Part shown: positions 1 to 64,000 of the stretch, in pieces | Position numbering within the stretch: position 1 is the first letter of the stretch | Layout of the letters: every line of letters starts with the position of its first letter | Source: Actinomycetota bacterium | GTDB lineage: Bacteria > Actinomycetota > Actinomycetes > Mycobacteriales > SCTD01 | Direction of reading: 5' to 3' | Assembly: GCA_019348355.1 (NCBI GenBank) | Contig: JAHWJP010000001.1 | Span: 12,752 to 76,751 of the forward strand | Length of the DNA: 64,000 bases | The notes under the pieces: model-generated | Database searches by the model: none | Told to the model about the DNA's origin: nothing | Seen by the model: the letters and a program-made list of their open reading frames with translations, nothing else | Translations under genes and position numbers: made by a program

Positions 1-96
1 GCGCGCCATCTTGTCGGCCCAGGCTTTCGGGTCGTCCCCGAGCGTGTCGATCAGCACCCCGTAGACCGGATCGTGCTGGATGACCAGTTCGGGCAC
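1..96 (-). CDS. 5' end of an unidentified gene continuing beyond the left edge
   Basis: GTG at 96 with GGAGG 5 nt upstream on the minus strand. Frame stays open to position 1 (VPELVIQHDPVYGVLIDTLGDDPKAWADKMAR) with G/C-rich third positions. Too short to assign a family. Confidence 0.3.
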   Translation of the reverse strand, partial: MPELVIQHDPVYGVLIDTLGDDPKAWADKMAR

Positions 97-137
97 GGAC
101 GCCTCCAGGGCGAGGGGAACGGGTCGGCGCGGATGCG

Positions 138-551
138 TCAGACCAGGTCAGACGCCGTATGCCATCCACGGCGGAGGAACCCCGCTGCCATCGCGGCGGC
201 CGCCGACGTCGCGGCGAGGCAGGACAGGATGACGAAACGCTCGGCACCCCAGTACGGATTGTTCCGCCCTGTCAGCAGGCCGATCTCGTCGACGACGAGC
301 CCGGCGCCGATGCCGAACGGCACGCTCAGGTAGCGCTCGATGCCGCCTGAGCCGCCCAGAATCGCTGTTGCGCCGGCGGTCATCGCGATCGCGAGACCGG
401 GCAGGTAGTGGTGGATGCGCACATCATCGCTCCGAGGCAGACGAGGGCGCCCCCGCGCCAGCCCACGAAGGACCGGCATGCCCCGGCGCCGTTCCTGGAT
501 GTAGGTGATCTTGCGCGCCCCGGCCAGTGCCAGCGCAAAGCCGACGGTCAT
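138..551 (-). CDS. hypothetical integral membrane protein (137 aa)
   Basis: ORF track. Hydrophobic Gly/Ala-rich segments (LPGLAIAMTAGATAILGG, VPFGIGAGLVVDEIGLL, FVILSCLAATSAAAAMAAGF). No family recognised; the start may lie further upstream. Confidence 0.5.
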   Translation of the reverse strand: MTVGFALALAGARKITYIQERRRGMPVLRGLARGRPRLPRSDDVRIHHYLPGLAIAMTAGATAILGGSGGIERYLSVPFGIGAGLVVDEIGLLTGRNNPYWGAERFVILSCLAATSAAAAMAAGFLRRGWHTASDLV

Positions 552-718
552 CCCGAAGCCGGCCTGCTCAGCCGGGCTGGACGCTCGATAGCCGTCGGCG
601 AGGGTCGAAGCCAGCTGTCGCCGGCCGGGCGGCCGGCTGGCGGACTCGCCGGCAAGTTTGGGGCGAAGACAGCGTCGGATGTCTCGCCGCGGTCATGAGC
701 GGTCACGCAGACACCGTC

Positions 719-1039
719 TCATGGGTGTGGTGCAGCCAGCAGGTAGGCATGTGTCGTGAGGTCCTTCGCTCGTCGGCACCCCCGGTGGACGGGCGCGTTG
801 CTGATCCCGGTGCTGCTGCTGACCGTCTGGGGCAGCAAGCTGTGGCAGCTCCAGGCATCGTCGGAGTCACAGTCGACAGCGACGACCGAATGGCCCTGAC
901 GCGCCAGCGTCCGCGAGAGCACAGCCGCGATCGTGGACTTGCCCACGCCACCCTTACCGGACAGTCCGACCCGCATGGGGCCAGTGTCCACCATGATCAC
1001 CAACCGTGTTCTCCGGGGAGCCGACACGTCGACATCCAC
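719..1039 (-). pseudogene. truncated P-loop ATPase fragment (ParA/MinD/CooC-like)
   Basis: MRVGLSGKGGVGKSTIAAVLSRTLARQGHSVVAVDCDSD (from internal ATG at 976) is a deviant Walker A N-terminus. After about 40 residues the sequence becomes unrelated and stops at about 85 aa, whereas such ATPases are about 250 aa. No other frame continues the domain. Confidence 0.5.
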
Positions 1040-1126
1040 GTTCTGCCGACGGCGACGCGGAAGGACCGCATCGTCCGATGTGCGCGAGAGCGGATCACGA
1101 CGCGATCGTGATCTGATCGCCGCTGT

Positions 1127-1654
1127 TCAGTGTGTGTGTGCGTAGATCTTCTCCAGCTCGGAGAAGTCATGCTGGTCGGGCTGCATCCGTCTGTCCCGAG
1201 CGCCGCTGCCCAGGCAGGACTGCACGCCACCCCTGTGGTTCAGGCCAGCGACGTGGCCGAGCTCATGGCATGTCACGGCAAGTCGCGTCCCCGGGGTCAT
1301 CTCGCGGTTGGCGTTGAGAGCCACCTTGGCGGCCGTGATGTGATCGCCCGCGGTGTCAAGCGTCGTCAGACCGAGGTAGTTCCTCTGCAGGGGGCGCTCC
1401 CTAACTTCCACGCAGTCTGCCGCGACAGGGCAGTCAGCGACGACGATGAACTGGAAGTTTGGCGTTCGGTTCCAGTTCTCCGCTGCCTGGTGAACGGGGA
1501 TGCGCCCCTCGCTGCGGTCCAGCAGGTAGACGATCTTCGGCGTCTGGCCGTGGACCCAGTGCACATCGAGGGCATGCGTGGCCTCTCCCGGCAGTCCGGA
1601 CGCAACCAGCGCCAGTCCGGTCAGCGTCAACACGGTCACTCGCTGAAGTCTCAT
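1127..1654 (-). CDS. secreted zinc metalloprotease, metzincin / snapalysin(M7)-like
   Basis: Start taken at MRLQRVTVLTLTGLALVASGLPGEA (signal-peptide-like). Carries the HELGHVAGLNH motif (HExxHxxGxxH). Size is about 175 aa. Confidence 0.7.
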   Translation of the reverse strand: MRLQRVTVLTLTGLALVASGLPGEATHALDVHWVHGQTPKIVYLLDRSEGRIPVHQAAENWNRTPNFQFIVVADCPVAADCVEVRERPLQRNYLGLTTLDTAGDHITAAKVALNANREMTPGTRLAVTCHELGHVAGLNHRGGVQSCLGSGARDRRMQPDQHDFSELEKIYAHTH

Positions 1655-2040
1655 GTTGCTGGTTCTCGGCCTGGATCGGGACAACCTTGACTCTTCCTGA
1701 CACATCAGACATTGCGGAACCTCGACCAGCACGCTTCACAGCGCCGACGAAAGCACGCGCGGTCGCACAACGCGCTCCGGTCCCCCACCGTCATCCTCGG
1801 CGGCGGTATTGTCTGCACGACGCCCAGGTATGGAGGACCCGTTGCGCCCAGCCGCTCACCTGGCGGTCGCGCTGGCCGGCGCCCTGGACGCCCTGCACCC
1901 GCACGGCGAGGCCTGGGCGTCGTCCTGGACTTGCTCCGGATGTCGAGGGGCTGCTGGGCAAGGTTGCGTAGTCGCCGGGCAAGACTCCCGAGCGGTCACA
2001 GAGCCCGCCCCTGGGCTTTGGCGACGCCGCAGCTGGCTTC

Positions 2041-2478
2041 CTACGTCAGGACGAGGTCAACGGTGAGTCCGTGGGCATCGCGACCGAGTTCGTCAAGCCG
2101 GTCTTGAAGCTTTCCCAAGGCCTCGGCCAAGCCCTCTGGCGTCAACTCAGCATCCTCGTAGTCGACAATGCCGAGCCGCTCCGTTGCGAAGGCGATGCGG
2201 CACCAACCGTGTAGATCCAACTTCCGGAAGCGCGTGTTGAACTCCTCCGCCGGGCCGTCCTCGATCATGCGGCGCTCGTCGGGGGTGATGTCGGTGTACC
2301 ACCAGAGCGTCAGGACCTCGTCGGGCCGGCTGGCGCACTTGAACAGGTACTGACACCCGTTCTGCTCGATCACTCCACTGAGCGGCACGTCGTAGTAGCG
2401 GTACTGCTTGATCACACGGGCGTCGTGACTCGCCTGCCAGGGCGCAGCACCGTGCTCAACGTGGATCAAGTCCGACAT
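2041..2478 (-). CDS. hypothetical protein (145 aa)
   Basis: Intact ORF MSDLIHVEHGAAPWQ... with coding-like codon bias. Its ATG overlaps the TGA of the disrupted upstream ORF (TGATG). No family recognised. Confidence 0.6.
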   Translation of the reverse strand: MSDLIHVEHGAAPWQASHDARVIKQYRYYDVPLSGVIEQNGCQYLFKCASRPDEVLTLWWYTDITPDERRMIEDGPAEEFNTRFRKLDLHGWCRIAFATERLGIVDYEDAELTPEGLAEALGKLQDRLDELGRDAHGLTVDLVLT

Positions 2479-2855
2479 CAGATCGCTCCTCTCTTGCAGA
2501 GCCTATCCAGCAACTCGGCCTGGCTGTCACCCCAATCCCCACCTGGCCAGAACACCGAGACGTGGATCTCGGACCCCCAGCCTGGGTGTGTTCGACAACG
2601 AAACCTGCCGTCCTGAGCGTTCCCGCCTGCACGTGTCTCACAGCGTCCTTACCCGGCTTGTAGTCCTCACGCCCGTAGGCGGTCCGTAGTGCCTCACGCG
2701 AAGTGAGCTCTCCCACAGCCAGGACACGTCGAGCTCGGGTGGCTGCTCAGTGGCCGTGGCCGGTTGGTGAACCTCCACGTCCCGTCAGCCCGTCGAGTGC
2801 CGTACTGACTGATGATCATGTCATCGGGGATGTCCTGCACCGGCACATCGGACAT
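2478..2855 (-). pseudogene. small ORF disrupted by two compensating frameshifts
   Basis: ATG 2855 (MSDVPVQDIPDDMIISQYGTRRADGTWRFTNRP...) runs into stops. The middle reads in another frame (ELTSREALRTAYGREDYKPGKDAVRHVQAGTLRTAGFVVEHT). The last part returns to the first frame (EIHVSVFWPGGDWGDSQAELLDRLCKRGAI, stop 2480-2478). Total length is 378 nt, a multiple of 3. Confidence 0.4.
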
Positions 2856-3012
2856 GGGGGCGATCTCCGTGCGGTCGGACCCTGCACCGAAGTGTGGAGT
2901 CGGTGTTGGCCTACGTGGCCGCACCCGACAGTAAGCACATGTTGCGCGAGCAGGGATGCGACACCAGTGATGAGGCCGGCGGGCGACTCCCCAGCGGCGG
3001 CGCCACTTGGCG

Positions 3013-3276
3013 TCATGGCCGGTACCCGTCGGCCCGGTGCTCGCGGGTCAGCTGCTCAGACTCTCGATCGCGTTGCCGGCGCCGCCAAGCTGCGAAGGCC
3101 GCGCCGGCCGCCCCCGCGGCAATCAAGATGGGCAGCGCCGGCCCTGTCGTGGCACCGCTCTGGTCCGTGCGACGCCGACGGGCGATCATCAGCAGGAGGA
3201 GGGGAGTCAGCGAGGCGCTGGTGAGCAGGGCGGCGAACTCGGTAGACGTCTGCGTCTGCGGGAGCGTCGCTGGCAT
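3013..3276 (-). CDS. small two-TM membrane protein (87 aa), hypothetical
   Basis: From ATG 3276: MPATLPQTQTSTEFAALLTSASLTPLLLLMIARRRRTDQSGATTGPALPILIAAGAAGAAFAAWRRRQRDRESEQLTREHRADGYRP. Two hydrophobic helices are each followed by an Arg cluster, and third positions are high in G/C. The upstream part of the 159-aa track ORF does not look coding. Confidence 0.4.
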   Translation of the reverse strand: MPATLPQTQTSTEFAALLTSASLTPLLLLMIARRRRTDQSGATTGPALPILIAAGAAGAAFAAWRRRQRDRESEQLTREHRADGYRP

Positions 3277-3572
3277 GCTTCGAGGGCTACGGCTGGTTGC
3301 GGGATCCGTCACCCGGTCTGGCGAGAGACCGCTGAGGATGCCTGACGCTCGATTTCGACAGCCAGGCGAGGAGCTCCGGCCAGGTCGGAGGCTCTTCCTC
3401 CTCGTGCCAGTTGCGCATGACCCGCAGGCCGCGACCGTGAGGGCGGTATCGGCGATCAGCCGACAGGAGATCACCGAGGACGATGTGCCCACTTCGTGCC
3501 CACCCGGGCTTCCGGTGCGGAGGCGGAAGCGCCGTGAGGCTGTTTCCGCTGGTCAGGGGCCTGAGAGCTGTG

Positions 3573-3645
3573 CTCCCCCGTCTGGACTTGAACCAGAAAC
3601 CCTGCGATTAACAGTCGCATGCTCTGCCAATTGAGCTACGGGGGA
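3573..3645 (-). tRNA. tRNA-Asn (anticodon GTT)
   Basis: The 73-nt reverse complement folds as a cloverleaf. Acceptor TCCCCCG/CGGGGGA, D arm GCTC..GAGC, anticodon stem TGCGA/TCGCA with loop CTGTTAA, T arm TCTGG-TTCAAGT-CCAGA, discriminator G. CCA is not encoded. Confidence 0.95.
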
Positions 3646-3719
3646 TCGCACCGGCAGACCGGCTGCGGAGGGCAAGACTAGCGCACGGGACCGCACCGGA
3701 ACGACATGACAAGCCGCCC

Positions 3720-4913
3720 ATGATGACTGACACTGGCTGGGTGATGACCAGCGCGGAGCGGCTCTTGTCAGTCACTGCGGCGGCCGTACTCGTCGTCGCC
3801 ACGATCAGCGCAGGGACAGCCCAGACTGTCCCGACGGCAGCCGTGGTGGAGGCGGGTGACCCGGCGCCGGCCGTGGCGCCCGCGGTGCCCTCACTGTCGA
3901 CGGAAGCGGTCGCCCCACCTGCCCAGGCCGCGCCCCCGCCCGCGCCGGGAGTCCCCGCGCCCCCGGCCGCCCCTCCCCCCGCCCCGGAACAGGTCGCCCC
4001 CGCCGGACCCATCCCCGCCCCACCCGAGCCGCCGCAGGCCGGCTGCCCCGTGCGGAAGCGGCCGGGAGCCACCCCCTTCGTGGCCAAGCCGCTGCCGGCA
4101 CCGGCTGTGCCCGACGACGCGCTGCCCGCCGCGCTCCCCCCCGGTCCCAAGGCGGCCGATCTCGACGCCGTCAGCGGCAAGGGGATCTGGGTCACCAACT
4201 GGCCTGGCACCAAGCTCGACATCCCGGCCATCGTCGAGCGGACGAGACGCGCCGGACTGCAGAGCATCTGGGTCCGGACCGGCGGCTCGCGGCAGGGCTA
4301 CTACGGCGACCGCGTGCTGCCCAAGCTCGTCCCCGCCGCACACGCCGCCGGCTTGAAGGTGATCGCCTGGGACTTCCCGTTCCTGTCCGACCCGGTCCTG
4401 GATGCCGAGCGGGCCAAGGCCGCCCTCGACACCGGCATCGACGCGTTCGCCCCGGACGTGGAGACGAGCGCGGAAGGCACCCACGCGACGCCTCAGCGGG
4501 TGTCGCTCTACCTGTCGCTCGTGCGGTCCTACGCCGGCGAGCGGCCGGTGGCCGCAACCGTGCCGCGGCCGACGCCGCTGCGCCGAAAGTCCTTCCCCTA
4601 CGACGCGTTCCAGCCGTACGCCGATCTGTTCGTCCCGATGGTCTACTGGTCGTGCAACGAGCCGGGCGCGCTGGTCGAGCAGTCGCTGACCGAGCTCGGG
4701 CGGTGGCTGCCGGTGGCCCCGGTCGGTCAGGGCTACGACATGGGCACCGAGGGTGGGCGGGCCGGTCTGCCGACGCGGGCCGAGACGTGGCGCTTCCTCG
4801 ACGTCGCGAAGCGTGGCGGCGCTGTGGGCGCGAGCCTGTGGACGATCGAGAAGGTGGGCGACGGGCAGTTCGGCGCCCTGACCGACTACCCCTGGGACCA
4901 GCCCGCGGGATAG
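3720..4913 (+). CDS. secreted Pro/Ala-rich protein with a putative TIM-barrel glycoside-hydrolase-like C-terminal domain
   Basis: N-terminal hydrophobic signal/anchor (LLSVTAAAVLVVATISAG). About 100 aa of PA-rich linker, then a globular domain (GIWVTNWPG...IWVRTGG...KVIAWDFPF...FAPDVE...MVYW). The function assignment is tentative. Confidence 0.65.
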   Translation: MMTDTGWVMTSAERLLSVTAAAVLVVATISAGTAQTVPTAAVVEAGDPAPAVAPAVPSLSTEAVAPPAQAAPPPAPGVPAPPAAPPPAPEQVAPAGPIPAPPEPPQAGCPVRKRPGATPFVAKPLPAPAVPDDALPAALPPGPKAADLDAVSGKGIWVTNWPGTKLDIPAIVERTRRAGLQSIWVRTGGSRQGYYGDRVLPKLVPAAHAAGLKVIAWDFPFLSDPVLDAERAKAALDTGIDAFAPDVETSAEGTHATPQRVSLYLSLVRSYAGERPVAATVPRPTPLRRKSFPYDAFQPYADLFVPMVYWSCNEPGALVEQSLTELGRWLPVAPVGQGYDMGTEGGRAGLPTRAETWRFLDVAKRGGAVGASLWTIEKVGDGQFGALTDYPWDQPAG

Positions 4914-4983
4914 ATGGTGGACTGCGCCGCGGCGGGGTAGGGGCAGCACGAACATCCACTACTGCAAGCGCCTGGAGGCCATC

Positions 4984-5319
4984 ATGTTGAAGAAGCTCAC
5001 TTTTGCCGTCGGCTTCGGCGCCGGTTACGTCCTCGGCGCGAAGGCGGGCCAGGAGCGCTACCGGCAGATCGAGGACAAGTTCCGTGAGGTCGCCGGCATG
5101 CCGGCTGTCCAGTCCGCGACGGAGAACGTGAAGGACACCGCCACCGGCGTGGCCGAGACGGCGAAGCAGAAGGCCGACGAGCTCTCCGACAAGGCGAGCA
5201 AGAGCAAGGGCAAGGGCGCCAAGGACGACGAGGTGGTGGTCGTCGACACCGGCTACGGCTCCGCGCCGATGGCCGGCGCCGCAGCGAGCCCGACGGCTCC
5301 CGACGTCAGCCGCCCGTGA
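4984..5319 (+). CDS. small YtxH-like / stress-type protein (111 aa)
   Basis: GGAGG 6 nt upstream of the ATG. N-terminal hydrophobic helix (LTFAVGFGAGYVLGAKAG) followed by a charged Lys/Glu/Asp-rich region. Confidence 0.65.
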   Translation: MLKKLTFAVGFGAGYVLGAKAGQERYRQIEDKFREVAGMPAVQSATENVKDTATGVAETAKQKADELSDKASKSKGKGAKDDEVVVVDTGYGSAPMAGAAASPTAPDVSRP

Positions 5320-5747
5320 CCTCTCGCCTTCCGGACAAGCCTTCGGAGGCCGAGGCCGAGGGCATCCCTGATCCTGGCTTCTCCGACCCTGGGCAACTCG
5401 AGGCCGGCGACAGTGAGGCCGTCCTCGAGCCGCCGCACGACACCGCCGTGGCGGTGGACGACTTCGGGACGACGACGGCTGAGCAGTCCGACGGGGAGTC
5501 CCTCGACGGCCGTCTCGCTCGTGAGCAGGACGACGTGCTGGGCGAGGCGACGCTGGACGCGGACGAGAGTCCGGGGGCGGACACGCCGTTCGACGAGCGC
5601 GCCGGCCAGGGAGTCGGCCGCATCGTCGAACCCGACGAGGGCGCCCGCACCGACACCGAGAAGGACATGGTCGCCAGCGACGTGGGCACCGACCTCGGTG
5701 GTTACACGGCGGAGGAGTCGGCGATGCACCTCGAGCCGGAGGTCTGA
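5316..5747 (+). CDS. acidic hypothetical protein (DUF5709-like)
   Basis: GTG 5316 overlaps the upstream stop (GTGA). Highly acidic 143-aa product with coding-like bias. Confidence 0.55.
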   Translation: MTSRLPDKPSEAEAEGIPDPGFSDPGQLEAGDSEAVLEPPHDTAVAVDDFGTTTAEQSDGESLDGRLAREQDDVLGEATLDADESPGADTPFDERAGQGVGRIVEPDEGARTDTEKDMVASDVGTDLGGYTAEESAMHLEPEV

Positions 5748-5775
5748 CCCGGTTCGCACCGGGTAGGCGGGCGGC

Positions 5776-6840
5776 GTGGTGCGGCTCAAGCGTGTCTCCT
5801 GCTCCGGTCCGGGCATCCGCCGGGTCCGGCACGGCAAGGGCTTTCGTTACGTCGACGCCGCCGGTCAACCGGTGCGGGACGCCGATGTCCAGCAGCGGAT
5901 CCGCGAGCTGGTCCTGCCGCCTGCCTGGGAGGACGTCTGGATCTGTCCGGTTGCCTCCGGGCACATCCAGGCGACCGGCGTCGATGCGCGCGGCCGGCGG
6001 CAGTACCGCTACCACGATGCCTGGCGCGTCCAGCGTGATCTCGCCAAGCACGACCGCATCCTGGACTTCGCCGAGCGCCTGCCCGCAGCCCGGGAGCGGA
6101 TGCGGGCCGACCTCGTCGAGCCCGGGCTGAGTCGGCGGCGCGTCCTGGCCTGCGCCGTCCGTCTGCTCGACCTCGGCTTCTTCCGCATCGGCGGCGAGCA
6201 GTACGCGACTGAGAACCAGTCGTACGGTCTCGCGACGCTGCTCAAGCAGCACGTGACGATGGCAACGATCGCCTCGGGTGATCCGTGTGTCGTCTTCGAC
6301 TACACCGGCAAGAGCGGCAAGCTCTGGCACAAGGTGCTGGTGGAGCCCGAGGTGGGCGTCGTGGTGCGCCAGCTCAAGCAGCGACGCTCGGGCGGCCAGG
6401 AGCTGACGGCCTACCGCAGCCGACCCGGCCGCAGCGGCGTGTGGGTCGACGTCCGCAGTGGTGACATCAACGAGTACCTACGCGAGGTGACCGGCGGGGA
6501 CGACACGGCCAAGGACTTCCGCACGTGGTCAGCGACCGTCATGGTCGCCGTCGGCCTCGCGGTGTCGACCCACGCCACGAGCGAGAGCGCACGCAAGCGC
6601 GCCGTCACGTGGGTGGTGAAGGAGGTGGCCGAGCAGCTGGGCAACACTCCGGCGGTCTGCCGCGCCAGCTACATCGACCCGCGGATCGTCGACCTCTACC
6701 ACCACGGGGTCACCGTCGCTGCCGACCTCGAGGCGCTCGGAGCAGATGCGTCGTACGGTTCGCCGGCCTTTCAAGGGGCAATCGAAGCGGCCGTGCTGGC
6801 TCTGCTGCGTGAGCCGGCCGCAGCCCAGTTGGCCGGCTGA
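5776..6840 (+). CDS. DNA topoisomerase IB (poxvirus-type, bacterial TopIB)
   Basis: N-terminal GIRRVRHGKGFRYVD...LVLPPAWEDVWICP...GHIQATGVDARGRRQYRYH. C-terminal ...GNTPAVCRASYIDPRIV carries the catalytic Tyr context. Length 354 aa. Confidence 0.85.
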   Translation: MVRLKRVSCSGPGIRRVRHGKGFRYVDAAGQPVRDADVQQRIRELVLPPAWEDVWICPVASGHIQATGVDARGRRQYRYHDAWRVQRDLAKHDRILDFAERLPAARERMRADLVEPGLSRRRVLACAVRLLDLGFFRIGGEQYATENQSYGLATLLKQHVTMATIASGDPCVVFDYTGKSGKLWHKVLVEPEVGVVVRQLKQRRSGGQELTAYRSRPGRSGVWVDVRSGDINEYLREVTGGDDTAKDFRTWSATVMVAVGLAVSTHATSESARKRAVTWVVKEVAEQLGNTPAVCRASYIDPRIVDLYHHGVTVAADLEALGADASYGSPAFQGAIEAAVLALLREPAAAQLAG

Positions 6841-6886
6841 GCCCGTGTCACCGCCGGAACCTGCAGCGCACAAGCGAGCCGCCACG

Positions 6887-6892
6887 TACCGT
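6887..6892 (+). promoter_or_regulatory. putative -10 hexamer (TACCGT) of a leaderless transcript
   Basis: TANNNT hexamer 7 nt upstream of ATG 6900, with no Shine-Dalgarno sequence. Confidence 0.35.
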
Positions 6893-6899
6893 TCTGCTC

Positions 6900-8156
6900 A
6901 TGAACCGTCGCCTTGCCGGCCTCGCCGCCGGCCTTGCGGTCCTGCTCGCCGGCCCGGCCCTGGCGGTCGGCACCGCCGGCCAGCAGACCTGGCACGCCGA
7001 CCAGGCAGGGCTGCCTGGTGCCCGGGCAGCCGGCCAGACGGGCTCGGGCGTGATGGTCGCTGTCCTCGACAGCTGGGTCGACGGCGCCCATCCCGACTTC
7101 GAGGGACGGGTGCTGCCGGGAGCCGACTGCCTGCAGGCGAGCTGCAAGCCCGGTCCGGCCGCCAGCGACGCCTGCGACCACGGCACGCATGTGGCCGGCA
7201 CCGTCGCCAGCTCCTCCTTCGGCGTGGCCCCCGGCGCCCAGATCCTGCCGGTCCGGGTGCTGAGCTTCAACCCGTCCTCCGGCCAGTGCGTGGGACGTCC
7301 GGACGACGTCGCCGCCGGGATCCGTTGGGCCGTCGAGAACGGCGCCCGCGTCATCAACCTCTCGCTCGGTCCGGACGTCCCCGGCCTGTCCGTCTCCTCG
7401 ACGATCCCCAGAGCCGTCGAGTTCGCCGCGCGAGCAGGCGTGCTCGTGGTGTTCTCCGCCGGCAACGCCAGCCTGCCGATCGCCGACTCCTATGGCGGCT
7501 CCGCGCTCATCGTGGCAGCGACCGGACCGAGCGGGGAGCTTGCGACCTACAGCCAGCGCGGTACCGGCGTGGACCTCGCCGCTCCGGGTGGGGACCCGCG
7601 CACCCCGAATGTCTGCACCCGGGAGGACTGCGTCACCTCGCTGTTCCCCGGCGGCCGCTACTCCGTCGCCGCGGGGACCTCGATGGCCGCGCCCCATGTC
7701 AGCGGGGTCGCCGCGCTGCTGTTCGGGCAGGACCCGACGCGAAGCCGCGACCAGGTGGTCGCCCGGCTGCTCGACACCGCCCGTCCGCTCGAGAACGCCG
7801 GCCGGGGAAGGGTCGACGCGCAGGCCGCTGTGGGTGCCAGCGTGGTTCCCGCCACCCAGCCTTCGAGCGCGCCGGCTCCGGTCGCCGTGCCGCCGCCCGC
7901 AGCGCCGGCGCCGGCTCCTGCGCCTGCGCCGCCCGTCGATGCAGAGCCCGCCCCGGCCGCCGCCCCGCCGGCTGCACCTGGGCAGCCGGTCCCGCTACCG
8001 GCCGAGCCGCTGCCCGCTGCGCAGCCGCCGGCCGAGGTTGCCGCACCAGCTCCCACCCCCCAGGCCCCGGTCCCCGCCGGCACTGCCCTGCTGGCCGGCG
8101 CGCTCGTGCTGGGCGCCGGTGTCGGCACGGTCGTCGCGGCCCGCTCGCGGCCCTGA
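6900..8156 (+). CDS. S8 family (subtilisin-like) serine peptidase, membrane-anchored
   Basis: Signal peptide present. Catalytic Asp (VAVLDSWVD), His (DHGTHVAGTVA) and Ser (GTSMAAPHVSGVAALL). PA-rich C-terminal linker and terminal TM helix (ALLAGALVLGAGVGTVVAA). Confidence 0.9.
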   Translation: MNRRLAGLAAGLAVLLAGPALAVGTAGQQTWHADQAGLPGARAAGQTGSGVMVAVLDSWVDGAHPDFEGRVLPGADCLQASCKPGPAASDACDHGTHVAGTVASSSFGVAPGAQILPVRVLSFNPSSGQCVGRPDDVAAGIRWAVENGARVINLSLGPDVPGLSVSSTIPRAVEFAARAGVLVVFSAGNASLPIADSYGGSALIVAATGPSGELATYSQRGTGVDLAAPGGDPRTPNVCTREDCVTSLFPGGRYSVAAGTSMAAPHVSGVAALLFGQDPTRSRDQVVARLLDTARPLENAGRGRVDAQAAVGASVVPATQPSSAPAPVAVPPPAAPAPAPAPAPPVDAEPAPAAAPPAAPGQPVPLPAEPLPAAQPPAEVAAPAPTPQAPVPAGTALLAGALVLGAGVGTVVAARSRP

Positions 8157-8169
8157 CGCGCGCGGCCCG

Positions 8170-8661
8170 TCAGCCGATGGTGCGCCGGGCATCCAACAGC
8201 AGTGCCTCGGCCTGCTCTCGCCGCTCCGCGTCCGCCGGATCGGTGTCGGGGTCGTAGACGACCTGCCAGTCCAGCAGCTCACGGCCAGGACGCCGGCGCC
8301 CCACGATGCGCACTCCCCCCGCCGGTTGCAATCGGTGATGGCGGCTCCAGCCGATGCTCGCCGTGACCTGACTGCGGACGACCTCGGGCAGCCCGCCGTC
8401 GTCGGCGAGCTCGACCTGCTGTTGCGAACCAGTCCCCGCAACGGGCGCGATACCGAAGACGATGAGCTGTGGCCGCTGCCAGCTGACCCGCTCGACGTCC
8501 GGCCAGTCGATTCGGGACCCACCGGGGAGCCGCAAGCCCAGATCGGTGGCGACGACCGCCTCGCCGGTCACCGTCAGCGCCCACGCCAGGCGGCGTTCCC
8601 CCGCCTCGAGCGACACATCACTGACTGCCGCAGGCAGCTTGCGACGACCGAAGCGGGACAT
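8170..8661 (-). CDS. conserved hypothetical protein (163 aa)
   Basis: Start taken at ATG 8661 (MSRFGRRKLPAAV...). Coding-like bias; no family recognised. Confidence 0.55.
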   Translation of the reverse strand: MSRFGRRKLPAAVSDVSLEAGERRLAWALTVTGEAVVATDLGLRLPGGSRIDWPDVERVSWQRPQLIVFGIAPVAGTGSQQQVELADDGGLPEVVRSQVTASIGWSRHHRLQPAGGVRIVGRRRPGRELLDWQVVYDPDTDPADAERREQAEALLLDARRTIG

Positions 8662-8772
8662 GGCCTCGAGCCTAGGTGGGCAGCCCGAAGTCGGCTTCGG
8701 CGAGATCGACCGCGCCCAGCCGCGGCGGACGCTCCCCACCCGGGCCGGGTGCCCATCGGCGGGGAGCAGTGT

Positions 8773-9996
8773 CTAGTCGAGATAGTCGCGCAGCCTCGCC
8801 GCCCGGCTCGGGTGGCGCAGCTTGAGCAGCGTCTTGCTCTCGATCTGGCGGACCCGCTCGCGGGTGACGCCGAACTTCTGGCCGACCTCCTCGAGGGTGC
8901 ACGGCCGGCCGTCGACCAGCCCGAACCGCAGCTCGATGACCTGCCGCTCGCGCTCCGACAGGTCATGCAGCACCGCAGCAAGCTGCTCCTGCAGGAGCAG
9001 GAAGGAGGCCGCATCCCCCGGCCGCACCGCATCGACGTCCTCGATGAAGTCTCCGAGGTGGGAGTCCTCCGCCTCGCCGATCGGGGTGTCCAGCGACACC
9101 GGCTCCTGCGCCAGCTTCTGGATCTGAAGGACCCGGTACGGGGGCAGGTCGAGTTCGCGGCCCAGCTCCTCCGCAGTCGGCTCCCGGCCCAGATTCTGCA
9201 AGAGCTGTCGTTGCAGGCGGACCAGCTTGTTGATGGTCTCCACCATGTGGACCGGAATGCGGATGGTGCGCGCCTGGTCCGCGATGGCCCGGGTGATGGC
9301 CTGCCGGATCCACCACGTCGCGTACGTGGAGAACTTGAATCCCTTTGTGTAGTCGAATTTCTCGACCGCTCGGATCAATCCGAGGTTGCCCTCCTGGATG
9401 AGGTCGAGAAACAGCATGCCCCGTCCGACATAGCGCTTGGCGATGCTGACGACCAGGCGCAGGTTGGCCTCGACGAGATGTCGCTTGGCCACCACCCCGA
9501 GGGCCCGCAGCGCCTCGAGGTCACGACGGGTCGCGCCTGACAGCCCCGGTTCGGCGAGCCGCTCGGCAGCGAACAGGCCAGCCTCGATCGCCTTGGACAG
9601 CTCGACCTCGTCCGCCGCCGTCAGCAGCGCGACCTTGCCGATCTGCCTGAGATACAGCCGTACGGGGTCGCTCGACGCTGCGGCCCGGTCCGCACTGTCC
9701 AGCATGCCTCGCTGGTCGGCTCCATGCTTCGAGTCGGGCGGCTCCCGATCGGCCGGCTCGGCATCCTCCACCGGCTCGACCACCTCGATACCGGCGGACT
9801 TCAGGGCGAGCAGCACCCCGTCCAGCGCCTCGGGCGGCAGGTCACCGGCGAACAGGGCCGCAGTGACCTCGTCGGGCGACACGGCGCCGGACTGCCGGCC
9901 CCGCTCGACCAGCTCCTGGACCTGCTTCGATCCGACGGCGAGCGTCACCTCGGCCGACAGCGGCAGCGGTGGCGGGGTGGACGCTGGTGCGGTCAC
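8773..9996 (-). CDS. RNA polymerase sigma-70 factor, RpoD/HrdB-like (group 1/2)
   Basis: Regions 1.2-4.2 recognisable ([87 protein letters not shown]). A region-1.1-like N-terminus is present. GTG 9996 overlaps the dnaG stop (GTGA). The longer track ORF overlaps dnaG and was rejected. Confidence 0.9.
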
Positions 9997-11837
9997 AACG
10001 TCCCGATACCACGCTCGCGCAGAGCGCGCACCGTCTGCTCGAGGCTCACCAGCTCGGCGAAGAGCCTGGCATAACGCTCGGGTTCCTCCGCCGGATTGAC
10101 GCGTTGCAGGGCGGCTTTGGCCTGGGCGGTGGCCCGGGTGGCGGCCAGCTCCTGCACCCGCGCCACGACCGCGCCGGCATAGCGGTCGTCCGGCTCGAGA
10201 TCGGACAGGGGGGCCTCCACGGCGAGCCGGGTGATCAGCGACCGGACCTCGTCGTTCGGAGCCGCCTCGAGCAGCGTGGCCACCCAGGCCTCGCCGCCGC
10301 TGGCGCCGGCGGTGCCACCCGCCTTGGCGACGACCTGGTGCACCTCGCGCAGCTCCAGCGCGGTGAAGCACTCGTCGGCAATGGCGTCGTACTGCGGGGC
10401 CACCAGCACCGGCAGCTGCACCGCGAGCTTGAGCAGCTCCCGCTCCACCGTGACCGCCGCGGCGTCGGCCCGCATCGCCGGCGGAGTCCGGCGCTGAGTC
10501 GAGGCTCGACCGCCGCCGGCCAGCTCGGCGACGCGGGACGCCACCGGCTCCACCTCCATGCCGAGCCAGCCCGCGAGCCGCCGGGCGTACTCAGGGCGCA
10601 GCGCCCGATCCTTGATCTGGGCCACCAGTGGCGCCGCCTTCTGCATCGCGCCGACGCGCCCCTCGGCCGTCTCGAGGTCGTAGCCGGACAGCACCGAACG
10701 CACGGCGAACTCCACCAGCGGCACCCGACCGGCGACCATGTCGCGGACCGCCACGTCGCCACGGGCCAGCCGCAGCTCACACGGGTCCATGCCCTCGGGG
10801 GAGACCGCGATGAAGGTCTGCGTGACGAAGCGCTGCTCCTCGCCGAACGCCTTGAGCGCCGCCTTCTGCCCGGCCGCGTCACCGTCGAAGGTGAACACCA
10901 CCTCGCCGCGCATCTCGTCCTGGTCCATCAGCAGCCGCCGGATCAGCCCGATGTGGTCGGAGCCGAACGCCGTCCCGCAGGTGGCGACCGCCGTCGGGAC
11001 GCCGGCCAGGTGGCAGGCCATGACGTCGGTGTAGCCCTCCACCACGACGGCCTGCCGGCGCTTGGCGATCTCCTTCTTGGCGACGTCCAGCCCGTACAGC
11101 ACCGAGCTCTTCTTGTAGATCGGCGTCTCGGCAGTGTTGAGGTACTTGGGGCCGTTGTCGTCCTCGGACAGCTTGCGGGCGCCGAAGCCGACGACGTCGC
11201 CGGCCAGGTCGCGGATCGGCCACAGCAGCCGCCCGCGGAAGCGGTCGACCGGCCCGCGCCGGCCCTCCGAGGCGAGCCCGCCGAGCAGCATCTCCTCCTG
11301 GCTGTAGCCGCTGCCGCGCAGGTGCTTGACCAGCGAGTCCCAGCCCGCAGGGGCATAACCCACGCCGTACGCCGCGGCCGCGTCCTGGTCGAAGCCGCGC
11401 TGCGCGAGGAACTGTCGCGCGGGGACCGCCTCCGGCGTGGCGAGCTGTTCGGCGTAGTAGTCGGCCGCCACCCGGTGGGCGGCGACCAGCCGGGTGCGCT
11501 GCGAGCTCTGCCGGCCGGCCGCGGCCGAGCCCTGCTCGTAGCGCAGCTGGACGCCGTAGCGCCCGGCGAGGCGCTCGACGGTCTCGACGAACGACAGGTG
11601 CTCGGTGTTGCGTACGAAGCTGATGACGTCGCCGGACTCACCGCAGCCGAAGCACATGTAGTAGCCGAGCGCCGGGTTGACGTTGAACGACGGCGACTTC
11701 TCGTCGTGGAACGGGCACAGTCCCTTGAGCCGGCCGCCCCCGGCCGGGCGGAGCTGGACCGCCTCGCCGATGACGTCGGCGATCGCCGCCCGCTCGCGGA
11801 CGAGCACGACGTCCTCGTCCCGGATGCGCCCAGCCAC
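9993..11837 (-). CDS. dnaG: DNA primase
   Basis: Zinc-finger N-terminus ([24 protein letters not shown]). TOPRIM region ([11 protein letters not shown]). GTG start with GGAGA upstream. Length 614 aa. Confidence 0.95.
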
Positions 11838-11937
11838 GCTGTCTCCGATCCTGCATGACGCGATGAGCCCCGCTGGGGGAAGTGGGCCCGTGCTGCCGCA
11901 GTCTAGGGCGCCGGGGTCGGTTGTGGTTCGGCGTCGT

Positions 11938-13146
11938 TCACGCCTGTCGCAGGCCGGCGTGGAGGGAGGCCGCCGCCGCGTCGGTCAGCGAGGCGACCTG
12001 GTCGAGAACGACCCGCAGTCGGGCCCGGTCGTTCGCAGCCTCGCGCCAGGCCTCGGCATGGGCGGGCTCGAGCGCTGGCGCGCCGCGGTCGACGAGCAGG
12101 CCCACCAGCTCGGACACGACCTGCCGCTCGCGCTCCTGGGCAGCGATCACCCCGGGCCGGGCCATGACGTAGCGGGCCGCCACCGCCTTGAGCAGCGCGC
12201 ACTCGGCCCGGGTCCGGCGCGGTACGACCAGTTCGGCGTCGTAGCGGCGCAGCGGCTCGGTGCCGTAGACCTCCTGCGTGGCGAGCTGCGCGGTCGAGCA
12301 GAAACGGCCGATCAGCGTGCTGGTGGCCGCCTTGAGCATGGCCTGCGCGGAGGCGGTCCCGGTGTAGGCCGTCGGCCAGCACGCCAGCTCACGCAGCCCG
12401 GCAAGGACCTCGCGCAGGTCGGCCAAGCACTCCTCGCTGTAGAACGTCGCTGCCAGCTCGCACAGCGCCGCCTGCTCGTCGGGGTCCGCGAGGTCGCTCG
12501 GGTGCACGAGCCCGGCGATGATGCCGTCCTCCAGGTCGTGCACGGAGTAGGCGACGTCGTCGGCCCAGTCCATGACCTGCGACTCCAGGCAGCGCCGCTC
12601 GGTCGGCGCCCCGTCGCGCAGCCAGGTGAACACCTCCAGGTCGTCGTCGTAGACGCCGAACTTCGAGGTCGCTTCCCGCCTTCCCCACGGGTACTTCGTC
12701 GCGGCGTCGAGCGCCGCCCGGGTGAGGTTCAGCCCGGCGCCGACGACCTTCACCTCGAGCCGGGTCAGCACCCGCAGCGACTGGGCGTTCCCCTCGAATC
12801 CCCCACACTCCTGGGCGATCTCGTCGAGAGCAGCCTCGCCGTTGTGACCGTACGGCGGGTGGCCGAGGTCGTGCGCGAGGCAGGCCGCGTCGACCAGGTC
12901 GGCGTCGCACCCCAGGGACGCGCCGAGCTCGCGACCCACCTGCGCGCACTCCAGCGAGTGGGTCAGGCGGGTCCGCGGCACGGCGATGCCCGGCCCCCCG
13001 GGCTCGACCACCTGCGTCTTGCCGGCGAGTCGCCGCAACGCCCCGGAGTGCAGCACCCTGGCCCGGTCGCGCTGGAACGCCGTCCGGCCCTCTCGCTTGC
13101 CGTGCTCGGGGACCAGCCTGGCGCGCGCGTGGTCGTCATAGGTCAT
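11938..13146 (-). CDS. dgt: dGTP triphosphohydrolase-like HD-domain protein
   Basis: HD-domain motifs ([23 protein letters not shown]). Conserved position upstream of dnaG. Length 402 aa. Confidence 0.9.
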
Positions 13147-13153
13147 CGCGAGC

Positions 13154-13159
13154 AGCCTA
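13154..13159 (-). promoter_or_regulatory. putative -10 hexamer (TAGGCT) of leaderless dgt-dnaG-sigma operon
   Basis: TANNNT hexamer 7 nt upstream of ATG 13146, with no SD. Confidence 0.4.
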
Positions 13160-13195
13160 CGGCCGGCTCAACCCACGCCTCGACCGGACACATCC

Positions 13196-13275
13196 GCACA
13201 CATCGTGATCACTCCGGCCCCACCCTGAGCGTGAGCCTGGCCTTTGAATCGCGGAAGTGGATCACGTTGTGTGCA
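13196..13275 (-). repeat. 80-bp inverted-repeat element, copy 1
   Basis: The arms GCACACATCGTGATCACTCCG (13196-13216) and CGGAAGTGGATCACGTTGTGTGCA (13252-13275) are mutually complementary. Its reverse complement aligns with 36114-36195. Confidence 0.8.
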
Positions 13276-13334
13276 GATGCGACCACATCGAGGCGGAAGC
13301 GCCGAGGCCGATGCGGGGCGGGGCCCTGCCCGCC

Positions 13335-13340
13335 TACCCT
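13335..13340 (+). promoter_or_regulatory. putative -10 hexamer (TACCCT) of a leaderless transcript
   Basis: TANNNT hexamer 6 nt upstream of ATG 13347, with no SD. Confidence 0.4.
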
Positions 13341-13346
13341 CGGGGC

Positions 13347-14840
13347 ATGACCTCGACCCTGACCGACGCTGCTGTCGACACGTTCGACTCCTTCGACCCG
13401 GCCACCGGAGCGGTGCTGTCGAGCTGGCCGGCGCACTCGGCCGCGCAGGTCGAGGCCGCTGTCGGCCGCGCGAAGGAGGCGGCGCAGTGGTGGGGAGAGC
13501 TCGGCTTCGCCGGCCGCAGGACGCACCTGGCCTCCTGGAAGAGCGAGATCGCCCGTGGGGTGCCGGGGCTCGCGCGGCTGGTCCACGCCGAGAACGGCAA
13601 GCCCTTCCCTGACGCGGTGCTCGAAATCACGCTCGCCGTCGAGCACATCGCCTGGGCCGCGAAAAACGCACGGCGGGTGCTCGGCCCGCGCCGCATCCGT
13701 TCGGGGTTGCTGGCCGCCAATCAGGCCAGCACGCTGGAGTACCCGCCGCTCGGGGTGGTCGGTGTGATCGGTCCCTGGAACTACCCGGTGTTCACCCCGA
13801 TGGGTTCGCTGGCCTACGCGCTCGCGGCCGGCAACGCCGTGGTGTTCAAGCCGAGCGAGCACACCCCCGCGATCGGTGCCTGGCTGGTCGAGGCCTGGCG
13901 GCGCGCCGTCCCGGCCGGCCCCGACGTGCTGCAGCTCGTCACGGGCTTCGGGCCGACCGGCGCCGCGCTCTGCCGGTCCGGGGTCGACAAGATCGCCTTC
14001 ACCGGCTCGTCCGCGACCGGGCGCAAGGTGATGGCGGCCTGCGCCGAAGGTCTCGTGCCGGTGCTGATGGAGTGCGGCGGCAAGGACGCGATGATCGTGG
14101 GTGACGGTGCCGACGTCGCCGCTGCGGCGGACGCCGCACTGTGGGGAGCGATGAGCAACGCAGGGCAGACCTGCATCGGCATCGAGCGGGTCTACGTGAC
14201 CGACTCCTCCTACGACGGTTTCGTCTCGGAGCTGACGACCCGCGCCGCCGCGCTGCGGCCCGGCGACGGGGACGGTGCGTCGTACGGCCCGATCACGATG
14301 CCGAGCCAGGTCGAGGTCATCCGGCGGCACATCGCCGATGCGCTCGCCACGGGCGGTCGGGCACTGACCGGGGGCACGATAGAGGGGCCGTTCGTCACGC
14401 CCACCGTCCTCGTTGATGTGCCGGAGACCAGCAGCGCCGTCACCGACGAGACGTTCGGGCCGACCGTCACGGTGACGCGGGTGCCAGACGTGGAGGAGGC
14501 GCTGCGGCGCACCAACGCCACGTCGTACGGCCTGGCCGGCTCGGTGTTCGCCGCCTCGTCGAAGGCCGGGGTCGAGATCGCGAAGCGCATGCGCTCCGGG
14601 ATGACCAGTGTCAACTCCGTGATCGCGTTCGCGTCGGTTCCCGGGCTGCCGTTCGGCGGTGTCGGCGAGTCGGGCTTCGGTCGGATCCACGGCGACGACG
14701 GCTTGCGCGAGTTCGCCCGCGCCAAAGCGATTACCCGCCAGCGGTTCGCCCTACCGGTGGCGCTCACGTCTTTCGAGCGTCCGGAGAAGGTGACCGGTCA
14801 GCTGGTGCGGGCGGTCCGGCTGCTGTACGGCCGCGGCTGA
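13347..14840 (+). CDS. aldehyde dehydrogenase family protein
   Basis: ALDH motifs (GPWNYP, FTGSSATGRKV, ECGGKDA with catalytic Glu, GQTCIGIERVYV with catalytic Cys). Start set at MTSTLTD (ATG 13347). Confidence 0.9.
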   Translation: MTSTLTDAAVDTFDSFDPATGAVLSSWPAHSAAQVEAAVGRAKEAAQWWGELGFAGRRTHLASWKSEIARGVPGLARLVHAENGKPFPDAVLEITLAVEHIAWAAKNARRVLGPRRIRSGLLAANQASTLEYPPLGVVGVIGPWNYPVFTPMGSLAYALAAGNAVVFKPSEHTPAIGAWLVEAWRRAVPAGPDVLQLVTGFGPTGAALCRSGVDKIAFTGSSATGRKVMAACAEGLVPVLMECGGKDAMIVGDGADVAAAADAALWGAMSNAGQTCIGIERVYVTDSSYDGFVSELTTRAAALRPGDGDGASYGPITMPSQVEVIRRHIADALATGGRALTGGTIEGPFVTPTVLVDVPETSSAVTDETFGPTVTVTRVPDVEEALRRTNATSYGLAGSVFAASSKAGVEIAKRMRSGMTSVNSVIAFASVPGLPFGGVGESGFGRIHGDDGLREFARAKAITRQRFALPVALTSFERPEKVTGQLVRAVRLLYGRG

Positions 14841-14850
14841 GCTGACACGG

Positions 14851-15465
14851 CTAGACCGCTTGCGGCCCCGCGTCGCTGCTGCGGCCGAACACCTTGTAGT
14901 AGAGGATCGCGGCGGTCTCGCGGGCGACGTAGCGGGCCTGGACCTGGCGGGTGCGGACCGACGGCCCGGCCCGGGTGGGCGAGGTCACGGCGTCGATGCC
15001 CACGTCGCCGGCCATGGTGCGCGAGCGCAGGCTGTGCCACGGGTCGGTAACGAGGACGACTGTGTCCCAGCCGCGTCTGTCCAGCAGCACGGCAACAGCC
15101 TGAAGGCTCGTCAGGGTGTCGATGCCCTCTTCGACGGCGATGACCTCGTCCACCCCCCGGTCCCGCAGGTAGTCCGCGCCCGCCTCGGCCTCGGTGGTGC
15201 GGTCGCCCGCCTGGCTGCCCCCGACGGTGACGACGCGTGGCGCGACGCCTTGGTCGAACAGCTTCTTGGCCTGCTCGAGCCGGGCCTCGAGCACCGAGCT
15301 GGGCTTGCCCGAGTACTGCGCTGCGCCGAGCACGAGAATCACGTCGCTGACCGGCCGGGCGTCGCCGCGGGCGACGTACCAGATGCTGGCCGCCGTTCCG
15401 CCGACGACGAGCATGGCCACCAGCACGAGAGCGACCATGGCCCGGCGAATCACGGTGAACAGCAC
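14851..15465 (-). CDS. YdcF/ElyC (DUF218) family protein
   Basis: N-terminal TM helix, then VILVLGAAQYSGKPS...VVTVGG...TTEAEAGADYL...VLVTDPWH. GTG directly follows the ppdK stop (TAGGTG). Confidence 0.8.
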   Translation of the reverse strand: MLFTVIRRAMVALVLVAMLVVGGTAASIWYVARGDARPVSDVILVLGAAQYSGKPSSVLEARLEQAKKLFDQGVAPRVVTVGGSQAGDRTTEAEAGADYLRDRGVDEVIAVEEGIDTLTSLQAVAVLLDRRGWDTVVLVTDPWHSLRSRTMAGDVGIDAVTSPTRAGPSVRTRQVQARYVARETAAILYYKVFGRSSDAGPQAV

Positions 15466-18159
<2,694 letters not shown>

Positions 18160-18195
18160 GGAGCTGCTCCTCGGGTCAGGGAAGATCTACCAACG

Positions 18196-19368
18196 TTACC
18201 GGCGGGGAAACTTACGGTAGCGACGCAGCGCCACGGCGAGCGCCCCTGCGGCGAACGCTCCGACGAGGGCGACCGGCCAGAGTGGCCGCCCGGTGTCCGG
18301 CCCGGCAGGGGTCCGGCCGGCGGCGTCGACGTCGGCGTCGGCGTCGCTGTTCGGCGATGACGGCGGCAACCGCGGTGACTGCGACTGTGACGACTGGGAC
18401 GACTGCGACGACTGCGACGGCAGCGCGATCAGCCGGTGGACCGGCGCGCCCTCGCCCTCACTGCTGAGCAGGACCGCGCGACCGTCCCGGCTGTAGGCGA
18501 GCCCCTCGCCCTGCCGGGTGGCGGGAAGAGGCGTCACTGTCGGCGCGCCGTCAAAGGCCGCAGCGACGTCGTCGCCCGGCACTGCCCACTCGTAGAGGTC
18601 GGTGTAGGTACGCAGCGCGATCCGGCTGCCGTCCGGGGCGATGTCGCCGGCGGTGACGAGCACCTGGGCCAGGTTGCCGATGCCCGGTCCTCCGGTGGTG
18701 CTGGTCGGCTGCAGGTCGACCTGCGCCACCTGTTCGAGCGCGTTCGGCCCGCCGGGGTCCAGCTGCTCCGGCGCGGCGTAGACGTTCGCGGGTCCCGCGA
18801 ACGGCTTGCTGACGACGTACAACCTTCCGGTCCGCGGGTGGATCAGCAGCGCCTCGGCGTCCCTCGGCCCGTCGACGTAACGCAGCCGAAAGCTGGTCGG
18901 CCGCTCGGTGGTGACGCTCGCGTCGTCGCCCGGCACCGGCTCGCGCACCCGGTGCACGAGCAGTCCGTTGTCGCGTGCGGCGTTGTTGTCACCGATGTCG
19001 CCCAGCCACAGGCTGCTACGACCCTTCTCGTCCGGACCGCGCGCCATGTCCTCCCAGTCGCGGGCCTGCACGTCGGGCAGGGTGTAGGTCACCAGCGTCG
19101 CGCCGTCGGGTCCGACCGCGTAGAAGCGGGCCACGTCACCGCTGTCGTTGTGGGTGAACAGCACGTCGCCGTCGGTGGAGCTGCTCGCGAGGCCGCTCGA
19201 CTCGGCGATGCGCGGGTCGGCGAAGCTGAGCGCCACCTGCGGCTCGTCGTACGGCGCCAGCAGGACCGGTGACACCCCGGCCGCCAGCACCAGGGCGACC
19301 AGCGGGGTCGTCAGCACACCGGGCACGCTAGCCCGGCGCCCCGTCACGACTTCCAGCACACCGGGCAC
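18196..19368 (-). CDS. secreted, C-terminally membrane-anchored hypothetical protein (possible beta-propeller)
   Basis: Signal-like N-terminus (PLVALVLAAGVSPVLLA). IAESSGL..NDSGD..GDIGDN repeats, an SQSSQSSQSSQSQS tract and a terminal TM plus RRYRKFPRR. The start is ambiguous (GTG 19368 or GTG 19326) because of a 42-bp duplication. Confidence 0.7.
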   Translation of the reverse strand: MPGVLEVVTGRRASVPGVLTTPLVALVLAAGVSPVLLAPYDEPQVALSFADPRIAESSGLASSSTDGDVLFTHNDSGDVARFYAVGPDGATLVTYTLPDVQARDWEDMARGPDEKGRSSLWLGDIGDNNAARDNGLLVHRVREPVPGDDASVTTERPTSFRLRYVDGPRDAEALLIHPRTGRLYVVSKPFAGPANVYAAPEQLDPGGPNALEQVAQVDLQPTSTTGGPGIGNLAQVLVTAGDIAPDGSRIALRTYTDLYEWAVPGDDVAAAFDGAPTVTPLPATRQGEGLAYSRDGRAVLLSSEGEGAPVHRLIALPSQSSQSSQSSQSQSPRLPPSSPNSDADADVDAAGRTPAGPDTGRPLWPVALVGAFAAGALAVALRRYRKFPRR

Positions 19369-19396
19369 GCCAGCCCCGGCGCCCCTTCACGACTTC
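19312..19396. repeat. 42/43-bp tandem duplication
   Basis: 19312-19353 and 19354-19396 are about 40/43 identical (cagcacaccgggcacgc.agccc.ggcgcccc.tcacgacttc). Each copy carries a GTGCCCGGTGTGCTG potential start on the minus strand. Confidence 0.85.
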
Positions 19397-19452
19397 CACT
19401 GCGGGATGACACTTCGAGCCTGCCTCCCGATGTCGTTTCGCAGGGGAAGTGG
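19392..19452. repeat. about 60-bp palindromic element, copy A
   Basis: ACTTCCACTGCG ... GACACTTC ... CGCAGGGGAAGTGG, with the outer blocks complementary. It is colinear with copy B at 20527-20586. Confidence 0.65.
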
Positions 19453-19467
19453 TGCGGCAGTGCGAGC

Positions 19468-19522
19468 GGGGGGCGGGAAGGAAGGGGGCGGGGCAGGGCA
19501 GGGGGCGGGGCAGGGGCAGGGG
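19468..19522 (+). other. G-run tract (nine runs of 3 or more G in 55 nt), C-rich on the transcribed minus strand
   Basis: GGGGGGCGGGAAGGAAGGGGGCGGGGCAGGGCAGGGGGCGGGGCAGGGGCAGGGG lies directly 3' of the stop codon at 19538-19540. Confidence 0.8.
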
Positions 19523-19537
19523 CGGCGCGTGCGGACG

Positions 19538-20470
19538 CTAGGCGGCCCGGCGGGCGGCGGCCCTCGCGAACGCGCGCCGGATGCGGGCGGCAAGCACTTC
19601 CGGAAAGCGCAGCGCCTCGTCCCAGGTGTAGCGGACGACCTCGAAGCCGGCGTCCCGCAGACGGTCCTCTCGCAGCTTCTCCTCGAACAAGCCGGTGCCC
19701 GCCGCATACTTCACGGCGCCATCCGCCTCGGCGACCGTGCGGTGCTCCGGCCAGTAGTGGTCGACGCGCCCGATGCGGTCGTCCGCCGAGCCCAGCCACA
19801 CCTGCAGCTCCGGCACCGGCAGGCCCTGCTCCTCGAAGCGCACCCGGCCGAGGGACTCGAGGGCGGACTCAGCCCGGGCATCGGCGAACGTGACAGCGCG
19901 GCGGGCCGCCCGGATGCCCGGCCATCGCCGACTCCTGTCCACGAGCCGCTCGAGGTCCGCGAGCGTGGCCCCCTTGGCAAGGGCCACGTCGGCACACATG
20001 ACCCCCGCGGCGAACCCGCGCGTCCGCGCGACATCGACGGCGGTACGCGCCAGCGTCGTCACGGGCACGCCGTACAGCGTCTCGGTCTCGTCCGGCAGGA
20101 CGATACGGCTCGCTCCGTGGTGCTTCGGACGCTCGTGCTTGCGCTCGATGAGCATCGGCCGGACCGGGTCGCGCCCGAGCAGGCGGAGGTTCTGCATGAG
20201 GGCGGCCGTGCCGCCCGCGGCAACGAGATCGACGTCGCTGACGAGCCGCTCGGCTGCGACCGACAACGCCAGGCGAAGCACCGTGTCGAGCTCGCCCAGC
20301 AGCGCCGCCTCGGCGTAGACACCTGGGCGGACCCGGACCAGCTGGCGTGGCCGCGAGGTCGTGCCGAGTTGACTGGCCGGCACGCCGCCGTCCCGGGCCT
20401 GCTCGCGTGTCAGCACTCCGCCCTGTGACGCGGCCAGCTCCCGAAGCTCGTCATCCACGAAGGCGAGCAT
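19538..20470 (-). CDS. AbiEi-N-terminal-like / DUF559-like (restriction-endonuclease-fold) protein
   Basis: N-terminus FVDDELRELAASQGGVLTREQA...LVRVRPGVY. C-terminus RIGRVDHYWPEHRTVAEADGAVKY...REDRLRDAGFEVVRYTW is typical of DUF559/Vsr-like domains. Start set at ATG 20470. Confidence 0.65.
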   Translation of the reverse strand: MLAFVDDELRELAASQGGVLTREQARDGGVPASQLGTTSRPRQLVRVRPGVYAEAALLGELDTVLRLALSVAAERLVSDVDLVAAGGTAALMQNLRLLGRDPVRPMLIERKHERPKHHGASRIVLPDETETLYGVPVTTLARTAVDVARTRGFAAGVMCADVALAKGATLADLERLVDRSRRWPGIRAARRAVTFADARAESALESLGRVRFEEQGLPVPELQVWLGSADDRIGRVDHYWPEHRTVAEADGAVKYAAGTGLFEEKLREDRLRDAGFEVVRYTWDEALRFPEVLAARIRRAFARAAARRAA

Positions 20471-20526
20471 CCACGTACGCCCGACTCGGCGCCGAAGTTG
20501 TCCACAGCCCACCCACGCCCCATCGC

Positions 20527-20586
20527 ACTTCCCTGCGAGCCGACACTTCAGCGAGGGTCAGGAGTGCCCTTACGCAGGGGAAGTGG
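20527..20586. repeat. about 60-bp palindromic element, copy B
   Basis: ACTTCCCTGCG ... GACACTTC ... CGCAGGGGAAGTGG. Same block order and spacing as copy A, in direct orientation 1135 bp away. Confidence 0.65.
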
Positions 20587-20618
20587 CCAGGGGCAGCAGG
20601 GCATGGCGCCTCGCGGCT

Positions 20619-21977
20619 CTAGAGCGGGCCGAGCTTGTCGTGCAGATAGCGGGACACCTGCTCGAGCGACACCCGCTCCTGCGTCATCGCGTCGCGCTCG
20701 CGGATGGTCACCGCTTGGTCCTGCAGGCTGTCGAAGTCGACCGTCACGCAGTACGGCGTCCCGACCTCGTCCTGGCGCCGGTAACGCCGGCCGATCGCGC
20801 CCGCGTCGTCGAAGTCGACGTTCCAGTGGCGGCGCAGGTCAGCGGCCAGCGAGCGCGCCACCGGCGACAGGTCAGCGTTGCGCGACAGCGGCAGCACCGC
20901 TGCCTTGACCGGCGCGAGGCGCGGGTCCAGCCGGAGCACGACGCGCTTGTCGACACCACCCTTGGCGTTCGGCGCCTCGTCCTCGACATAGGCATCGAGC
21001 AGGAAGGTCAGCGCGCAGCGGTCGACGCCGGCGGCGGGCTCGATGACGTACGGCGTCCAGCGCTCCCCGCTCTCCTGTTGGAAGTAGTCGAGCGCCACCC
21101 CGGAGGCCTTGCTGTGCACCGACAGGTCGTAGTCGCCCCGGTTCGCGATGCCCTCGAGCTCACCCCACTGCGAGCCGGCGAAGCCGAACTCGTACTCGAT
21201 GTCCACGGTGCGCGTGGAGTAGTGCGAGAGCTTCTCCTTGGGGTGCTCGAACTTGCGCAACCGCTCCGAATTGATGCCGAGGTCGACGTACCAGGCGAAG
21301 CGCTCGTCGATCCAGTCCTGGTGCCACTGCTCGTCGGTGCCCGGCTCGACGAAGAACTCCATCTCCATCTGCTCGAACTCGCGGGTGCGGAAGATGAAGT
21401 TGCCGGGGGTGATCTCGTTGCGGAAGCTCTTGCCGATCTGGCCGATGCCGAACGGCGGCTTCTTGCGCGCGCTCTGCTGCACGTTGGCGTAGTTGATGAA
21501 AATGCCCTGCGCGGTCTCCGGGCGCAGGTAGGCCAGGCCGCTGTCGTCCTCCACCACGCCGAGGTGGGTCTGAAGCAGGCCGTTGAACATCTTCGGCTCG
21601 GTCCACACGTGACGGTTGCCGCAGCTGGGGCAGGCGATCGCAGCGAGCTCCATCCCCGCCCCCTCCTCGAGATGGTCGGCGCGATAGCGCTTGTGGCACG
21701 ACATGCACTCGACCAGCGGGTCGACGAATGCCTGCACGTGACCGCTGGTCTCCCAGACCTCACGGGCGAGGATGACGCAGGAGTCGAGCCCCACCACGTC
21801 GTCGCGGCCCTGCACCACCGCCTTCCACCACTGGCGCTTGACGTTGTTCTTCAGCTCCACCCCGAGCGGGCCGTAGTCCCAGGAAGCGCGCAACCCGCCG
21901 TAGATCTCGGACGAGGGGAACACCAGCCCGCGCCGTTTGCACAGGCTGACGATGGTGTCCATGCGGTCACTGCTCAC
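20619..21977 (-). CDS. glyQS: glycine--tRNA ligase (homodimeric class II)
   Basis: [40 protein letters not shown] and class II motifs throughout. The start is GTG 21977 or ATG 21962. Confidence 0.95.
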
Positions 21978-22118
21978 AACAGAAACTCCGGTCCGGCTGG
22001 CGGTCGGCGGGTGGGTTCGCAGGCTACCGGTGTGCTCGAGTTGTCCGAGGCCTTCGGGTGATCCACGCGGAGTTGCAGGTGGATCCCGGCCCGGGCTACA
22101 CCTCGAAGTCTCCGTGGA

Positions 22119-22532
22119 TCACGCCTGGGGGTGGGGGTGGGGGTGGAGGGGAGACGCCGGACCGGATGCCTCCCCCACGCCCACCTGGTCGGCGTCGGCC
22201 GCTCGGCGGCTGCTCTGCACCACCGGAGCAGCGTCCGCCTCGTCGCGGTGCAGGATCTCGAAAGCGCTCGGCTCGTCGCGGCCCAGCGACAGCAGCGGGG
22301 CTGCGTCGACCTTCACGTCGTAGGACGAGAGGCTGCGGCGGTACGCGCCCACGCCGATCCACTCGGTGGTCAGCACCCACGCGGTCGGGTCGTCGGCTGC
22401 GCGTGCGACGCGTCCTCGGACGTAACCGGGCCGCACGGCGAAGGCGGCCAGCGCCGCCTGCGCCCGCGGCAGGAACGAGCCGGACTCTGCCTCCGGCACG
22501 TCGAACCGCGTCACTACCAGCACGGATGACAC
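22119..22532 (-). CDS. antibiotic-biosynthesis-monooxygenase (ABM)-like small protein
   Basis: VLVVTRFDVPEAE...WVLTTEWIGVGAYRRSL resembles the ABM ferredoxin-like fold. Start set at GTG 22532. The C-terminus is HPHPHPQA. Confidence 0.55.
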   Translation of the reverse strand: MSSVLVVTRFDVPEAESGSFLPRAQAALAAFAVRPGYVRGRVARAADDPTAWVLTTEWIGVGAYRRSLSSYDVKVDAAPLLSLGRDEPSAFEILHRDEADAAPVVQSSRRAADADQVGVGEASGPASPLHPHPHPQA

Positions 22533-22568
22533 GCTAGCTGCCGGTCCCCTGCTGGAAGGTCGTCTCAC

Positions 22569-22946
22569 GTGCCGAAGTCGCGATCACGTCGACGCCCGTC
22601 CGGCACTCGTTCGCGTCCCCGACCGCGGCCCGCAGCGCCCTCCGCGCCGCTCGTGCCGCAGCCGGCGCCCGGCCTGCGCGGGAGGGTCGAGCGCGCGAGT
22701 GCCCCCACGCTGCTGTGGCTCTCGGCCCGGCCCAAGTTCCTGCTGCCGGTCGCGACCGTCGTGCTGCTCGTCGTCGGCCTGGCCGCCCCGACGCCGGTCG
22801 GCGTGCCGGTGCTCGTGCTTCTCGTGCTGCTCATCAGCAGCCTGTCCTACCTCTCCTGGCCGGTGGTCGAAGGAGCAGCGCGACTGCTCCGACTGGCCAC
22901 GATCGGACTGCTGATCGCCGCGATCGTGGGACGGCTGTCGGCCTGA
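22569..22946 (+). CDS. hypothetical membrane protein with basic Pro/Arg-rich N-terminus
   Basis: Two or three hydrophobic helices (FLLPVATVVLLVVGLAA, VPVLVLLVLLISSLSYL, LATIGLLIAAIVG). Codon bias is acceptable. Confidence 0.5.
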   Translation: MPKSRSRRRPSGTRSRPRPRPAAPSAPLVPQPAPGLRGRVERASAPTLLWLSARPKFLLPVATVVLLVVGLAAPTPVGVPVLVLLVLLISSLSYLSWPVVEGAARLLRLATIGLLIAAIVGRLSA

Positions 22947-23048
22947 GTTCGCCCGAAAAGCAAGGGGGCCGCACAGCCGGTCCCACGACGTGTCAGGATC
23001 AGCGCGACCCACGCGACGGCGTGCGCATTAGGACATACGGAGGACACC

Positions 23049-23534
23049 TTGAGCGAGACCACGGACGCCACCCCGATCGAGACCGAAACGATCGCTGCTC
23101 CCGCCGACACCGCTGAGGCGGCTCCGGCGAAGGCAGCCAAGTCCACTCCCAGCCGCCGCGGGCGCAGCGCCGGCAAGGCCCCGGCGAAGCGCAGCACGAC
23201 CCGCCCCGCGCGCAGCAGCAGCTCGTCGTCCCGGTCGGGTGGCTCCTCGCCGGGTTCCGACGCGGCCGGCTCCCTCGCCGCCGCGCTGCGCAGCCTGGTC
23301 GGTGGCATCGAGAACGAGGTCAGCAGCATCTCCGGCTTGTCCGGTGAGATCGACACTCACGTGCAGGCGCTCAACGACCTGCGCGCAGAGGCGACCCGTC
23401 GCCTGCTGCACCTCGACGACCTGCGCGCCGCAGCCGAGGACGTCAACCTCAGCGCGTTCCTGGACACCTCCATCCAGCCGCAGCTGCCCCAGGTCGAGGA
23501 GGACTTCCCCGACCGGATCTACGGCGGCAGCTGA
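23049..23534 (+). CDS. hypothetical protein, paralog 1 (basic Ser-rich N-terminus plus conserved C-terminal domain)
   Basis: TTG start with GGAGGA upstream. The C-terminal 85 aa are about 45 percent identical by eye to the product of 23571-23885. Confidence 0.65.
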   Translation: MSETTDATPIETETIAAPADTAEAAPAKAAKSTPSRRGRSAGKAPAKRSTTRPARSSSSSSRSGGSSPGSDAAGSLAAALRSLVGGIENEVSSISGLSGEIDTHVQALNDLRAEATRRLLHLDDLRAAAEDVNLSAFLDTSIQPQLPQVEEDFPDRIYGGS

Positions 23535-23553
23535 GCGCACCGGTCCACGAGTA

Positions 23554-23595
23554 GCGCAGAGGGCGGGGAGCTAGCGAGCTCCTCGCCCTCTGCGC
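23554..23595. terminator. GC-rich hairpin between convergent genes (possible bidirectional terminator)
   Basis: GCGCAGAGGGCGGGGAGCT-agcg-AGCTCCTCGCCCTCTGCGC. 19-bp stem with one mismatch and a 4-nt loop. It overlaps the stop and last codons of the minus-strand gene. There is no clear U tract. Confidence 0.5.
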
Positions 23596-23885
23596 TTCTT
23601 CGCGGCGCCGTACATCCGCTCGGGGAACTCCTCCTTCACCTGCGGCAGCGGCGCGACCGCCGCTCTGCTGAGGTAGGCAGCCAGATGTGGGTCGTCGACG
23701 GCGGCGCGCAGCACATCGAGTCGGCGGAGCCGCTCGGCGGCGTTGGCGCGCAGCGCATTGACCTTCGTGACGTGCTCGTCGATGCGCCGGGACAGGCTCG
23801 TGATGACGGCGACTTCACTCTCGATGCCCCAGACGAGTTCGCGCAGGCCGTACGTCAACGTGGTCGCGGTCATCTGCTCGGGCAC
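23571..23885 (-). CDS. hypothetical protein, paralog 2 (conserved domain plus basic C-terminal tail)
   Basis: GTG start with AGGAGGA upstream. LRELVWGIESEVAVITSLSRRIDEHV...LPQVKEEFPERMYGA parallels paralog 1. Confidence 0.65.
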   Translation of the reverse strand: MPEQMTATTLTYGLRELVWGIESEVAVITSLSRRIDEHVTKVNALRANAAERLRRLDVLRAAVDDPHLAAYLSRAAVAPLPQVKEEFPERMYGAAKKRRGRGAR

Positions 23886-23985
23886 CCGTCCTCCTAGGTC
23901 TCGGGTTCACGCTAGGTGAACGCACCGAACTACGGCAGCATTTGAGCCAACGTGCCTGCCGTGTCGCCGGTCACTGCACGTCCCC

Positions 23986-24801
23986 TCACCCCTCATCAAG
24001 GTCGACCGCGTTGGGCAGCGCCCCGCCGTACCGTCGGTCGCGCGACGCGTAGATCTCGATCGCCTGCCAGAGGTGGCGCCGGTCCACGTCCGGCCACAGC
24101 GTGTCCAGGAAGATCAGCTCGGCGTAGGCCGACTGCCACAGCAGGAAGTTCGACGTGCGTTGCTCACCCGAGGTGCGCAGGAACAGGTCGACGTCGGGCA
24201 TGTCCGGCTCGTCGAGATATCGGGCGAGGACCCGGTCGTCGACCTTCGCCGGATCGAGGTGCCCCGCAGCCACATCGTGTGCGAGAAGCCGTGCGGCGTC
24301 GCCGATCTCGGCCCGACCGCCGTAGTTGACGCACATGGTCAGGGTGCAGACGTCGTTGTCGCGCGTCAACTCCTCGGCCTCCTCGAGCTCCCGGATGACC
24401 GAACGCCAGAGCTTCGGGCGTCGACCGGCCCAGCGCACGCGCACTCCCAGCTCATGCATCTCGTCGCGTCGCCGGCGGATGACGTCGCGGTTGAAGCCCA
24501 TCAGGAAGCGGACCTCGTCGGGTGAGCGCTTCCAGTTCTCGGTCGAGAACGCGTACGCAGAAACCCATCCCACGCCGATCTCGATGGCGCCCTCGACGAC
24601 GTCGAACAGCGACGACTCGCCGGCCTCGTGTCCTGCGGTGCGCGGCAGGCCACGGTCCTTCGCCCAGCGCCCGTTGCCGTCCATGACGATCGCCACGTGT
24701 CGCGGGACGAGTTCGGGAGGCAACGCCGGCGGCCGCACACCTGAGGGGTGCGGCGTCGGGGGGCGCACCGTCGCGCGCGCCGGCGACGGGCGACGTCTCA
24801 C
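23986..24801 (-). CDS. uppS: isoprenyl (undecaprenyl/decaprenyl-type) diphosphate synthase, cis-prenyltransferase
   Basis: [35 protein letters not shown] and ...[20 protein letters not shown]. The start proposed at GTG 24801 overlaps the recO stop (GTGA). ATG 24849 is the alternative. Confidence 0.9.
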
Positions 24802-25523
24802 AGGCGCTCCACCAGAGGCAGGCTCCGCAACCCCCGCTCGAGGTGCCACTGCAGGTGCGCCGACACGAGCCCGCTCGCCTCGTTGCGGGTGCGCCGGTCG
24901 GCGAGCTCTGCCGCCGTCCAGTCCCCGTGAAGCAGGTCGACCATCAGCGAGAGTGCCGCAGGCGCCGGAGACGCCGTGCCGGCCGGCCGGCAGAGGGCGC
25001 AGACGGTGCCGCCTGCGGGGACGGAGAAGGCGCGATGCGGCCCGGGCTCGCCGCAGCGGGCGCAGTCCGACAGCGCCGGCGCGTAGCCGGCCACCGACAT
25101 GGCGCGCAGCAGGAAGGCGTCCAGCACCAGCGACGGGTCGCGTTCGCCGAGCGCGCGCAGCGCACCGACGACGAGCAGGAACAGTCGGAGCGAGGGTTCC
25201 CGCTCCTCTGCGGTCAGCCGCTCCGCGGTCTCCAGCACCGCCGTCCCCGACGTGTAGCGGCGGTAGTCGGTGACCAGGGATTCGCCGTACGCGGTGAGGC
25301 TGTCGGCCTGCACGACGATGTCCAGGTTGCGACCCTCGTAGAGCTGCAGGTCCACGTGGCTGAACGGCTCCACCGTCGCGCCGAACTTCGACCGGGTGCG
25401 CCGCACGCCCTTCGCGACCGCGCGCACCCGGCCGTGCCGGCGCGTCAGCACGGTGATGATGCGGTCTGCCTCACCGAGCTTCTGCACCCGCAGGACGACG
25501 CCCTCGTCGCGGTAGAGGCTCAC
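24798..25523 (-). CDS. recO: DNA repair protein RecO
   Basis: [42 protein letters not shown] and the zinc motif CARCG...C.LC. GTG 25523. The upstream part of the track ORF was rejected. Confidence 0.9.
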
Positions 25524-25623
25524 CCCTGAAACGTAGTCCGGGCGGCGGGAGATCGCCGCGCGCCGAGCCGCCGGCGGCGCGACGGCCCGGCGGTCGGGGA
25601 CGCCCGGTCGCCGGGCCGCGGTG

Positions 25624-26538
25624 TTAGAACCCCAGCTTGCGCAGCTGCTTCGGGTCCTTCTGCCAGTCCTTCGCGACCGACACGTGCAGGTTGAGAAACA
25701 CCCGCATGCCGAGCAGCGACTCGATCTGGTGCCGGGCGGTGGTGCCGACGCCCTTGAGCCGGGCGCCGCCGGTGCCGAGGACGATCGCCTTCTGGCTGTC
25801 ACGCTCGACGTAGAGCGTGGCGAAGACGTCCAGCAGCGGCTTGTCGTCGGGCCGGTCCTCCCGCAGGTTCATCTCGTCGACGGTGACGGCGATCGAGTGC
25901 GGCAGCTCGTCGCGAACGCCCTCCAGAGCGGCCTCGCGGATGAACTCGCCGATGAGCACCTGCTCCGGCTCATCGGTGAGGTCACCCTCGGGATAGAGCG
26001 CCGGGCCCTCCGGCAGCCGCGCGACGAGCAGGTCGGTGAGCAGACCGACCTGGAAGTCCGACACGGCGCTGACCGGGACGACCTCCGCCCACTCGGCCAG
26101 CTTCGACACTGCCAGCAGCTGCTCACCGACGGCCTGCTTGCTGCGCACCTTGTCGGTCTTGGTGACGACGGCGACGACCGGCGTCGTGACCTGCGCGAGC
26201 TCAGTGGCGATGAAGCGGTCACCCGGTCCGAGCTTGTCGTCCGCGGTCACGCAGAAGCAGATGACGTCGACGCTCGCGTAGGTCTCGCGCACGATGTCGT
26301 TGAGCCGCGAGCCGAGCAGGGTGCGTGGCTTGTGCAACCCCGGGGTGTCGACGAGGACCAGCTGTGCGTCCGCCCGGTGCACGATGCCGCGCACCGCGTG
26401 CCGCGTCGTCTGCGGCCGGCTGCTCGTGATTGCGACCTTGGTCCCCGTCAGGGCGTTGGTCAGGGTGCTCTTGCCGGCGTTGGGACGCCCGACGAAGCAG
26501 GCGAACCCGGAGCGGAAGCCCGCCGAATCAGTCCTCAC
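25624..26538 (-). CDS. era: GTPase Era
   Basis: G1 GRPNAGKST, G3 DTPG, G4 TKTD and a C-terminal KH domain. Length 304 aa. Confidence 0.95.
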   Translation of the reverse strand: MRTDSAGFRSGFACFVGRPNAGKSTLTNALTGTKVAITSSRPQTTRHAVRGIVHRADAQLVLVDTPGLHKPRTLLGSRLNDIVRETYASVDVICFCVTADDKLGPGDRFIATELAQVTTPVVAVVTKTDKVRSKQAVGEQLLAVSKLAEWAEVVPVSAVSDFQVGLLTDLLVARLPEGPALYPEGDLTDEPEQVLIGEFIREAALEGVRDELPHSIAVTVDEMNLREDRPDDKPLLDVFATLYVERDSQKAIVLGTGGARLKGVGTTARHQIESLLGMRVFLNLHVSVAKDWQKDPKQLRKLGF

Positions 26539-26562
26539 GGTCGACCACTCTCGCAGGGCGCT

Positions 26563-26925
26563 TCACGTGGTGACGGTGTGGTGCACCCGCCCGTCGTCGC
26601 CGGCGAGCCACAGCGGGACGCCGACCCCGAACTCGCGCAGCACGGCAAGGTCGGCCTCGCTTACCAGCGCGCCCCCTACGACGACAGCCGCCTCGAAGCT
26701 GCGCGCGCCGCTGGAGGCGGCGGCCGCGACGGCAGCCCGAAGCGCCGATGTCGTCAGTCCGGGGTCGGCGTTCTCAACGGTCGCCGCGGCGTAGGTGCGC
26801 CCGTCGCTGTCACGGACCGCAGCGCCCTCGGCCACCCCGGTGTGCGGCGCATGGGCACGGAGCCGCGCGCCTTTCGCCAGGGTCACGATTTTGGCGTCCT
26901 CCGGGTCGAGCTCCAGCACCGTCAC
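26563..26925 (-). CDS. cytidine-deaminase-fold-like conserved hypothetical protein
   Basis: LELDPEDAKIVTLAKGARLRA... sits in the conserved position just upstream of era. The start is uncertain (GTG 26925/26919). The track start at 26994 would lie inside the Zur box. Confidence 0.55.
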   Translation of the reverse strand: MTVLELDPEDAKIVTLAKGARLRAHAPHTGVAEGAAVRDSDGRTYAAATVENADPGLTTSALRAAVAAAASSGARSFEAAVVVGGALVSEADLAVLREFGVGVPLWLAGDDGRVHHTVTT

Positions 26926-26988
26926 CGCGGGAAACACCTGCTTTCCGAAGGGGAGATTGATCGACCGATCGTACGTGCCGCGTCCTAT

Positions 26989-27003
26989 TGGCAATGATTG
27001 CCA
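26989..27003. promoter_or_regulatory. Zur/Fur-type operator (7-1-7 palindrome TGGCAAT-G-ATTGCCA)
   Basis: Perfect palindrome placed 8 nt upstream of the putative -10 of znuA. It resembles actinobacterial Zur boxes (TGAAAAT-N-ATTTTCA type), and zur is encoded in the same operon. Confidence 0.6.
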
Positions 27004-27010
27004 GAACGGG

Positions 27011-27016
27011 TAGGGT
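27011..27016 (+). promoter_or_regulatory. putative -10 hexamer (TAGGGT) for znuA
   Basis: TANNNT hexamer 7 nt upstream of ATG 27024. Confidence 0.4.
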
Positions 27017-27023
27017 CCTTGAC

Positions 27024-27920
27024 ATGCCTTACCCGACCAGCCTTGCCCTTGCCGTCACGCTCGCCGCGGCGCTGTCCGCGTGCGGCGCTACGGGCGAGTC
27101 CGCCTCCGGCTCGGCGGACAGCGCCGGGACGCTGAGCGTCTCGGCCGGCTTCTATCCGTACGAGTTCGTCGCCGCCCGCGTCGGGGGGCCCGACGTGCAG
27201 GTGACCAACCTCACCAAGCCTGGCGGGGAGCCGCACGACCTCGAGCTCACGCCGAGGCAGGTCGCGGCGCTGGGCGAGACCGACCTGGTCGTCTACGCAC
27301 GCGGCTTCCAGCCGGCGGTCGACGAAGCGGTGGACCAGCAGGCGGCGGACCGCGCCTTCGACGTGCTCACCGCCGTCGACCTCCGCGAGGGCGAGGCAGG
27401 GCAGGACGGCGCCGACCCGCATGTGTGGCTCGACCCGGTCCGCCTCGCGACCATCGCGACGGCTGTCGCGGACCAGCTGGCCGAGCAAGCCCCGGAGCGA
27501 GCCGACGGCTTCCGGGACAGGGCCGAGGCGCTCACCACCGAGCTCGAAGCGCTCGATGACGAGTTGCGCGCCGGCCTGGCCACCTGCGAGCGCAAGCAGA
27601 TCGTGACCAGCCACGATGCCTTCGGCTACCTCGCCGGCGCGTACGGTCTGGAGCAGGTGGCGATCGCCGGGCTCTCCCCCGACGACGAGGCCTCGCCTCA
27701 GCGCCTCGCCGAGGTCGCCGGGTTGGCGAAGGACCAGGGGGTGACGACGATCTTCTTCGAGGAGCTGGTCAGCCCCAAGGTCGCCGAGTCGCTGGCGCGC
27801 GAGGTCGGCGCGCAGGCCACCGTCCTCAGCCCGCTCGAGGGTGCGCCCGACGAAGGCGACTACGTCAGTGCCATGCGGGAGAACCTGACCACCCTGCGTA
27901 CCGCCCTGGATTGCGCATGA
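27024..27920 (+). CDS. znuA: zinc/metal ABC transporter substrate-binding lipoprotein
   Basis: Lipobox LSAC. TroA/ZnuA-type sequence (YPYEFVA...GEPHDLELTP...DPHVWLDP...VTSHDAFGYL...TIFFEELVSPK). Confidence 0.85.
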   Translation: MPYPTSLALAVTLAAALSACGATGESASGSADSAGTLSVSAGFYPYEFVAARVGGPDVQVTNLTKPGGEPHDLELTPRQVAALGETDLVVYARGFQPAVDEAVDQQAADRAFDVLTAVDLREGEAGQDGADPHVWLDPVRLATIATAVADQLAEQAPERADGFRDRAEALTTELEALDDELRAGLATCERKQIVTSHDAFGYLAGAYGLEQVAIAGLSPDDEASPQRLAEVAGLAKDQGVTTIFFEELVSPKVAESLAREVGAQATVLSPLEGAPDEGDYVSAMRENLTTLRTALDCA

Positions 27921-27936
27921 CCGCCGCGAGCCCGCG

Positions 27937-28704
27937 CTGACCGCCCCCGTCATCGACCTGCAGGACGGCAGCGCGGGGTACGACGGGCGGCTCGCCCTGT
28001 CGGGGGTCGACCTACGGGTGGAGGCCGGCGAGGTGGTGGCCGTGCTCGGCGCGAACGGCTCGGGCAAGAGCACGCTGGTGCGAGCCCTGCTGGGGTTGCT
28101 GCCGCTGAGCAGTGGACGGCTCGCGCTGTTCGGCGAGCCCGTGCAGCGCTTCTCGCACTGGCCGCGCATCGGCTACGTGCCGCAGCGGGGTGGGGCGAGC
28201 ACCGGCGTCCCGGCCACCGTGCGCGAGGTGGTCGCCACCGGGCGGCTGGCGCGTACCGGCCTGCGCCCGATGCGCGCCGCCGACCGCACGGCCATCACCC
28301 GCGCCATGGACGCGGTCGGCCTCGCCCACTTGGCCAAGACGAGCGTCGCCACGCTCTCCGGTGGCCAGCAGCAGCGGGTGCTCATCGCGCGCGCACTCAC
28401 CTGTGAGCCGGACCTGCTCGTGCTCGACGAGCCCACCGCAGGTGTGGATGCCGCGAACCAGCAGGCGCTCGCCACCTCGCTGGGCGCCCTGGTCGGTCAC
28501 GGCGCGACCGTGCTGCTGGTCACCCACGAGCTGGGGCCGATGCTGCCGCTGATCACCCGCGCCGTCACCCTCGCCGACGGGCGGGTCCTGCACGACGGGC
28601 CACCCCCGGACTCCGACCACCTGCACCTGCACGACCACGACCACGCCCATCCGGTGCACGACGAGGTGCCCTCCGCACGGGGCTCGGCCTGGGGGCTGCG
28701 GTGA
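27937..28704 (+). CDS. znuC: zinc ABC transporter ATP-binding protein
   Basis: Walker A GANGSGKST, signature LSGGQQQR, Walker B LLVLDEP. The first ATG/GTG/TTG in frame (28018) is only 9 codons before the P-loop, so the true N-terminus is upstream. 27937 (CTG) is a placeholder; see findings. Confidence 0.8.
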   Translation: MTAPVIDLQDGSAGYDGRLALSGVDLRVEAGEVVAVLGANGSGKSTLVRALLGLLPLSSGRLALFGEPVQRFSHWPRIGYVPQRGGASTGVPATVREVVATGRLARTGLRPMRAADRTAITRAMDAVGLAHLAKTSVATLSGGQQQRVLIARALTCEPDLLVLDEPTAGVDAANQQALATSLGALVGHGATVLLVTHELGPMLPLITRAVTLADGRVLHDGPPPDSDHLHLHDHDHAHPVHDEVPSARGSAWGLR

Positions 28705-29573
28705 GCGCCCTGACGTTCGACTTCATGCAGCGTGCCCTGCTCGCGGCGCTGCTCGTCGGCCTGACTGCACCGGCCGTCGGAATCTTCCTCGTGCAGCGCC
28801 GCCTGGCCCTGATGGGTGACGGCATCGGCCATGTCGCCCTGACCGGTGTGGCGCTGGGCTTCCTGCTGGGGACGGCGCCGGTGCTGACCGCCGTGATCGC
28901 CGCCACGATCGGCGCGGTCGTCATCGAGCTGGTCCGGCAGCAGGGGCGCACCGGTGGTGACGTCGCCCTGGCTCTGCTGTTCTACGGCGGGATCGCCGGC
29001 GGGGTGCTGCTCATCGGGCTGGCTCCGGGCGGCAGCAACGCCAATCTGCTCTCCTACCTTTTCGGCTCGCTCACCGCGGTCTCCCCTGCAGACGTCGTGC
29101 TGATCTGCCTGCTGTCCGGCGCACTGCTGCTCACGCTCACCGTCGTCGGTCGGCAGATGTTCGCGGTCTGCCACGACGAGGAGTACGCCCGGGTGGCCGG
29201 CCTGCCGGTGCGCTTCCTCAACCTGCTGCTGGCCGTCATGGCTGCGGTCACGGTCACGGTGGCGATGAGGGTCGTCGGGCTGCTGCTGGTGAGCGCCCTG
29301 ATGGTCGTCCCGGTCGCGACCGCCCAGCAGCTGGTGCGCGGCTTTCGCGCCACCGTCGTCGTCGCCCTGGCGAGCGGCGTGCTCGCCTCGCTCAGCGGCG
29401 TGCTCGGCTCGTACTACCTCGACACGGCTCCCGGCGCCCTGATCGTCGTGCTCGCGCTGGGCGGGTTCGCCGTGGCTACGCTTCTCGGCACCCTGGTACG
29501 GCGGGCTCGCCGCACCACCGACATCGCCGCCCCGGTAGGGGTGGCTCTGCTCCCGCAGGAGGCACCGCCGTGA
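28701..29573 (+). CDS. znuB: zinc ABC transporter permease
   Basis: 290 aa, multi-TM ABC-3 type. GTG overlaps the znuC stop (GTGA). Confidence 0.9.
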   Translation: MSALTFDFMQRALLAALLVGLTAPAVGIFLVQRRLALMGDGIGHVALTGVALGFLLGTAPVLTAVIAATIGAVVIELVRQQGRTGGDVALALLFYGGIAGGVLLIGLAPGGSNANLLSYLFGSLTAVSPADVVLICLLSGALLLTLTVVGRQMFAVCHDEEYARVAGLPVRFLNLLLAVMAAVTVTVAMRVVGLLLVSALMVVPVATAQQLVRGFRATVVVALASGVLASLSGVLGSYYLDTAPGALIVVLALGGFAVATLLGTLVRRARRTTDIAAPVGVALLPQEAPP

Positions 29574-29965
29574 GCTCGCTGCCCGGCATCCGTTCGACCA
29601 GGCAGCGCACCGCGGTCGCCGAGGTCCTGGACAGCGTCGACGGCTTCCGCAGCGCGCAGGAGCTGCACGATCTGCTGCGGCGCGACGGGGCGTCGGTCGG
29701 GCTGACCACCGTCTACCGACACCTGCAGGCGCTGGCCGACGCCGGTCAGGTGGACGTGTTGCGCAACGGGGACGGCGAGGCCGCCTACCGCCGCTGCCCC
29801 ACCGCATCACATCACCACCACCTGGTGTGCCGTGACTGCGGACGCAGTGTTGACGTCGAGGGTCCGGAGGTCGAGGCGTGGGCCTCCGCGGTGGCCGAGG
29901 AGCACGGCTTCACCAACGTCAGCCACACCGTCGAGGTGTTCGGGACGTGTCGTCACTGCCGCTGA
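29570..29965 (+). CDS. zur: Fur-family zinc uptake regulator
   Basis: RSTRQRTAVAEVL winged-helix N-terminus. HHHHLVCRDCG and CRHC metal sites. GTG overlaps the znuB stop (GTGA). Confidence 0.85.
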   Translation: MSSLPGIRSTRQRTAVAEVLDSVDGFRSAQELHDLLRRDGASVGLTTVYRHLQALADAGQVDVLRNGDGEAAYRRCPTASHHHHLVCRDCGRSVDVEGPEVEAWASAVAEEHGFTNVSHTVEVFGTCRHCR

Positions 29966-30007
29966 AACCGAAGCAACCAACCGACCCGGTGCTGCGTCCC
30001 ATCGGAC

Positions 30008-30496
30008 ATGACAACCACCCGAACCCGTCCCGCAACCCGCGCCGCCGGTGCCACTGGCCTGACCGCACTGTTCCTGCTCGGCAGTGCTGGCGTCGCCGAC
30101 GCTTCATGCGTCCTTCCGCCGACCACCTCCGCATCCACCTTCACCGGCATCGTGCTCACGGCCCAGAATCGGGATCGCATCGCCCAGGTCAGGACCGACG
30201 CCGGAGCCGAGGTGATGGTTCTTGGCACCGAGAGTCCGGACGCGAACAGCGCCTCGTCGGTGGACCGGACCTTCGTTCCCGGTGCGCGCTACGAGTTCCA
30301 CCCCGCCAACGACGCGTCACCCTTTCGCGACAACGCCTGCACGGCCACCCGCCAGCTCACCGGTCCCGGGTCCGGCCCCGCGCCTGTGACTGCGGAACTT
30401 CCCGACACGGGAGTGCTCGGCTACCTGCCGGTGACCGGCCTGCTCATGCTGCCGGTCGGCGCGGCGCTCGCCTACCGGTTTCGGTCCGTCGTCTGA
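30008..30496 (+). CDS. LPxTG-anchored secreted protein, function unknown
   Basis: Signal peptide with twin-Arg-like n-region (MTTTRTRPATRAAGATGLTALFLLGSAGVADA). C-terminal LPDTG, a hydrophobic stretch and an RFRS tail give a sortase sorting signal. Confidence 0.7.
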   Translation: MTTTRTRPATRAAGATGLTALFLLGSAGVADASCVLPPTTSASTFTGIVLTAQNRDRIAQVRTDAGAEVMVLGTESPDANSASSVDRTFVPGARYEFHPANDASPFRDNACTATRQLTGPGSGPAPVTAELPDTGVLGYLPVTGLLMLPVGAALAYRFRSVV

Positions 30497-30521
30497 GCTG
30501 CGGCATGCGGAGCCTCCGGTG

Positions 30522-31016
30522 TCAGTCCTGCTCGGCGCGCCACGAGCTGAGCAGTTCCGCCTGCAGACCGAACATCTGGGTCCGCTCCTCATCCTCGCCG
30601 TGGTCGTAGCCCAGCAGGTGCAGGACGCCGTGCGTGCACAGCAGGTGGAGTTCGGCTTCGGTGCCGTGACCGGCTTCGAGGCCCTGCCGCTCGGCGACCT
30701 CCGGGCAGAGCACCACGTCGCCCAGCACCGCAGGCGCCGTGTCCTCCTGCTCGCCACCGCCGGCGCCACGTCCGTGGCCGACACCGCGCGACCCGCGCAG
30801 GTCAAGCTCGTCCATCGGGAACGCGAGCACGTCGGTCGGGCCGGGCTCGTCCATCCAGCGCACATGCAGCCGCTCCATCTGCTCGACATCGACGAGCAGC
30901 AGTGACAGCTCGGCCAGCGGCGACACCCCCATCCGGTCCAGGACGTGTCGCGCGACGCGGACCAGCGCCGGCTCGTCCACGTCGATGCCGCTCTCGTTCG
31001 CGACCTCGATGCTCAC
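30522..31016 (-). CDS. ybeY: rRNA maturation endoribonuclease YbeY
   Basis: [11 protein letters not shown] zinc motif. 164 aa. ATGA overlap with phoH. Confidence 0.95.
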
Positions 31017-32062
31017 GGGGAGCGCCGCCGGCCGGTCGTGCGCTGGCCCACCTGCGGTGTGCGGGCGGTGTCGACCAGCTCGGCGTCGTAGCGCGCGTAG
31101 GCATCAACGATCCGGCCGACCAGCTTGTGACGTACGACGTCGACGCTGGTGAGAGTCGAGAAGTGCACGTCCTCGATGCCGTCGAGGATGTCGCGCACGA
31201 CCCGCAACCCGCTGGTCGTCCCCGAGGGCAGGTCGACCTGGGTGACGTCGCCGGTGACGACGATCCGGCTCCCGAAGCCGAGCCGGGTGAGGAACATCTT
31301 CATCTGCTCGGCGGAGGTGTTCTGCGCCTCGTCGAGGATGATGAACGCGTCGTTCAGAGTCCGGCCGCGCATGTACGCCAGCGGCGCCACCTCGATGGTG
31401 CCCGCCGCCATGAGGCGGGGGATCGACTCGGGGTCGAGCATGTCGTGCAGGGCGTCGTACAGCGGTCGGAGGTAGGGGTCGATCTTGTCGTAGAGCGTGC
31501 CGGGCAGGAAGCCCAGCCGCTCGCCCGCCTCGACGGCCGGGCGGGTCAGGATGATGCGGTTGACCTGCTTGGCCTGCAGCGCCTGCACGGCCTTGGCCAT
31601 CGCGAGGTAGGTCTTGCCGGTGCCGGCCGGGCCGATCCCGAACACGATCGTGTGCTTGTCGATCGCCTCGACGTAGCGCTTCTGGTTGAGCGTCTTCGGG
31701 CGGATCGTCCGGCCGCGACCGGACAGGATCGACAGGGTCAGCACCTCGGCGGGGGCCGATCCGTCGGCCTGCCGCAGCAGGGCGAGGCTGCGCTCCACCG
31801 CCTCGGCGGTCAGCAGCTCCCCCGTCGCGAGCAGCGCGAGCAGCTGCTCGAACAACAGGACCCCCAGGGCGTTGTCCCTCGCCGAGCCGGTCAGGGTGAT
31901 CTCGTTGCCGCGGACGTGGACGTCACTGGTCAGGACGCGCTCGACGGTGCGCAGCACCTCGTCCCGGCTGCCCAGCAGAGCCACCATCGACTGCTCCGGC
32001 GGGACGATGATCTTGCTGACGACGCGCTCTACCGCTGCGGAGGTGCGAGGGGTCTGGGGCAT
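31013..32062 (-). CDS. phoH: PhoH family ATPase
   Basis: Walker [12 protein letters not shown], followed by ...FIILDEAQN...[12 protein letters not shown]. Confidence 0.95.
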
Positions 32063-32127
32063 GAGGTCGGCGGTCGCCTGCTCTCTGGGGAAGACGCTCT
32101 GACGGACCGATTCTACCGCGCGGCGGG

Positions 32128-32466
32128 TCAGCCGAGTGGCCCGAGCGGCTGCCCGCCGAGCACGTGCACATGCGCGTGGGACACGGTCTGTCCGGCGTCG
32201 TCCCCCGTATTGGTCAGCAGGCGGTAGCCGCCGGTCAGCGCCTCCTTGTCGGCCACCGCCACCGCAGCCGTCATGAGTTCGGCGAGCAACGCCGGATCGG
32301 CGGCCGCCAGCGAGCCGACATCGAGGTGGTGGTCGCGCGGGATGACGAGCACATGGGTCGGCGCCTGCGGGGCGATGTCGCGGAAGGCGAGGGTGCGCGA
32401 GGTCTCGTGCACCACCGTGGCCGGGATCTCCGTCGCGGCGATGCGACAGAAAAGGCAGTCGCTCAT
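32128..32466 (-). CDS. HIT (histidine triad) family protein
   Basis: CLFCRI... and the HAHVHVLGG histidine triad. Length 112 aa. Confidence 0.9.
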   Translation of the reverse strand: MSDCLFCRIAATEIPATVVHETSRTLAFRDIAPQAPTHVLVIPRDHHLDVGSLAAADPALLAELMTAAVAVADKEALTGGYRLLTNTGDDAGQTVSHAHVHVLGGQPLGPLG

Positions 32467-33068
32467 TCGCGCTGCCGGGTGAGGAACAGGCCGGCGATGC
32501 CGCCGGCGCCGAGCAGTACGGCCAGCATCATGGCCACGAGAGCGAGCAGCTCGCGGTTGGAGCGGCCGGCTGCACCTACGGCCTTCATGCCGGGCGGTGG
32601 CGACGCCTGGGGCGGCTCACCCGTCGGCCCGGCCACGGCCGGCTGCGACACCACCGGATCCACCGGTGACGGGCTGGACGGAGCCGGGACGAAGGTGGCG
32701 AATCCCGGGGACGACGGCTGCGGCGACGGGGAGGGGCTGCTCGGCGTCGGCGAGGTGAGGGGGGCGAGGCTCGGCTCGACCGACCGCACCGGCGTCGGCG
32801 ACGGCGACGGCACTGGGCTCGGGCTGGAGGGCAGATTCGGCAGCCGGCGCGTGGGGCTCGGCGAGGCGGACGGGGTGGGTCGAGGCGAAGCAACCGGGGA
32901 AGGTGACGAGGTCGGCGACGGTGAGCTCTGCGCCGCCGCGGTGCCGGCCGGCAGGACGACGGCGAGAAGCAGGACGACAACGAGGGCGGCGAGGCCGGTT
33001 CGGCTCGCGCGACGACGCCCTGTGCCGTCACCGACGCCCGGGTCAGCGTCGTGCACGAGAGCCGGCAT
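32463..33068 (-). CDS. Ser/Pro-rich membrane-anchored hypothetical protein
   Basis: Start ATG 33068. N-terminal TM/signal (LAALVVVLLLAVVLPAGTAAA). About 120 aa of SP repeats. C-terminal TM (LLALVAMMLAVLLGAGGIAGLFL). Its stop overlaps the HIT start (ATGA). Confidence 0.6.
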   Translation of the reverse strand: MPALVHDADPGVGDGTGRRRASRTGLAALVVVLLLAVVLPAGTAAAQSSPSPTSSPSPVASPRPTPSASPSPTRRLPNLPSSPSPVPSPSPTPVRSVEPSLAPLTSPTPSSPSPSPQPSSPGFATFVPAPSSPSPVDPVVSQPAVAGPTGEPPQASPPPGMKAVGAAGRSNRELLALVAMMLAVLLGAGGIAGLFLTRQRE

Positions 33069-33126
33069 CCGGCGATCGTAGGCCGGGACCGGCTTTTCGG
33101 GGGACGGCTCCGGGAAGGCTGCACGC

Positions 33127-33852
33127 TCACGACCACCGCACCGTCCGTGCGCTGACGACGGCGGCGGCGGCGGCCCCTGCCGTCGACGTCCGCAGGACGC
33201 TGCTCCCGAGCCGCACCGCCTGACCGCCCGCACCGGTCAGCTGTGCCAGCTCCCGGTCGGTGATACCCCCCTCGGGGCCGACGACCAGTAGCACCTCGCC
33301 GGCGGCCGGCAGGTCCAGCCCGGCCAGTGCGGCCGTTGCCTGCTCGTGGAGCACCAGCGTGGTCGTGCCAGTCATGCGGGCCAGGAGGTCCGGGGTGTCC
33401 ACCCAGCTGGTGACAACCGGATGCCGCGCCCGCCGCGACTGCTTGGCGGCCTCCCGGGCGGTCGAGCGCCAACGAGCCAGGGCACGTTCGCCGCGTACAC
33501 CTTCCCAGCGAACGATGCAGCGCTCGGCCGACCACGGCACCACCTCGTCGATGCCGACCTCGGTGGCCAGCTCGACCGCCTGCTCGCCCCGGTCGCCCTT
33601 GGCGAGGGCCTGCACGAGCACCAGGCGCGGTGCCGGCTCCGGCTCCAGTTGCCTTGACAGGACGCGAAGCTCGACGCAATCCTGTCCCAGGCCGGCCACC
33701 TCGCAGCGCGCCCGGGTGCCTCGCCCGTCGGCGAGGTCCACCGCTTCGCCGACCCGCACCCGGCGCACTGTCGCGGCGTGCCGGCCCTCCGGCCCGCGAA
33801 GGACGAGACGGTCACCGGACAGGTCGTCGTGCAGGAACAGCGGCGCCGTCAC
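33127..33852 (-). CDS. rsmE: 16S rRNA (uracil1498-N3)-methyltransferase
   Basis: RsmE-type sequence (LRGPEGRHAATVRRVRVGE...GPEGG..D.E). Conserved position after dnaJ. Confidence 0.85.
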   Translation of the reverse strand: MTAPLFLHDDLSGDRLVLRGPEGRHAATVRRVRVGEAVDLADGRGTRARCEVAGLGQDCVELRVLSRQLEPEPAPRLVLVQALAKGDRGEQAVELATEVGIDEVVPWSAERCIVRWEGVRGERALARWRSTAREAAKQSRRARHPVVTSWVDTPDLLARMTGTTTLVLHEQATAALAGLDLPAAGEVLLVVGPEGGITDRELAQLTGAGGQAVRLGSSVLRTSTAGAAAAAVVSARTVRWS

Positions 33853-33855
33853 GCC

Positions 33856-34965
33856 TCACCGCCGTCGACGGCCGAACAGCCCGTTGCTCTTGCCCGAGAC
33901 GCCGGGGCGCTCCTCACCGCGCAGCCGGGCGAGGTCGCGCAGCAGCTCCTCCTGCTTGGTGTCGAGCCTGGTCGCCACCTCGACCTGCAGGTGGACGTGG
34001 AGGTCGCCGCGGCCGGTCGCCTGCAGGTGCGGCACGCCACGGGCCCGCAGCGTCAGAACGGCCGCAGGCTGCGTGCCCGGCGCGATGTCGAGCTCCTCGT
34101 CGCCGTCGAGCGTCGTCAGCGGCACGCAGGTGCCGAGCGCGGCCGCGGTCATCGGCAGCGTCACCGTGCAGTGCAGGTCGTCACCGTCCCGCGTGAAGAC
34201 CGGGTGCGGCCGCTCGAGGACCTCGACGTAGAGGTCGCCGGGCGGACCGCCGCCGGGGCCGACCTCCCCTTCACCGGACAGGCGCAGCCGCAGCCCGGAC
34301 TCCATGCCGGCAGGCACTTTGACGTTGAGCGTACGGCGCGCGCGCACCCGTCCGTCGCCCTTGCACTCACCGCACGGGTGCTCGATCACCGACCCGACGC
34401 CGGCGCAGCGCGGACAGGCGCGCGTCGTCATGACCTGGCCGAGGAAGGACCGCTGGACCGACTGCACCTCGCCGCGGCCGTGGCAGGTGTCGCAGGTCGA
34501 CGGATGCGTGCCGGGCGTCGAGCCCTCACCGGTGCACGTCGAGCAGACGACGGCCGTCTCCACGGTCAGCTCGCGCTCGACCCCGAAAGCGACCTCGGCC
34601 AGGTCGCACTCGATGCGCAGCAATGCGTCTGCGCCCTGGCGGACGCGGCTGCGCGTCCCGCGGGTCGTGCCGCCACCGAAGAAGGCGTCCATGATGTCGC
34701 CGAGACCGCCGAACCCCTGGGGGAAAGGGTTCCCGGTGTTGCCCTGCCCGCTCGACAGGGGATCGCCGCCGAGGTCGACGATCTGCCGCTTCTGCGGGTC
34801 GCTCAGCACCTCGTAAGCGGCGGTGACCGCCTTGAACCGCTCCTGCGCCGCCGCATCGGGGTTGACGTCGGGGTGCAGCTCCCGGGCGAGCTTGCGGTAG
34901 GCCTTCTTCAGCTCGTCGTCGGTGGCGTCCTGCGCGACCCCGAGGGCGCCGTAGTAGTCGGTCAC
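33856..34965 (-). CDS. dnaJ: molecular chaperone DnaJ
   Basis: J domain (DYYGALGV...[14 protein letters not shown]). Four CxxCxGxG zinc motifs. Length 369 aa. Confidence 0.95.
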
Positions 34966-34966
34966 G

Positions 34967-35986
34967 TCAGGCCCCCGCCAACAGCTCGCCGACGTAGCGG
35001 GCGACGGCGCGTACAGAGCCCATGTTGCCGGCGTAGTCCATTCGGGTGGGGCCGACGACCCCGAGACCGCCGTAGGGGCTGCCGTCCGGGCCGTACCCCA
35101 TCGTCACGACGGAGGTGGACCGCAGTCCTTCCACGTTGTTCTCCTCACCGATCTTGACGTGCACGGCGCTCGGGTCGTTGACCTCACCGAGCAGCTTGAG
35201 CAGGACCACCTGCTCCTCCAAGGCCTCGAGCACGGGCCGCAGGGTCTGCGGGAAGTCCATGACATGGCGGGTGAGGTGGGCGGTGCCGCCGAGCACGATG
35301 CGCTCCTCGGGCTGGTCGACCAGCGTCTCGAGCACCACGGTCATGACGCTGGTCAGCACGGGCCGGATGGCGGTCGGCGCCGCGTCGGGCAGGTCAGCGA
35401 GCGCCGCCGGCGCGTCCACCAGTCGCGCGCCGTGCAGGCGGCTGCCGAAGGCCGACCGCAGCGAGGCCACCTCGTCGTCGTTCAGTGTCGCCGGGAGCTC
35501 GAGGACGCGCTGCTCGACCCGGCCGGTGTCGGTGATCAGCACCAGTAGCAGGCGGTTCGGCGCCAGGTGGACGATCTCGAGGTGGCGCACCGAACTGCGC
35601 GACAGGCTGGGGTACTGCACGACCGCCACCTGACGGGTCAGCTGGGACAGCAGGCGCACCGACCGGCGCACGACGTCGTCGAGGTCGACCGCGCCTTCGA
35701 GAAAGGACTGGATCGCGCGTCTCTCGGCGGGCGACAACGGCTTGACACTGGACAGTTTGTCGACGAACAGCCGGTAACCCTTGTCGGTCGGGATCCGGCC
35801 CGCGCTGGTGTGCGGGTGGGTGATGAAGCCCTCGTCCTCGAGCGCCGCCATGTCGTTGCGGACCGTGGCCGGGCTGACGCCGAGGCCGTGCCGCTGAGCC
35901 AGCGCCTTCGACCCCACCGGCTCGGTGGTCGACACGAAGTCCTCGACGATGGCGCGCAGCACCTCGAGCTTGCGGTCGTCGAGCAC
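34967..35986 (-). CDS. hrcA: heat-inducible transcription repressor HrcA
   Basis: [30 protein letters not shown]... GTG 35986 with AGGAGG upstream. A CIRCE element lies in the leader. Confidence 0.95.
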
Positions 35987-35998
35987 TGCGTCACCTCC

Positions 35999-36023
35999 TG
36001 GCACTCCGGTTCGACGAGTGCCA
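35999..36023. promoter_or_regulatory. CIRCE operator (HrcA binding site)
   Basis: TGGCACTC-N9-GAGTGCCA matches the CIRCE consensus TTAGCACTC-N9-GAGTGCTAA. It lies 13 nt upstream of the hrcA start, and a TACACT -10-like hexamer abuts it. Confidence 0.8.
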
Positions 36024-36113
36024 AGTGTACGGGCGGGAGGTGAACCGGGCCGCTGTCCAGTCGCCGCCGTACCCGGCCCGGCTCGGGTCGCCCTCCGCCC
36101 GGGCGGACCGTCC

Positions 36114-36195
36114 TGCACACATCGTGATCCACTTCCGTCACCTCGCACGCTCAGCAGTGCCTGTAGTGGCTGGCGCAACGATCACGACGTGTGCA
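36114..36195 (+). repeat. 80-bp inverted-repeat element, copy 2
   Basis: TGCACACATCGTGATCCACTTCCG ... CACGCTCAG ... GATCACGACGTGTGCA. It aligns block-for-block with the reverse complement of 13196-13275. Confidence 0.8.
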
Positions 36196-36249
36196 TTCGT
36201 GACCAGCCGGCGGGACGCGCCGCGTCGACAACCTGATCGAGGGATCTCT

Positions 36250-36939
36250 CTAGCGGGCGAGCCGGAGCGCGAGCTCGCGTGACCGCGCCACGTAGCCCCC
36301 ACCGAACAGGACGGCGTGCACCAGCAGCGGGAACAGCTGCCACAGTTCGACCCGGTCCCGCCAGCCGTCGGCCAGCGGCGCGACCTCCTCGTAGGCCGCG
36401 AGGGTGCGGGCCGGCACGGTGCCGAACAGGGCGAGCATCGCGAGGTCGACCTCCCGGTGGCCGCCGTAGGCAGCCGGGTCGATGAGCCACGGGCGCCCGG
36501 CGCAGTCGGCCAGCACGTTGCCGGTCCACAGGTCGCCGTGCAGGCGGGCGGGCGGTTCCGTCGGCGCGTCGACGTGCACCCGCTCGACCTCCCGGCTCAA
36601 GCCGGCGCGGGCGGCCAACGGCATCAGTCGGTGCTCCATGTAGTAGGCGTTCCAGTCGTCGGCCTCCGGGGACGGCACCTCGCAGCGACCGACGAACAGC
36701 GGACCCGGCGCCGGAAGGGAGCCGAACCGCGGCGCGCCGGCGCGGTGCACCGTCGCCAGCATCCGCCCGAGCTCCGCCTCACCGTCGGCACTCAACCGCC
36801 CCGGATCGATCCGGCACAGCACCAGCCGCGTCGGCGACTCCTCGACGATCTCCGGCACGCGGGCGCCGGCCGCGGCCAGCCAACGCAGCCCAGCGGCCTC
36901 GAGCGGCGCCGGATCAGCCTTGACGAACGTCGAGCTCAT
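36250..36939 (-). CDS. fructosamine/ketosamine kinase family protein
   Basis: LHGDLWTGNVL...DPAAYGGHREVDLAML is a kinase-fold signature typical of the fructosamine-3-kinase family. Confidence 0.8.
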   Translation of the reverse strand: MSSTFVKADPAPLEAAGLRWLAAAGARVPEIVEESPTRLVLCRIDPGRLSADGEAELGRMLATVHRAGAPRFGSLPAPGPLFVGRCEVPSPEADDWNAYYMEHRLMPLAARAGLSREVERVHVDAPTEPPARLHGDLWTGNVLADCAGRPWLIDPAAYGGHREVDLAMLALFGTVPARTLAAYEEVAPLADGWRDRVELWQLFPLLVHAVLFGGGYVARSRELALRLAR

Positions 36940-37363
36940 CGAGCAGCTTTTCGCAGGCGTCGCTGACGAGGTCCAGCACCAGGTCGAACCCGTCCGTACC
37001 GAAGTAGGGATCGGGGACGTCGCGGTCGGCGAGCAGCCGGACCTTGTGCTCGGTTCCCTGCGGCGCGACGCGCAGCAGGTCGCGCACGTTCTGGGCGTCG
37101 GCGGCGAGCAGCAGGTCGAACTGCTCGAAGTCGCTCGGCGTGACCTGGCGCGCGGCGCCGGTCAGCGTCAGGCTGCGACGGGTCGCCGCCTCGCACGAGC
37201 GCGGGTCGGGCGCGGCGCCGGCATGCCAGCCACCGGTGCCGGCGCTGTCGACCTCGACCCGGTCCTCGAGGCCACGCTCGGCGATCAGCGCGCGCATGAC
37301 GGCTTCAGCCGTCGGGGAGCGGCAGATGTTGCCCAGGCAGACGAACAGCAGGCGGGTCGGCAC
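36914..37363 (-). CDS. low-molecular-weight protein-tyrosine phosphatase
   Basis: LLFVCLGNICRSP (the C-X5-R-S P-loop) and DPYFG. GTG 37363. The upstream part of the track ORF was rejected. Confidence 0.9.
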   Translation of the reverse strand: MPTRLLFVCLGNICRSPTAEAVMRALIAERGLEDRVEVDSAGTGGWHAGAAPDPRSCEAATRRSLTLTGAARQVTPSDFEQFDLLLAADAQNVRDLLRVAPQGTEHKVRLLADRDVPDPYFGTDGFDLVLDLVSDACEKLLDELDVRQG

Positions 37364-37392
37364 GCCTCCATCATGGCCCGGCGCCGGTCCCC

Positions 37393-37450
37393 CTTGCGGT
37401 GACCTGCTGGGCCGACACGCTCGGCGTGTCGGCATGCACGTCACCGCAAG
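37393..37450 (-). terminator. two-tier GC-rich hairpin 3' of the helicase gene
   Basis: Outer arms CTTGCGGTGAC/GTCACCGCAAG (11 bp). Inner arms GCCGACACGC/GCGTGTCGGC (10 bp, 3-nt loop). It starts 23 nt after the stop at 37473. There is no U tract. Confidence 0.5.
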
Positions 37451-37472
37451 AGCCCCGGGGGGCGCGACCCGC

Positions 37473-38972
37473 CTAGGCGCTGCGGGCCGCCCGCGGGTTG
37501 CGCCCAGCGTAGGTCGACGAACCGCTGGTCGGCCGGCCACCGGAAGCACCCGGGCGCCGGCTGGGACGGCGGTCTCCCTGCGGACGCGGGACGTACGGCG
37601 CCCGCGGGGCCACGACGATCGGCTCCCCCGACTCGGCGAGCTCACGGACCGCGGGGTGTCCGGTGACGACGCTGATGGCGCTGGCCTCGACGCCGGCGCG
37701 CTCGCGCAGTCGCTGGTGCTCGCGCACCTGATCGCTGGTGATGAACGACAGCACCGTGCCGCTCGCGCCGGCGCGCGCGGTGCGGCCGGAGCGGTGCAGG
37801 TAGTCCTTGTGGTCGGCCGGCGGGTCGTAGTGCACGACGAGGTCGACGTCGTCGACGTGGATGCCACGGGCCGCGACATCGGTGGCGACGAGGACCCGGG
37901 CGTGGCCGGTCGTGAAGTTCTCCAGGGCGCGCTTGCGGGCATTCTGGGTGAGATTTCCGTGGATGGCCCCCGCCTCCACGCCGACCTTACGCAGCTGCAG
38001 GGCGAGCCGGTCGGCGCCGTGCTTGGTGCGGACGAAGATCAGCGTCCGGCCGGGTCGGGCGGCGATCTCGGCGGTGATGTCGGCCTTGGCGGCGTGCTGC
38101 ACCGCGTAGACCCGGTGGTCCATCGTCGTGATCGTCGAGTCGGCGCTCGCGACCGCGTGGACAGCCGGGTCCTTGAGGTAGGACCGGACCAGCTTGTCGA
38201 CGCCGCGGTCCAGGGTCGCCGAGAACAGCAGCCGCTGGGCGTCCGGCGGCGTCATGTCCAGCAGCGCGGTGACGGCCGGCATGAAGCCCAGGTCGGCCAT
38301 GTGGTCGGCTTCGTCGAGCACGGTGATCGAGACGCCGGCCAGGGTGCACTCGCGCTGCTCGATGAGGTCCTGCAGCCGGCCCGGGGTGGCGACGACGACG
38401 TCGATCCCGCGGCGCAGCTGGTCGATCTGGCGGCTCATCGAGGCGCCGCCGTAGACCGCGTTGACCTTGAGGTCGAGGGCCTGCGCCAGCGGCGCGAGAG
38501 CGTCGTGCACCTGCTGCGCCAGCTCACGGGTCGGGACGAGGACCAGGCCCCGCGGCGCGCCGTTGACGCGCTGCCCCCCGACGAGCCGGGTGAGCATCGG
38601 CAAGCCGAACGCCAGAGTCTTGCCCGAGCCGGTGGCACCGCGACCGAGCACGTCCCGGCCGGTCAGCGCGTCTGGGATGGAGCGGGTCTGGATGGCGAAC
38701 GGGGCGTGCAGATCCCGCCGGGCGAGAGCGCCGACGAGCTTGTTGGGCAGGCCGAGCGAGGCAAAAGTTGCGCTCGGGGAGCCGGTTTCGGCGGCGGCCG
38801 CGTCGGCGGCCGCGTCGAGGGCCAGCTCGAGGTCGGACCGGACCGGCGGGGAGGCTGGGCGGGTCGAGCCCGACGGGCGGCGGGACTGGCCGCGGTAGCC
38901 AGAGCTGCGACCGGATGCGGACGAGCCTCGGGACGGGGAGGAGGGGCGAAAGGACGTGGGACGGCCTGACAT
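37473..38972 (-). CDS. DEAD-box ATP-dependent RNA helicase
   Basis: Q motif, ATGSGKT, DEAD (VLDEADHM), SAT, and HRSGRTARAG. Basic Ser/Arg/Gly-rich termini. Start at ATG 38972. Confidence 0.9.
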   Translation of the reverse strand: MSGRPTSFRPSSPSRGSSASGRSSGYRGQSRRPSGSTRPASPPVRSDLELALDAAADAAAAETGSPSATFASLGLPNKLVGALARRDLHAPFAIQTRSIPDALTGRDVLGRGATGSGKTLAFGLPMLTRLVGGQRVNGAPRGLVLVPTRELAQQVHDALAPLAQALDLKVNAVYGGASMSRQIDQLRRGIDVVVATPGRLQDLIEQRECTLAGVSITVLDEADHMADLGFMPAVTALLDMTPPDAQRLLFSATLDRGVDKLVRSYLKDPAVHAVASADSTITTMDHRVYAVQHAAKADITAEIAARPGRTLIFVRTKHGADRLALQLRKVGVEAGAIHGNLTQNARKRALENFTTGHARVLVATDVAARGIHVDDVDLVVHYDPPADHKDYLHRSGRTARAGASGTVLSFITSDQVREHQRLRERAGVEASAISVVTGHPAVRELAESGEPIVVAPRAPYVPRPQGDRRPSRRPGASGGRPTSGSSTYAGRNPRAARSA

Positions 38973-39195
38973 GAAGAGGAACAACTCCGTTGCTGTGTCT
39001 CGTAGGCCGCGGACATGCATGCGGCGGCGCTCCCGCGAGCGGGAGGAAGCACGACACACGATGCGACCAGCGGGCGGCTTGCCCGCGAAGTGACGGCCGG
39101 ATCGTTGTGACCAGAACGTCTGAGTACGCCCCACTCTACGCGGTCGACTGCATCGGCGGGTCGCACGAGCTTGTGGCGTGTGCCACCTGAGCCCT

Positions 39196-39201
39196 TAGGC
39201 T
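39196..39201 (+). promoter_or_regulatory. putative -10 hexamer (TAGGCT) of a leaderless transcript
   Basis: TANNNT hexamer 6 nt upstream of ATG 39208. Confidence 0.4.
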
Positions 39202-39207
39202 CCGGGC

Positions 39208-39687
39208 ATGACCGAGCCCGGACAGCCCCCTCCCTGGAACCAGCCGCCGCCGTACGGCTCGCCTCCCCCGCCCTACGGCGTGCCGCCGCAGGGCTATGGC
39301 GTGGAGGGTTACGGGACGCCGCCGCAGGGGTACGGCCCGCCGCCGCAGGGCTACGGGCCGCCACCGGGGCAGAACGAGGACCCGGTCTGGGCGATCCTCG
39401 CGCACCTGTCGATCTTCGTCTTCGCCCTGCTCGGCCCGCTCATCATCTACCTGATCTACAGGGACAGCTCGCCGCTCACCCGGCACCACGCAGCCGAGGC
39501 GCTGAACTTCCACATCACCCTGACCATCGCCACGATCGTGTCGATCCCGCTCGTCTTCTTGTTCATCGGCATCCCGTTGGTCTTCGCCATCATCATCGGC
39601 GGCATCGTGTTCGGGATCATCGCCGCCGTGGCGGCGAGCCGGCGCGAGCCCTACCGCTACCCGTTGACCATCCGCTTCGTGTCGTAG
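39208..39687 (+). CDS. DUF4870-like membrane protein with PPQGYG-repeat N-terminus
   Basis: Pro/Gly/Tyr-rich N-terminus, then WAILAHLSIFV...HHAAEALNFHITL and TM helices. Confidence 0.75.
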   Translation: MTEPGQPPPWNQPPPYGSPPPPYGVPPQGYGVEGYGTPPQGYGPPPQGYGPPPGQNEDPVWAILAHLSIFVFALLGPLIIYLIYRDSSPLTRHHAAEALNFHITLTIATIVSIPLVFLFIGIPLVFAIIIGGIVFGIIAAVAASRREPYRYPLTIRFVS

Positions 39688-39690
39688 CGG

Positions 39691-40131
39691 TCAGCGCACC
39701 AGCTCGCTGGGGACGAGCCTCACCGGGTAGGGCCGCTCCGTGTCGTACGACTCGTCGCCGGTGACCACGGCGGTCTCGGCGTAGGCACCGTCGCGCAGCT
39801 CGAGCACCGTCACCGACGGCGTCAACGGGTCGACCAGCCAGAACGACGGGACGCCACCCTGCTCGAAGACGTGATGCTTGAGCGTGCGGTCGGTGGCCCT
39901 CGTGCTCGGGGACAGGATCTCGACGACGAGGAACGGACGACGATCCGGCAGGCTGCGGTCCTTGGGCAGCACGACGAGATCCGGCTGGAGCTGCCGCCGC
40001 GGGCTGAAGCGGACGTCGAACGGCGCGACCAGCTCGTAGCGCAGGCCGTCATCGGGGAAGGCGTCCAAATCGTCCGCTGTCCAGCCACCCTCGGGTGCGG
40101 TCAGGAATGAGGTCACGGTCACAGCTGTCAT
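39691..40131 (-). CDS. Uma2 (DUF820) family PD-(D/E)xK endonuclease, short variant
   Basis: GLRYEL..., QPDLVVL, FLVVEILSPSTRATDRTLKHHVFEQGGVPSFWLVDP. About 30 aa shorter than the paralog at 43504-44034. Confidence 0.75.
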   Translation of the reverse strand: MTAVTVTSFLTAPEGGWTADDLDAFPDDGLRYELVAPFDVRFSPRRQLQPDLVVLPKDRSLPDRRPFLVVEILSPSTRATDRTLKHHVFEQGGVPSFWLVDPLTPSVTVLELRDGAYAETAVVTGDESYDTERPYPVRLVPSELVR

Positions 40132-40245
40132 GGTGCTCCTCCGGCTCGGTCATGTCGACCAGCGTGCCGCTGCATTCGACTGCGAGGCACCTCGAGTGTC
40201 CTCGCCGTGGACGGGCGAGCCAGCCTGTGGACGGCGCCGTGCGAC

Positions 40246-41448
40246 TCAGTCCACGAGGTCGCGCACGACCGCGTCGGCGAGCAGCCGCCCGCGCAGCGTC
40301 AGCACGGCCCGGCCGGCCGCATGTGCTTCCGGCTCGAGCAGCCCACCCTCGACGTGGCGGACTGCGGCGGCCAGCCCAGCGGCGTGCAGGAGCCTCAGCG
40401 GCAGCCCGTCGCGCAGCCGCACCTCCAGCAGGATCCGTTCGACGCGGCGATCCTCGGCGCCCAGCTGCTCACGGCCCGCACCCGGCGAGTGCCCGGCGGC
40501 GAGCCGGTCGGCGTAGGCCTGCGGATGCCGCACGTTCCACCAGCGCATCCCGCCGACGTGGCTGTGCGCCCCCGGGCCGACTCCCCACCAGTCGGCTCCG
40601 CGCCAGTAGCCCAGGTTGTGCCGGCAGGGTTCGCCCCAGTTGCTCACCTCGTACCAGCCAAGATCTGAAAGCGCCTGTTCGGCAAGCAGATACCGGTCCG
40701 CGAGCACGTCGTCATCCGGTGCGGGGAGCAGTCCGCGCGCGACCTGCCGGCCCAGCCGGGTGCCGTCCTCGACGATCAGAGAGTACGCGGACACGTGCGT
40801 CGGGCCTGTGATCAGCGCGGCCTCGAGCGAGGCGCGCCAATCGTCGTCGCTCTCGCCGGGGGCGCCGTAGATGAGGTCCAGGCTGACCTGCTCGAAGCCG
40901 GCCGAGAACGCCTCCTTCGCCGCCTGCTGCGGGCGGCCGGCGGTGTGCGTGCGGTCCAGGACCCGCAGCACGGAGGGCACCGCGGACTGCATGCCGAACG
41001 ACACCCGGGTGAAGCCGGCCTGCCGCAGCTCGGCGAGGCAGCGCTCGTCCACCGAGTCGGGGTTGGCCTCGGTCGTCACCTCGGCCTCCGGAGCCAGGCC
41101 GAACTCGGCCCGCACCGCCGACAGCAGCCGGGCGAGATCCGCGGCCGGCAGCAGGGTGGGCGTCCCCCCACCGACGAACACCGTGTCGACCTGCGGGCAG
41201 GCCTGTCCCAGCACCGACCGGGCGAAGCGCAGCTCGGCGAGCGCCATGTCGGCGTATCCCGCCTGCAGCGCGCCTCCACCGAGCTCGGCCCCGAGATAGG
41301 TGTTGAAGTCGCAGTAGCCGCAGCGGGTGGCGCAGAAGGGCACGTGCAGGTAGAGGCCGAACGGGCGCTTCCCGAGTCCGTCCAGCGCGACGGTCGGCAA
41401 GGCGCCGGAGGTCGGCACGGCTTCGCCATCGGGTAGGGCGCTGGGCAC
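40246..41448 (-). CDS. hemW: radical SAM heme chaperone HemW (HemN-like)
   Basis: LYLHVPFCATRCGYCDFNTY (CxxxCxxC) plus the HemN C-terminal domain. The start is uncertain (GTG 41448 chosen). The track start overlaps the upstream peptidase gene. Confidence 0.88.
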   Translation of the reverse strand: MPSALPDGEAVPTSGALPTVALDGLGKRPFGLYLHVPFCATRCGYCDFNTYLGAELGGGALQAGYADMALAELRFARSVLGQACPQVDTVFVGGGTPTLLPAADLARLLSAVRAEFGLAPEAEVTTEANPDSVDERCLAELRQAGFTRVSFGMQSAVPSVLRVLDRTHTAGRPQQAAKEAFSAGFEQVSLDLIYGAPGESDDDWRASLEAALITGPTHVSAYSLIVEDGTRLGRQVARGLLPAPDDDVLADRYLLAEQALSDLGWYEVSNWGEPCRHNLGYWRGADWWGVGPGAHSHVGGMRWWNVRHPQAYADRLAAGHSPGAGREQLGAEDRRVERILLEVRLRDGLPLRLLHAAGLAAAVRHVEGGLLEPEAHAAGRAVLTLRGRLLADAVVRDLVD

Positions 41449-41473
41449 CGGCCCAGTCTGCGCTACGCAGGCA

Positions 41474-43489
41474 CTACCGCAGCAGCTCTGGCACCTCCCA
41501 CTCCTGGTCCAGGACATGCACGGCCAGGAACGCCAGCACCGTCTCGTACCAGATCTTGGCGTGCTGCGGCATCAGGACCCAGTGGTTCTCGTTCGGGAAG
41601 TACAGGAACCGGTGCGGCATCGTCTCGGGGTCCTCGGCGCGCGCACACAGCTCCCACCAGAGCCGCAGTCCCTCGCCGATCGGCACCCGGTAGTCCTTGT
41701 CGCCGTGGATGACCAGCATCGGCGAGCGGATCTCGTCGGCGTACCGGCTCGGGCTGTGCTCCCGCGACATCTGCGCGGTCATCTCCCGGGTCCAGTAGTA
41801 GGCCGCGTCGGTCGTCGGCCCGAACTGCTCGAGGTCCCACAGGCTCGCGTGCGTGACGACGGCGCGGAAGCGGTCGGTGTGACCGGCGATCCAGTTGGCC
41901 ATGTAGCCGCCGAAGCTGCCGCCCATCGCCGCCGTACGTCCGACATCGACGGCCGGGTGCTCGAGCGCGGCGTCGGTCAGGGCCAGCAGATCGGTGTACG
42001 GCGCGTCGCCCCACGCGCCCCATCCGCGGGTGACCATCGCTCGGCCGTAGCCGGTCGACAGCGCCGGGTCGGGCAGCAGCACGGCGTAGCCGCGGGCCGC
42101 CATCAGCCACGGGTTCCACCGCCACGACCAGCCGTTCCACGAGCCGAGCGGACCGCCGTGCACCCACAACAGCAGCGGATGCGGACCGTCGCCGCCGGGC
42201 AACGCGAGCCAGGCCCGCAGGGCCGTGCCGTCCCCGGCGGTCGTCGTGACCTCGGTCAGACTGCCCGGCGGCGAAGGCGCGGTCGGAGGTCCGGGCAGCG
42301 CCGTCGGCTGCTGGTCCTCGGTCCGTGCATCCAGGCGTACGGGGGCGGCCGCCGCATCGACCGCGTCCCGCAGCGCGTAGACGCTCTCGCCGTCGGGGGC
42401 GACGCACAGGTCGGTGTAATGGCCGGCGTCACCGGTCAACCGGGTCACCGCGCCGGTCGCGAGCTCGACCCGGAACACCGGGCGGCGTCCCTGCTCGTCG
42501 GCCGTGACGATCAGCGCCGCGCCGTCGGACGTCCACCGGTGTCCCGAGGGCCAGCGGTCCCAGTGCGGCGCGACCTCGCGCGGCTCGGCCGATCCGTCGA
42601 GCGGCAGGACGATCAGGCGCATGTCGACCGGCTCGGCCGGAGTGCTGCGTCGCTCGAGCAGGCAAGCGAGCTGCGTGCCGTCCGGCGAGATGCGCGGGGA
42701 GTCCCAGTCGCTGCTTCCGTCGTCGGCGAGCACGCGCCGCTCCCCGGTGGAGGTGTCGAGGGCGACGAGCGTGGTGCGCCGTGAGCCGTGCGGCTCGGCG
42801 ACGGCCCAGGTGGTGACCGCCGTCCTGCCGTCCGGGGTCAGATCCATCTGCCCGCCGTGCAGTGCCCGGCCGGGCGCCGGGGTGAGATCGCGCCACTCGA
42901 CAGCGTCGTCCTCCGGCGGTTCGGTCACCAGCAGCCGCGCCTGCCCAACGCCGAGGTCCTTGTCCCAGTAGCGGACCGGGTAGCCCGCGTGCAAGACCGC
43001 GTCGACCTTCCTGTCCTTTCGGGCTTTTCGCCTATCCTCATCGCTGGACGTGTCGGTCGAGGCAGGCAGCGTGTCGGACAGTACGGCCACCGTGCCGGCC
43101 TCGCGGGCCACGATGACCGCGCCGATCCCGCCCGGGCGGGTGCCGACGACGCGCGCCTCCCCGGTGACCGGCAGCAGCCACAGGGCGGTCGGCGTCTCGT
43201 CTTCGTCATCGTCGCCGGAGGGGTCCGGGCGGGCGGAGGTGAACAGCACCTCACCGGCCGGAGTGAACACGGCACCGCCCTCGCCCTTGGCGCTGCGGGT
43301 CAGCCGTCGGGCCGGCCGCACTCCGGTCGGGTCGACCTCCCAGATCGCGCTGACGTAGCGGGTGCTCTTGGCGTTCAGCGTGGCGACGGTCGTGACGAGC
43401 CGGGTGCCGTCGTGACTCAGCGCCAGACCGGAGATGCGGGGCAGGGCGAGGTAGGCGTCGAGGTCGTCATAGGGGTCGGGATCAAGCAT
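41474..43489 (-). CDS. S9 family (prolyl oligopeptidase / acylaminoacyl) serine peptidase
   Basis: N-terminal beta-propeller region. C-terminal alpha/beta hydrolase with GGSFGGYM nucleophile elbow, then ...HGDKDYRVP and ...NENHW. Confidence 0.9.
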   Translation of the reverse strand: MLDPDPYDDLDAYLALPRISGLALSHDGTRLVTTVATLNAKSTRYVSAIWEVDPTGVRPARRLTRSAKGEGGAVFTPAGEVLFTSARPDPSGDDDEDETPTALWLLPVTGEARVVGTRPGGIGAVIVAREAGTVAVLSDTLPASTDTSSDEDRRKARKDRKVDAVLHAGYPVRYWDKDLGVGQARLLVTEPPEDDAVEWRDLTPAPGRALHGGQMDLTPDGRTAVTTWAVAEPHGSRRTTLVALDTSTGERRVLADDGSSDWDSPRISPDGTQLACLLERRSTPAEPVDMRLIVLPLDGSAEPREVAPHWDRWPSGHRWTSDGAALIVTADEQGRRPVFRVELATGAVTRLTGDAGHYTDLCVAPDGESVYALRDAVDAAAAPVRLDARTEDQQPTALPGPPTAPSPPGSLTEVTTTAGDGTALRAWLALPGGDGPHPLLLWVHGGPLGSWNGWSWRWNPWLMAARGYAVLLPDPALSTGYGRAMVTRGWGAWGDAPYTDLLALTDAALEHPAVDVGRTAAMGGSFGGYMANWIAGHTDRFRAVVTHASLWDLEQFGPTTDAAYYWTREMTAQMSREHSPSRYADEIRSPMLVIHGDKDYRVPIGEGLRLWWELCARAEDPETMPHRFLYFPNENHWVLMPQHAKIWYETVLAFLAVHVLDQEWEVPELLR

Positions 43490-43503
43490 GAGAGCCTGCC
43501 ACC

Positions 43504-44034
43504 TCAGCGTTGCAGTCGGACCGTGACCTCGAAGGGAACGGTCACCGTCAGCGGCTCAGACCCGGCGACGCGCTCGGTCTCGACGTACAAGCCGTCGGTC
43601 AGCGTCAGGACGGTGAGCGACGGCTCGACGGGGTCGACGAGCCAGTACGACGGGACGCCCGCCTCGGCGTAGATGCTCCACTTGCCGGTCACGTCGCGCC
43701 GACGGGTGCTGCGCGACAGGACCTCGACGACCAGCAAAGGCGCGACGGTCGTACCCCGCTCCTCGCAGTCGGCGGTGCGGGCGACCGTGACGTCGGCCAT
43801 CACGAACGACGTGTCGTCGTAGTAATAGCCAAAGTTGGAGCCGAGCACCTCCACACCTTCTGGCGCGGCGTTCCAGAGCTGGGCCGCAATCGCGATGTCC
43901 AGGCGTTCGTGACCGAAGGTGGCAGGCGGAGTCACGACGACGCACCCGTCGAGCACCTCGTAGCGCAGGCCGTTCTCGTCGAGGAAAGCCAACAGCTCGG
44001 GAAAGACCTGCGCCTCATGCGGCGTCGCCGTCAT
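43504..44034 (-). CDS. Uma2 (DUF820) family PD-(D/E)xK endonuclease
   Basis: LRYEVLDGCVVVTPPATFGHERL..., LLVVEVLSRSTRRRDVTGKWSIYAEAGVPSYWLVDP. GAGGAG upstream of the ATG. Confidence 0.8.
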   Translation of the reverse strand: MTATPHEAQVFPELLAFLDENGLRYEVLDGCVVVTPPATFGHERLDIAIAAQLWNAAPEGVEVLGSNFGYYYDDTSFVMADVTVARTADCEERGTTVAPLLVVEVLSRSTRRRDVTGKWSIYAEAGVPSYWLVDPVEPSLTVLTLTDGLYVETERVAGSEPLTVTVPFEVTVRLQR

Positions 44035-44100
44035 CTGCTGCTCCTCTCATGGCGCGAGACGCTGCCACGATCCACGCGACACTCCCGGTTGTCCACAGCG

Positions 44101-45921
<1,821 letters not shown>

Positions 45922-45926
45922 GTTCC

Positions 45927-45932
45927 ATCCTA
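45927..45932 (-). promoter_or_regulatory. putative -10 hexamer (TAGGAT) upstream of lepA
   Basis: TANNNT hexamer 5 nt upstream of GTG 45921. Confidence 0.3.
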
Positions 45933-46080
45933 CGGTCGGATCCGGCGCTCCCTCGTGGGCGCGCGCCGGCCTGACCCGCCCTGCTACCGTCTCCGCGAAC
46001 GCGCGCCGCGTTGTCGGCTGCCGTACGCCTGCAGGATCCGCCCCTGATCAGCATCTACCGAGAACCGAGGACGACGCCGC

Positions 46081-46356
46081 GTGGCCAACATTCAGTCGCA
46101 GATCAAGCGCATCAAGACCAACGAGAAGGCTCGGCTGCGCAACAAGTCGGTCAAGTCCTCGCTCAAGACGGCGATCCGCAAGTTCCGCGAGGCCGCTGAC
46201 GCCGGTGATGCGGCGGCCGCTTCGACGCTGGCACGCGACGCCGGGCGGGCGCTCGACAAGGCGGCCAGCAAGGGCGTCATCCACGCCAACCAGGCTGCGA
46301 ACCGCAAGTCGGCGCTCGCCAGGCGGGTCGAGCAGTTGAGCGCAAGCGCCTCCTAG
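46081..46356 (+). CDS. rpsT: 30S ribosomal protein S20
   Basis: [35 protein letters not shown]... with a GTG start. Confidence 0.95.
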
Positions 46357-46883
46357 GTCCGTCCAGCCCGACGGCGCCGGTTCCCTTTCGAGGCCGGCGC
46401 TTTCTGCTTCCCGGCACGGGCCGGCTCGTCCGGGCGGACCCGCGGCGGCTTCAGCAGGAGCCCGGCAAGGGCGTCGTTGGCCTTGACCACGCCGGCCACC
46501 GCCAGCGGCAGCACCAGCAGCGTCCAGGCCGACGCGAGATCGGCGAGCACCAGCAAAATGGCCACGGCGATGACGCCCTCGCCGAGCAGCGCTCGCTGGA
46601 GAGCGTTGGGCGCGATGTGGCGCAGCCGGAGCAGCCGGATGTAGAGCGGCCGCTTCTTGGTGGCCTCCGGCGCGGCGCGGCCGGGCGCCTCCCGGCCGGC
46701 GGGCACTGCCCGGCCCGCGGGGGCCTGTCGGCGTGCGGGGACGGTCCTGCCGCCTGGCCACCTCCCGACAAGATCATCAGGAGCCTGCCGCGCAACACGC
46801 TGGGCGGGTCCGGCGGCGATCGTCTGATGATCTTCGAGTCTGGTCGGCTGGTCGGCCTCGCGGCGTCGGCTGGGCGAGGTCAC
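46353..46883 (-). CDS. hypothetical protein, Arg/Pro-rich N-terminus plus two TM helices
   Basis: GTG 46883 overlaps the holA stop (GTGA). Hydrophobic core [35 protein letters not shown]. The 3' end overlaps the rpsT stop and terminator, so its extent is uncertain. Confidence 0.45.
46374..46409 (+). terminator. putative intrinsic terminator of rpsT
   Basis: GCGCCGG-N13-CCGGCGC followed by TTTCTGCTT, beginning 18 nt after the rpsT stop. Confidence 0.5.
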
Positions 46884-47848
46884 CGGCTCGCTCCGCGCGC
46901 CTGGACGACCGCGAGCAGGACGCGCTCCACGGCGTAGGCCGAGTCGGCGGCCCCACCCTTCACGCCGGCGTCCGCGAGGGCGACCGCCGACAGCGCATCG
47001 GACAACCCCTCGGGGCGCCACCCACGTGCCTGCTTCTGGGTCTTCTCGACCTTCCACGTCGGCATGCCGAGCTCTCCGGCGATCACCGGAACCGAGGCCC
47101 GCCCAGCACTCGCGACCAGAGCCATGGAGCGCAGAGTACTGGCGAGGGCGCTCGTGACGAGGACCGGTGCGAGGCCGGCGCTCTGGCCCCAGCGGGCGAG
47201 CTCGAGCGCGCCGCCGAGGTCGCCCTCGACGGCCCGGTCTGCAACGTGGAATCCCGAGGACTCTGCCCGGCCCCGGTGATAGCGGGTCACCGCCTCCGCC
47301 GTGATCGGGCCGTCGGTGTCCGAGCGCAGCTGCCCGGCCGCCGACACCAACTCGCGCAGGTCACTGCCGACGGCCTCCAGCAGCAGCCCGACGGCGTCCT
47401 CGTCGACCGCCCGACCGTCCGCGCGCAGCTCCCGGCGCAGGAAGTCCCGCCTCTCCCCGTACCTGGTGATCTTCGGCGCATCGATCCGGTGTGGGCGAAG
47501 CGCCGCCAGCGCGCTCAGCAGCGCCTTGCCCTTGGCTCCGCCGGCGTGGACGACGACGACATGGACGTCGTCCAGCGGCGCCGCGGCGTAGGCGAGCAGT
47601 TCAGCGGCCACCTCCTTGGGCAGATCCTGGGCGGTACGGATCACCAGCACCCGGCGCTCGCCGAACAGTGAGGGGCTGAGCATCTCGTCGAGGTCGCCGG
47701 TCTGCAGGTCGGCGGCGGCGACGTCGCGCAGCTCGGTGTCGGGGTCGGCGTCGCGGGCGGCCCGCACGACCGCCGACACTGCCCGGCTCAGCAGCAGCTC
47801 CTCGTCCCCGACGACCAGCGTCAGCGGGACGAGGGGGGAGGCAGTCAC
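46880..47848 (-). CDS. holA: DNA polymerase III subunit delta
   Basis: 322 aa. LVVGDEELLLSRAV...SPSLFGERRVLVIR... Conserved position between comEC and rpsT. Confidence 0.88.
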   Translation of the reverse strand: MTASPLVPLTLVVGDEELLLSRAVSAVVRAARDADPDTELRDVAAADLQTGDLDEMLSPSLFGERRVLVIRTAQDLPKEVAAELLAYAAAPLDDVHVVVVHAGGAKGKALLSALAALRPHRIDAPKITRYGERRDFLRRELRADGRAVDEDAVGLLLEAVGSDLRELVSAAGQLRSDTDGPITAEAVTRYHRGRAESSGFHVADRAVEGDLGGALELARWGQSAGLAPVLVTSALASTLRSMALVASAGRASVPVIAGELGMPTWKVEKTQKQARGWRPEGLSDALSAVALADAGVKGGAADSAYAVERVLLAVVQARGASR

Positions 47849-47875
47849 CGGCCCATCCTGGCATGCAGACGGTGA

Positions 47876-50206
47876 TCATCGGTCCCGTCCGAGCACGACC
47901 AGGCGGCCGTTCCGGTGGGTCAGGGCGATGTCACCGTCGAGATCGGTACGGAACGACGCCGCCCCGTGGGCAACCAGCCGGCCGAGGATGTCCGCCGACG
48001 GGTGGCCGTAGCTGTTGTCGGCGCCGACCGAGGTGAGGACCACCGAGGCGCCGACGGCGTCGAGAAACGCCGGCTCCTGGTGGTCGCTGCCGTGGTGCGG
48101 GACCTTGAGCACGGTGGCCCGGATGTCGGCACTGCGGACGAGCAGGTCGCGTTGCGCCTCCGGCTCGATGTCGCCGGTCAGCAGCACCGTGGTCGGACCG
48201 ACCGAGACCCGCACGACCAGCGAGTTGTTGTTCGGGTCCGAGCTGGTACCGCGATAACGGCGAGCGGGCGCGACGACCTCCCACTGCAGGGCGCCGACCG
48301 CCCGCCGCTCGCGCAGGGCGGACCGCTGCAACGGCACGCCCGCCCGGGCCGCCTGCTCGACCACGTCGCGCTGCTGTTCCTCCGGGTCGTCGAGCGGCCC
48401 GATCACGACCGCACCGACGCTCCGGCCGCGCAGCACCCCGGGCAGGCCGTCGACGTGGTCGGCGTGCAGGTGGGTGAGCAGGACGAGCGGCACCTGGCGC
48501 ACCCCGAGCCGGCGAAGGCAGCCGTCTATCGCCGCCGGGTCGGGTCCGGCATCGACGACGATCGCGCTGCCGGAACCGGCGGACAGCACGACGGCATCAC
48601 CCTGCCCGACGTCGCATGCCACGAGGAACCAGCCCGGTGGCGGCCAGGTCGGCCGGGCCGCCGCGAGACCGGTCGTCGCGACGAGCACCCCGGTCGCGGC
48701 GGCGAGCAGGGCGAGCCGGGCCCGCCTGCGCGCGAGCGCCGGCAGGAGCGCGGCGGTCAGCGCCGCCAGCAGCAGCGCTCCCCAGAGCCCGTCCGGCCAC
48801 GGCACGGTGGCGCCGGGCAGCGAAGCACCGACCCGGGCGACCAGCACCAGCCAGGCGGTCGGCAACCAGCCGATCCAGGCCACCGCCTGCGCGGCCGGCA
48901 GCCAGACCGGCGCGAGCAGGGCCGCGAGCACCCCGGTCACCGTCGCCGGGGCGACCGCCGGAACGGCCAGCAGGTTGGCCGGCACCGACAGCAGGCCGAG
49001 CTGGGAGGAGATCGCCACGACCACCGGACCGCAGGCGACTTGCGCCGCGGCGGGGACGGCCAGCGCGTCGGCGAGCCAGCCCGGCATGTGCCTCGCCCAC
49101 CGCTCACGCCACGTCGGTGCGAGCACCAGCAGACCCGCGGTCGCGAGCACCGACAGCGCGAAGCCGGGGGTGGCCGCGAGATCCGGGTCGACCAGCACCA
49201 GGACCAGCACCGCAGTGGCCAGCGCCGGCATCGCCGCCCTGCGGTTGCCCGAGGACAGGGCGACCAGGGCGACCAGCCCCATCACCGCCGCCCGCAGGAC
49301 GCTCGGCGACGGACGCGCGAGCACCACGAAACCGGCGAGGGCGACGGCTGCCAGCACCGGGCTGGCCCGCAGTCCGACCCGTAACCGACGGCTGAGCAGC
49401 AGCACCGCGCCGACGACGATCGCGACGTTGGTGCCGGAGACGGCCGTCAGGTGCGTGAGCCCCACGGTCCGGAAGTCCTCCCGCACAGCAGGGTCCAGCT
49501 GGCTGGTGTCCCCGACCACCAGGCCCGGCAGCAGCCCCTGCTCCGCCGCCGGCAGCGGGTCGACGGCTCGGCGCAGCCCGGCCCGCAGGTGTCCTGCGGC
49601 CCGCTGAACGGTGCTGGGACCGGACAGCACCACCGGCGGACCGCGGCCGGAGAGCACGGCAGCGACGTCGTCTCCGCGCTCGGGTGGCCGCAGTCTTCCT
49701 TCGACCTGGACCCGCTGGCTGGGCAGCAGCGGCAGCCAGGCCGGGTCCGAAGTCAGCACCACGACCGGGGAACGAAGGCGGTACGTCCGGCCGGCCGTCC
49801 GCAGCACCTCGACACGCACCCGGGCGACGACCAGCTCGCGGTCGCCGCTCCCCGCCGCAGCTGGGCCCAGAGCCTTCCTCGGGTCGTCGAGCAGGACCGC
49901 CTCGACGGTGACGGCGGCCGCCCGGTCGGCAGCGGTCGCGAGCGGTCCGGTGCTGCGCGAGGCCGTGTGCAGCGCGGTCACGGTCGCCGACGCGGCAGAG
50001 CAGCCGAGCACGGCCACGAACACCAGCATCCGACCCCGGCGGTGCACACCGAGCAGCACGATCGCGAAGATCAGCATGACGCCCGCGGCACCGAAGAGCA
50101 CTCCCGGTGGGAGCAGCCGGCCCTGCCACGCCACGACCCACGCGGCGAGCGCCGGCGGGACGAGGCGCAGGTCGAGCCGCTCCGAGGCGTTCGGCAGCGC
50201 CGGCAT
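47876..50206 (-). CDS. comEC: ComEC/Rec2 family DNA internalisation channel protein
   Basis: Multi-TM competence domain plus a C-terminal metallo-beta-lactamase domain (LLTHLHADHVDG, PHHGS). Length 776 aa. Confidence 0.9.
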   Translation of the reverse strand: MPALPNASERLDLRLVPPALAAWVVAWQGRLLPPGVLFGAAGVMLIFAIVLLGVHRRGRMLVFVAVLGCSAASATVTALHTASRSTGPLATAADRAAAVTVEAVLLDDPRKALGPAAAGSGDRELVVARVRVEVLRTAGRTYRLRSPVVVLTSDPAWLPLLPSQRVQVEGRLRPPERGDDVAAVLSGRGPPVVLSGPSTVQRAAGHLRAGLRRAVDPLPAAEQGLLPGLVVGDTSQLDPAVREDFRTVGLTHLTAVSGTNVAIVVGAVLLLSRRLRVGLRASPVLAAVALAGFVVLARPSPSVLRAAVMGLVALVALSSGNRRAAMPALATAVLVLVLVDPDLAATPGFALSVLATAGLLVLAPTWRERWARHMPGWLADALAVPAAAQVACGPVVVAISSQLGLLSVPANLLAVPAVAPATVTGVLAALLAPVWLPAAQAVAWIGWLPTAWLVLVARVGASLPGATVPWPDGLWGALLLAALTAALLPALARRRARLALLAAATGVLVATTGLAAARPTWPPPGWFLVACDVGQGDAVVLSAGSGSAIVVDAGPDPAAIDGCLRRLGVRQVPLVLLTHLHADHVDGLPGVLRGRSVGAVVIGPLDDPEEQQRDVVEQAARAGVPLQRSALRERRAVGALQWEVVAPARRYRGTSSDPNNNSLVVRVSVGPTTVLLTGDIEPEAQRDLLVRSADIRATVLKVPHHGSDHQEPAFLDAVGASVVLTSVGADNSYGHPSADILGRLVAHGAASFRTDLDGDIALTHRNGRLVVLGRDR

Positions 50207-51045
50207 CAGACGGTGACCTTGGCCTCGAGATCGGCGTACTTCGCCTCGCCGATGCCGGTCACTTCACGCAACTGCTCGACGCTGTCGAAGCGGTCGTTCT
50301 CCGTGCGCCAGTCCACGATGCGCTGCGCCAGCACCGGACCGATGCCTGGTAGCGCGTCGAGGTCCGAGACGCTGGCGGTGTTCAAGTCGAGCAGGCCGCC
50401 CTGGGCGGCCGCTGCTGATGGGGTGGAGGCGCCCGGTGGCGGGTCGACTCCCACCAGCACCTGCTCGCCGTCGACGAGCTTGCGGGCGAGGTTCAGCAGG
50501 TCGGTGGAGGCGCCGGGCGTCGGTCCGCCGACCGCTGCCAGCGCATCGGCGACGCGGCTGCCCGCCGGCAGGCGGACGAGCCCGGGCCGCACGACCAGGC
50601 CGGCGACCGCGACGACCACCTCCGGCTGCTCGGCCGCGGGAGCTGCGGTGGTTCCCGGCAGCGGGACGCCGGCGTCGAGAACGGCGGGGACGACGACCTC
50701 CTGTGGCCGCCCCCGGAGGACCACCCCGCCCGCGACGACGGCCCCGAGCAGGGCGACCACGACCAGGGCCACCGCGCCGCGGCGACCGGGGTCGAACCGG
50801 CCGTTTCGCACGGCAGCGGGCAGCCACGCCGGGAGAGCGCGCGTCGCGGCGCCCGGCTCGCCGGCCCAGGATCGGGGTAGCAACTCCCCGCAGCTCTCAG
50901 CGGCCGGCGGGTCGGCCGGGTCGATGACGGGACCGTCCTCGTCGTCCTCGGGTGGCACCCAGCCACCCCCCACATGGGCCAGCAGTCCGCTGACGCGCTC
51001 CGCTGAATCCGCCGCCAGGGCGGCCGTGTCGGAGCGGAAGCGCAC
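50206..51045 (-). CDS. comEA: ComEA family DNA-binding protein
   Basis: N-terminal TM, SLBB-like region and C-terminal helix-hairpin-helix (LNTASVSDLDALPGIGPVLAQRIVDWR...LREVTGIGEAKYADL). Confidence 0.9.
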   Translation of the reverse strand: MRFRSDTAALAADSAERVSGLLAHVGGGWVPPEDDEDGPVIDPADPPAAESCGELLPRSWAGEPGAATRALPAWLPAAVRNGRFDPGRRGAVALVVVALLGAVVAGGVVLRGRPQEVVVPAVLDAGVPLPGTTAAPAAEQPEVVVAVAGLVVRPGLVRLPAGSRVADALAAVGGPTPGASTDLLNLARKLVDGEQVLVGVDPPPGASTPSAAAAQGGLLDLNTASVSDLDALPGIGPVLAQRIVDWRTENDRFDSVEQLREVTGIGEAKYADLEAKVTV

Positions 51046-51052
51046 GCTCCGG

Positions 51053-51058
51053 ACGGTA
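51053..51058 (-). promoter_or_regulatory. putative -10 hexamer (TACCGT) upstream of comEA
   Basis: TANNNT hexamer 7 nt upstream of GTG 51045. Confidence 0.3.
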
Positions 51059-51126
51059 GGCAGCCTCGGCGGCGCGCGGGGTGGGTCGGGCAGCAGCTGT
51101 GGACGGGCGGACCGGCCTGTGGACGG

Positions 51127-51696
51127 TCAGGCCTCGCCGGCGCGACGCAGAGCGAGGCGGCGCGTCAGGTTGGCCCGGTGCCGCACCAGGATGACGGCGG
51201 CGAGACCGAACGCCCACAGCACGTCCTCGCCGCGGACGAGCGCGATGCCGAGCACGGACAGTGCGGCAGCCACCGACGCCAGCGCGATCCAGCGCGAGGT
51301 GACCAGGACGGCGGCCCACACCAGGAGCACGACCGGCGCCCAGAGCGGCTGCGCGCCGAGTATCGCTCCGGCCGCCGTCGCGACGCCCTTACCGCCCCTG
51401 CCGCGCAGGAACGGTGACGTGACATGTCCGAGGACGGCGGCGAATCCGGCGAGCAGGCCGGCTCGGTGGTCGACCGCCCCGAAGGCCACCGCCGGGACCA
51501 GCCCCTTGAGCACATCGAGACCGGCGACCGTCAGGCCGGTACGCCGTCCCATCACCCGTCCGGCGTTGGTCGCGCCGGGGTTGCCCGACCCGACCTCGCG
51601 CAGGTCGACACCGCGCCGAGCGGCGATCAGCGTGGCCGGCGAGAGAGCGCCGGCCAGGTAGCCGACGAGCGCGGCGAGCAGCAGCAGGACGGTCAT
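51127..51696 (-). CDS. plsY: glycerol-3-phosphate acyltransferase PlsY (acyl-phosphate dependent)
   Basis: GSGNPGATNAGR signature, ...GKGVAT..., multi-TM, 189 aa. The ATG overlaps the degV stop (ATGA). Confidence 0.9.
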   Translation of the reverse strand: MTVLLLLAALVGYLAGALSPATLIAARRGVDLREVGSGNPGATNAGRVMGRRTGLTVAGLDVLKGLVPAVAFGAVDHRAGLLAGFAAVLGHVTSPFLRGRGGKGVATAAGAILGAQPLWAPVVLLVWAAVLVTSRWIALASVAAALSVLGIALVRGEDVLWAFGLAAVILVRHRANLTRRLALRRAGEA

Positions 51697-52541
51697 CGGC
51701 GCGAGACGACGACCCCGAGCAGGCCGGGGCCGACGTGTGCACCGACGACCGCGCCGACCTCGGACACGTGCATGGCGCCCAGCTGCTGGAGCCGCGCCGC
51801 CAGCCGTTCGGCGAGCGCCGCGGCCTTGTCGGCCGCCGCCAGGTGATGGACGGCGAGGTCCACCTGTCCGGTGCCGGACCGCTCTGCGGCGAGGGCTTCG
51901 AGCCGGGCCAACGCCTTCGACGCAGTGCGCACCTTCTCGAGCGGGGCGATCTGGCCGTCCGCGACGTGCAGCAGCGGCTTGACGGCCAGCGCCGTACCGA
52001 GAAGTGCTGCAGCAGCGCCTATCCGCCCACCCCGTCGAAGATGTTCCAGGGTGTCGACGTAGAACAGCGTGTCCGTGTCTGCGGCCGCCCGCGACGCCGC
52101 CGTGGCGACCGCCTCGAGGCCGCCCCCGTCGCGTGCCGCCCGGGCCGCCGCGAGCACGGCGAACCCGAGCCCCATCGCGATCGTCCGGCTGTCGACGACG
52201 CGCACCTCGATCCCGTCGCCGGCCACCTCGGCCGCCGCGAGGGTGGCCGCCTCGTGCGTCCCGGACAGCTCGGCGGACAGGTGCACCGACACCACCCGGG
52301 CCGCCGCCGTCGCGCGGTAGGCCGCGGCGAACTCCGCCGGCGTCGGACGCGACGTCGACACCTGCACCCGCCGCTCGGCGAGCGCCCCCGCGACGTCCCC
52401 TGGCGACACCTCGGCGCCTTCGGTACCGGTGCGGGTGCCGAGCACGACATGCAGCGGTACGACGCCGACGCCGTACGACGCAGCCATCCCTTCCGGCAGG
52501 TACGCCGTGCTGTCGGTGACCACGGCGACCTGCTGGCTCAT
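51693..52541 (-). CDS. DegV family (FakB-like) fatty-acid-binding protein
   Basis: VAVVTDSTAYLP..., ...STSRPTPAEF..., ...YVDTLEHLRRGGRIG... Start at ATG 52541. The upstream 200 codons of the track ORF were rejected. Confidence 0.9.
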   Translation of the reverse strand: MSQQVAVVTDSTAYLPEGMAASYGVGVVPLHVVLGTRTGTEGAEVSPGDVAGALAERRVQVSTSRPTPAEFAAAYRATAAARVVSVHLSAELSGTHEAATLAAAEVAGDGIEVRVVDSRTIAMGLGFAVLAAARAARDGGGLEAVATAASRAAADTDTLFYVDTLEHLRRGGRIGAAAALLGTALAVKPLLHVADGQIAPLEKVRTASKALARLEALAAERSGTGQVDLAVHHLAAADKAAALAERLAARLQQLGAMHVSEVGAVVGAHVGPGLLGVVVSRR

Positions 52542-52548
52542 GGCCGCG

Positions 52549-52554
52549 AGGCTA
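52549..52554 (-). promoter_or_regulatory. putative -10 hexamer (TAGCCT) of leaderless degV-plsY transcript
   Basis: TANNNT hexamer 7 nt upstream of ATG 52541. Confidence 0.4.
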
Positions 52555-52739
52555 ACGGCTCGGGACGCCACCCTGGGTCCCGCAACCTCGAGCCCTGGCG
52601 AATTGCCGGTGCCACAGCGCCGCGAGGCCTGCGACCAGTCGCGCCGGCCGCGTACTGAGTAGAACTGCTCATGGACGTTGCCGGATCGCGGGATCCAGCC
52701 TGAGCAGAGGCGACGTCGGTCGCCACGGAAGGACTGGCC

Positions 52740-53120
52740 ATGAGCGTCTCCCAGCGCGCGAACCTGCGCAGTGCCTACCTCTACCTCATCTGTCTCGTGA
52801 CGCTGGTGATGGTCATCTTCCCGGCGGTCAGCGCGGTGCGCAACATCGTGCAGCTGGCGTATCCCGACCCCGGCTACTTCGGGTACGAGCCGGCGTTCGC
52901 TCCTGACGGGAAGCAGAGCCGCCTCGACCCCGCTGAGGAGGAGCGCCGCAAGCAGGCAGCGCGCGACTCGCAGCAGCACCAGGCGGTCCTCGGCCTGGTC
53001 GGCTCCGGGACCATGCTGCTGATCGCAGGGCCGGCCTACCTGTACCACTGGCGCCGGGTGCAGTCCGAGACGATCGGGAGCCGACCCGCAGCCGACACCC
53101 CACAGGTGCAGCCGGTCTGA
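52740..53120 (+). CDS. hypothetical two-TM membrane protein
   Basis: AYLYLICLVTLVMVIFPAVSAV and VLGLVGSGTMLLIAGPAYLY helices flank a charged loop. GGAAGGA upstream. Confidence 0.55.
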   Translation: MSVSQRANLRSAYLYLICLVTLVMVIFPAVSAVRNIVQLAYPDPGYFGYEPAFAPDGKQSRLDPAEEERRKQAARDSQQHQAVLGLVGSGTMLLIAGPAYLYHWRRVQSETIGSRPAADTPQVQPV

Positions 53121-53144
53121 GTCCACGGCGAAGCGCACCCTGCC

Positions 53145-55628
53145 TCAGGCAGGAACGACGTTCACCAGCTTCGGTGCGCGTACGACCACCAGCTTCACGT
53201 CGCGACCGTCCAGCGCCGCGATGACCGCGTCGGAGGCGAGCGCCAGCGCGCGCAGGTCGTCCTCGGCGATGTCAGGCGGGACGACCAGCCGGTCGCGCAG
53301 CTTGCCGGCGACCTGCACGACACAAGTGACGGTGTCCTCGATGAGCAGGGCCGGGTCGGCGACCGGCCACGTCGTCGCGTGCACGGAGTCGCCGGCCTCG
53401 ACGTCATGACCGAGCCGGGACCAGACCTCCTCGGCGGTGTACGGCGCGAAGCAGCCGAGCATCACCGCCAGCGCCTCGACCCCGTCGCGCAGCGAGGCCG
53501 CCGCGGGATTCGCAGCGTCAACGGCCTTGCGCAGCGAGGAAGTCAGCTCCATGAACCGGGCGACCACGACGTTGAGCCGCTGCGCCTCGATCAGCCGGGT
53601 CACCTCGTCGACGGTCCTCGCGACCGCCCGGTCGACGGAGGCGTCACGGCCGGCTCCGGCCAGCCCGCCCACGTCCTCGGCCAGCCGGGCGACCCGGGCG
53701 AGGTACTTCACCGAGCCGGCGGGTGAGACGTCGGCCCAGTCGATGTCGTCCTCGGGCGGACCGGCGAACACCACCGTCAGCCGTACCGCGTCGACGCCGA
53801 AGCGGGACAGCTCCGCGCCCAGGTCGACGCCGTTGCCGAGCGACTTGCTCATGGCCTTGCCCTGGTTGATGACCTGGCCCTGGTTCATCAGCGCGAGGAA
53901 GGGCTCCGGGAAGTCGACCATCCCCATGTCCTGCAGGACCTTGGTGAAGAAGCGGCTGTAGAGCAGGTGCAGGATCGCGTGCTCGACCCCGCCGACGTAC
54001 TGCGCGACCGGCATCCACTCCCGGACGGCCGCGGGGTCGAACGGGCCGTCCTGGTAGTCCGGCGAGCAGAAGCGCAGGAAGTACCAGGACGAGTCGACGA
54101 AGGTGTCCATCGTGTCGGTGTCACGGGTCGCCGCTCCGCCGCAGGACGGGCATGTCGTGTTCACCCAGTCGGTCGCCGCACCGAGCGGCGACGTGCCGAC
54201 CGGCTTGAGCGCCGCGCCGCGCAGGTCAGGCAGCCGCACCGGCAGCTCGGATTCCGGGACCGCCACCTCGCCGCACGCCCCGCAGTGCACGACCGGGATC
54301 GGCGGCCCCCAGAATCGCTGCCGCGAGATCAGCCAGTCGCGCAACCGGAAGTTGACCGCGCCCTTTCCCCCGCCGCGCGTCTCGAGATCGGTGACGATCC
54401 GCGAGATCGCCTCGTCCTTTGGCAAGCCGTCGTACGGCCCACTGTTCACCACCACGCCATCACCGGTCGTCGCGACGCCGGACTCGGCCGGATCCGCTGC
54501 GCCGGTGTCGATGACCACCCGGACCGGCAGGCCGAAGGCGCGCGCGAAGTCCAGGTCGCGCTGGTCGTGCGCCGGCACCGCCATGATGGCGCCGGTGCCG
54601 TAGTCGGCCAGCACGTAATCCGCTGCATAGACAGGGATCTGCTTCCCGGTCACCGGGTTGAGCGCGGTGACACCGAGGTCGACGCCCGTCTTCTCCCGGT
54701 CGGTGGCCTGCCGGTCGATGTCGGACAGCCGGCGCACCTGGTCGCGATAGGCCTCCAGCGCCGCGCGCCGCTCAGGGGCACACAGCTCGAGTGCCAGCGG
54801 CGCGTCGGCGGCGACGACGAAGAACGTCGCGCCGTACAGGGTGTCGGGCCGGGTGGTGAACACCGTGACTGTCTGGCCGGAGACCTCGAAATCGACGTGC
54901 GCGCCCAGCGACTTGCCGATCCAGTTCTTCTGCATCAAGAGCACACGCTCGGGCCAGTGACCGCGCAGCTGCTCCATGTCGGCCAGCAGCCGATCGGCGT
55001 ACTCGGTCACCCGGAAGAACCACTGCGTCAGCTCGCGCTTGGTGACCTGCGCGCCGCACCGCTCGCACGCGCCCTGCACGACCTGCTCGTTGGCCAGCAC
55101 CGTCTGGTCCTGCGGGCACCAGTTGACCGCGCTGCTCTTGCGATAGGCCAGGCCGCGCTCGCGAAAGCGCAGGAACAGCCACTGCGTCCAGCGGTAGTAG
55201 TCCGGGTCGCTGGTGTGCAGCCGCCGCGTCCAGTCGAAGCTGATCGCGTAGCGCCGGAAGCTCTCGGCCTGCGTCTCGATGTTGGCGTAGGTGTAGGTCG
55301 CGGGGTGCTCGTCGCGCCGGATCGCGGCGTTCTCCGCCGGCAGCCCGAAGGAGTCCCAGCCGATCGGGTGCATGACATCGAAGCCGCGCCGCATCCAGTA
55401 GCGCGCGAGCACGTCGCACAGCCCGTACGCCTCGGCGTGACCCATGTGCAGGTCACCGCTGGGATAGGGGAACATGTCCAGGACGTACTTCTTGGCGGCG
55501 CCCCCTTCGACATTGCCGTCAGCCCGCCCGGCCCGGTAGAGGTCCAGGCGGTCCCACACCGGCAGCCAGCGCTCCTGCACCGCATGCGGGTCGTACGCCG
55601 CACGCTCCACGGGGACGTCGGTGGTCAT
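53145..55628 (-). CDS. leuS: leucine--tRNA ligase
   Basis: HMGHAEAY (HIGH), KMSKSLGN (KMSKS) and a CP1 editing domain. Start at ATG 55628. Confidence 0.97.
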
Positions 55629-55636
55629 GCGCGCCG

Positions 55637-55642
55637 ATGCTA
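55637..55642 (-). promoter_or_regulatory. putative -10 hexamer (TAGCAT) upstream of leuS
   Basis: TANNNT hexamer 8 nt upstream of ATG 55628. Confidence 0.3.
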
Positions 55643-55685
55643 GCCGGGGCGGGTTCACGACCCGACCGGGTTTCCGTCGCGCAAC

Positions 55686-55691
55686 TAGGCT
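55686..55691 (+). promoter_or_regulatory. putative -10 hexamer (TAGGCT) of leaderless TerD-family gene
   Basis: TANNNT hexamer 6 nt upstream of ATG 55698. Confidence 0.4.
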
Positions 55692-55697
55692 GGCCAC

Positions 55698-56831
55698 ATG
55701 CAGGAGCTCTCCCGTGGCGCGAACTGCCCGGTCCCCTCACCGGTCGTGACCGTGTCCGTCGCCTGCGCCTCACCGGTGGACGTCTCGGCGCTCCTGGTCG
55801 CTGCCACCGGCAAGGTCCGGTCCGATGCCGACCTCGTCTTCTACAACAACAACACCGGGCCGGGCGTGAGCTATCTGCCGGCCGCGAGCGGACCGCGCGG
55901 CGTGGATGCGATCCGCGTCGACACCACCCTCGTACCGCCTGAGATCGAGAAGGTCGTCATCACAGCGAGTCTGGACGGCTCCGGACCGGCCAGCTTCGCG
56001 CAGGCCGGCAGCATGGTCATCACCGTCCTCGACGGCGCCGGCACCGATGTGGTGCGCGCCGAGCTGACCGGCCTCACCAGCGAGGTCGCGCTGATCTGCG
56101 CCGAGGTCTACCGCCGCAACGGGGCGTGGAAGATCCGGGCGGTCGGGCAGGGCTTCGACAACGGGCTGGCCGGCATCGCCACCGAGTTCGGCATCGAGGT
56201 GGAGGCCGAGGCGCCCGCGGCGCCGGTGGTCGCCACCCCCACGACGGCGAAGGTCAACCTGGACAAGGGCCGGGTGTCACTGCACAAGAACCAGACCGTG
56301 TCGCTGGTCAAGACCGGAGCGCCTGCGCTGACCCGGGTCGCGATGGGACTCGGCTGGGACCCGCTGGAGGGGTGGGGGAACATCGACCTGGACGCCTCCG
56401 TCATCGCTTTCGACGCCAAGGGCCAGGACGTCGACATGGTGTGGTTCATGGCCAAACAGGGCTGTCAGGGGGCGATCCGGCACTCCGGTGACAACCTGAC
56501 CGGCGAGGGCGAGGGGGACGACGAGGTCATCCTCGTCGACCTGGACAAGCTCCCGGCCGCCGTCGCCGCGCTGGTGTTCACCGTCAACAGCTTCGGCGGC
56601 CAGAAGTTCACCGCCGTTCGCAACGCCTACTGCCGGTTGCTCGACGTCACCGGCAAGGCGCAGAGCGAGCTGGTCCGCTTCGAGCTGAGCGACAGCCAGC
56701 CGGAGACCGGCGTGCTCATGTGCAAGCTGGTCCGCCAGGCGGACGGCAGCTGGTCGATGACGGCGCTCGGCACGTACGCCGACAGCCGGACGGTCCGCAA
56801 GATGGTCGGCCCGGCCCGCGCGGCGCTCTGA
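55698..56831 (+). CDS. tandem TerD-domain stress protein
   Basis: Two TerD-like halves. The second carries the Ca-binding signature [25 protein letters not shown] and ...VNSFGGQKF... Confidence 0.85.
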
Positions 56832-56846
56832 GACGAGGAGTTCACG

Positions 56847-58574
56847 GTGACAGCTCTCCGCACGGTCCCGGCCGGCGCGCCGGCGGAGCACGTCGACGTG
56901 GTCGTCGTCGGCAGCGGCTTCGGCGGCAGCGTCGCCGCCCTGCGGCTGACCGAGAAGGGCTACCGGGTGTTGGTGCTGGAGGCCGGCCGACGTTTCACCG
57001 AGGCGAGCCTGCCGCGTACGTCCTGGAACGTCCGAGGGTTCCTCTGGGCACCGTGGCTGGGGTTGCGGGGCATCCAGCGCATCAGCCGGGTCGGCAAAGT
57101 CCTGGTGCTGGCGGGCGCCGGCGTCGGCGGTGGCTCGCTCAACTACGCCAACACCCTCTACCAGCCACCGGCCCCGTTCTACCGGGACCGGCAGTGGGGG
57201 CACATCACCGACTGGAAGGACGAGCTCGACCCCTGGTACGACCAGGCCCGCCGCATGCTGGGCGTCGTGCAGAACCCGACCTTGACCGAGGCCGACAGGG
57301 TGATGCGCGCGGTCGCCGAGGACATGGGTGTGGGGAGCACCTTCCAGCTCACCCCGGTCGGGGTCTTCTTCGGTCGCGGGGACACCCAGGAGCCAGGCGT
57401 GACGGTGCCCGATCCCTACTTCGGCGGCGCCGGGCCGGAGCGCACCGGGTGCGTCCAGTGCGGGTCCTGCATGACCGGTTGCCGGGTCGGCGCCAAGAAC
57501 ACTCTCGTCAAGAACTACCTCCACCTCGCGGAGCGAGCCGGGGCAACGATCCGCCCGGACACCACCGTCGTTCGTGTACGGCCGGTTCCGGCCGGCGGAT
57601 ACGCGGTCGACACCCGCCCCACCGGGGTGGGACCACGGCGCACCAGGACGGTCACCGCTGACCAGGTCGTGCTGGCCGCCGGCACGCTCGGCACCCAGCG
57701 CCTGCTCCACCGGATGCGCGACGCGGGCATCCTGCCGCACCTCTCGCCGCGGCTCGGGGTGCTGACCCGCACCAACTCCGAGTCCCTGCTGGGGGCGCAG
57801 ACCCGGACGGTGACGAGGAACTTCAGCCGTGGGGTGGCGATCACCTCGTCGTTCCACCCCGATGCCGAGACGCACATCGAGCCGGTCCGGTACGGGAAGG
57901 GCAGCAACCTGATGGGGCTGCTCCAGACGGTGATGACCGACGGCGGGGGCCGCGCGCCCCGCTGGGTCAAGGCGCTGCGCGAGATCCGGAAGAATCCCGG
58001 CGTCTTCCTGTCCACGCTCGATGCGCGCCGCTGGTCCGAGCGGACCATCATCGCCCTGGTCATGCAGACCAAAGACAACTCGATCACCACGTTCACCCGT
58101 CGGGGCAGGCTCACGGCCCGGCAGGGTCACGGGGAGCCCAACCCGGACTGGATCCCGGTCGGCAACGAGGCCGCCCGGCGCATGGCGGACAAGATCGGCG
58201 GCTATCCCGGCGGCACCATCGGTGAGCTCGCCAACATCCCCATGACGGCGCACTTCCTCGGCGGCTGCGCCATCGGCGACGCACCCGAGACCGGTGTGGT
58301 GGATGCCTACCACCGGGTCTACGGACACCCGGACCTGCACATCGTCGACGGCTCGACCGTCTCGGCCAACCTCGGCGTCAACCCCTCCCTCACCATCACG
58401 GCGCAGGCCGAGCGGGCGATGTCGCTGTGGCCGAACAAGGGCGAGGCGGATCCCCGGCCGGGACTCGGCGCCGCCTACCGGCGGATCGCCGCGGTGGCGC
58501 CCCGGACCCCGAGCGTGCCAGCGAGCGCGCCCGCCGCCCTGCGGCGGGTGTCAGCGGTGCGGCTCGGCCGCTGA
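56847..58574 (+). CDS. GMC family FAD oxidoreductase (cholesterol-oxidase-like)
   Basis: VVVGSGFGGSVAALRLTEKGYRVLVLEAG (FAD GxGxxG) and C-terminal ...HFLGGCAIG...YGHPDLHIVDGS... GTG with GAGGAG upstream. Confidence 0.9.
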   Translation: MTALRTVPAGAPAEHVDVVVVGSGFGGSVAALRLTEKGYRVLVLEAGRRFTEASLPRTSWNVRGFLWAPWLGLRGIQRISRVGKVLVLAGAGVGGGSLNYANTLYQPPAPFYRDRQWGHITDWKDELDPWYDQARRMLGVVQNPTLTEADRVMRAVAEDMGVGSTFQLTPVGVFFGRGDTQEPGVTVPDPYFGGAGPERTGCVQCGSCMTGCRVGAKNTLVKNYLHLAERAGATIRPDTTVVRVRPVPAGGYAVDTRPTGVGPRRTRTVTADQVVLAAGTLGTQRLLHRMRDAGILPHLSPRLGVLTRTNSESLLGAQTRTVTRNFSRGVAITSSFHPDAETHIEPVRYGKGSNLMGLLQTVMTDGGGRAPRWVKALREIRKNPGVFLSTLDARRWSERTIIALVMQTKDNSITTFTRRGRLTARQGHGEPNPDWIPVGNEAARRMADKIGGYPGGTIGELANIPMTAHFLGGCAIGDAPETGVVDAYHRVYGHPDLHIVDGSTVSANLGVNPSLTITAQAERAMSLWPNKGEADPRPGLGAAYRRIAAVAPRTPSVPASAPAALRRVSAVRLGR

Positions 58575-58579
58575 GGCCG

Positions 58580-58885
58580 TCAACCCTCCGACAGCACGGC
58601 GACCAGCTGCTCGACGGTCGGCGCGCCGGCCAGCCCGTCCGGCGTGCGGAACATCCGGCAGGCCAGACCGGTCGGCGCTCCCGGCTCGGCGAACGGGTCG
58701 CGCCCGTCGACCAGCACCGTGGGCGAGCCTCGAAAACCGAGCTGCTCGGCCTGCTCCGGGGTGGTGACCTGCCGGCGGGTCACCGGCTGGTCGGGGTGGC
58801 CGGTGAGCGCCAGGGCCTCCAGGAGTCGCTTGTCGGCCAACTGCCAGCTGGGGCAGCCGTCGAAGTACAGCAGGGTGACCTCCAT
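58580..58885 (-). CDS. small thioredoxin-fold protein (101 aa), function unknown
   Basis: MEVTLLYFDGCPSWQLA...GSPTVLVDGRDPF is a glutaredoxin/thioredoxin-like pattern. The rest of the 318-aa track ORF was rejected. Confidence 0.6.
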   Translation of the reverse strand: MEVTLLYFDGCPSWQLADKRLLEALALTGHPDQPVTRRQVTTPEQAEQLGFRGSPTVLVDGRDPFAEPGAPTGLACRMFRTPDGLAGAPTVEQLVAVLSEG

Positions 58886-58911
58886 CTGGTCAGTGTCCCC
58901 CGGAACTGGCC

Positions 58912-59874
58912 TTACGCCTTGGTCTCGCTGGCGGCGTGCTCCGGTCGGGCCTTGCGCCGGTGGAGCGTGAGGTTCATGACGACCACGGCGGCGGCGCCGA
59001 CGACGAGCCCGAGGAGCGCGCTGCCCAGCGTGTTGACCAGCCAGCCCACCACCGAGCCGAGGGCTCCGGTCGCCTCCTTCGCCGCCTCCTCCAGCCCGTG
59101 TACGACGTCGTACAGGAAGGTCAGGCCAAGGTCGTCGGTGCCCAGCAGCAGGATGTGACCGCCGACCCACAGCATCGCGGCGGTCCCGACCACGGTGAGC
59201 GCGGTGAGCAGCCGCGGCATCGCCTTGACCAGGCCGCGGCCGAAGGCGGCCAGGCCCTTGCCGGGGGACTCGGCCAGACGCAGTCCGGCGTCGTCCATCT
59301 TCACGATGAGGCCGACGACGCCGTAGACCAGCACGGTGATGCCGATCGCCACGACCGTGAGGATCACCGCCCGGGACACGAACGGCTCGTCGACGACCTC
59401 GTTCAGCGAGATGACCATGATCTCCGCCGACAGGATGAAATCGGTGCGCACCGCTCCGGACACGACGGTGTCCTCGTCCGGCAGAGCGGCCTCGCCGGAA
59501 GCGGCGGCGTCGTGGTGGCCACCGAACTTGGCCCACACCTTCTCCGCCCCCTCGTAGCAGAGGTAGGTGCCGCCGAGCATCAGAATCGGCGTGAGCAGGA
59601 CCGGCAGGAACTGGCTGAGCAGGAGCACGGCGGGCAGGATGATGAGCAGCTTGTTGCGCAGCGACCCGAAGGCGATGCGCCGGATGATCGGCAGCTCGCG
59701 CTTGGCAGCCAAGCCACGTACGTACTGCGGCGTCACGGCGGCGTCGTCGACGACGACACCCGCAGCCTTCACGCTGGCCCGGGCAGCACCGACCCCGATG
59801 TCATCGACGGACGCGGCGGCTGCGCGCGCCAGCACCGCCACGTCGTCCAGCAGAGCTACCAGTCCACCACTCAC
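58912..59874 (-). CDS. DUF808 (YedI-like) membrane protein
   Basis: LVALLDDVAVLARAAAAS...VVVDDAAVTPQYV...RELPIIRRIAFGSLRNKL...YLCYEGAEKV. GTG 59874 with GGAAGGA upstream. Confidence 0.85.
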   Translation of the reverse strand: MSGGLVALLDDVAVLARAAAASVDDIGVGAARASVKAAGVVVDDAAVTPQYVRGLAAKRELPIIRRIAFGSLRNKLLIILPAVLLLSQFLPVLLTPILMLGGTYLCYEGAEKVWAKFGGHHDAAASGEAALPDEDTVVSGAVRTDFILSAEIMVISLNEVVDEPFVSRAVILTVVAIGITVLVYGVVGLIVKMDDAGLRLAESPGKGLAAFGRGLVKAMPRLLTALTVVGTAAMLWVGGHILLLGTDDLGLTFLYDVVHGLEEAAKEATGALGSVVGWLVNTLGSALLGLVVGAAAVVVMNLTLHRRKARPEHAASETKA

Positions 59875-60663
59875 GACACGTCCTTCCGGTTCCTGCAGCG
59901 CCCTTGCGCCCACGGGCTTCGTCGCCGTGTGCCCGTTCCGGTCTCACGGTAGTCCGGCAGATCCGAAGCCGAGCGTTCAGCATCGCGTCGGAGCGCCGCC
60001 GGCCACCGCACCCAGCCGGTCGTGTCGCCGGCCGCGCCTTTCGGACAACCCTTCCGGTTGTCCTGGACGACGTGATGTCAAAGCCCTGCTGCTCGGTCGG
60101 TGGTGACGATGCTCGATCGTGGACGACGTAATCGGACTGGTTCCGGGTACGTCGATTCGGGAGTGCGAAGAATCACCCGATTGGCGGATGTGTTCCGCGC
60201 GCTGAAGCGTGAAAACTCGCGTAATGGAAGCACGGGAGCGCGATATGCCGACACGTGAGCACCTGACGCCGGCCGAGGATCGGGACTTGCGGGTCCTTCA
60301 CTGGCTCGCGTCCTTCGGCGCGGAGCTGTCCCCTGCCCGGGCAAGCCTCGTCGCGGAGCTTCGGGAACGCGATCTGCGGGCCACTGTTCGTGAGCCGGAC
60401 CAGGCCGTCCAGCCCTGGAGCTAGGGGGTCGGTCAAGGGGCCGTCGGAGTTGATGCTCCGGGCGGACCCCCGCCTTATCAGCCGCTCCCGCGCCTCCGTG
60501 GTGCTGTCCGGCCAGTACACCAGCGTCCTGCCACGTCGTCATAACGGCTCACGGGGCCGGAGGCCAACGCGTGATGACTTCGGCTCGGATCGCTCATAGC
60601 CGCTCCCCCCTCCCGGATCTGAAGTACGCCTCATCACCGAGGTAGAAGCGACCGCAACGCCGA

Positions 60664-61104
60664 CTACTGCAGCGGGAACGGCGGCTGGCGCCAGGGTGGG
60701 TCCTCGACGACTTCGATGGCGGCCACCCACTTCACCCACCAGAAGCCGCGCCGCCCGGGGGCGACGAGCCGCCGGGGTGCCCCGTGTCCCGGCGACAGGG
60801 GCTGCCCCCCTGCTGAGGTGGCCAGCAGGAGCTCCCCGGCCTGCTCCACCGGGAACCTGCGGCGGTACCCCGTGGTGGAGATCACGTCGATGCTGCGAGC
60901 CCCAGCCGGCGCCGCACCGAGGAGTCGGTCGAGGTGGATACCGCGCCACCGCTGGGTCGCGAACCATCCGCCGGTGCAGTCCAGAACGGCCTCGACCTCG
61001 TCGTCGAGGACGCCGAGCTCGACCGGCGCGCCGTTCACGAGCAGCGGCGCGTCGCGCTGCGCCCGAGGCGGCACCACGTCGGTGAACCACTGCGTCACGG
61101 GCAT
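60664..61104 (-). CDS. molybdopterin-dependent (sulfite-oxidase-fold) oxidoreductase catalytic domain
   Basis: LDCTGGWFATQRWRGIHLDRLL...LLATSAGGQPLSPGHGAPRRLVAPGRRGFWWVKWVAAIEV matches the Moco-domain pattern (C..gW...W.G..., G.P.RLV.P, KW). The ATG at 61104 may not be the native start. Confidence 0.75.
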   Translation of the reverse strand: MPVTQWFTDVVPPRAQRDAPLLVNGAPVELGVLDDEVEAVLDCTGGWFATQRWRGIHLDRLLGAAPAGARSIDVISTTGYRRRFPVEQAGELLLATSAGGQPLSPGHGAPRRLVAPGRRGFWWVKWVAAIEVVEDPPWRQPPFPLQ

Positions 61105-61462
61105 GGGTCACCAGGTGCCTGGCCAGAAGCGGGATCGCGAGCAGGGCCGTGGCCACGTGGACCTGGAGGGCCGTGATGCCCAGGACGGTGGTGAAGCCGG
61201 CGACCTCCTGGACCACCCCGGTGCTGATGCTGATCAACAGCAGGACGCTGAGCAGCCAACCGGCGCGTCGACCCGGATGTGCCGGGCGGGTCAGGCCCCG
61301 CCGCGCCACCGCCTGCTTCCACGGCACCAGCAGCAGCAGCGCCAACCCCGAGGCCGCGTGCGCAGTGGTGACCAGCGACGTCGCGGGCGCGATTCCCGAA
61401 CGGGGGAGCGCCGCCCGGCCAGCGGCCGTACGGGTGCCCAGCCCGGAGTCGCCTTCGTCAAC
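61105..61462 (-). pseudogene. three-TM N-terminal segment, out of frame with the downstream Moco domain (apparent frameshift)
   Basis: A frame with strong G/C third positions encodes TM helices (LVTTAHAASGLALLLLVPW, GWLLSVLLLISISTGVV, VLGITALQVHVATALLAIPLLARHLV). It runs past 61104 into an Arg/Ala-rich nonsense frame. The Moco frame is +1 relative to it. Confidence 0.45.
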
Positions 61463-61553
61463 TCCTCGCGGTCCGTGGGGCTCAGGGTGCGGTGTCAGGG
61501 CCCCCTCGTCATACGTGTACGTTGATGCCCCCTGGCCCCGGAGGACGTGCAGC

Positions 61554-63248
61554 ATGACCCGAATCGCCGTCTGCGGCGGCGTCTACTCCAACCCCTACGC
61601 CCTGCGTGCCTTTCTCGCTGACGCCCGCGCGCGGGGCGCCGACGAGCTCTACTGCCTGGGTGATCTCGGCGGCTACGGGGCCGAGCCGGACGCGATCTGG
61701 CCCCTGCTGGTGGACAACGGGGTGACGGTTGTCGCCGGCAACTACGACGTCGCCATCGGCCGCGGCGACACCGACTGCGGTTGCGGCTACTCCGATCCCC
61801 GCGACAACGAGTTCGCCCAGCTGATGTACGACTTCACGCTGGCCCACACCAGCGCCGACTACGCGCAGTGGATGACGACGCTGCCGACCGAGCGCCGCTT
61901 CGAGCGGGACGGCGTGGACGTGCACCTCGTGCACGGCTCGACGCTCGCGCTCAACGACTTCTGGTGGGAGTCGCTGCCGGAGGACCAGCAGCGGCTGCGG
62001 GTGCAGGCCTCCGGCGCCGACCTGATTTTGTGCACCCACTCCGGACTGCCGTGGCAAAAGCGCGTCGACGACACCCTGGTGGTCAACGTCGGCGTCCTCG
62101 GCCGGCCGGCCAACGACGGCCGCCGCGAGGTCTGGTACGCCATCGTCGACCTCGTGGACGGCCGCGCCACCGCCGAGCTCGTCCCGCTCGACTACGACTG
62201 GCAGGCGCAGGCAGCCTCCATGCGCGCCGGTGGGCTGCCCGATGCTTTTGTCGAGACGGTCGAGTCGGGCTGGTGGACAACGTGTCTGGAGATCGTCCCG
62301 CCGTACGAGCGCAGCAAGGGCCGCTATCAGCTCTACCGCTCCGCCCTGCCGTCGGGCTTCGAGGCCGAAGCGGTGTCCTGGGCCGACGCGCCCGAGGTCG
62401 TCGACGACGGGCTGCCGGTGGTGCCGCTGTTCGGCTCGCCGATGTTCCCGCCGCGGCTGTGGCTCTACACCAACTTCCACTGCAACCTGGCCTGCTCGTA
62501 CTGCTCGGTCGCCAGCAGCCCGCAGGCACGCAAGCGCTCACTGGGGCTGACCCGGGTGAAGGCGCTCGTCGACGAGGCGGTGATGGAGGGGTTCACGGAG
62601 ATCTACCTCACCGGCGGTGAGCCCTTCCTCGAGCCGGACATCGTCGAGATGGTGATGTACGCGACCGAGCGCCTCGACGTCGTGCTGCTCACCAACGGAA
62701 TGCTCTACCAGGGCTGGCGGCTCGAGCAGCTGAAGCGGCTCGCCGGCCGGGAGCGGCTCGTGCTCCAGACCTCGATCGACGCCGCATCACCCGAGGGTCA
62801 CGACGTCAACCGGGGCCGCGGCTCCTGGCAGAAGGCCATGGACGGGCTGCGCCTCGCGGTCGACATGGGCCTGCCGGTGCGCGTCGGCATGACCGAGACG
62901 CCGGAGAACACCGGCGAGGTGGAGCCGCTTCGTGCACTGCTCGCCACGATGGGCATCGTCGGCAAGGACTTCGCCGTTCGACCGCTCGTCCAGCGCGGCT
63001 TCTCGACGACCGGCGCCGAGATCGGCGAGGACAACACCGTGCCGGAGCTCGCCTACACCGCCGACGGGGTGCACTGGCACCCGGCCGGCGCCGACGTCGA
63101 GACCAGCCCCGACATGCTGCTCGCCGCCCACCCGTCCGCCGACACCCCCGTCCCGCTCGCCGAGGGCAAGCGCCTGGCCGTCGAGCGCTTCCTCACCCTG
63201 CGGCGGGCCGACGGCTCGCTGCCGCTCGTCTACAACTGCGCCGTCTGA
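61554..63248 (+). CDS. fusion protein: divergent metallophosphoesterase domain + radical SAM domain (564 aa)
   Basis: GGAGGA 8 nt upstream of ATG 61554. N-terminal MPP motif order (CLGDLGGYG, GNYD, HGS, CTHS, VNVGVLGRP). C-terminal CNLACSYC (Cys at 62481-62504), TGGEPFL and SIDA...GH...RG. One uninterrupted frame. Confidence 0.85.
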   Translation: MTRIAVCGGVYSNPYALRAFLADARARGADELYCLGDLGGYGAEPDAIWPLLVDNGVTVVAGNYDVAIGRGDTDCGCGYSDPRDNEFAQLMYDFTLAHTSADYAQWMTTLPTERRFERDGVDVHLVHGSTLALNDFWWESLPEDQQRLRVQASGADLILCTHSGLPWQKRVDDTLVVNVGVLGRPANDGRREVWYAIVDLVDGRATAELVPLDYDWQAQAASMRAGGLPDAFVETVESGWWTTCLEIVPPYERSKGRYQLYRSALPSGFEAEAVSWADAPEVVDDGLPVVPLFGSPMFPPRLWLYTNFHCNLACSYCSVASSPQARKRSLGLTRVKALVDEAVMEGFTEIYLTGGEPFLEPDIVEMVMYATERLDVVLLTNGMLYQGWRLEQLKRLAGRERLVLQTSIDAASPEGHDVNRGRGSWQKAMDGLRLAVDMGLPVRVGMTETPENTGEVEPLRALLATMGIVGKDFAVRPLVQRGFSTTGAEIGEDNTVPELAYTADGVHWHPAGADVETSPDMLLAAHPSADTPVPLAEGKRLAVERFLTLRRADGSLPLVYNCAV

Positions 63249-63283
63249 CCCTCCCTCACCCCCCTCTCCCGGATCGGATCGCG

Positions 63284-64000
63284 ATGTCGCTCGGACAGTC
63301 ATATCAACGCAGACTTGTGAGCCTCGCGGCCATCGCGGTGCTGGCCCTGACCGGCTGCGGCAGCAGCGGCTCCAGCGCTGACACCGCGACCGAGCGGCCG
63401 ACCCTGCGCTTCGCGGTCGGGCCGTTCCTGCCGAGCCCGGCCGACACGCGCTCCGCGTACGAGCCGTTCTTTCGAACCATCGCCGAGAAGGTCGGCGCCG
63501 ACTACGAGCTCGAGGTCAGCAGCGACTACGCCGGGCTCGCCGTCTCCCTCGCCAGCGGCAAGACCGACCTCGCCTGGATGGGGCCGTTCGGCTACGTGCT
63601 GGCCGCCGACAAGGGTGGGGCAGAGGCGATCGCGACGGTGGAGTACGACGGCAAGCCGGTCTACAAGTCGATCGTCGTCGCACCGGCGGACACCAAGGTC
63701 ATGGACTATCCGCGCGACGCCAAGGGCCTGCGGATGTCGTTCGCCGAGACGGCCTCGACCTCCGGCTGGCTCATCCCCACCTACCTGCTGAAGCAGGAGG
63801 GCATCGACCCGAAGACCTACTTCGACTACAGCGAGGGCGCCGCCCACCCGGCGCAGGAGACCGCGGTGGCCAACAACAAGGTCGACCTCGCCACCGACTT
63901 CGACCGCAACCGCAACGCCATGATCGACGCCGGCACGATCAAGGCTGAGCAGAGCAAGATCGTATGGACCTCGCCAGACCTGCCCAACGACGCGATCGCG
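63284..64000 (+). CDS. phnD: PhnD-type phosphonate/phosphite/phosphate ABC transporter substrate-binding lipoprotein (3' end outside window)
   Basis: Lipobox LALTGC. ...LRFAVGP..., ...SDYAGLAVSLASGKTDLAWMGPFGYV..., ...TSTSGWLIPTYLL... Not in the ORF track because the frame is still open at 64000. Confidence 0.8.
   Translation, partial: MSLGQSYQRRLVSLAAIAVLALTGCGSSGSSADTATERPTLRFAVGPFLPSPADTRSAYEPFFRTIAEKVGADYELEVSSDYAGLAVSLASGKTDLAWMGPFGYVLAADKGGAEAIATVEYDGKPVYKSIVVAPADTKVMDYPRDAKGLRMSFAETASTSGWLIPTYLLKQEGIDPKTYFDYSEGAAHPAQETAVANNKVDLATDFDRNRNAMIDAGTIKAEQSKIVWTSPDLPNDAIA

What the first reader, a model, noticed from the sequence alone, without database searches (positions are those of the whole stretch)
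13196..13275. 80-bp inverted-repeat element (copy 1) in the divergent promoter region of dgt-dnaG-sigma and an aldehyde dehydrogenase
Seen: the reverse complement of 13196-13275 aligns block-for-block with 36114-36195.
- TGCACACA(A/T)CGTGATCCACTTCCG: 23 of 24 identical.
- Internal CACGCTCAG: 9 of 9 identical.
- GATCACGA(T/C)GTGTGC: 14 of 15 identical.
- Total lengths are similar (80 versus 82 bp).

Within each copy the two outer arms are complementary over 15-21 nt, so each copy can form a long hairpin with a 34-50 nt loop. My rough estimate, allowing for GC bias, is well under 0.01 chance occurrences of the 24-mer match alone in a window this size.

This copy lies 37 nt upstream of the dgt -10 hexamer and 60 nt upstream of the aldehyde dehydrogenase -10. 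I do not recognise it as any known operator, riboswitch or REP family. It could be a MITE-like repeat, a structured sRNA or insulator, or a paired operator for a looping regulator.
Basis: seen in the sequence. Interest (0 to 1): 0.62.

Follow-up and report, generated by a model that had tools for sequence, protein, structure and literature searches.

The report
Dispersed REPIN-like inverted-repeat element
The 80-bp inverted repeat is real, but it is not a dedicated control site for dgt or the aldehyde dehydrogenase: it is one copy of a roughly 100-bp repeat scattered between genes in a group of uncultured soil actinobacteria, it is missing from the same spot in close relatives, and it keeps turning up on both sides of one particular nuclease gene.

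Summary
Window 13195-13275 and 36114-36195 are two inverse copies of one element.

**Anatomy.** Each copy has two about 27-nt inverted end modules (sCGGnCAC-nn-CyGCACACAwCGTGATC). They flank a spacer whose sequence is free but whose length is fixed.

**Family.** A paired-arm pattern found 53 further loci in soil and desert metagenomes and 2 in MAG genomes.
- Spacers are 38-40, 48-51 or 59 nt, with nothing in between.
- Spacer sequences are barely more alike than shuffled ones.
- The spacers do not fold better than shuffles.
- No target duplications and no decayed copies were seen.
- Copies lie between genes of every orientation class (19 tandem, 7 divergent, 7 convergent), next to unrelated housekeeping genes.

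**Not an operator.**
- Relatives with 97% and 91% identical Dgt keep the aldehyde-dehydrogenase/dgt pair with a 55-nt spacer. The window has a 145-nt insertion there.
- Relatives with 98-86% identical HrcA keep the CIRCE site but have no element.

**Best reading.** This is a REPIN/MITE-like element, gained and lost between close relatives.

**Candidate partner.** One syntenic gene next to crtB encodes an AbiEi_4 + DUF559 protein (predicted DNA-binding domain plus nuclease). It carries the element upstream, downstream or both in orthologues from 100% to 55% identity. In 50 of 120 homologue clusters its stop codon lies inside an element arm. This link is correlative, not shown.

The parts
13160..13304 (.). 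Block present in the window but absent from the same aldehyde-dehydrogenase/dgt spacer in relatives (about 145 nt). It is the whole inserted unit at copy 1.
   Evidence: Alignment A2: L183/L184 (Dgt 97% identical) and L185 (91%) have a 55-nt spacer. The window has 200 nt between the two start codons.
13184..13210 (+). Copy 1, left end module: CCGGACACATCCGCACACATCGTGATC.
   Evidence: half-element consensus sCGGnCacnnCyGCACACAwCGTGATC.
13211..13259 (.). Copy 1 spacer, 49 nt. It contains the 7-mer GAGCGTG within CTGAGCGTG at 13225-13233.
13260..13288 (-). Copy 1, right end module. It is the inverted partner of the left module; its inner side is the GATCCAC type.
36103..36129 (+). Copy 2, left end module: GCGGACCGTCCTGCACACATCGTGATC. 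It is the GATCCAC-type arm.
36130..36179 (.). Copy 2 spacer, 50 nt, with CACGCTCAG at 36146-36154.
36180..36206 (-). Copy 2, right end module: GATCACGACGTGTGCA plus the outer ttcGTGACCag.
13154..13159 (-). Context only: TAGGCT, a -10-like hexamer 7 nt before the dgt ATG. It is conserved in relatives and left intact by the insertion.
   Evidence: invariant TAGGCTGCTCGCGATG. The promoter scan found no full sigma-70 match.
13335..13340 (+). Context only: TACCCT, a -10-like hexamer 6 nt before the aldehyde dehydrogenase ATG (13347).
35998..36024 (-). Context only: CIRCE operator (TTGGCACTC-N9-GAGTGCCAG) between copy 2 and the hrcA start at 35986. It is conserved in all relatives; the element is not.

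Best explanation
The feature is the core of a non-coding dispersed repeat of about 100-120 bp. It is found in an uncultured soil lineage of Actinomycetota (MAGs labelled Frankiales or Mycobacteriales).

**Anatomy.** Each copy has two inverted end modules of about 27 nt (sCGGnCAC-nn-CyGCACACAwCGTGATC).
- Just inside GATC the two arms usually differ: one reads GATCCAC(TTC), the other GATCGT.
- The spacer sequence is free, but its length falls in classes one helical turn apart (38-40, 48-51, 59 nt).
- The spacer often carries a 7-mer, GAGCGTG, in either orientation. It sits 16 or 26-27 nt from the CAC-type arm.

**Behaviour.** Copies are gained and lost between close relatives. They land in any kind of intergenic region. 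This is the behaviour of REPINs or MITEs, meaning non-autonomous elements moved in trans.
- Copy 1 is an insertion between the two closely spaced divergent -10 boxes of dgt and the aldehyde dehydrogenase.
- Copy 2 lies upstream of the hrcA CIRCE operator.
- Neither copy is part of the ancestral control region of those genes.

**Proposed mechanism (inferred).** A sequence-specific protein binds the two end modules on one face of double-stranded DNA. It pairs them, then cuts or copies the unit.

**Candidate enzyme.** The candidate is a single-copy, syntenic protein of about 295 aa encoded next to crtB. It combines an AbiEi_4 domain (predicted winged helix DNA binding) with a DUF559/Vsr-like PD-(D/E)XK nuclease domain. 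The element flanks this gene in every orthologue examined, as REPINs flank their RAYT gene.

**Shown:** the anatomy, the family, the insertion polymorphism, the random intergenic placement, and the physical linkage to the nuclease gene.

**Inferred:** that this protein binds or moves the element, and that the length classes reflect helical phasing.
For: **Family**
- 53 metagenome loci and 2 MAG loci (L032, L100) carry the full paired structure.
- The un-queried outer module is conserved: C-8 in 101/108, G-11 in 95/108, G-1 in 104/108 half-elements.
- Spacer lengths in 62 unique elements, with 30-75 nt allowed, are 38-40 (11), 48-51 (50) and 59 (1).
- Spacer pairwise identity is 39-40%, against 29-31% for shuffles.
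- Spacers do not fold better than shuffles (mean z -0.2).
- The 7-mer sits at offset 16 or 26-27 in both orientations.
- Arm asymmetry: positions 14 and 15 agree between the two arms in only 7 and 10 of 55 elements, against about 22 expected.

**Mobility**
- There is an empty site in L183/L184 (Dgt 97%) and L185 (91%), against a 145-nt insertion in the window.
- No element lies upstream of hrcA, or within about 21 kb, in relatives with 98, 94, 93, 91 and 86% HrcA identity. CIRCE is conserved in them.
- An independent copy lies upstream of dgt in an 80% relative, which has a different upstream neighbour (L168).

**Placement**
- Fully flanked copies: tandem 19, divergent 7, convergent 7.
- There is no polarity toward gene ends (18/18/13/12).
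- The 109 neighbouring proteins match 135 Pfam families, mostly housekeeping. No transposase family appears among the 25 families shared by two or more neighbours.

**Nuclease link**
- The element lies upstream, downstream or both of the AbiEi_4 + DUF559 gene in L136, L127, L032, L121/L134/L162, L186, L187/L188, L192-L195 and L189-L191. These orthologues span 100% to 55% protein identity.
- In L192-L195 (one 64%-identity orthologue on four contigs), all four arms flanking the gene carry the same variant, GCACACAGCCTGATC.
- 50 of the 120 best homologue clusters end in H-[T/A]-[S/A]-stop. That is the arm CAC-ACN-NCN-TGA read in frame.
- The motif IGRVD..W..E.DG is invariant.

**REPIN comparison**
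- The published REPIN description fits: inverted REP pair, non-identical spacers, discrete spacings, and a single-copy enzyme gene flanked by the repeats (PMC3337134).
Against: - No transposition event, target duplication or excision scar was seen. Direct repeats in the flanks are no more frequent than in controls.
- The exact termini are undefined. The inserted block at copy 1 (145 nt) is longer than the conserved core (about 105 nt).
- Genome copy number is unknown. There are 2 copies in this 64-kb window and none in roughly 110 kb (my estimate, after collapsing duplicate contigs) of relatives' DNA.
- No decayed copies were found in 530 kb. That is unusual for selfish repeats and fits a host-selected binding site.
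- Two copies in one genome share no interior similarity, so no recent burst is visible.
- The nuclease link is correlative. It rests on one orthologous locus inherited vertically.
- DUF559-family genes have their own upstream motif, GTCCACAG. That motif, rather than the element arms, may be what the helix-turn-helix domain binds.
- The window itself holds only a 32% paralogue (19538-20512), with no element beside it.
Confidence: 0.55

Rival explanations
1. The element is a paired operator. A dimer-of-dimers regulator binds the two partly palindromic arms 5, 6 or 7 helical turns apart and loops the DNA. The dispersed copies would form its regulon. The regulator could be the AbiEi_4-DUF559 protein itself.
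For: - Spacer lengths fall in steps of about 10.5 nt, and so do the 7-mer offsets.
- The arms are nearly invariant and no decayed copies exist.
- Each arm has internal dyad character, TGnnCACnnnGTGnnCA (read directly from the sequence).
- A copy is retained in the crtB/DUF559 divergent region across orthologues down to 55% identity.
Against: - It is absent from the orthologous dgt/aldehyde-dehydrogenase and hrcA control regions of close relatives.
- 7 of 33 fully flanked copies lie between convergent 3' ends, where there is no promoter.
- The class proportions match random intergenic placement.
- There is no orientation bias toward genes.
- The neighbours are unrelated housekeeping genes from 135 Pfam families.
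Confidence: 0.15
2. The element is a classical MITE: an internally deleted derivative of a TIR-bearing insertion sequence, moved by that element's DDE transposase.
For: - It has terminal inverted repeats.
- It is small, about 100 bp.
- It is intergenic.
- It shows presence/absence polymorphism between close relatives.
Against: - No target-site duplication was detected.
- Interiors of different copies are unrelated, even within one genome.
- The most conserved bases are subterminal, not at the tips.
- No transposase family recurs near copies.
- No long element bounded by single arms was seen in 530 kb.
Confidence: 0.15
3. The element is a structured RNA: a small RNA, or a hairpin in the untranslated ends of mRNAs that ends transcription or protects against exonucleases, as proposed for REP sequences.
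For: - Each copy folds into a stable long hairpin, with z down to -5.2.
- Many copies lie 20-65 nt after a stop codon.
- Position 6 of the arms agrees between partners more often than shuffles give (40/55 against 27.6).
Against: - There is no Rfam match even at E = 1.
- There is no U-tract and no terminator call.
- Variable arm position 8 shows no compensatory change (42/55 against 43 expected).
- The interior is not structured.
- Discrete length classes are not expected for a loop.
- Copies occur in either orientation and also between divergent starts.
Confidence: 0.07

Closest known systems
REPINs (REP doublets forming hairpins) with their RAYT genes, described in Pseudomonas and Enterobacteria (PMC3116915, PMC3337134)
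   Same: - Two conserved short sequences sit in inverted orientation around a less conserved spacer.
- No two spacers are alike.
- Spacings fall into discrete classes.
- Copies are extragenic.
- Copies come and go between relatives.
- One single-copy, vertically inherited DNA-enzyme gene is flanked by the repeats.
   Different: - The flanked gene encodes a winged-helix (AbiEi_4) plus PD-(D/E)XK (DUF559/Vsr-like) protein, not an HUH/Y1 tyrosine transposase.
- The spacer is not hairpin-forming.
- No REP singlets or decayed copies were seen.
- Spacing classes differ by one helical turn.
- The host is an actinobacterium; the search found no paper combining REPIN, RAYT and Actinobacteria.
- Apparent copy density is low.
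BIMEs of E. coli (inverted REP pairs around a fixed-length linker that binds IHF or gyrase); comparison from my own knowledge, not tested here
   Same: - It has an inverted pair of conserved palindromic units.
- The linker has a set length and can hold a short conserved motif.
- Copies are located between genes of all orientations.
   Different: - The sequence is unrelated.
- No evidence here for binding by a nucleoid protein.
- The internal 7-mer occurs in both orientations.
MITEs (for example Correia elements of Neisseria); comparison from my own knowledge
   Same: - It is small.
- It has terminal inverted repeats.
- It is intergenic.
- Insertions occur close to promoters.
   Different: - No target duplication.
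- Interiors are unrelated between copies.
- No parent insertion sequence was found.
AbiEi antitoxin operators (paired inverted repeats bound cooperatively, with DNA bending); comparison from my own knowledge
   Same: The candidate partner protein carries an AbiEi_4-type N-terminal domain. The element is a pair of inverted sites.
   Different: - AbiEi operators are single sites at their own promoter, a few bp apart.
- Here the arms are 53-74 bp apart and dispersed across the genome.
- No AbiEii toxin gene is adjacent.

Membership tests
REPIN/RAYT system | [quoted passage not shown] | tested here: met
   All 62 unique elements show this.
REPIN/RAYT system | Each REP unit contains its own imperfect palindrome | tested here: inconclusive
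   Each end module can pair GGnCACG with CGTGATC (6 of 7) around GCACACA. The variable positions (-9, -7, -5) do not support selection for that pairing.
REPIN/RAYT system | The whole doublet, spacer included, forms a hairpin | tested here: not met
   The arms pair. The spacers fold no better than shuffles (mean z -0.2; 7% below -2).
REPIN/RAYT system | Extragenic, with many copies per genome | tested here: inconclusive
   Copies are nearly always intergenic. There are two copies in this 64-kb window and about 15 distinct loci in one metagenome sample. No complete genome could be scanned.
REPIN/RAYT system | Cognate RAYT (HUH/Y1 transposase) gene flanked by the repeats | tested here: not met
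   The only gene flanked on both sides encodes AbiEi_4 + DUF559. No Y1_Tnp family appears among the 25 Pfam families shared by two or more of the 109 neighbouring proteins. Genomes could not be searched in full.
MITE | Terminal inverted repeats | tested here: met
MITE | Target-site duplication flanking each copy | tested here: not met
   The longest direct repeat between flanks averages 5.1 nt, against 5.2 in mismatched controls. At the one filled/empty pair, only a weak CGGCC similarity is seen.
MITE | Copies of a family are homologous along their whole length and derive from a longer autonomous element | tested here: not met
   Spacer identity is 39-40%, against about 30% for shuffles. No long element with single arms was found in 530 kb.
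Transcription-factor operator (regulon site) | Conserved upstream of orthologous target genes | tested here: not met
   It is absent in dgt and hrcA relatives. It is retained only at the crtB/DUF559 locus.
Transcription-factor operator (regulon site) | Confined to promoter-containing intergenic regions | tested here: not met
   7 of 33 fully flanked copies lie between convergent genes.
Rfam RNA families | Match to a curated covariance model | tested here: not met
   Only a tRNA is found in the window at gathering score. Nothing is found at E <= 1 around either copy.

The most novel reading that the evidence does not exclude
These elements and the crtB-linked AbiEi_4-DUF559 gene form a REPIN-like system built on a different enzyme. 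The enzyme is a single-copy, vertically inherited winged-helix/PD-(D/E)XK nuclease. It recognises the two end modules on one face of double-stranded DNA, which would explain spacers that differ by whole helical turns. It then maintains, moves or homogenises a population of about 100-bp repeats across the chromosome. This would be a second, independent origin of the 'domesticated enzyme plus dependent repeat population' arrangement, in Actinomycetota. It would also give a function to a subset of the widespread DUF559 proteins.
Probability: 0.3. Interest if true: 0.8.

Novelty: new variant of a known kind. Interest (0 to 1): 0.55.

Why it matters
Dispersed palindromic repeats with a dedicated enzyme (REPIN/RAYT) have so far been described in Proteobacteria, where the enzyme is an HUH transposase.

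If this family is confirmed, it would show the same lifestyle in high-G+C soil actinobacteria with a different candidate enzyme. It would also offer a clean test case:
- the ends are invariant;
- the interiors are free;
- the spacing comes in whole helical turns.

These features bear on how such repeats are recognised.

For this window the practical message is narrower. The element should not be read as part of the native control of dgt-dnaG-sigma, the aldehyde dehydrogenase or hrcA-dnaJ. Its insertion does push the two divergent -10 boxes from about 30 to about 175 nt apart, and that may have changed their upstream promoter context.

Tried and rejected
- **Single-arm genome scan.** Only L032 and L100 were real.
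- **Exact-sequence look-up of the window's HrcA.** It is not on record.
- **Known actinobacterial operators, recalled from memory.** I compared the arms with LexA, PafBC, NrdR, Crp, Rex, HAIR, IdeR, Zur and the DnaA box. None fits. CIRCE is present but is separate from the element.
- **Rfam.** Nothing at gathering score or at E = 1.
- **Promoter and terminator consensus scan of 13100-13400.** Nothing.
- **Plasmid and phage collections, and IMG/VR with two arm variants.** Nothing.
- **Literature.** No paper describes the sequence or links DUF559 with AbiEi or with repeats.
- **Hairpin covariation in unconstrained arm positions.** Only position 6 agrees more than shuffles. Position 8 does not.
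- **Interior folding.** Not above shuffles.
- **Target duplications and longer inverted repeats in the flanks.** Not above controls.
- **Invertible-switch idea.** This was raised because the 7-mer occurs in both orientations. I rejected it because the CAC-type arm end would flip together with the interior, and about 50 bp is too short to invert.
- **Degenerate copies by nhmmer.** None were found.
- **Element next to the window's own DUF559 paralogue.** None.

Full report
**1.

Window 13195-13275 and 36114-36195 carry the same architecture in opposite orientation.
- A 16-nt arm, (T/C)GCACACRWCGTGATC, is followed by about 50 nt and then the inverted arm.
- A shared CTGAGCGTG/CACGCTCAG sits inside.
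- The arm occurs four times in the window and only as these two pairs.
- Both copies fold into long hairpins, with z -2.8 to -5.2.

- dgt is at 11938-13146 on the minus strand, followed by dnaG and a sigma-70 gene.
- An aldehyde dehydrogenase starts at 13347 on the plus strand.
- Copy 2 lies between a fructosamine-kinase-like gene (36250-36939, minus) and hrcA-dnaJ (hrcA start 35986, minus).
- A CIRCE operator at 35998-36024 sits between copy 2 and hrcA.

**2. It belongs to a family**

A scan of genome contigs with one arm was mostly wasted on chance hits. Two MAGs labelled Mycobacteriales did have the full paired structure (L032, L100).

A paired-arm pattern then found 53 loci in soil and desert metagenomes. 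The same pattern found none in 2.9 million viral contigs.

The hits share features the pattern did not require.
- **Outer module.** The conserved region extends outward. The half-element consensus is sCGGnCacnnCyGCACACAwCGTGATCnaC. The unit is therefore about 92 or about 103 nt, not 80.
- **Arm asymmetry.** Just inside GATC the two arms differ. One is GATCCAC(TTC), the other GATCGT. Positions 14 and 15 agree in only 7 and 10 of 55 elements, against about 22 expected.
- **Spacer length.** With 30-75 nt allowed, 62 unique elements have spacers of 38-40 (11), 48-51 (50) or 59 nt (1), and nothing between.
- **Spacer sequence.** Spacers are almost unrelated: 39-40% pairwise identity against 29-31% for shuffles. 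They are not self-complementary (mean z -0.2).
- **Internal 7-mer.** GAGCGTG sits 16 or 26-27 nt from the CAC-type arm, in either orientation.
- **No decay.** A half-element HMM finds no degenerate or single arms in 530 kb of related DNA.

**3. Where copies sit**

Almost all copies are intergenic.
- Of the 33 copies with genes called on both sides, 19 lie between tandem genes, 7 between divergent starts and 7 between convergent ends. These are the proportions expected from random intergenic placement.
- The asymmetric arms show no polarity toward 5' or 3' gene ends (18/18/13/12).
- The 109 neighbouring proteins match 135 Pfam families, mostly housekeeping. No transposase family appears among the 25 families shared by two or more neighbours.

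**4. Not part of the native control regions**

*hrcA.* HrcA homologues with 98, 94, 93, 91 and 86% identity were traced to their contigs. All keep the CIRCE site. None has the element upstream of hrcA or anywhere in up to 21 kb.

*dgt.* Dgt homologues with 97% identity (L183, L184) and 91% (L185) keep the divergent aldehyde-dehydrogenase/dgt pair.
- Their spacer is 55 nt. The window has 200 nt.
- The alignment shows a clean 145-nt insertion at about 13160-13304. It lies between the two conserved TANNNT boxes that sit 6-7 nt before each start codon.
- An 80% relative (L168) has another copy upstream of dgt, but with a different upstream neighbour.

Copies are therefore gained or lost on the time scale of a few percent protein divergence. 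No target duplication could be detected. The exact termini remain open.

**5. One locus behaves differently**

In L136 two elements flank a single gene. Its product has an AbiEi_4 N-terminal domain and a DUF559/MTES_1575 (Vsr-like PD-(D/E)XK) C-terminal domain.

The same gene lies next to crtB in a conserved carotenoid cluster. It carries the element upstream, downstream or both in orthologues as follows.

| Loci | Protein identity to L136 | Element position |
|---|---|---|
| L136 | 100% | both sides |
| L127 | 85% | downstream (contig ends inside the gene) |
| L187/L188 | 74% | both sides |
| L186 | 67% | upstream only |
| L192-L195 | 64% | both sides |
| L032 | 62% | upstream (downstream sequence masked) |
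| L121/L134/L162 | 55-59% | upstream |
| L189-L191 | 55% | upstream only |

Further points on this locus:
- In L192-L195 (four contigs carrying one 64%-identity orthologue), all four arms carry the same variant, GCACACAGCCTGATC.
- In 50 of the 120 best homologue clusters the protein ends in H-[T/A]-[S/A]-stop, often preceded by R-T. This is the end module CGG-ACC-...-CAC-ACN-NCN-TGA read in frame. The gene's stop codon therefore lies inside the downstream element in many lineages.
- The putative catalytic motif IGRVD..W..E.DG is invariant.

Copies at this locus are stable over deep divergence. Copies elsewhere turn over quickly.

**6. Interpretation**

The best fit is a REPIN-like dispersed repeat. 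The published description of REPINs matches in several ways (PMC3337134):
- an inverted pair of conserved units;
- non-identical spacers;
- discrete spacings;
- a single-copy enzyme gene flanked by the repeats.

It is not a REPIN by membership.
- The flanked gene is not a RAYT.
- The spacer does not form a hairpin.

It also fails two MITE criteria: target duplication, and homology along the whole length.

Three features are better explained by a protein reading both arms on one face of double-stranded DNA than by an RNA or single-strand hairpin:
- spacer classes one helical turn apart;
- phased 7-mer offsets;
- sequence-level rather than compensatory conservation of the arms.

DUF559-family genes also have their own upstream motif, GTCCACAG. 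This includes the window's 32% paralogue at 19538-20512. That motif may be the true target of their helix-turn-helix domain.

**7. Rivals**
- **Looping operator or regulon.** It is contradicted by the empty orthologous sites, by the convergent-gene copies and by the unrelated neighbours.
- **Structured RNA.** It lacks Rfam support, compensatory change and orientation bias.
- **Classical MITE.** It lacks target duplications and a parent element.
- **Chance.** It is excluded by the family.

**8. Local consequence**

At copy 1 the insertion leaves both -10-like boxes and both start codons untouched. It replaces the DNA where any -35 or upstream elements of the two divergent promoters would lie. 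Whether this changed expression is not testable here.

At copy 2 the element lies about 90 nt upstream of CIRCE, after the stop codon of the upstream gene. It has no U-tract. No promoter or terminator scan was run on that region.

**9. Verdict**

The feature is real. It is a member of an apparently undescribed family. It works like a REPIN or MITE and not like a dedicated operator. The candidate nuclease partnership is the part worth following up.

Noticed in passing
window 35998-36024 (minus strand): A CIRCE operator (TTGGCACTC-N9-GAGTGCCAG) lies just upstream of the hrcA start, after a conserved GTACAC. It is conserved in all relatives examined.
   Followed up: partly
window 13154-13159 and 13335-13340: TANNNT boxes lie 6-7 nt before the dgt and aldehyde dehydrogenase start codons. 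This suggests two back-to-back leaderless promoters. In relatives the boxes are only about 30 nt apart.
   Followed up: partly
window 19538-20512 (minus) and 20499-20507: A paralogue of the AbiEi_4-DUF559 family (32% identical to the crtB-linked protein) has TGTCCACAG at its 5' end. The same GTCCACAG motif recurs within 100 nt upstream of family members in L186, L187, L189, L136 and L185. The background rate is 0.03 per kb. It may be the family's own operator.
   Followed up: partly
L136 1207-1234; proteins P0241-P0311: The last codons and the TGA stop of many crtB-linked DUF559 proteins are encoded by the arm of the downstream element. The C-terminal signature is R-T-x-x-H-T-S/A.
   Followed up: yes
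L168 2726-2830: In a relative with 80% identical Dgt, an element starts directly after the stop codon of a PGA_cap-family gene and lies about 85 nt upstream of the dgt -10 box. This is a second, apparently independent, copy upstream of dgt.
   Followed up: partly
L129 3346-3413: One family member is a perfect 68-nt palindrome throughout, spacer included, unlike the others. It may result from an excision or repair event, or it may be an assembly artefact at a contig end.
   Followed up: no
L135, L140, L141, L146, L147, L151, L155, L163, L169: These are mixed elements. One arm is of the CCTGATC type and the other of the CGTGATC type. A hairpin formed from them would carry a C-C mismatch.
   Followed up: partly
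window 51097-51125: Two CGTCCACAG motifs lie 20 nt apart on the minus strand. The neighbouring genes were not examined.
   Followed up: no
window 39253-39356; 39758-39869 and 43562-43673: A tandem 57-nt repeat encodes a proline/tyrosine/glycine-rich stretch. Separately, a 112-nt direct repeat (71% identical) occurs 3.8 kb apart. Both came from the repeat finder and were not examined.
   Followed up: no
window 3573-3645 (minus): A tRNA gene is the only Rfam gathering-score match in the window.
   Followed up: no

What the first reader, a model, noticed from the sequence alone, without database searches (positions are those of the whole stretch)
61554..64000. Single ORF fusing a ligand-substituted metallophosphoesterase domain to a radical-SAM domain, directly upstream of a PhnD-type binding protein
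Seen in the sequence:
- One uninterrupted 564-codon frame with a good SD.
- Residues 1 to about 245 follow the YfcE/MJ0936-type metallophosphoesterase motif order, but the canonical metal ligands are replaced. D-x-H is C-G-G-V-Y, GNH[DE] is GNYD and GHTH is CTHS. An extra DCGCGY Cys pair is inserted.
- Residues from about 300 to 564 carry CNLACSYC (CxxxCxxC), a GGEP-type SAM motif and no Cys-rich SPASM tail.
- The stop (63248) is 35 nt from the ATG of a PhnD-like lipoprotein, with no hairpin between them.
- The gene is divergent from a membrane/Moco oxidoreductase.

Established knowledge: the MPP and radical-SAM motifs, PhnD as the phosphonate/phosphite/phosphate binding component, and C-P lyase PhnJ using radical SAM chemistry.

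Inference: this could be an undescribed organophosphorus (phosphonate, phosphite or phosphoester) processing enzyme coupled to uptake. The MPP fold may have been repurposed, for example as a Cys-ligated cluster or substrate-binding module.
Basis: partly seen in the sequence, partly recalled or inferred. Interest (0 to 1): 0.78.

Follow-up and report, generated by a model that had tools for sequence, protein, structure and literature searches.

The report
Arsenic-type reductase domain fused to radical-SAM
The gene is real and joins a cysteine-bearing relative of a recently found arsenate reductase to a radical-SAM enzyme, and its relatives sit among arsenic-methylation and "arsenosugar" genes, so it most likely makes carbon-arsenic compounds, not phosphorus ones.

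Summary
ORF 61554-63248 encodes 564 aa with Metallophos_2 and Radical_SAM, both above Pfam thresholds. A PhnD-family lipoprotein gene follows after 35 nt with no terminator.

The substitutions need re-reading. GNYD and the CGC pair are ancestral to a subfamily that includes ars-operon proteins like the arsenate reductase Car1, whose CxC cysteines are essential. Only the three ligands of metal site 1 are lost (Asp to Gly9, His to Tyr11, second His of GHxH to Gly164), in every relative of this subgroup examined. The site-2 ligands are invariant.

The architecture is common: at least 114 genome hits, plus proteobacterial fusions and adjacent gene pairs. No paper or passing curated model assigns it a function.

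Across 84 loci the conserved neighbours are TIGR04283/TIGR04282 "arsenosugar" transferases, MTAP-like phosphorylase, FAD disulfide reductases and ArsM. The PhnD-type binding protein is in 6. The same transporter subfamily (54% identical) is embedded in the equivalent Roseomonas operon. The reductase-like domain is also fused to ArsM elsewhere.

Best reading, inferred: oxyanion import, thiol-based arsenical reduction or binding, then ArsS-like C-As bond formation. The phosphorus interpretation is not supported. This is a new variant of a known kind.

The parts
61540..61545 (+). Shine-Dalgarno-like GGAGGA, 8 nt before the ATG
   Evidence: Read directly from the sequence.
61554..63248 (+). Fusion gene: 564 codons plus TGA
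   Evidence: Open frame. Both Pfam domains are above their gathering scores. Full-length homologues of 60-100% identity occur in at least 114 genome hits.
61554..62327 (+). N-terminal domain, residues 1-258: half-site MPP fold, related to ars-operon MPPs of the Car1 type
   Evidence: Metallophos_2 scores 49.3 bits. Foldseek matches 3rqz, 3qfm, 2gju and 1nnw with TM(target) 0.75-0.81. It is 32% identical (E 5e-48) to the Paraclostridium arsR-MPP-arsM protein. Stand-alone homologues end at the ERS(R/K)GR(Y/F) motif.
61662..61664 (+). Asp37 of the GD motif: the bridging metal ligand, retained
   Evidence: 100% conserved in the canonical group and both degenerate groups.
61740..61742 (+). Asn63 of the GN motif: metal site 2 ligand, retained
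   Evidence: 100% conserved in all three groups.
61776..61784 (+). Cys75-Gly-Cys77, the CxC motif
   Evidence: 100% conserved in both degenerate groups and 95% in the canonical group. It corresponds to Cys74/Cys76, reported as essential for Car1 arsenate reductase activity (PMC12124457). The Paraclostridium homologue has C74-G-C76.
61932..61934 (+). His127 of the HGS motif: metal site 2 ligand, retained
   Evidence: 99-100% conserved in all three groups.
62037..62039 (+). His162, the first His of GHxH: metal site 2 ligand, retained. The second His is Gly164.
   Evidence: His162 is 99-100% conserved in all groups. Position 164 is His 100% in the canonical group and Gly 99-100% in the degenerate groups.
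62328..62450 (+). Interdomain linker, residues 259-299
   Evidence: Mean pLDDT of the 10-residue blocks from 241 to 290 is 49-60, then 77 for 291-300. The segment is absent from stand-alone homologues.
62451..63245 (+). Radical-SAM domain, residues 300-564, related to the Rv1681 and ArsS families
   Evidence: PF04055 scores 78.5 bits. NF049973 scores 273 bits (cutoff 380) over residues 300-517, and TIGR04167 scores 47.8 bits (cutoff 300). Foldseek matches SkfB and BlsE. It is 48% identical to a mycobacterial Rv1681-like protein.
62481..62504 (+). C310-x3-C314-x2-C317: radical-SAM [4Fe-4S] motif
   Evidence: Read from the sequence. Invariant in 74 homologues.
62613..62624 (+). G354-G-E-P357: SAM-binding motif
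   Evidence: Invariant in 74 homologues and in proteobacterial partners.
63237..63239 (+). Cys562, three residues from the C-terminus
   Evidence: Invariant. It aligns with the first Cys of the proteobacterial tail HCAxFCVLGGxSCS.
63249..63283 (.). 35-nt intergenic spacer
   Evidence: No terminator-like site.
63284..64000 (+). PhnD-family lipoprotein substrate-binding protein of the HtxB/PtxB 'hybrid' type. It runs off the window.
   Evidence: PF12974 hits at 1.1e-44 and TIGR01098 is above its cutoff. It matches HtxB 5me4 at E 5e-74 and 44% identity, with W52Y, N128S, F158H and R178/D206 kept. In L001 (99.6% identical DNA) a permease and an ATPase follow.
63347..63358 (+). Lipobox L22-T-G-C25 of the binding protein
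   Evidence: Read from the sequence.

Best explanation
The gene encodes a two-domain enzyme of an organoarsenical pathway.

**N-terminal domain.** It is a half-site variant of the CxC-bearing MPP subfamily that includes ars-operon proteins like the arsenate reductase Car1.
- It keeps the CxC dithiol (C75, C77).
- It keeps the metal site 2 ligands (D37, N63, H127, H162).
- It has lost all three metal site 1 ligands.

Inferred role: it binds an arsenic oxyanion, possibly a methylated pentavalent one, and reduces or holds it as a thiol-bound trivalent arsenical.

**C-terminal domain.** It is a canonical radical-SAM domain related to the Rv1681 and ArsS families. Inferred role: it forms a C-As bond on that trivalent arsenical, most likely by 5'-deoxyadenosyl radical addition as ArsS does.

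**Operon in this organism**, shown by synteny with a near-identical contig (L001) and a 92%-identical one (L002): fusion, then an HtxB-like ABC importer, then ArsM.

**Relatives.** An MTAP-like phosphorylase and the TIGR04282/TIGR04283 transferases would, by inference, remove adenine and build an arsenosugar-type glycoside.

**Shown:** domain identities, ligand pattern, gene neighbourhoods and domain fusions. **Inferred:** substrate, reductase activity and the chemistry of the radical-SAM step.
For: 1. **Domain assignments.** Both Pfam domains pass their thresholds.

2. **Selective ligand loss.** Gly9 is 100%, Tyr11 97-100% and Gly164 99-100% in 128 actinobacterial and 145 other degenerate sequences. 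D37, N63, H127 and H162 are kept in 99-100%, and C75/C77 in 100%.

3. **Canonical sister proteins sit in ars operons.**
- arsR-DUF6428-MPP-ACR3 in Pontibacter.
- arsR-MPP-arsM in Paraclostridium.
- They are 29-32% identical to the N-domain, with E 5e-40 to 5e-48.
- PMC12124457 states that such an Orf1 is about 40% identical to the arsenate reductase Car1 and has its essential Cys74/Cys76.

4. **Rosetta-stone fusions of the degenerate domain**:
- to arsenosugar-type ArsM (NF038099, 465 bits against 400);
- to arsenite methyltransferase (PRK11873, 280 against 263);
- to the arsenosugar-associated AhpD-like TIGR04169 (145 against 120).

5. **Neighbours in 84 fusion loci**: TIGR04283-like 58, MerA-like FAD reductase 50, second radical-SAM-like protein 47, Pyr_redox_3 42, TIGR04282 41, MTAP-like 40, ArsM-like 29.

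6. **Close relatives.** In proteins 84-87% identical, a 386-389 aa ArsM-like gene starts 11-19 nt after the fusion. All eight such ArsM genes carry the four ArsM cysteine motifs. In L002 (92% DNA identity) ArsM follows the transporter.

7. **The same cassette occurs in Proteobacteria.** The MPP-like and radical-SAM parts are fused or adjacent. With them come TIGR04283 (202 against 182), TIGR04282 (145 against 134), an MFS transporter and an FAD reductase.

8. **Known precedents.** C-As-forming radical-SAM enzymes need trivalent arsenic. ArsL binds it with a Cys-rich tail, and ArsS adenosylates DMAs(III) (PMC13598754; bioRxiv 10.1101/2024.02.01.577332).
Against: - No member of this family has been tested biochemically.
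- The radical-SAM domain fails the ArsS cutoff (47.8 against 300) and the Rv1681 cutoff (273 against 380).
- The cassette contains a second radical-SAM-like protein, which could be the C-As-forming enzyme instead.
- The 'arsenosugar' names of TIGR04282/TIGR04283 rest, to my knowledge, on genome context rather than experiments.
- The Car1 paper could not be read. Car1 belongs, by inference, to the group with a full ligand set, so its mechanism may not carry over to the half-site variant.
- The binding protein is far closer to the hypophosphite binder HtxB (E 5e-74) than to the arsenic-oxyanion binders AioX and ArrX (E about 1e-8 to 1e-9).
- 13 of 43 well-flanked stand-alone MPP-like genes have no adjacent radical-SAM gene. 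Three alphaproteobacterial pairs have no ars genes nearby.
- Arsenosugars have not been reported from actinomycetes (PMC12159101).
Confidence: 0.55

Rival explanations
1. The system is an arsenic system, but the radical-SAM chemistry differs. Options include ArsL-like 3-amino-3-carboxypropyl transfer releasing MTA, methylation, or a later tailoring step. The second radical-SAM-like protein of the cassette would then make the first C-As bond.
For: - ArsM next to the fusion scores best against the arsinothricin-type model (NF040538, 342-343 bits).
- An MTAP-like enzyme would also fit removal of MTA.
- A conserved second radical-SAM-like protein (CNLKCTPC motif) occurs in 47 of 84 loci and in Roseomonas.
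- The fusion fails the ArsS cutoff.
Against: - No RCCLKC tail is present; the C-terminus is ...YNCAV.
- NF040538 stays below its cutoff of 500.
- Co-occurrence with the TIGR04282 nucleotidyltransferase-like and TIGR04283 glycosyltransferase proteins fits a ribosyl product better than an amino acid.
Confidence: 0.15
2. One reading: the enzyme acts on a reduced-phosphorus or phosphonate compound imported by the adjacent PhnD-type transporter.
For: - The binding protein matches HtxB at E 5e-74 and passes TIGR01098.
- The spacer is 35 nt with no terminator.
- PhnD-type transporters recur next to the system in three other lineages.
Against: - The PhnD-type binding protein is in only 6 of 84 fusion loci, and PstS-type or MFS transporters replace it elsewhere.
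- No phn, ptx or htx catabolic genes were seen in the loci inspected. ArsM with its arsenite-binding cysteine motifs sits in the same operon.
- The N-domain is related to ars-operon MPPs of the Car1 type and is fused to ArsM elsewhere.
- The HtxB specificity residues W52, N128 and F158 are changed.
Confidence: 0.07
3. The cassette handles another thiophilic element (Se, Te, Sb or Hg) rather than arsenic.
For: - Genuine MerA and MerR-family genes lie next to some cassettes (L023 584 bits, L174 540 bits, cutoff 454).
- The related NCBIfam families were defined around selenoproteins.
- The Rv1681-like locus has deiodinase-like, glutaredoxin and AhpD-like genes.
- A TerD gene lies in the window.
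Against: - ArsM, ArsR and ACR3 dominate the contexts.
- The only characterised relative of the N-domain is an arsenate reductase.
- Oxyanion importers of the phosphate and phosphonate type fit arsenic oxyanions, which mimic phosphate.
Confidence: 0.08
4. The N-domain is a catalytically dead scaffold, like Vps29, that only stabilises or regulates the radical-SAM domain.
For: Three of seven metal ligands are lost. Vps29 structures appear among the weaker fold matches.
Against: - The four remaining ligands and the CxC pair are kept in 99-100% of sequences in both degenerate groups, 273 sequences spanning actinobacterial and non-actinobacterial lineages.
- The same domain is fused to three different arsenic-related partners and also occurs alone.
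Confidence: 0.05

Closest known systems
Car1, the MPP-fold arsenate reductase of Rufibacter tibetensis (Shen et al. 2024, Mol Microbiol 122:201, cited in PMC12124457), and its ars-operon homologues
   Same: - Both have the Metallophos_2 fold.
- Both share the GNYD motif and the CxC pair at the same position (Cys74/76 in Car1, Cys75/77 here).
- Both are associated with ArsR, ArsM and ACR3.
- The N-domain is 29-32% identical to ars-operon homologues.
   Different: - The homologues inspected keep all seven metal ligands (SDIHxN, GHTH). Here Asp, His and His of metal site 1 are Gly9, Tyr11 and Gly164.
- This domain has an extra PANDG insertion and a C-terminal extension (GWWTTCLE..P..ER).
- It is fused to a radical-SAM domain.
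- The Car1 sequence and paper were not available for direct comparison.
ArsS (TIGR04167), the radical-SAM DDMAA synthase of arsenosugar biosynthesis
   Same: - Both have a CxxxCxxC radical-SAM core without a SPASM domain.
- Both share genomic partners: TIGR04282, TIGR04283, ArsM and the AhpD-like TIGR04169.
- Both would need a trivalent arsenical.
   Different: - The score is only 47.8 bits against a cutoff of 300.
- This protein carries an N-terminal MPP-like domain.
- It has a single C-terminal Cys (C562).
ArsL, the noncanonical radical-SAM enzyme of arsinothricin biosynthesis
   Same: Both are radical-SAM proteins next to an ArsM that resembles the arsinothricin type. Both have a cysteine-based module that could hold As(III).
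   Different: There is no RCCLKC tail. Here the cysteines sit in a separate N-terminal domain. The neighbours point to a ribosyl rather than an amino-acid product.
Rv1681 (MoeX) family radical-SAM protein with its Rv1680 SBP-like neighbour (NF049973, NF049985)
   Same: It is the best-scoring family for the radical-SAM core: 273 bits, and 48% identity to a Mycolicibacterium member. It also sits beside a PhnD-fold protein.
   Different: - The score is below the cutoff of 380, and model positions 1-71 and 289-326 are unmatched.
- The mycobacterial protein has no MPP-like domain.
- Its SBP-like neighbour is only 24% identical to the binding protein here.
- The function of Rv1681 is itself unknown.
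HtxB and PtxB, the hypophosphite- and phosphite-binding proteins (Bisson et al. 2017, PMC5700983)
   Same: The neighbouring lipoprotein is 44% identical to HtxB over 260 residues and keeps the HtxB capping ion pair R178/D206.
   Different: The HtxB specificity residues W52, N128 and F158 are Y, S and H, as in PtxB (Y55, S130, H160). This places the protein in the uncharacterised 'hybrid' class.
HpnH/HpnG and MqnE/MqnB: adenosyl-radical addition followed by removal of the base (own knowledge)
   Same: The relatives' cassettes show the same operon logic: a radical-SAM enzyme together with a PNP/MTAP-family phosphorylase.
   Different: The acceptors differ (hopene, a chorismate derivative). No arsenic, reductase domain or transporter is involved.

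Membership tests
Radical SAM superfamily (PF04055) | Profile score above the gathering threshold | tested here: met
   78.5 bits against 29.5, residues 309-450.
Radical SAM superfamily (PF04055) | CxxxCxxC cluster motif and GGE SAM-binding motif | tested here: met
   C310, C314, C317 and G354-G-E-P357 are invariant in 74 homologues.
Radical SAM superfamily (PF04055) | Partial TIM-barrel fold | tested here: met
   In the AF2 model, most blocks of residues 301-550 have mean pLDDT of 77-96. Foldseek matches SkfB 6efn (E 7.7e-12) and BlsE 7vob (E 9.7e-10).
Radical SAM superfamily (PF04055) | Reductive cleavage of SAM by a [4Fe-4S] cluster | not testable with these tools
   Requires anaerobic biochemistry.
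SPASM/twitch radical-SAM enzymes | Cys-rich C-terminal auxiliary-cluster domain | tested here: not met
   C562 is the only Cys after the CxxxCxxC motif.
ArsS (TIGR04167) | Score at or above the curated cutoff of 300 bits | tested here: not met
   47.8 bits here; 55-68 bits for proteobacterial partners.
ArsS (TIGR04167) | Genomic association with TIGR04282/TIGR04283 and ArsM | tested here: met
   Of 84 loci, 58 have TIGR04283-like, 41 TIGR04282-like and 29 ArsM-like genes. The neighbours pass their own cutoffs.
ArsS (TIGR04167) | Adenosylation of DMAs(III) to DDMAA | not testable with these tools
   Enzyme assay needed.
ArsL (RCCLKC-tail radical SAM) | C-terminal RCCLKC arsenite-binding motif | tested here: not met
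   The C-terminus is ...LPLVYNCAV, with one Cys.
Rv1681 family (NF049973) | Score at or above the curated cutoff of 380 bits over the whole model | tested here: not met
   273.2 bits, with only model positions 72-288 of 326 matched.
Metallophosphoesterase superfamily (PF12850) | Profile score above the gathering threshold, and MPP fold | tested here: met
   49.3 bits against 27. Foldseek TM(target) is 0.75-0.81 to 3rqz, 3qfm, 2gju and 1nnw.
Metallophosphoesterase superfamily (PF12850) | Full set of seven dinuclear-site ligands (D-x-H, GD, GN, H, GHxH) | tested here: not met
   D, H and the second H are G9, Y11 and G164. D37, N63, H127 and H162 are kept. The assignment of ligands to metal sites follows Mre11 and PP1 structures (own knowledge).
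Car1-type MPP arsenate reductase | CxC pair (Cys74/Cys76) essential for the reductase activity | tested here: met
   C75-G-C77 is 100% conserved. The equivalence is shown through the Paraclostridium homologue, which has C74-G-C76.
Car1-type MPP arsenate reductase | Location in arsenic gene clusters | tested here: met
   ArsM is adjacent or in the operon in the window's clade. The domain is fused to ArsM elsewhere.
Car1-type MPP arsenate reductase | Direct sequence similarity to Car1, and arsenate reductase activity | not tested
   The Car1 sequence and paper were not held. Activity needs an experiment.
PhnD/HtxB/PtxB binding proteins (neighbouring gene) | TIGR01098 subfamily cutoff of 112 bits | tested here: met
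   175.9 bits for the full-length protein from L001.
PhnD/HtxB/PtxB binding proteins (neighbouring gene) | PhnD equivalog cutoff of 261 bits (TIGR03431) | tested here: not met
   181.2 bits.
PhnD/HtxB/PtxB binding proteins (neighbouring gene) | HtxB hypophosphite specificity residues W52, N128 and F158 | tested here: not met
   They are Y, S and H, while R178 and D206 are retained.

The most novel reading that the evidence does not exclude
The half-site MPP domain could be the reductase and carrier for methylated pentavalent arsenicals, MAs(V) or DMAs(V). To my knowledge no gene is yet known for that activity. Together with a non-ArsS radical-SAM partner and an HtxB-like importer, it would form a scavenging pathway. 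That pathway would turn environmental methylarsenicals into arsenosugar-type compounds in aerobic actinomycetes and proteobacteria. This would also identify the ligand of the uncharacterised 'hybrid' HtxB/PtxB binding-protein class as an arsenical.
Probability: 0.2. Interest if true: 0.8.

Novelty: new variant of a known kind. Interest (0 to 1): 0.62.

Why it matters
**What would be new.** If the reading is right, a large unannotated protein family gains a place in arsenic biochemistry. The family comprises thousands of sequence clusters in Streptomyces, other Actinomycetota and Proteobacteria.

- **C-As bond formation.** It would be a second, non-ArsS route to radical-SAM C-As bond formation. 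The substrate-preparing reductase or carrier domain would be built into the enzyme.
- **Arsenosugars in actinomycetes.** It predicts arsenosugar-type metabolites in actinomycetes. So far these organisms are credited only with simple methylated arsenicals and bisenarsan (PMC12159101).
- **Car1 family.** It extends the MPP-fold arsenate reductase Car1, described in 2024, to a distinct half-site subgroup.
- **'Hybrid' binding proteins.** It offers a testable ligand hypothesis for the 'hybrid' HtxB/PtxB binding proteins.

**Annotation.** Names such as 'phosphonate ABC transporter' and 'predicted phosphodiesterase' at these loci are probably misleading.

Tried and rejected
**Searches that found no function.**
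- **Literature.** Searches for the fusion (metallophosphoesterase + radical SAM + arsenic; arsenosugar + phosphoesterase) found nothing.
- **Rv1681/Rv1680.** Papers only list Rv1681 as a urine or serum antigen.

**Sources that could not be read.**
- **Car1 paper.** The primary paper is not held, so Car1 is known here only through PMC12124457.
- **Model geometry.** The AF2 model gave fold and confidence but no coordinates. I could not measure the distance from the CxC pair to the metal site, or the domain interface. pTM is 0.66 and the linker has low confidence.

**Ideas considered and rejected.**
- **GNYD and DCGCGY as novel substitutions.** Rejected, because both are conserved in the canonical sister group.
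- **Binding protein as an AioX/ArrX-type arsenic binder.** Sequence does not support this: E is about 1e-8 to 1e-9, against 5e-74 for HtxB.

**Checks with negative or uninformative results.**
- **Other cassette genes in the window.** A search of the whole 64-kb window for ArsM, TIGR04282/3, MTAP-like, c1, c2 and c4 found none. The window simply ends before the predicted ArsM.
- **Second radical-SAM-like protein (c1).** It has no NCBIfam or PDB match.
- **Context look-ups.** Those for P0190, P0213 and P0230 returned contigs too short to be informative.

**Method caveat.** My crude GC3-based gene caller mis-called some genes on the wrong strand. Counts were therefore redone with tblastn.

Full report
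**1. The observation**

The frame from ATG 61554 to the TGA at 63246-63248 is open and encodes 564 aa. GGAGGA lies 8 nt upstream of the ATG. The mechanical ORF list extends the frame to a GTG at 61149. All close homologues are 554-580 aa and begin MTR(I/L)AVCGG, so 61554 is the real start.

- Pfam gives Metallophos_2 (residues 13-201, 49.3 bits against 27) and Radical_SAM (residues 309-450, 78.5 bits against 29.5).
- The CxxxCxxC motif is C310/C314/C317, and the GGEP motif is residues 354-357.
- The only later cysteine is C562, so there is no SPASM or twitch domain.
- An AlphaFold2 model built on 74 homologues has mean pLDDT 85.5. Both domains are confident and the linker is not.
- Foldseek finds small MPPs for the N-domain (3rqz, SapH 3qfm, 2gju, 1nnw). 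It finds SkfB and BlsE for the C-domain.
- The next gene starts 35 nt after the stop, and no terminator-like hairpin lies between them. It is a PhnD-family lipoprotein.
- A contig with 99.6% identical DNA (L001) shows a permease and an ABC ATPase after it.

**2. Re-reading the 'substituted ligands'**

A scan of 1.84 billion representative proteins with the N-domain found 5265 relatives at E up to 0.001. Aligned, they fall into two groups.

- **Canonical group**, about 240 aa: SDIHGN, GD, GNYD, CGC, HGS, GHTH.
- **Degenerate group**, which includes this protein.

| Position | Canonical group (20 sequences) | Degenerate groups (128 actinobacterial, 145 other) |
|---|---|---|
| 9 | Asp 100% | Gly 100% |
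| 11 | His 100% | Tyr 97-100% |
| 164 | His 100% | Gly 99-100% |
| D37, N63, H127, H162 | 100% kept | 99-100% kept |
| C75, C77 | 95% | 100% |
| C34 | 85% | 93-95% |

The assignment of ligands to metal sites is established from Mre11 and PP1 structures (own knowledge). By that assignment, the three lost residues are exactly the ligands specific to metal site 1. The bridging Asp and the three site-2 ligands survive.

GNYD and the CGC pair are subfamily traits, not peculiarities of this protein. Such a precise and conserved pattern argues for a working site rather than decay.

**3. The CxC subfamily and arsenic**

Canonical members sit inside ars operons.
- arsR-DUF6428-MPP-ACR3 on a Pontibacter plasmid.
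- arsR-MPP-arsM on a Paraclostridium plasmid.

Both carry SDIHxN, GNYD, CGC and GHTH. They are 29-32% identical to the N-domain, with E 5e-40 to 5e-48.

PMC12124457 describes such a Paraclostridium Orf1 as about 40% identical to Car1, an arsenate reductase of Rufibacter tibetensis. [quoted passage not shown] It cites Shen et al. [quoted passage not shown] The Paraclostridium plasmid protein indeed has C74-G-C76, which matches C75-G-C77 here.

The Car1 paper itself was not available. Uncharacterised MPP genes in Mucilaginibacter ars operons are also on record (PMC10652896).

**4. How common the fusion is**

The architecture is common.
- The first protein search returned 1917 hits, and the best 120 were all full-length fusions.
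- 114 hits were confirmed in the collection of one genome per species. They include many Streptomyces, Actinomycetospora, Catenulispora, Actinocrinis, Thermoleophilaceae, Acidimicrobiales and a Dormibacterota MAG.

The two parts form a module beyond Actinomycetota.
- In three alphaproteobacterial contigs, a stand-alone degenerate MPP-like gene lies next to a stand-alone radical-SAM gene of 288-321 aa.
- Among 80 metagenome loci, 25 have MPP-like and radical-SAM fused in one frame, and 17 have radical-SAM then MPP-like as adjacent genes.
- 30 of the 43 loci with at least 1.1 kb of flank on both sides have the partner.

The degenerate domain is also fused to other arsenic-related partners.
- Arsenosugar-type ArsM (NF038099, 465 against 400).
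- Arsenite methyltransferase (PRK11873, 280 against 263).
- The arsenosugar-associated AhpD-like family TIGR04169 (145 against 120).

No NCBIfam model matches the domain itself.

**5. Neighbourhoods**

Counts within 10 kb of the fusion in 84 loci, by tblastn with reference proteins:

| Neighbour | Loci |
|---|---|
| TIGR04283-like | 58 |
| MerA-like FAD disulfide reductase | 50 |
| Second radical-SAM-like protein | 47 |
| Pyr_redox_3 oxidoreductase | 42 |
| TIGR04282-like | 41 |
| MTAP-like phosphorylase | 40 |
| ArsM-like | 29 |
| MFS transporter | 20 |
| PhnD-type binding protein | 6 |
| PstS-type binding protein | 5 |

- Representative neighbours pass the curated cutoffs for TIGR04282 (181 against 134) and TIGR04283 (232 against 182).
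- The same cassette recurs in proteobacterial metagenome contigs and on a Roseomonas plasmid.
- In proteins 84-87% identical to the window's, the order is AMP-binding, Aldedh, fusion, ArsM-like (starting 11-19 nt after the fusion), then a PstS-type ABC importer. ArsR, Pyr_redox_3 and PNP_UDP_1 genes also lie in or near two of the three clusters.
- All eight ArsM-like genes of this clade carry the CC, YGCG, SNCV and W..C..GA motifs. To my knowledge these correspond to the arsenite-binding cysteines of ArsM.
- The six loci with the PhnD-type binding protein are the window and its closest relatives. In L002 (92% DNA identity) and L011, ArsM follows the transporter 2.5 kb after the fusion.
- The window's operon is therefore most likely fusion, binding protein, permease, ATPase, ArsM, with ArsM lying just beyond the window's end (inference from synteny).

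**6. The transporter**

The binding protein matches the hypophosphite binder HtxB at E 5e-74, with 44% identity over 260 residues. AioX and ArrX, which bind arsenic oxyanions, match only at about 1e-8 to 1e-9.

The three residues that Bisson et al. identify as excluding a third oxygen in HtxB (W52, N128, F158) are Y, S and H here. These are the residues that bind the third oxygen of phosphite in PtxB. The HtxB capping ion pair R178/D206 is kept. The protein thus fits the uncharacterised 'hybrid' class named in that paper, and its ligand cannot be read from the sequence.

The linkage is not a one-off.
- On Roseomonas plasmid p546-1 the operon reads TIGR04282, DUF547, radical SAM (459 aa), radical SAM (315 aa), binding protein, PhnE, ATPase, MPP-like.
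- Its binding protein and permease are each 54% identical to the window's.
- PhnD-type genes also lie directly upstream of one MPP-like-ArsM fusion (L095). They lie convergent to another (L091), but that binding protein is only 24% identical.

Oxyanion import is therefore a recurrent but optional part of the system. It is filled by PhnD-type, PstS-type or MFS transporters in different lineages.

**7. Most likely mechanism (inference)**

1. An arsenic oxyanion is imported.
2. The N-domain binds it at the remaining metal site and reduces or captures it on the CxC dithiol, by analogy with Car1.
3. Neighbouring FAD disulfide reductases or AhpD-like proteins could recycle the dithiol.
4. ArsM methylates the arsenical.
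5. The radical-SAM domain forms a C-As bond on the trivalent species.

ArsS adenosylates DMAs(III). ArsL acts only on trivalent arsenic and holds it with three cysteines of a C-terminal tail. Proteobacterial partner proteins have a three-Cys tail, HCAxFCVLGGxSCS. The actinobacterial fusion keeps only its first Cys, C562. This fits, but does not prove, a transfer of arsenic binding to the fused domain.

A PNP/MTAP-family phosphorylase next to a radical-SAM enzyme is the logic of HpnH/HpnG and MqnE/MqnB (own knowledge). With the nucleotidyltransferase-like TIGR04282 and the glycosyltransferase TIGR04283, it fits an adenosyl-arsenical that is de-adenylated and re-glycosylated.

**8. Limits**

- The radical-SAM domain is a member of neither ArsS (47.8 against 300) nor the Rv1681 family (273 against 380), although Rv1681 is its nearest family. 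It is 48% identical to a Mycolicibacterium plasmid member, which itself sits next to a PhnD-fold SBP-like gene.
- The second radical-SAM-like protein of the cassette has no family or structure match and could carry the key step.
- The 'arsenosugar' names of the transferases rest, to my knowledge, on context.
- No arsenosugar is known from actinomycetes.
- Some stand-alone MPP-like genes have no radical-SAM or ars neighbour.
- The geometry of the CxC pair relative to the metal site could not be measured.

**9. Verdict**

It is an undescribed enzyme with a repurposed MPP fold, and coupling to uptake is plausible. The element is most likely arsenic, not phosphorus.
- It works like Car1 plus ArsS, but is a tested member of neither family.
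- Novelty: a new variant of a known kind.
- Interest: 0.62.

Noticed in passing
window 60664-61400, minus strand: The divergent upstream gene looks frameshifted. A hydrophobic, membrane-like N-terminal part reads in one frame (about 61105-61400). The Oxidored_molyb domain reads in another (60664-61104). This is either a pseudogene or an assembly error.
   Followed up: partly
window 61507-61553 compared with L002, L005 and L011: Synteny with close relatives stops at most 47 nt upstream of the ATG. Relatives have AMP-binding and aldehyde dehydrogenase genes there; the window has the Moco oxidoreductase gene instead.
   Followed up: partly
L023:6320-7756, Roseomonas L179:1315-2694: A second radical-SAM-like protein of about 460-480 aa (motif CNLKCTPC) is conserved in the cassette across phyla, in 47 of 84 loci. 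It scores just below the Pfam threshold and has no NCBIfam or PDB sequence match.
   Followed up: partly
L177 (Mycolicibacterium vanbaalenii plasmid NZ_CP126902) 5949-7765: An Rv1680-like PhnD/SsuA-fold gene overlaps an Rv1681-like radical-SAM gene. Its neighbours are AhpD-like, deiodinase-like, glutaredoxin, MFS, CcdA, a disulfide oxidoreductase, another radical-SAM gene and a methyltransferase. This is a thiol-redox context for the uncharacterised MoeX family.
   Followed up: no
window 63284-64000; L179:3649-4506: The 'hybrid' HtxB/PtxB class of binding proteins (Bisson et al. 2017) turns up inside arsenic-type operons in two phyla. Its unknown ligand might therefore be an arsenical.
   Followed up: partly
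L082:7063-8013, L084:8966-9829, L085:7009-7971, L094: Proteobacterial partner radical-SAM proteins end in a conserved three-Cys tail, LNHxHCAxFCVLGGxSCS. They have further conserved Cys residues (ACW, MCA, ACTLLPYD) that are absent from the actinobacterial fusion.
   Followed up: partly
L023:15383-16810, L174:732-2168: Genuine MerA genes (584 and 540 bits against a cutoff of 454), together with MerR-family and ArsR genes in L023, lie beside some cassettes. The cassette tends to sit in metal(loid) resistance islands.
   Followed up: no
L088:20089-21695: An FGGY kinase and a class II aldolase lie near the cluster, with aldehyde dehydrogenase and acyl-CoA ligase genes upstream of the fusion. This could hint at further processing of a 5-deoxyribose-type arsenical, or it could be coincidence.
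   Followed up: no
window 55698-59913: A TerD-domain protein (55698-56831), a GMC-type FAD oxidoreductase (56847-58574) and a DUF808 membrane protein (58912-59913, minus strand) lie upstream. No link to the fusion was found.
   Followed up: no
L141, L166, L093: Several stand-alone or AhpD-fused degenerate MPP-like genes lie directly downstream of a large membrane-protein gene rather than a radical-SAM gene. In L093 that gene gives a weak hit to the sodium:solute symporter family.
   Followed up: no
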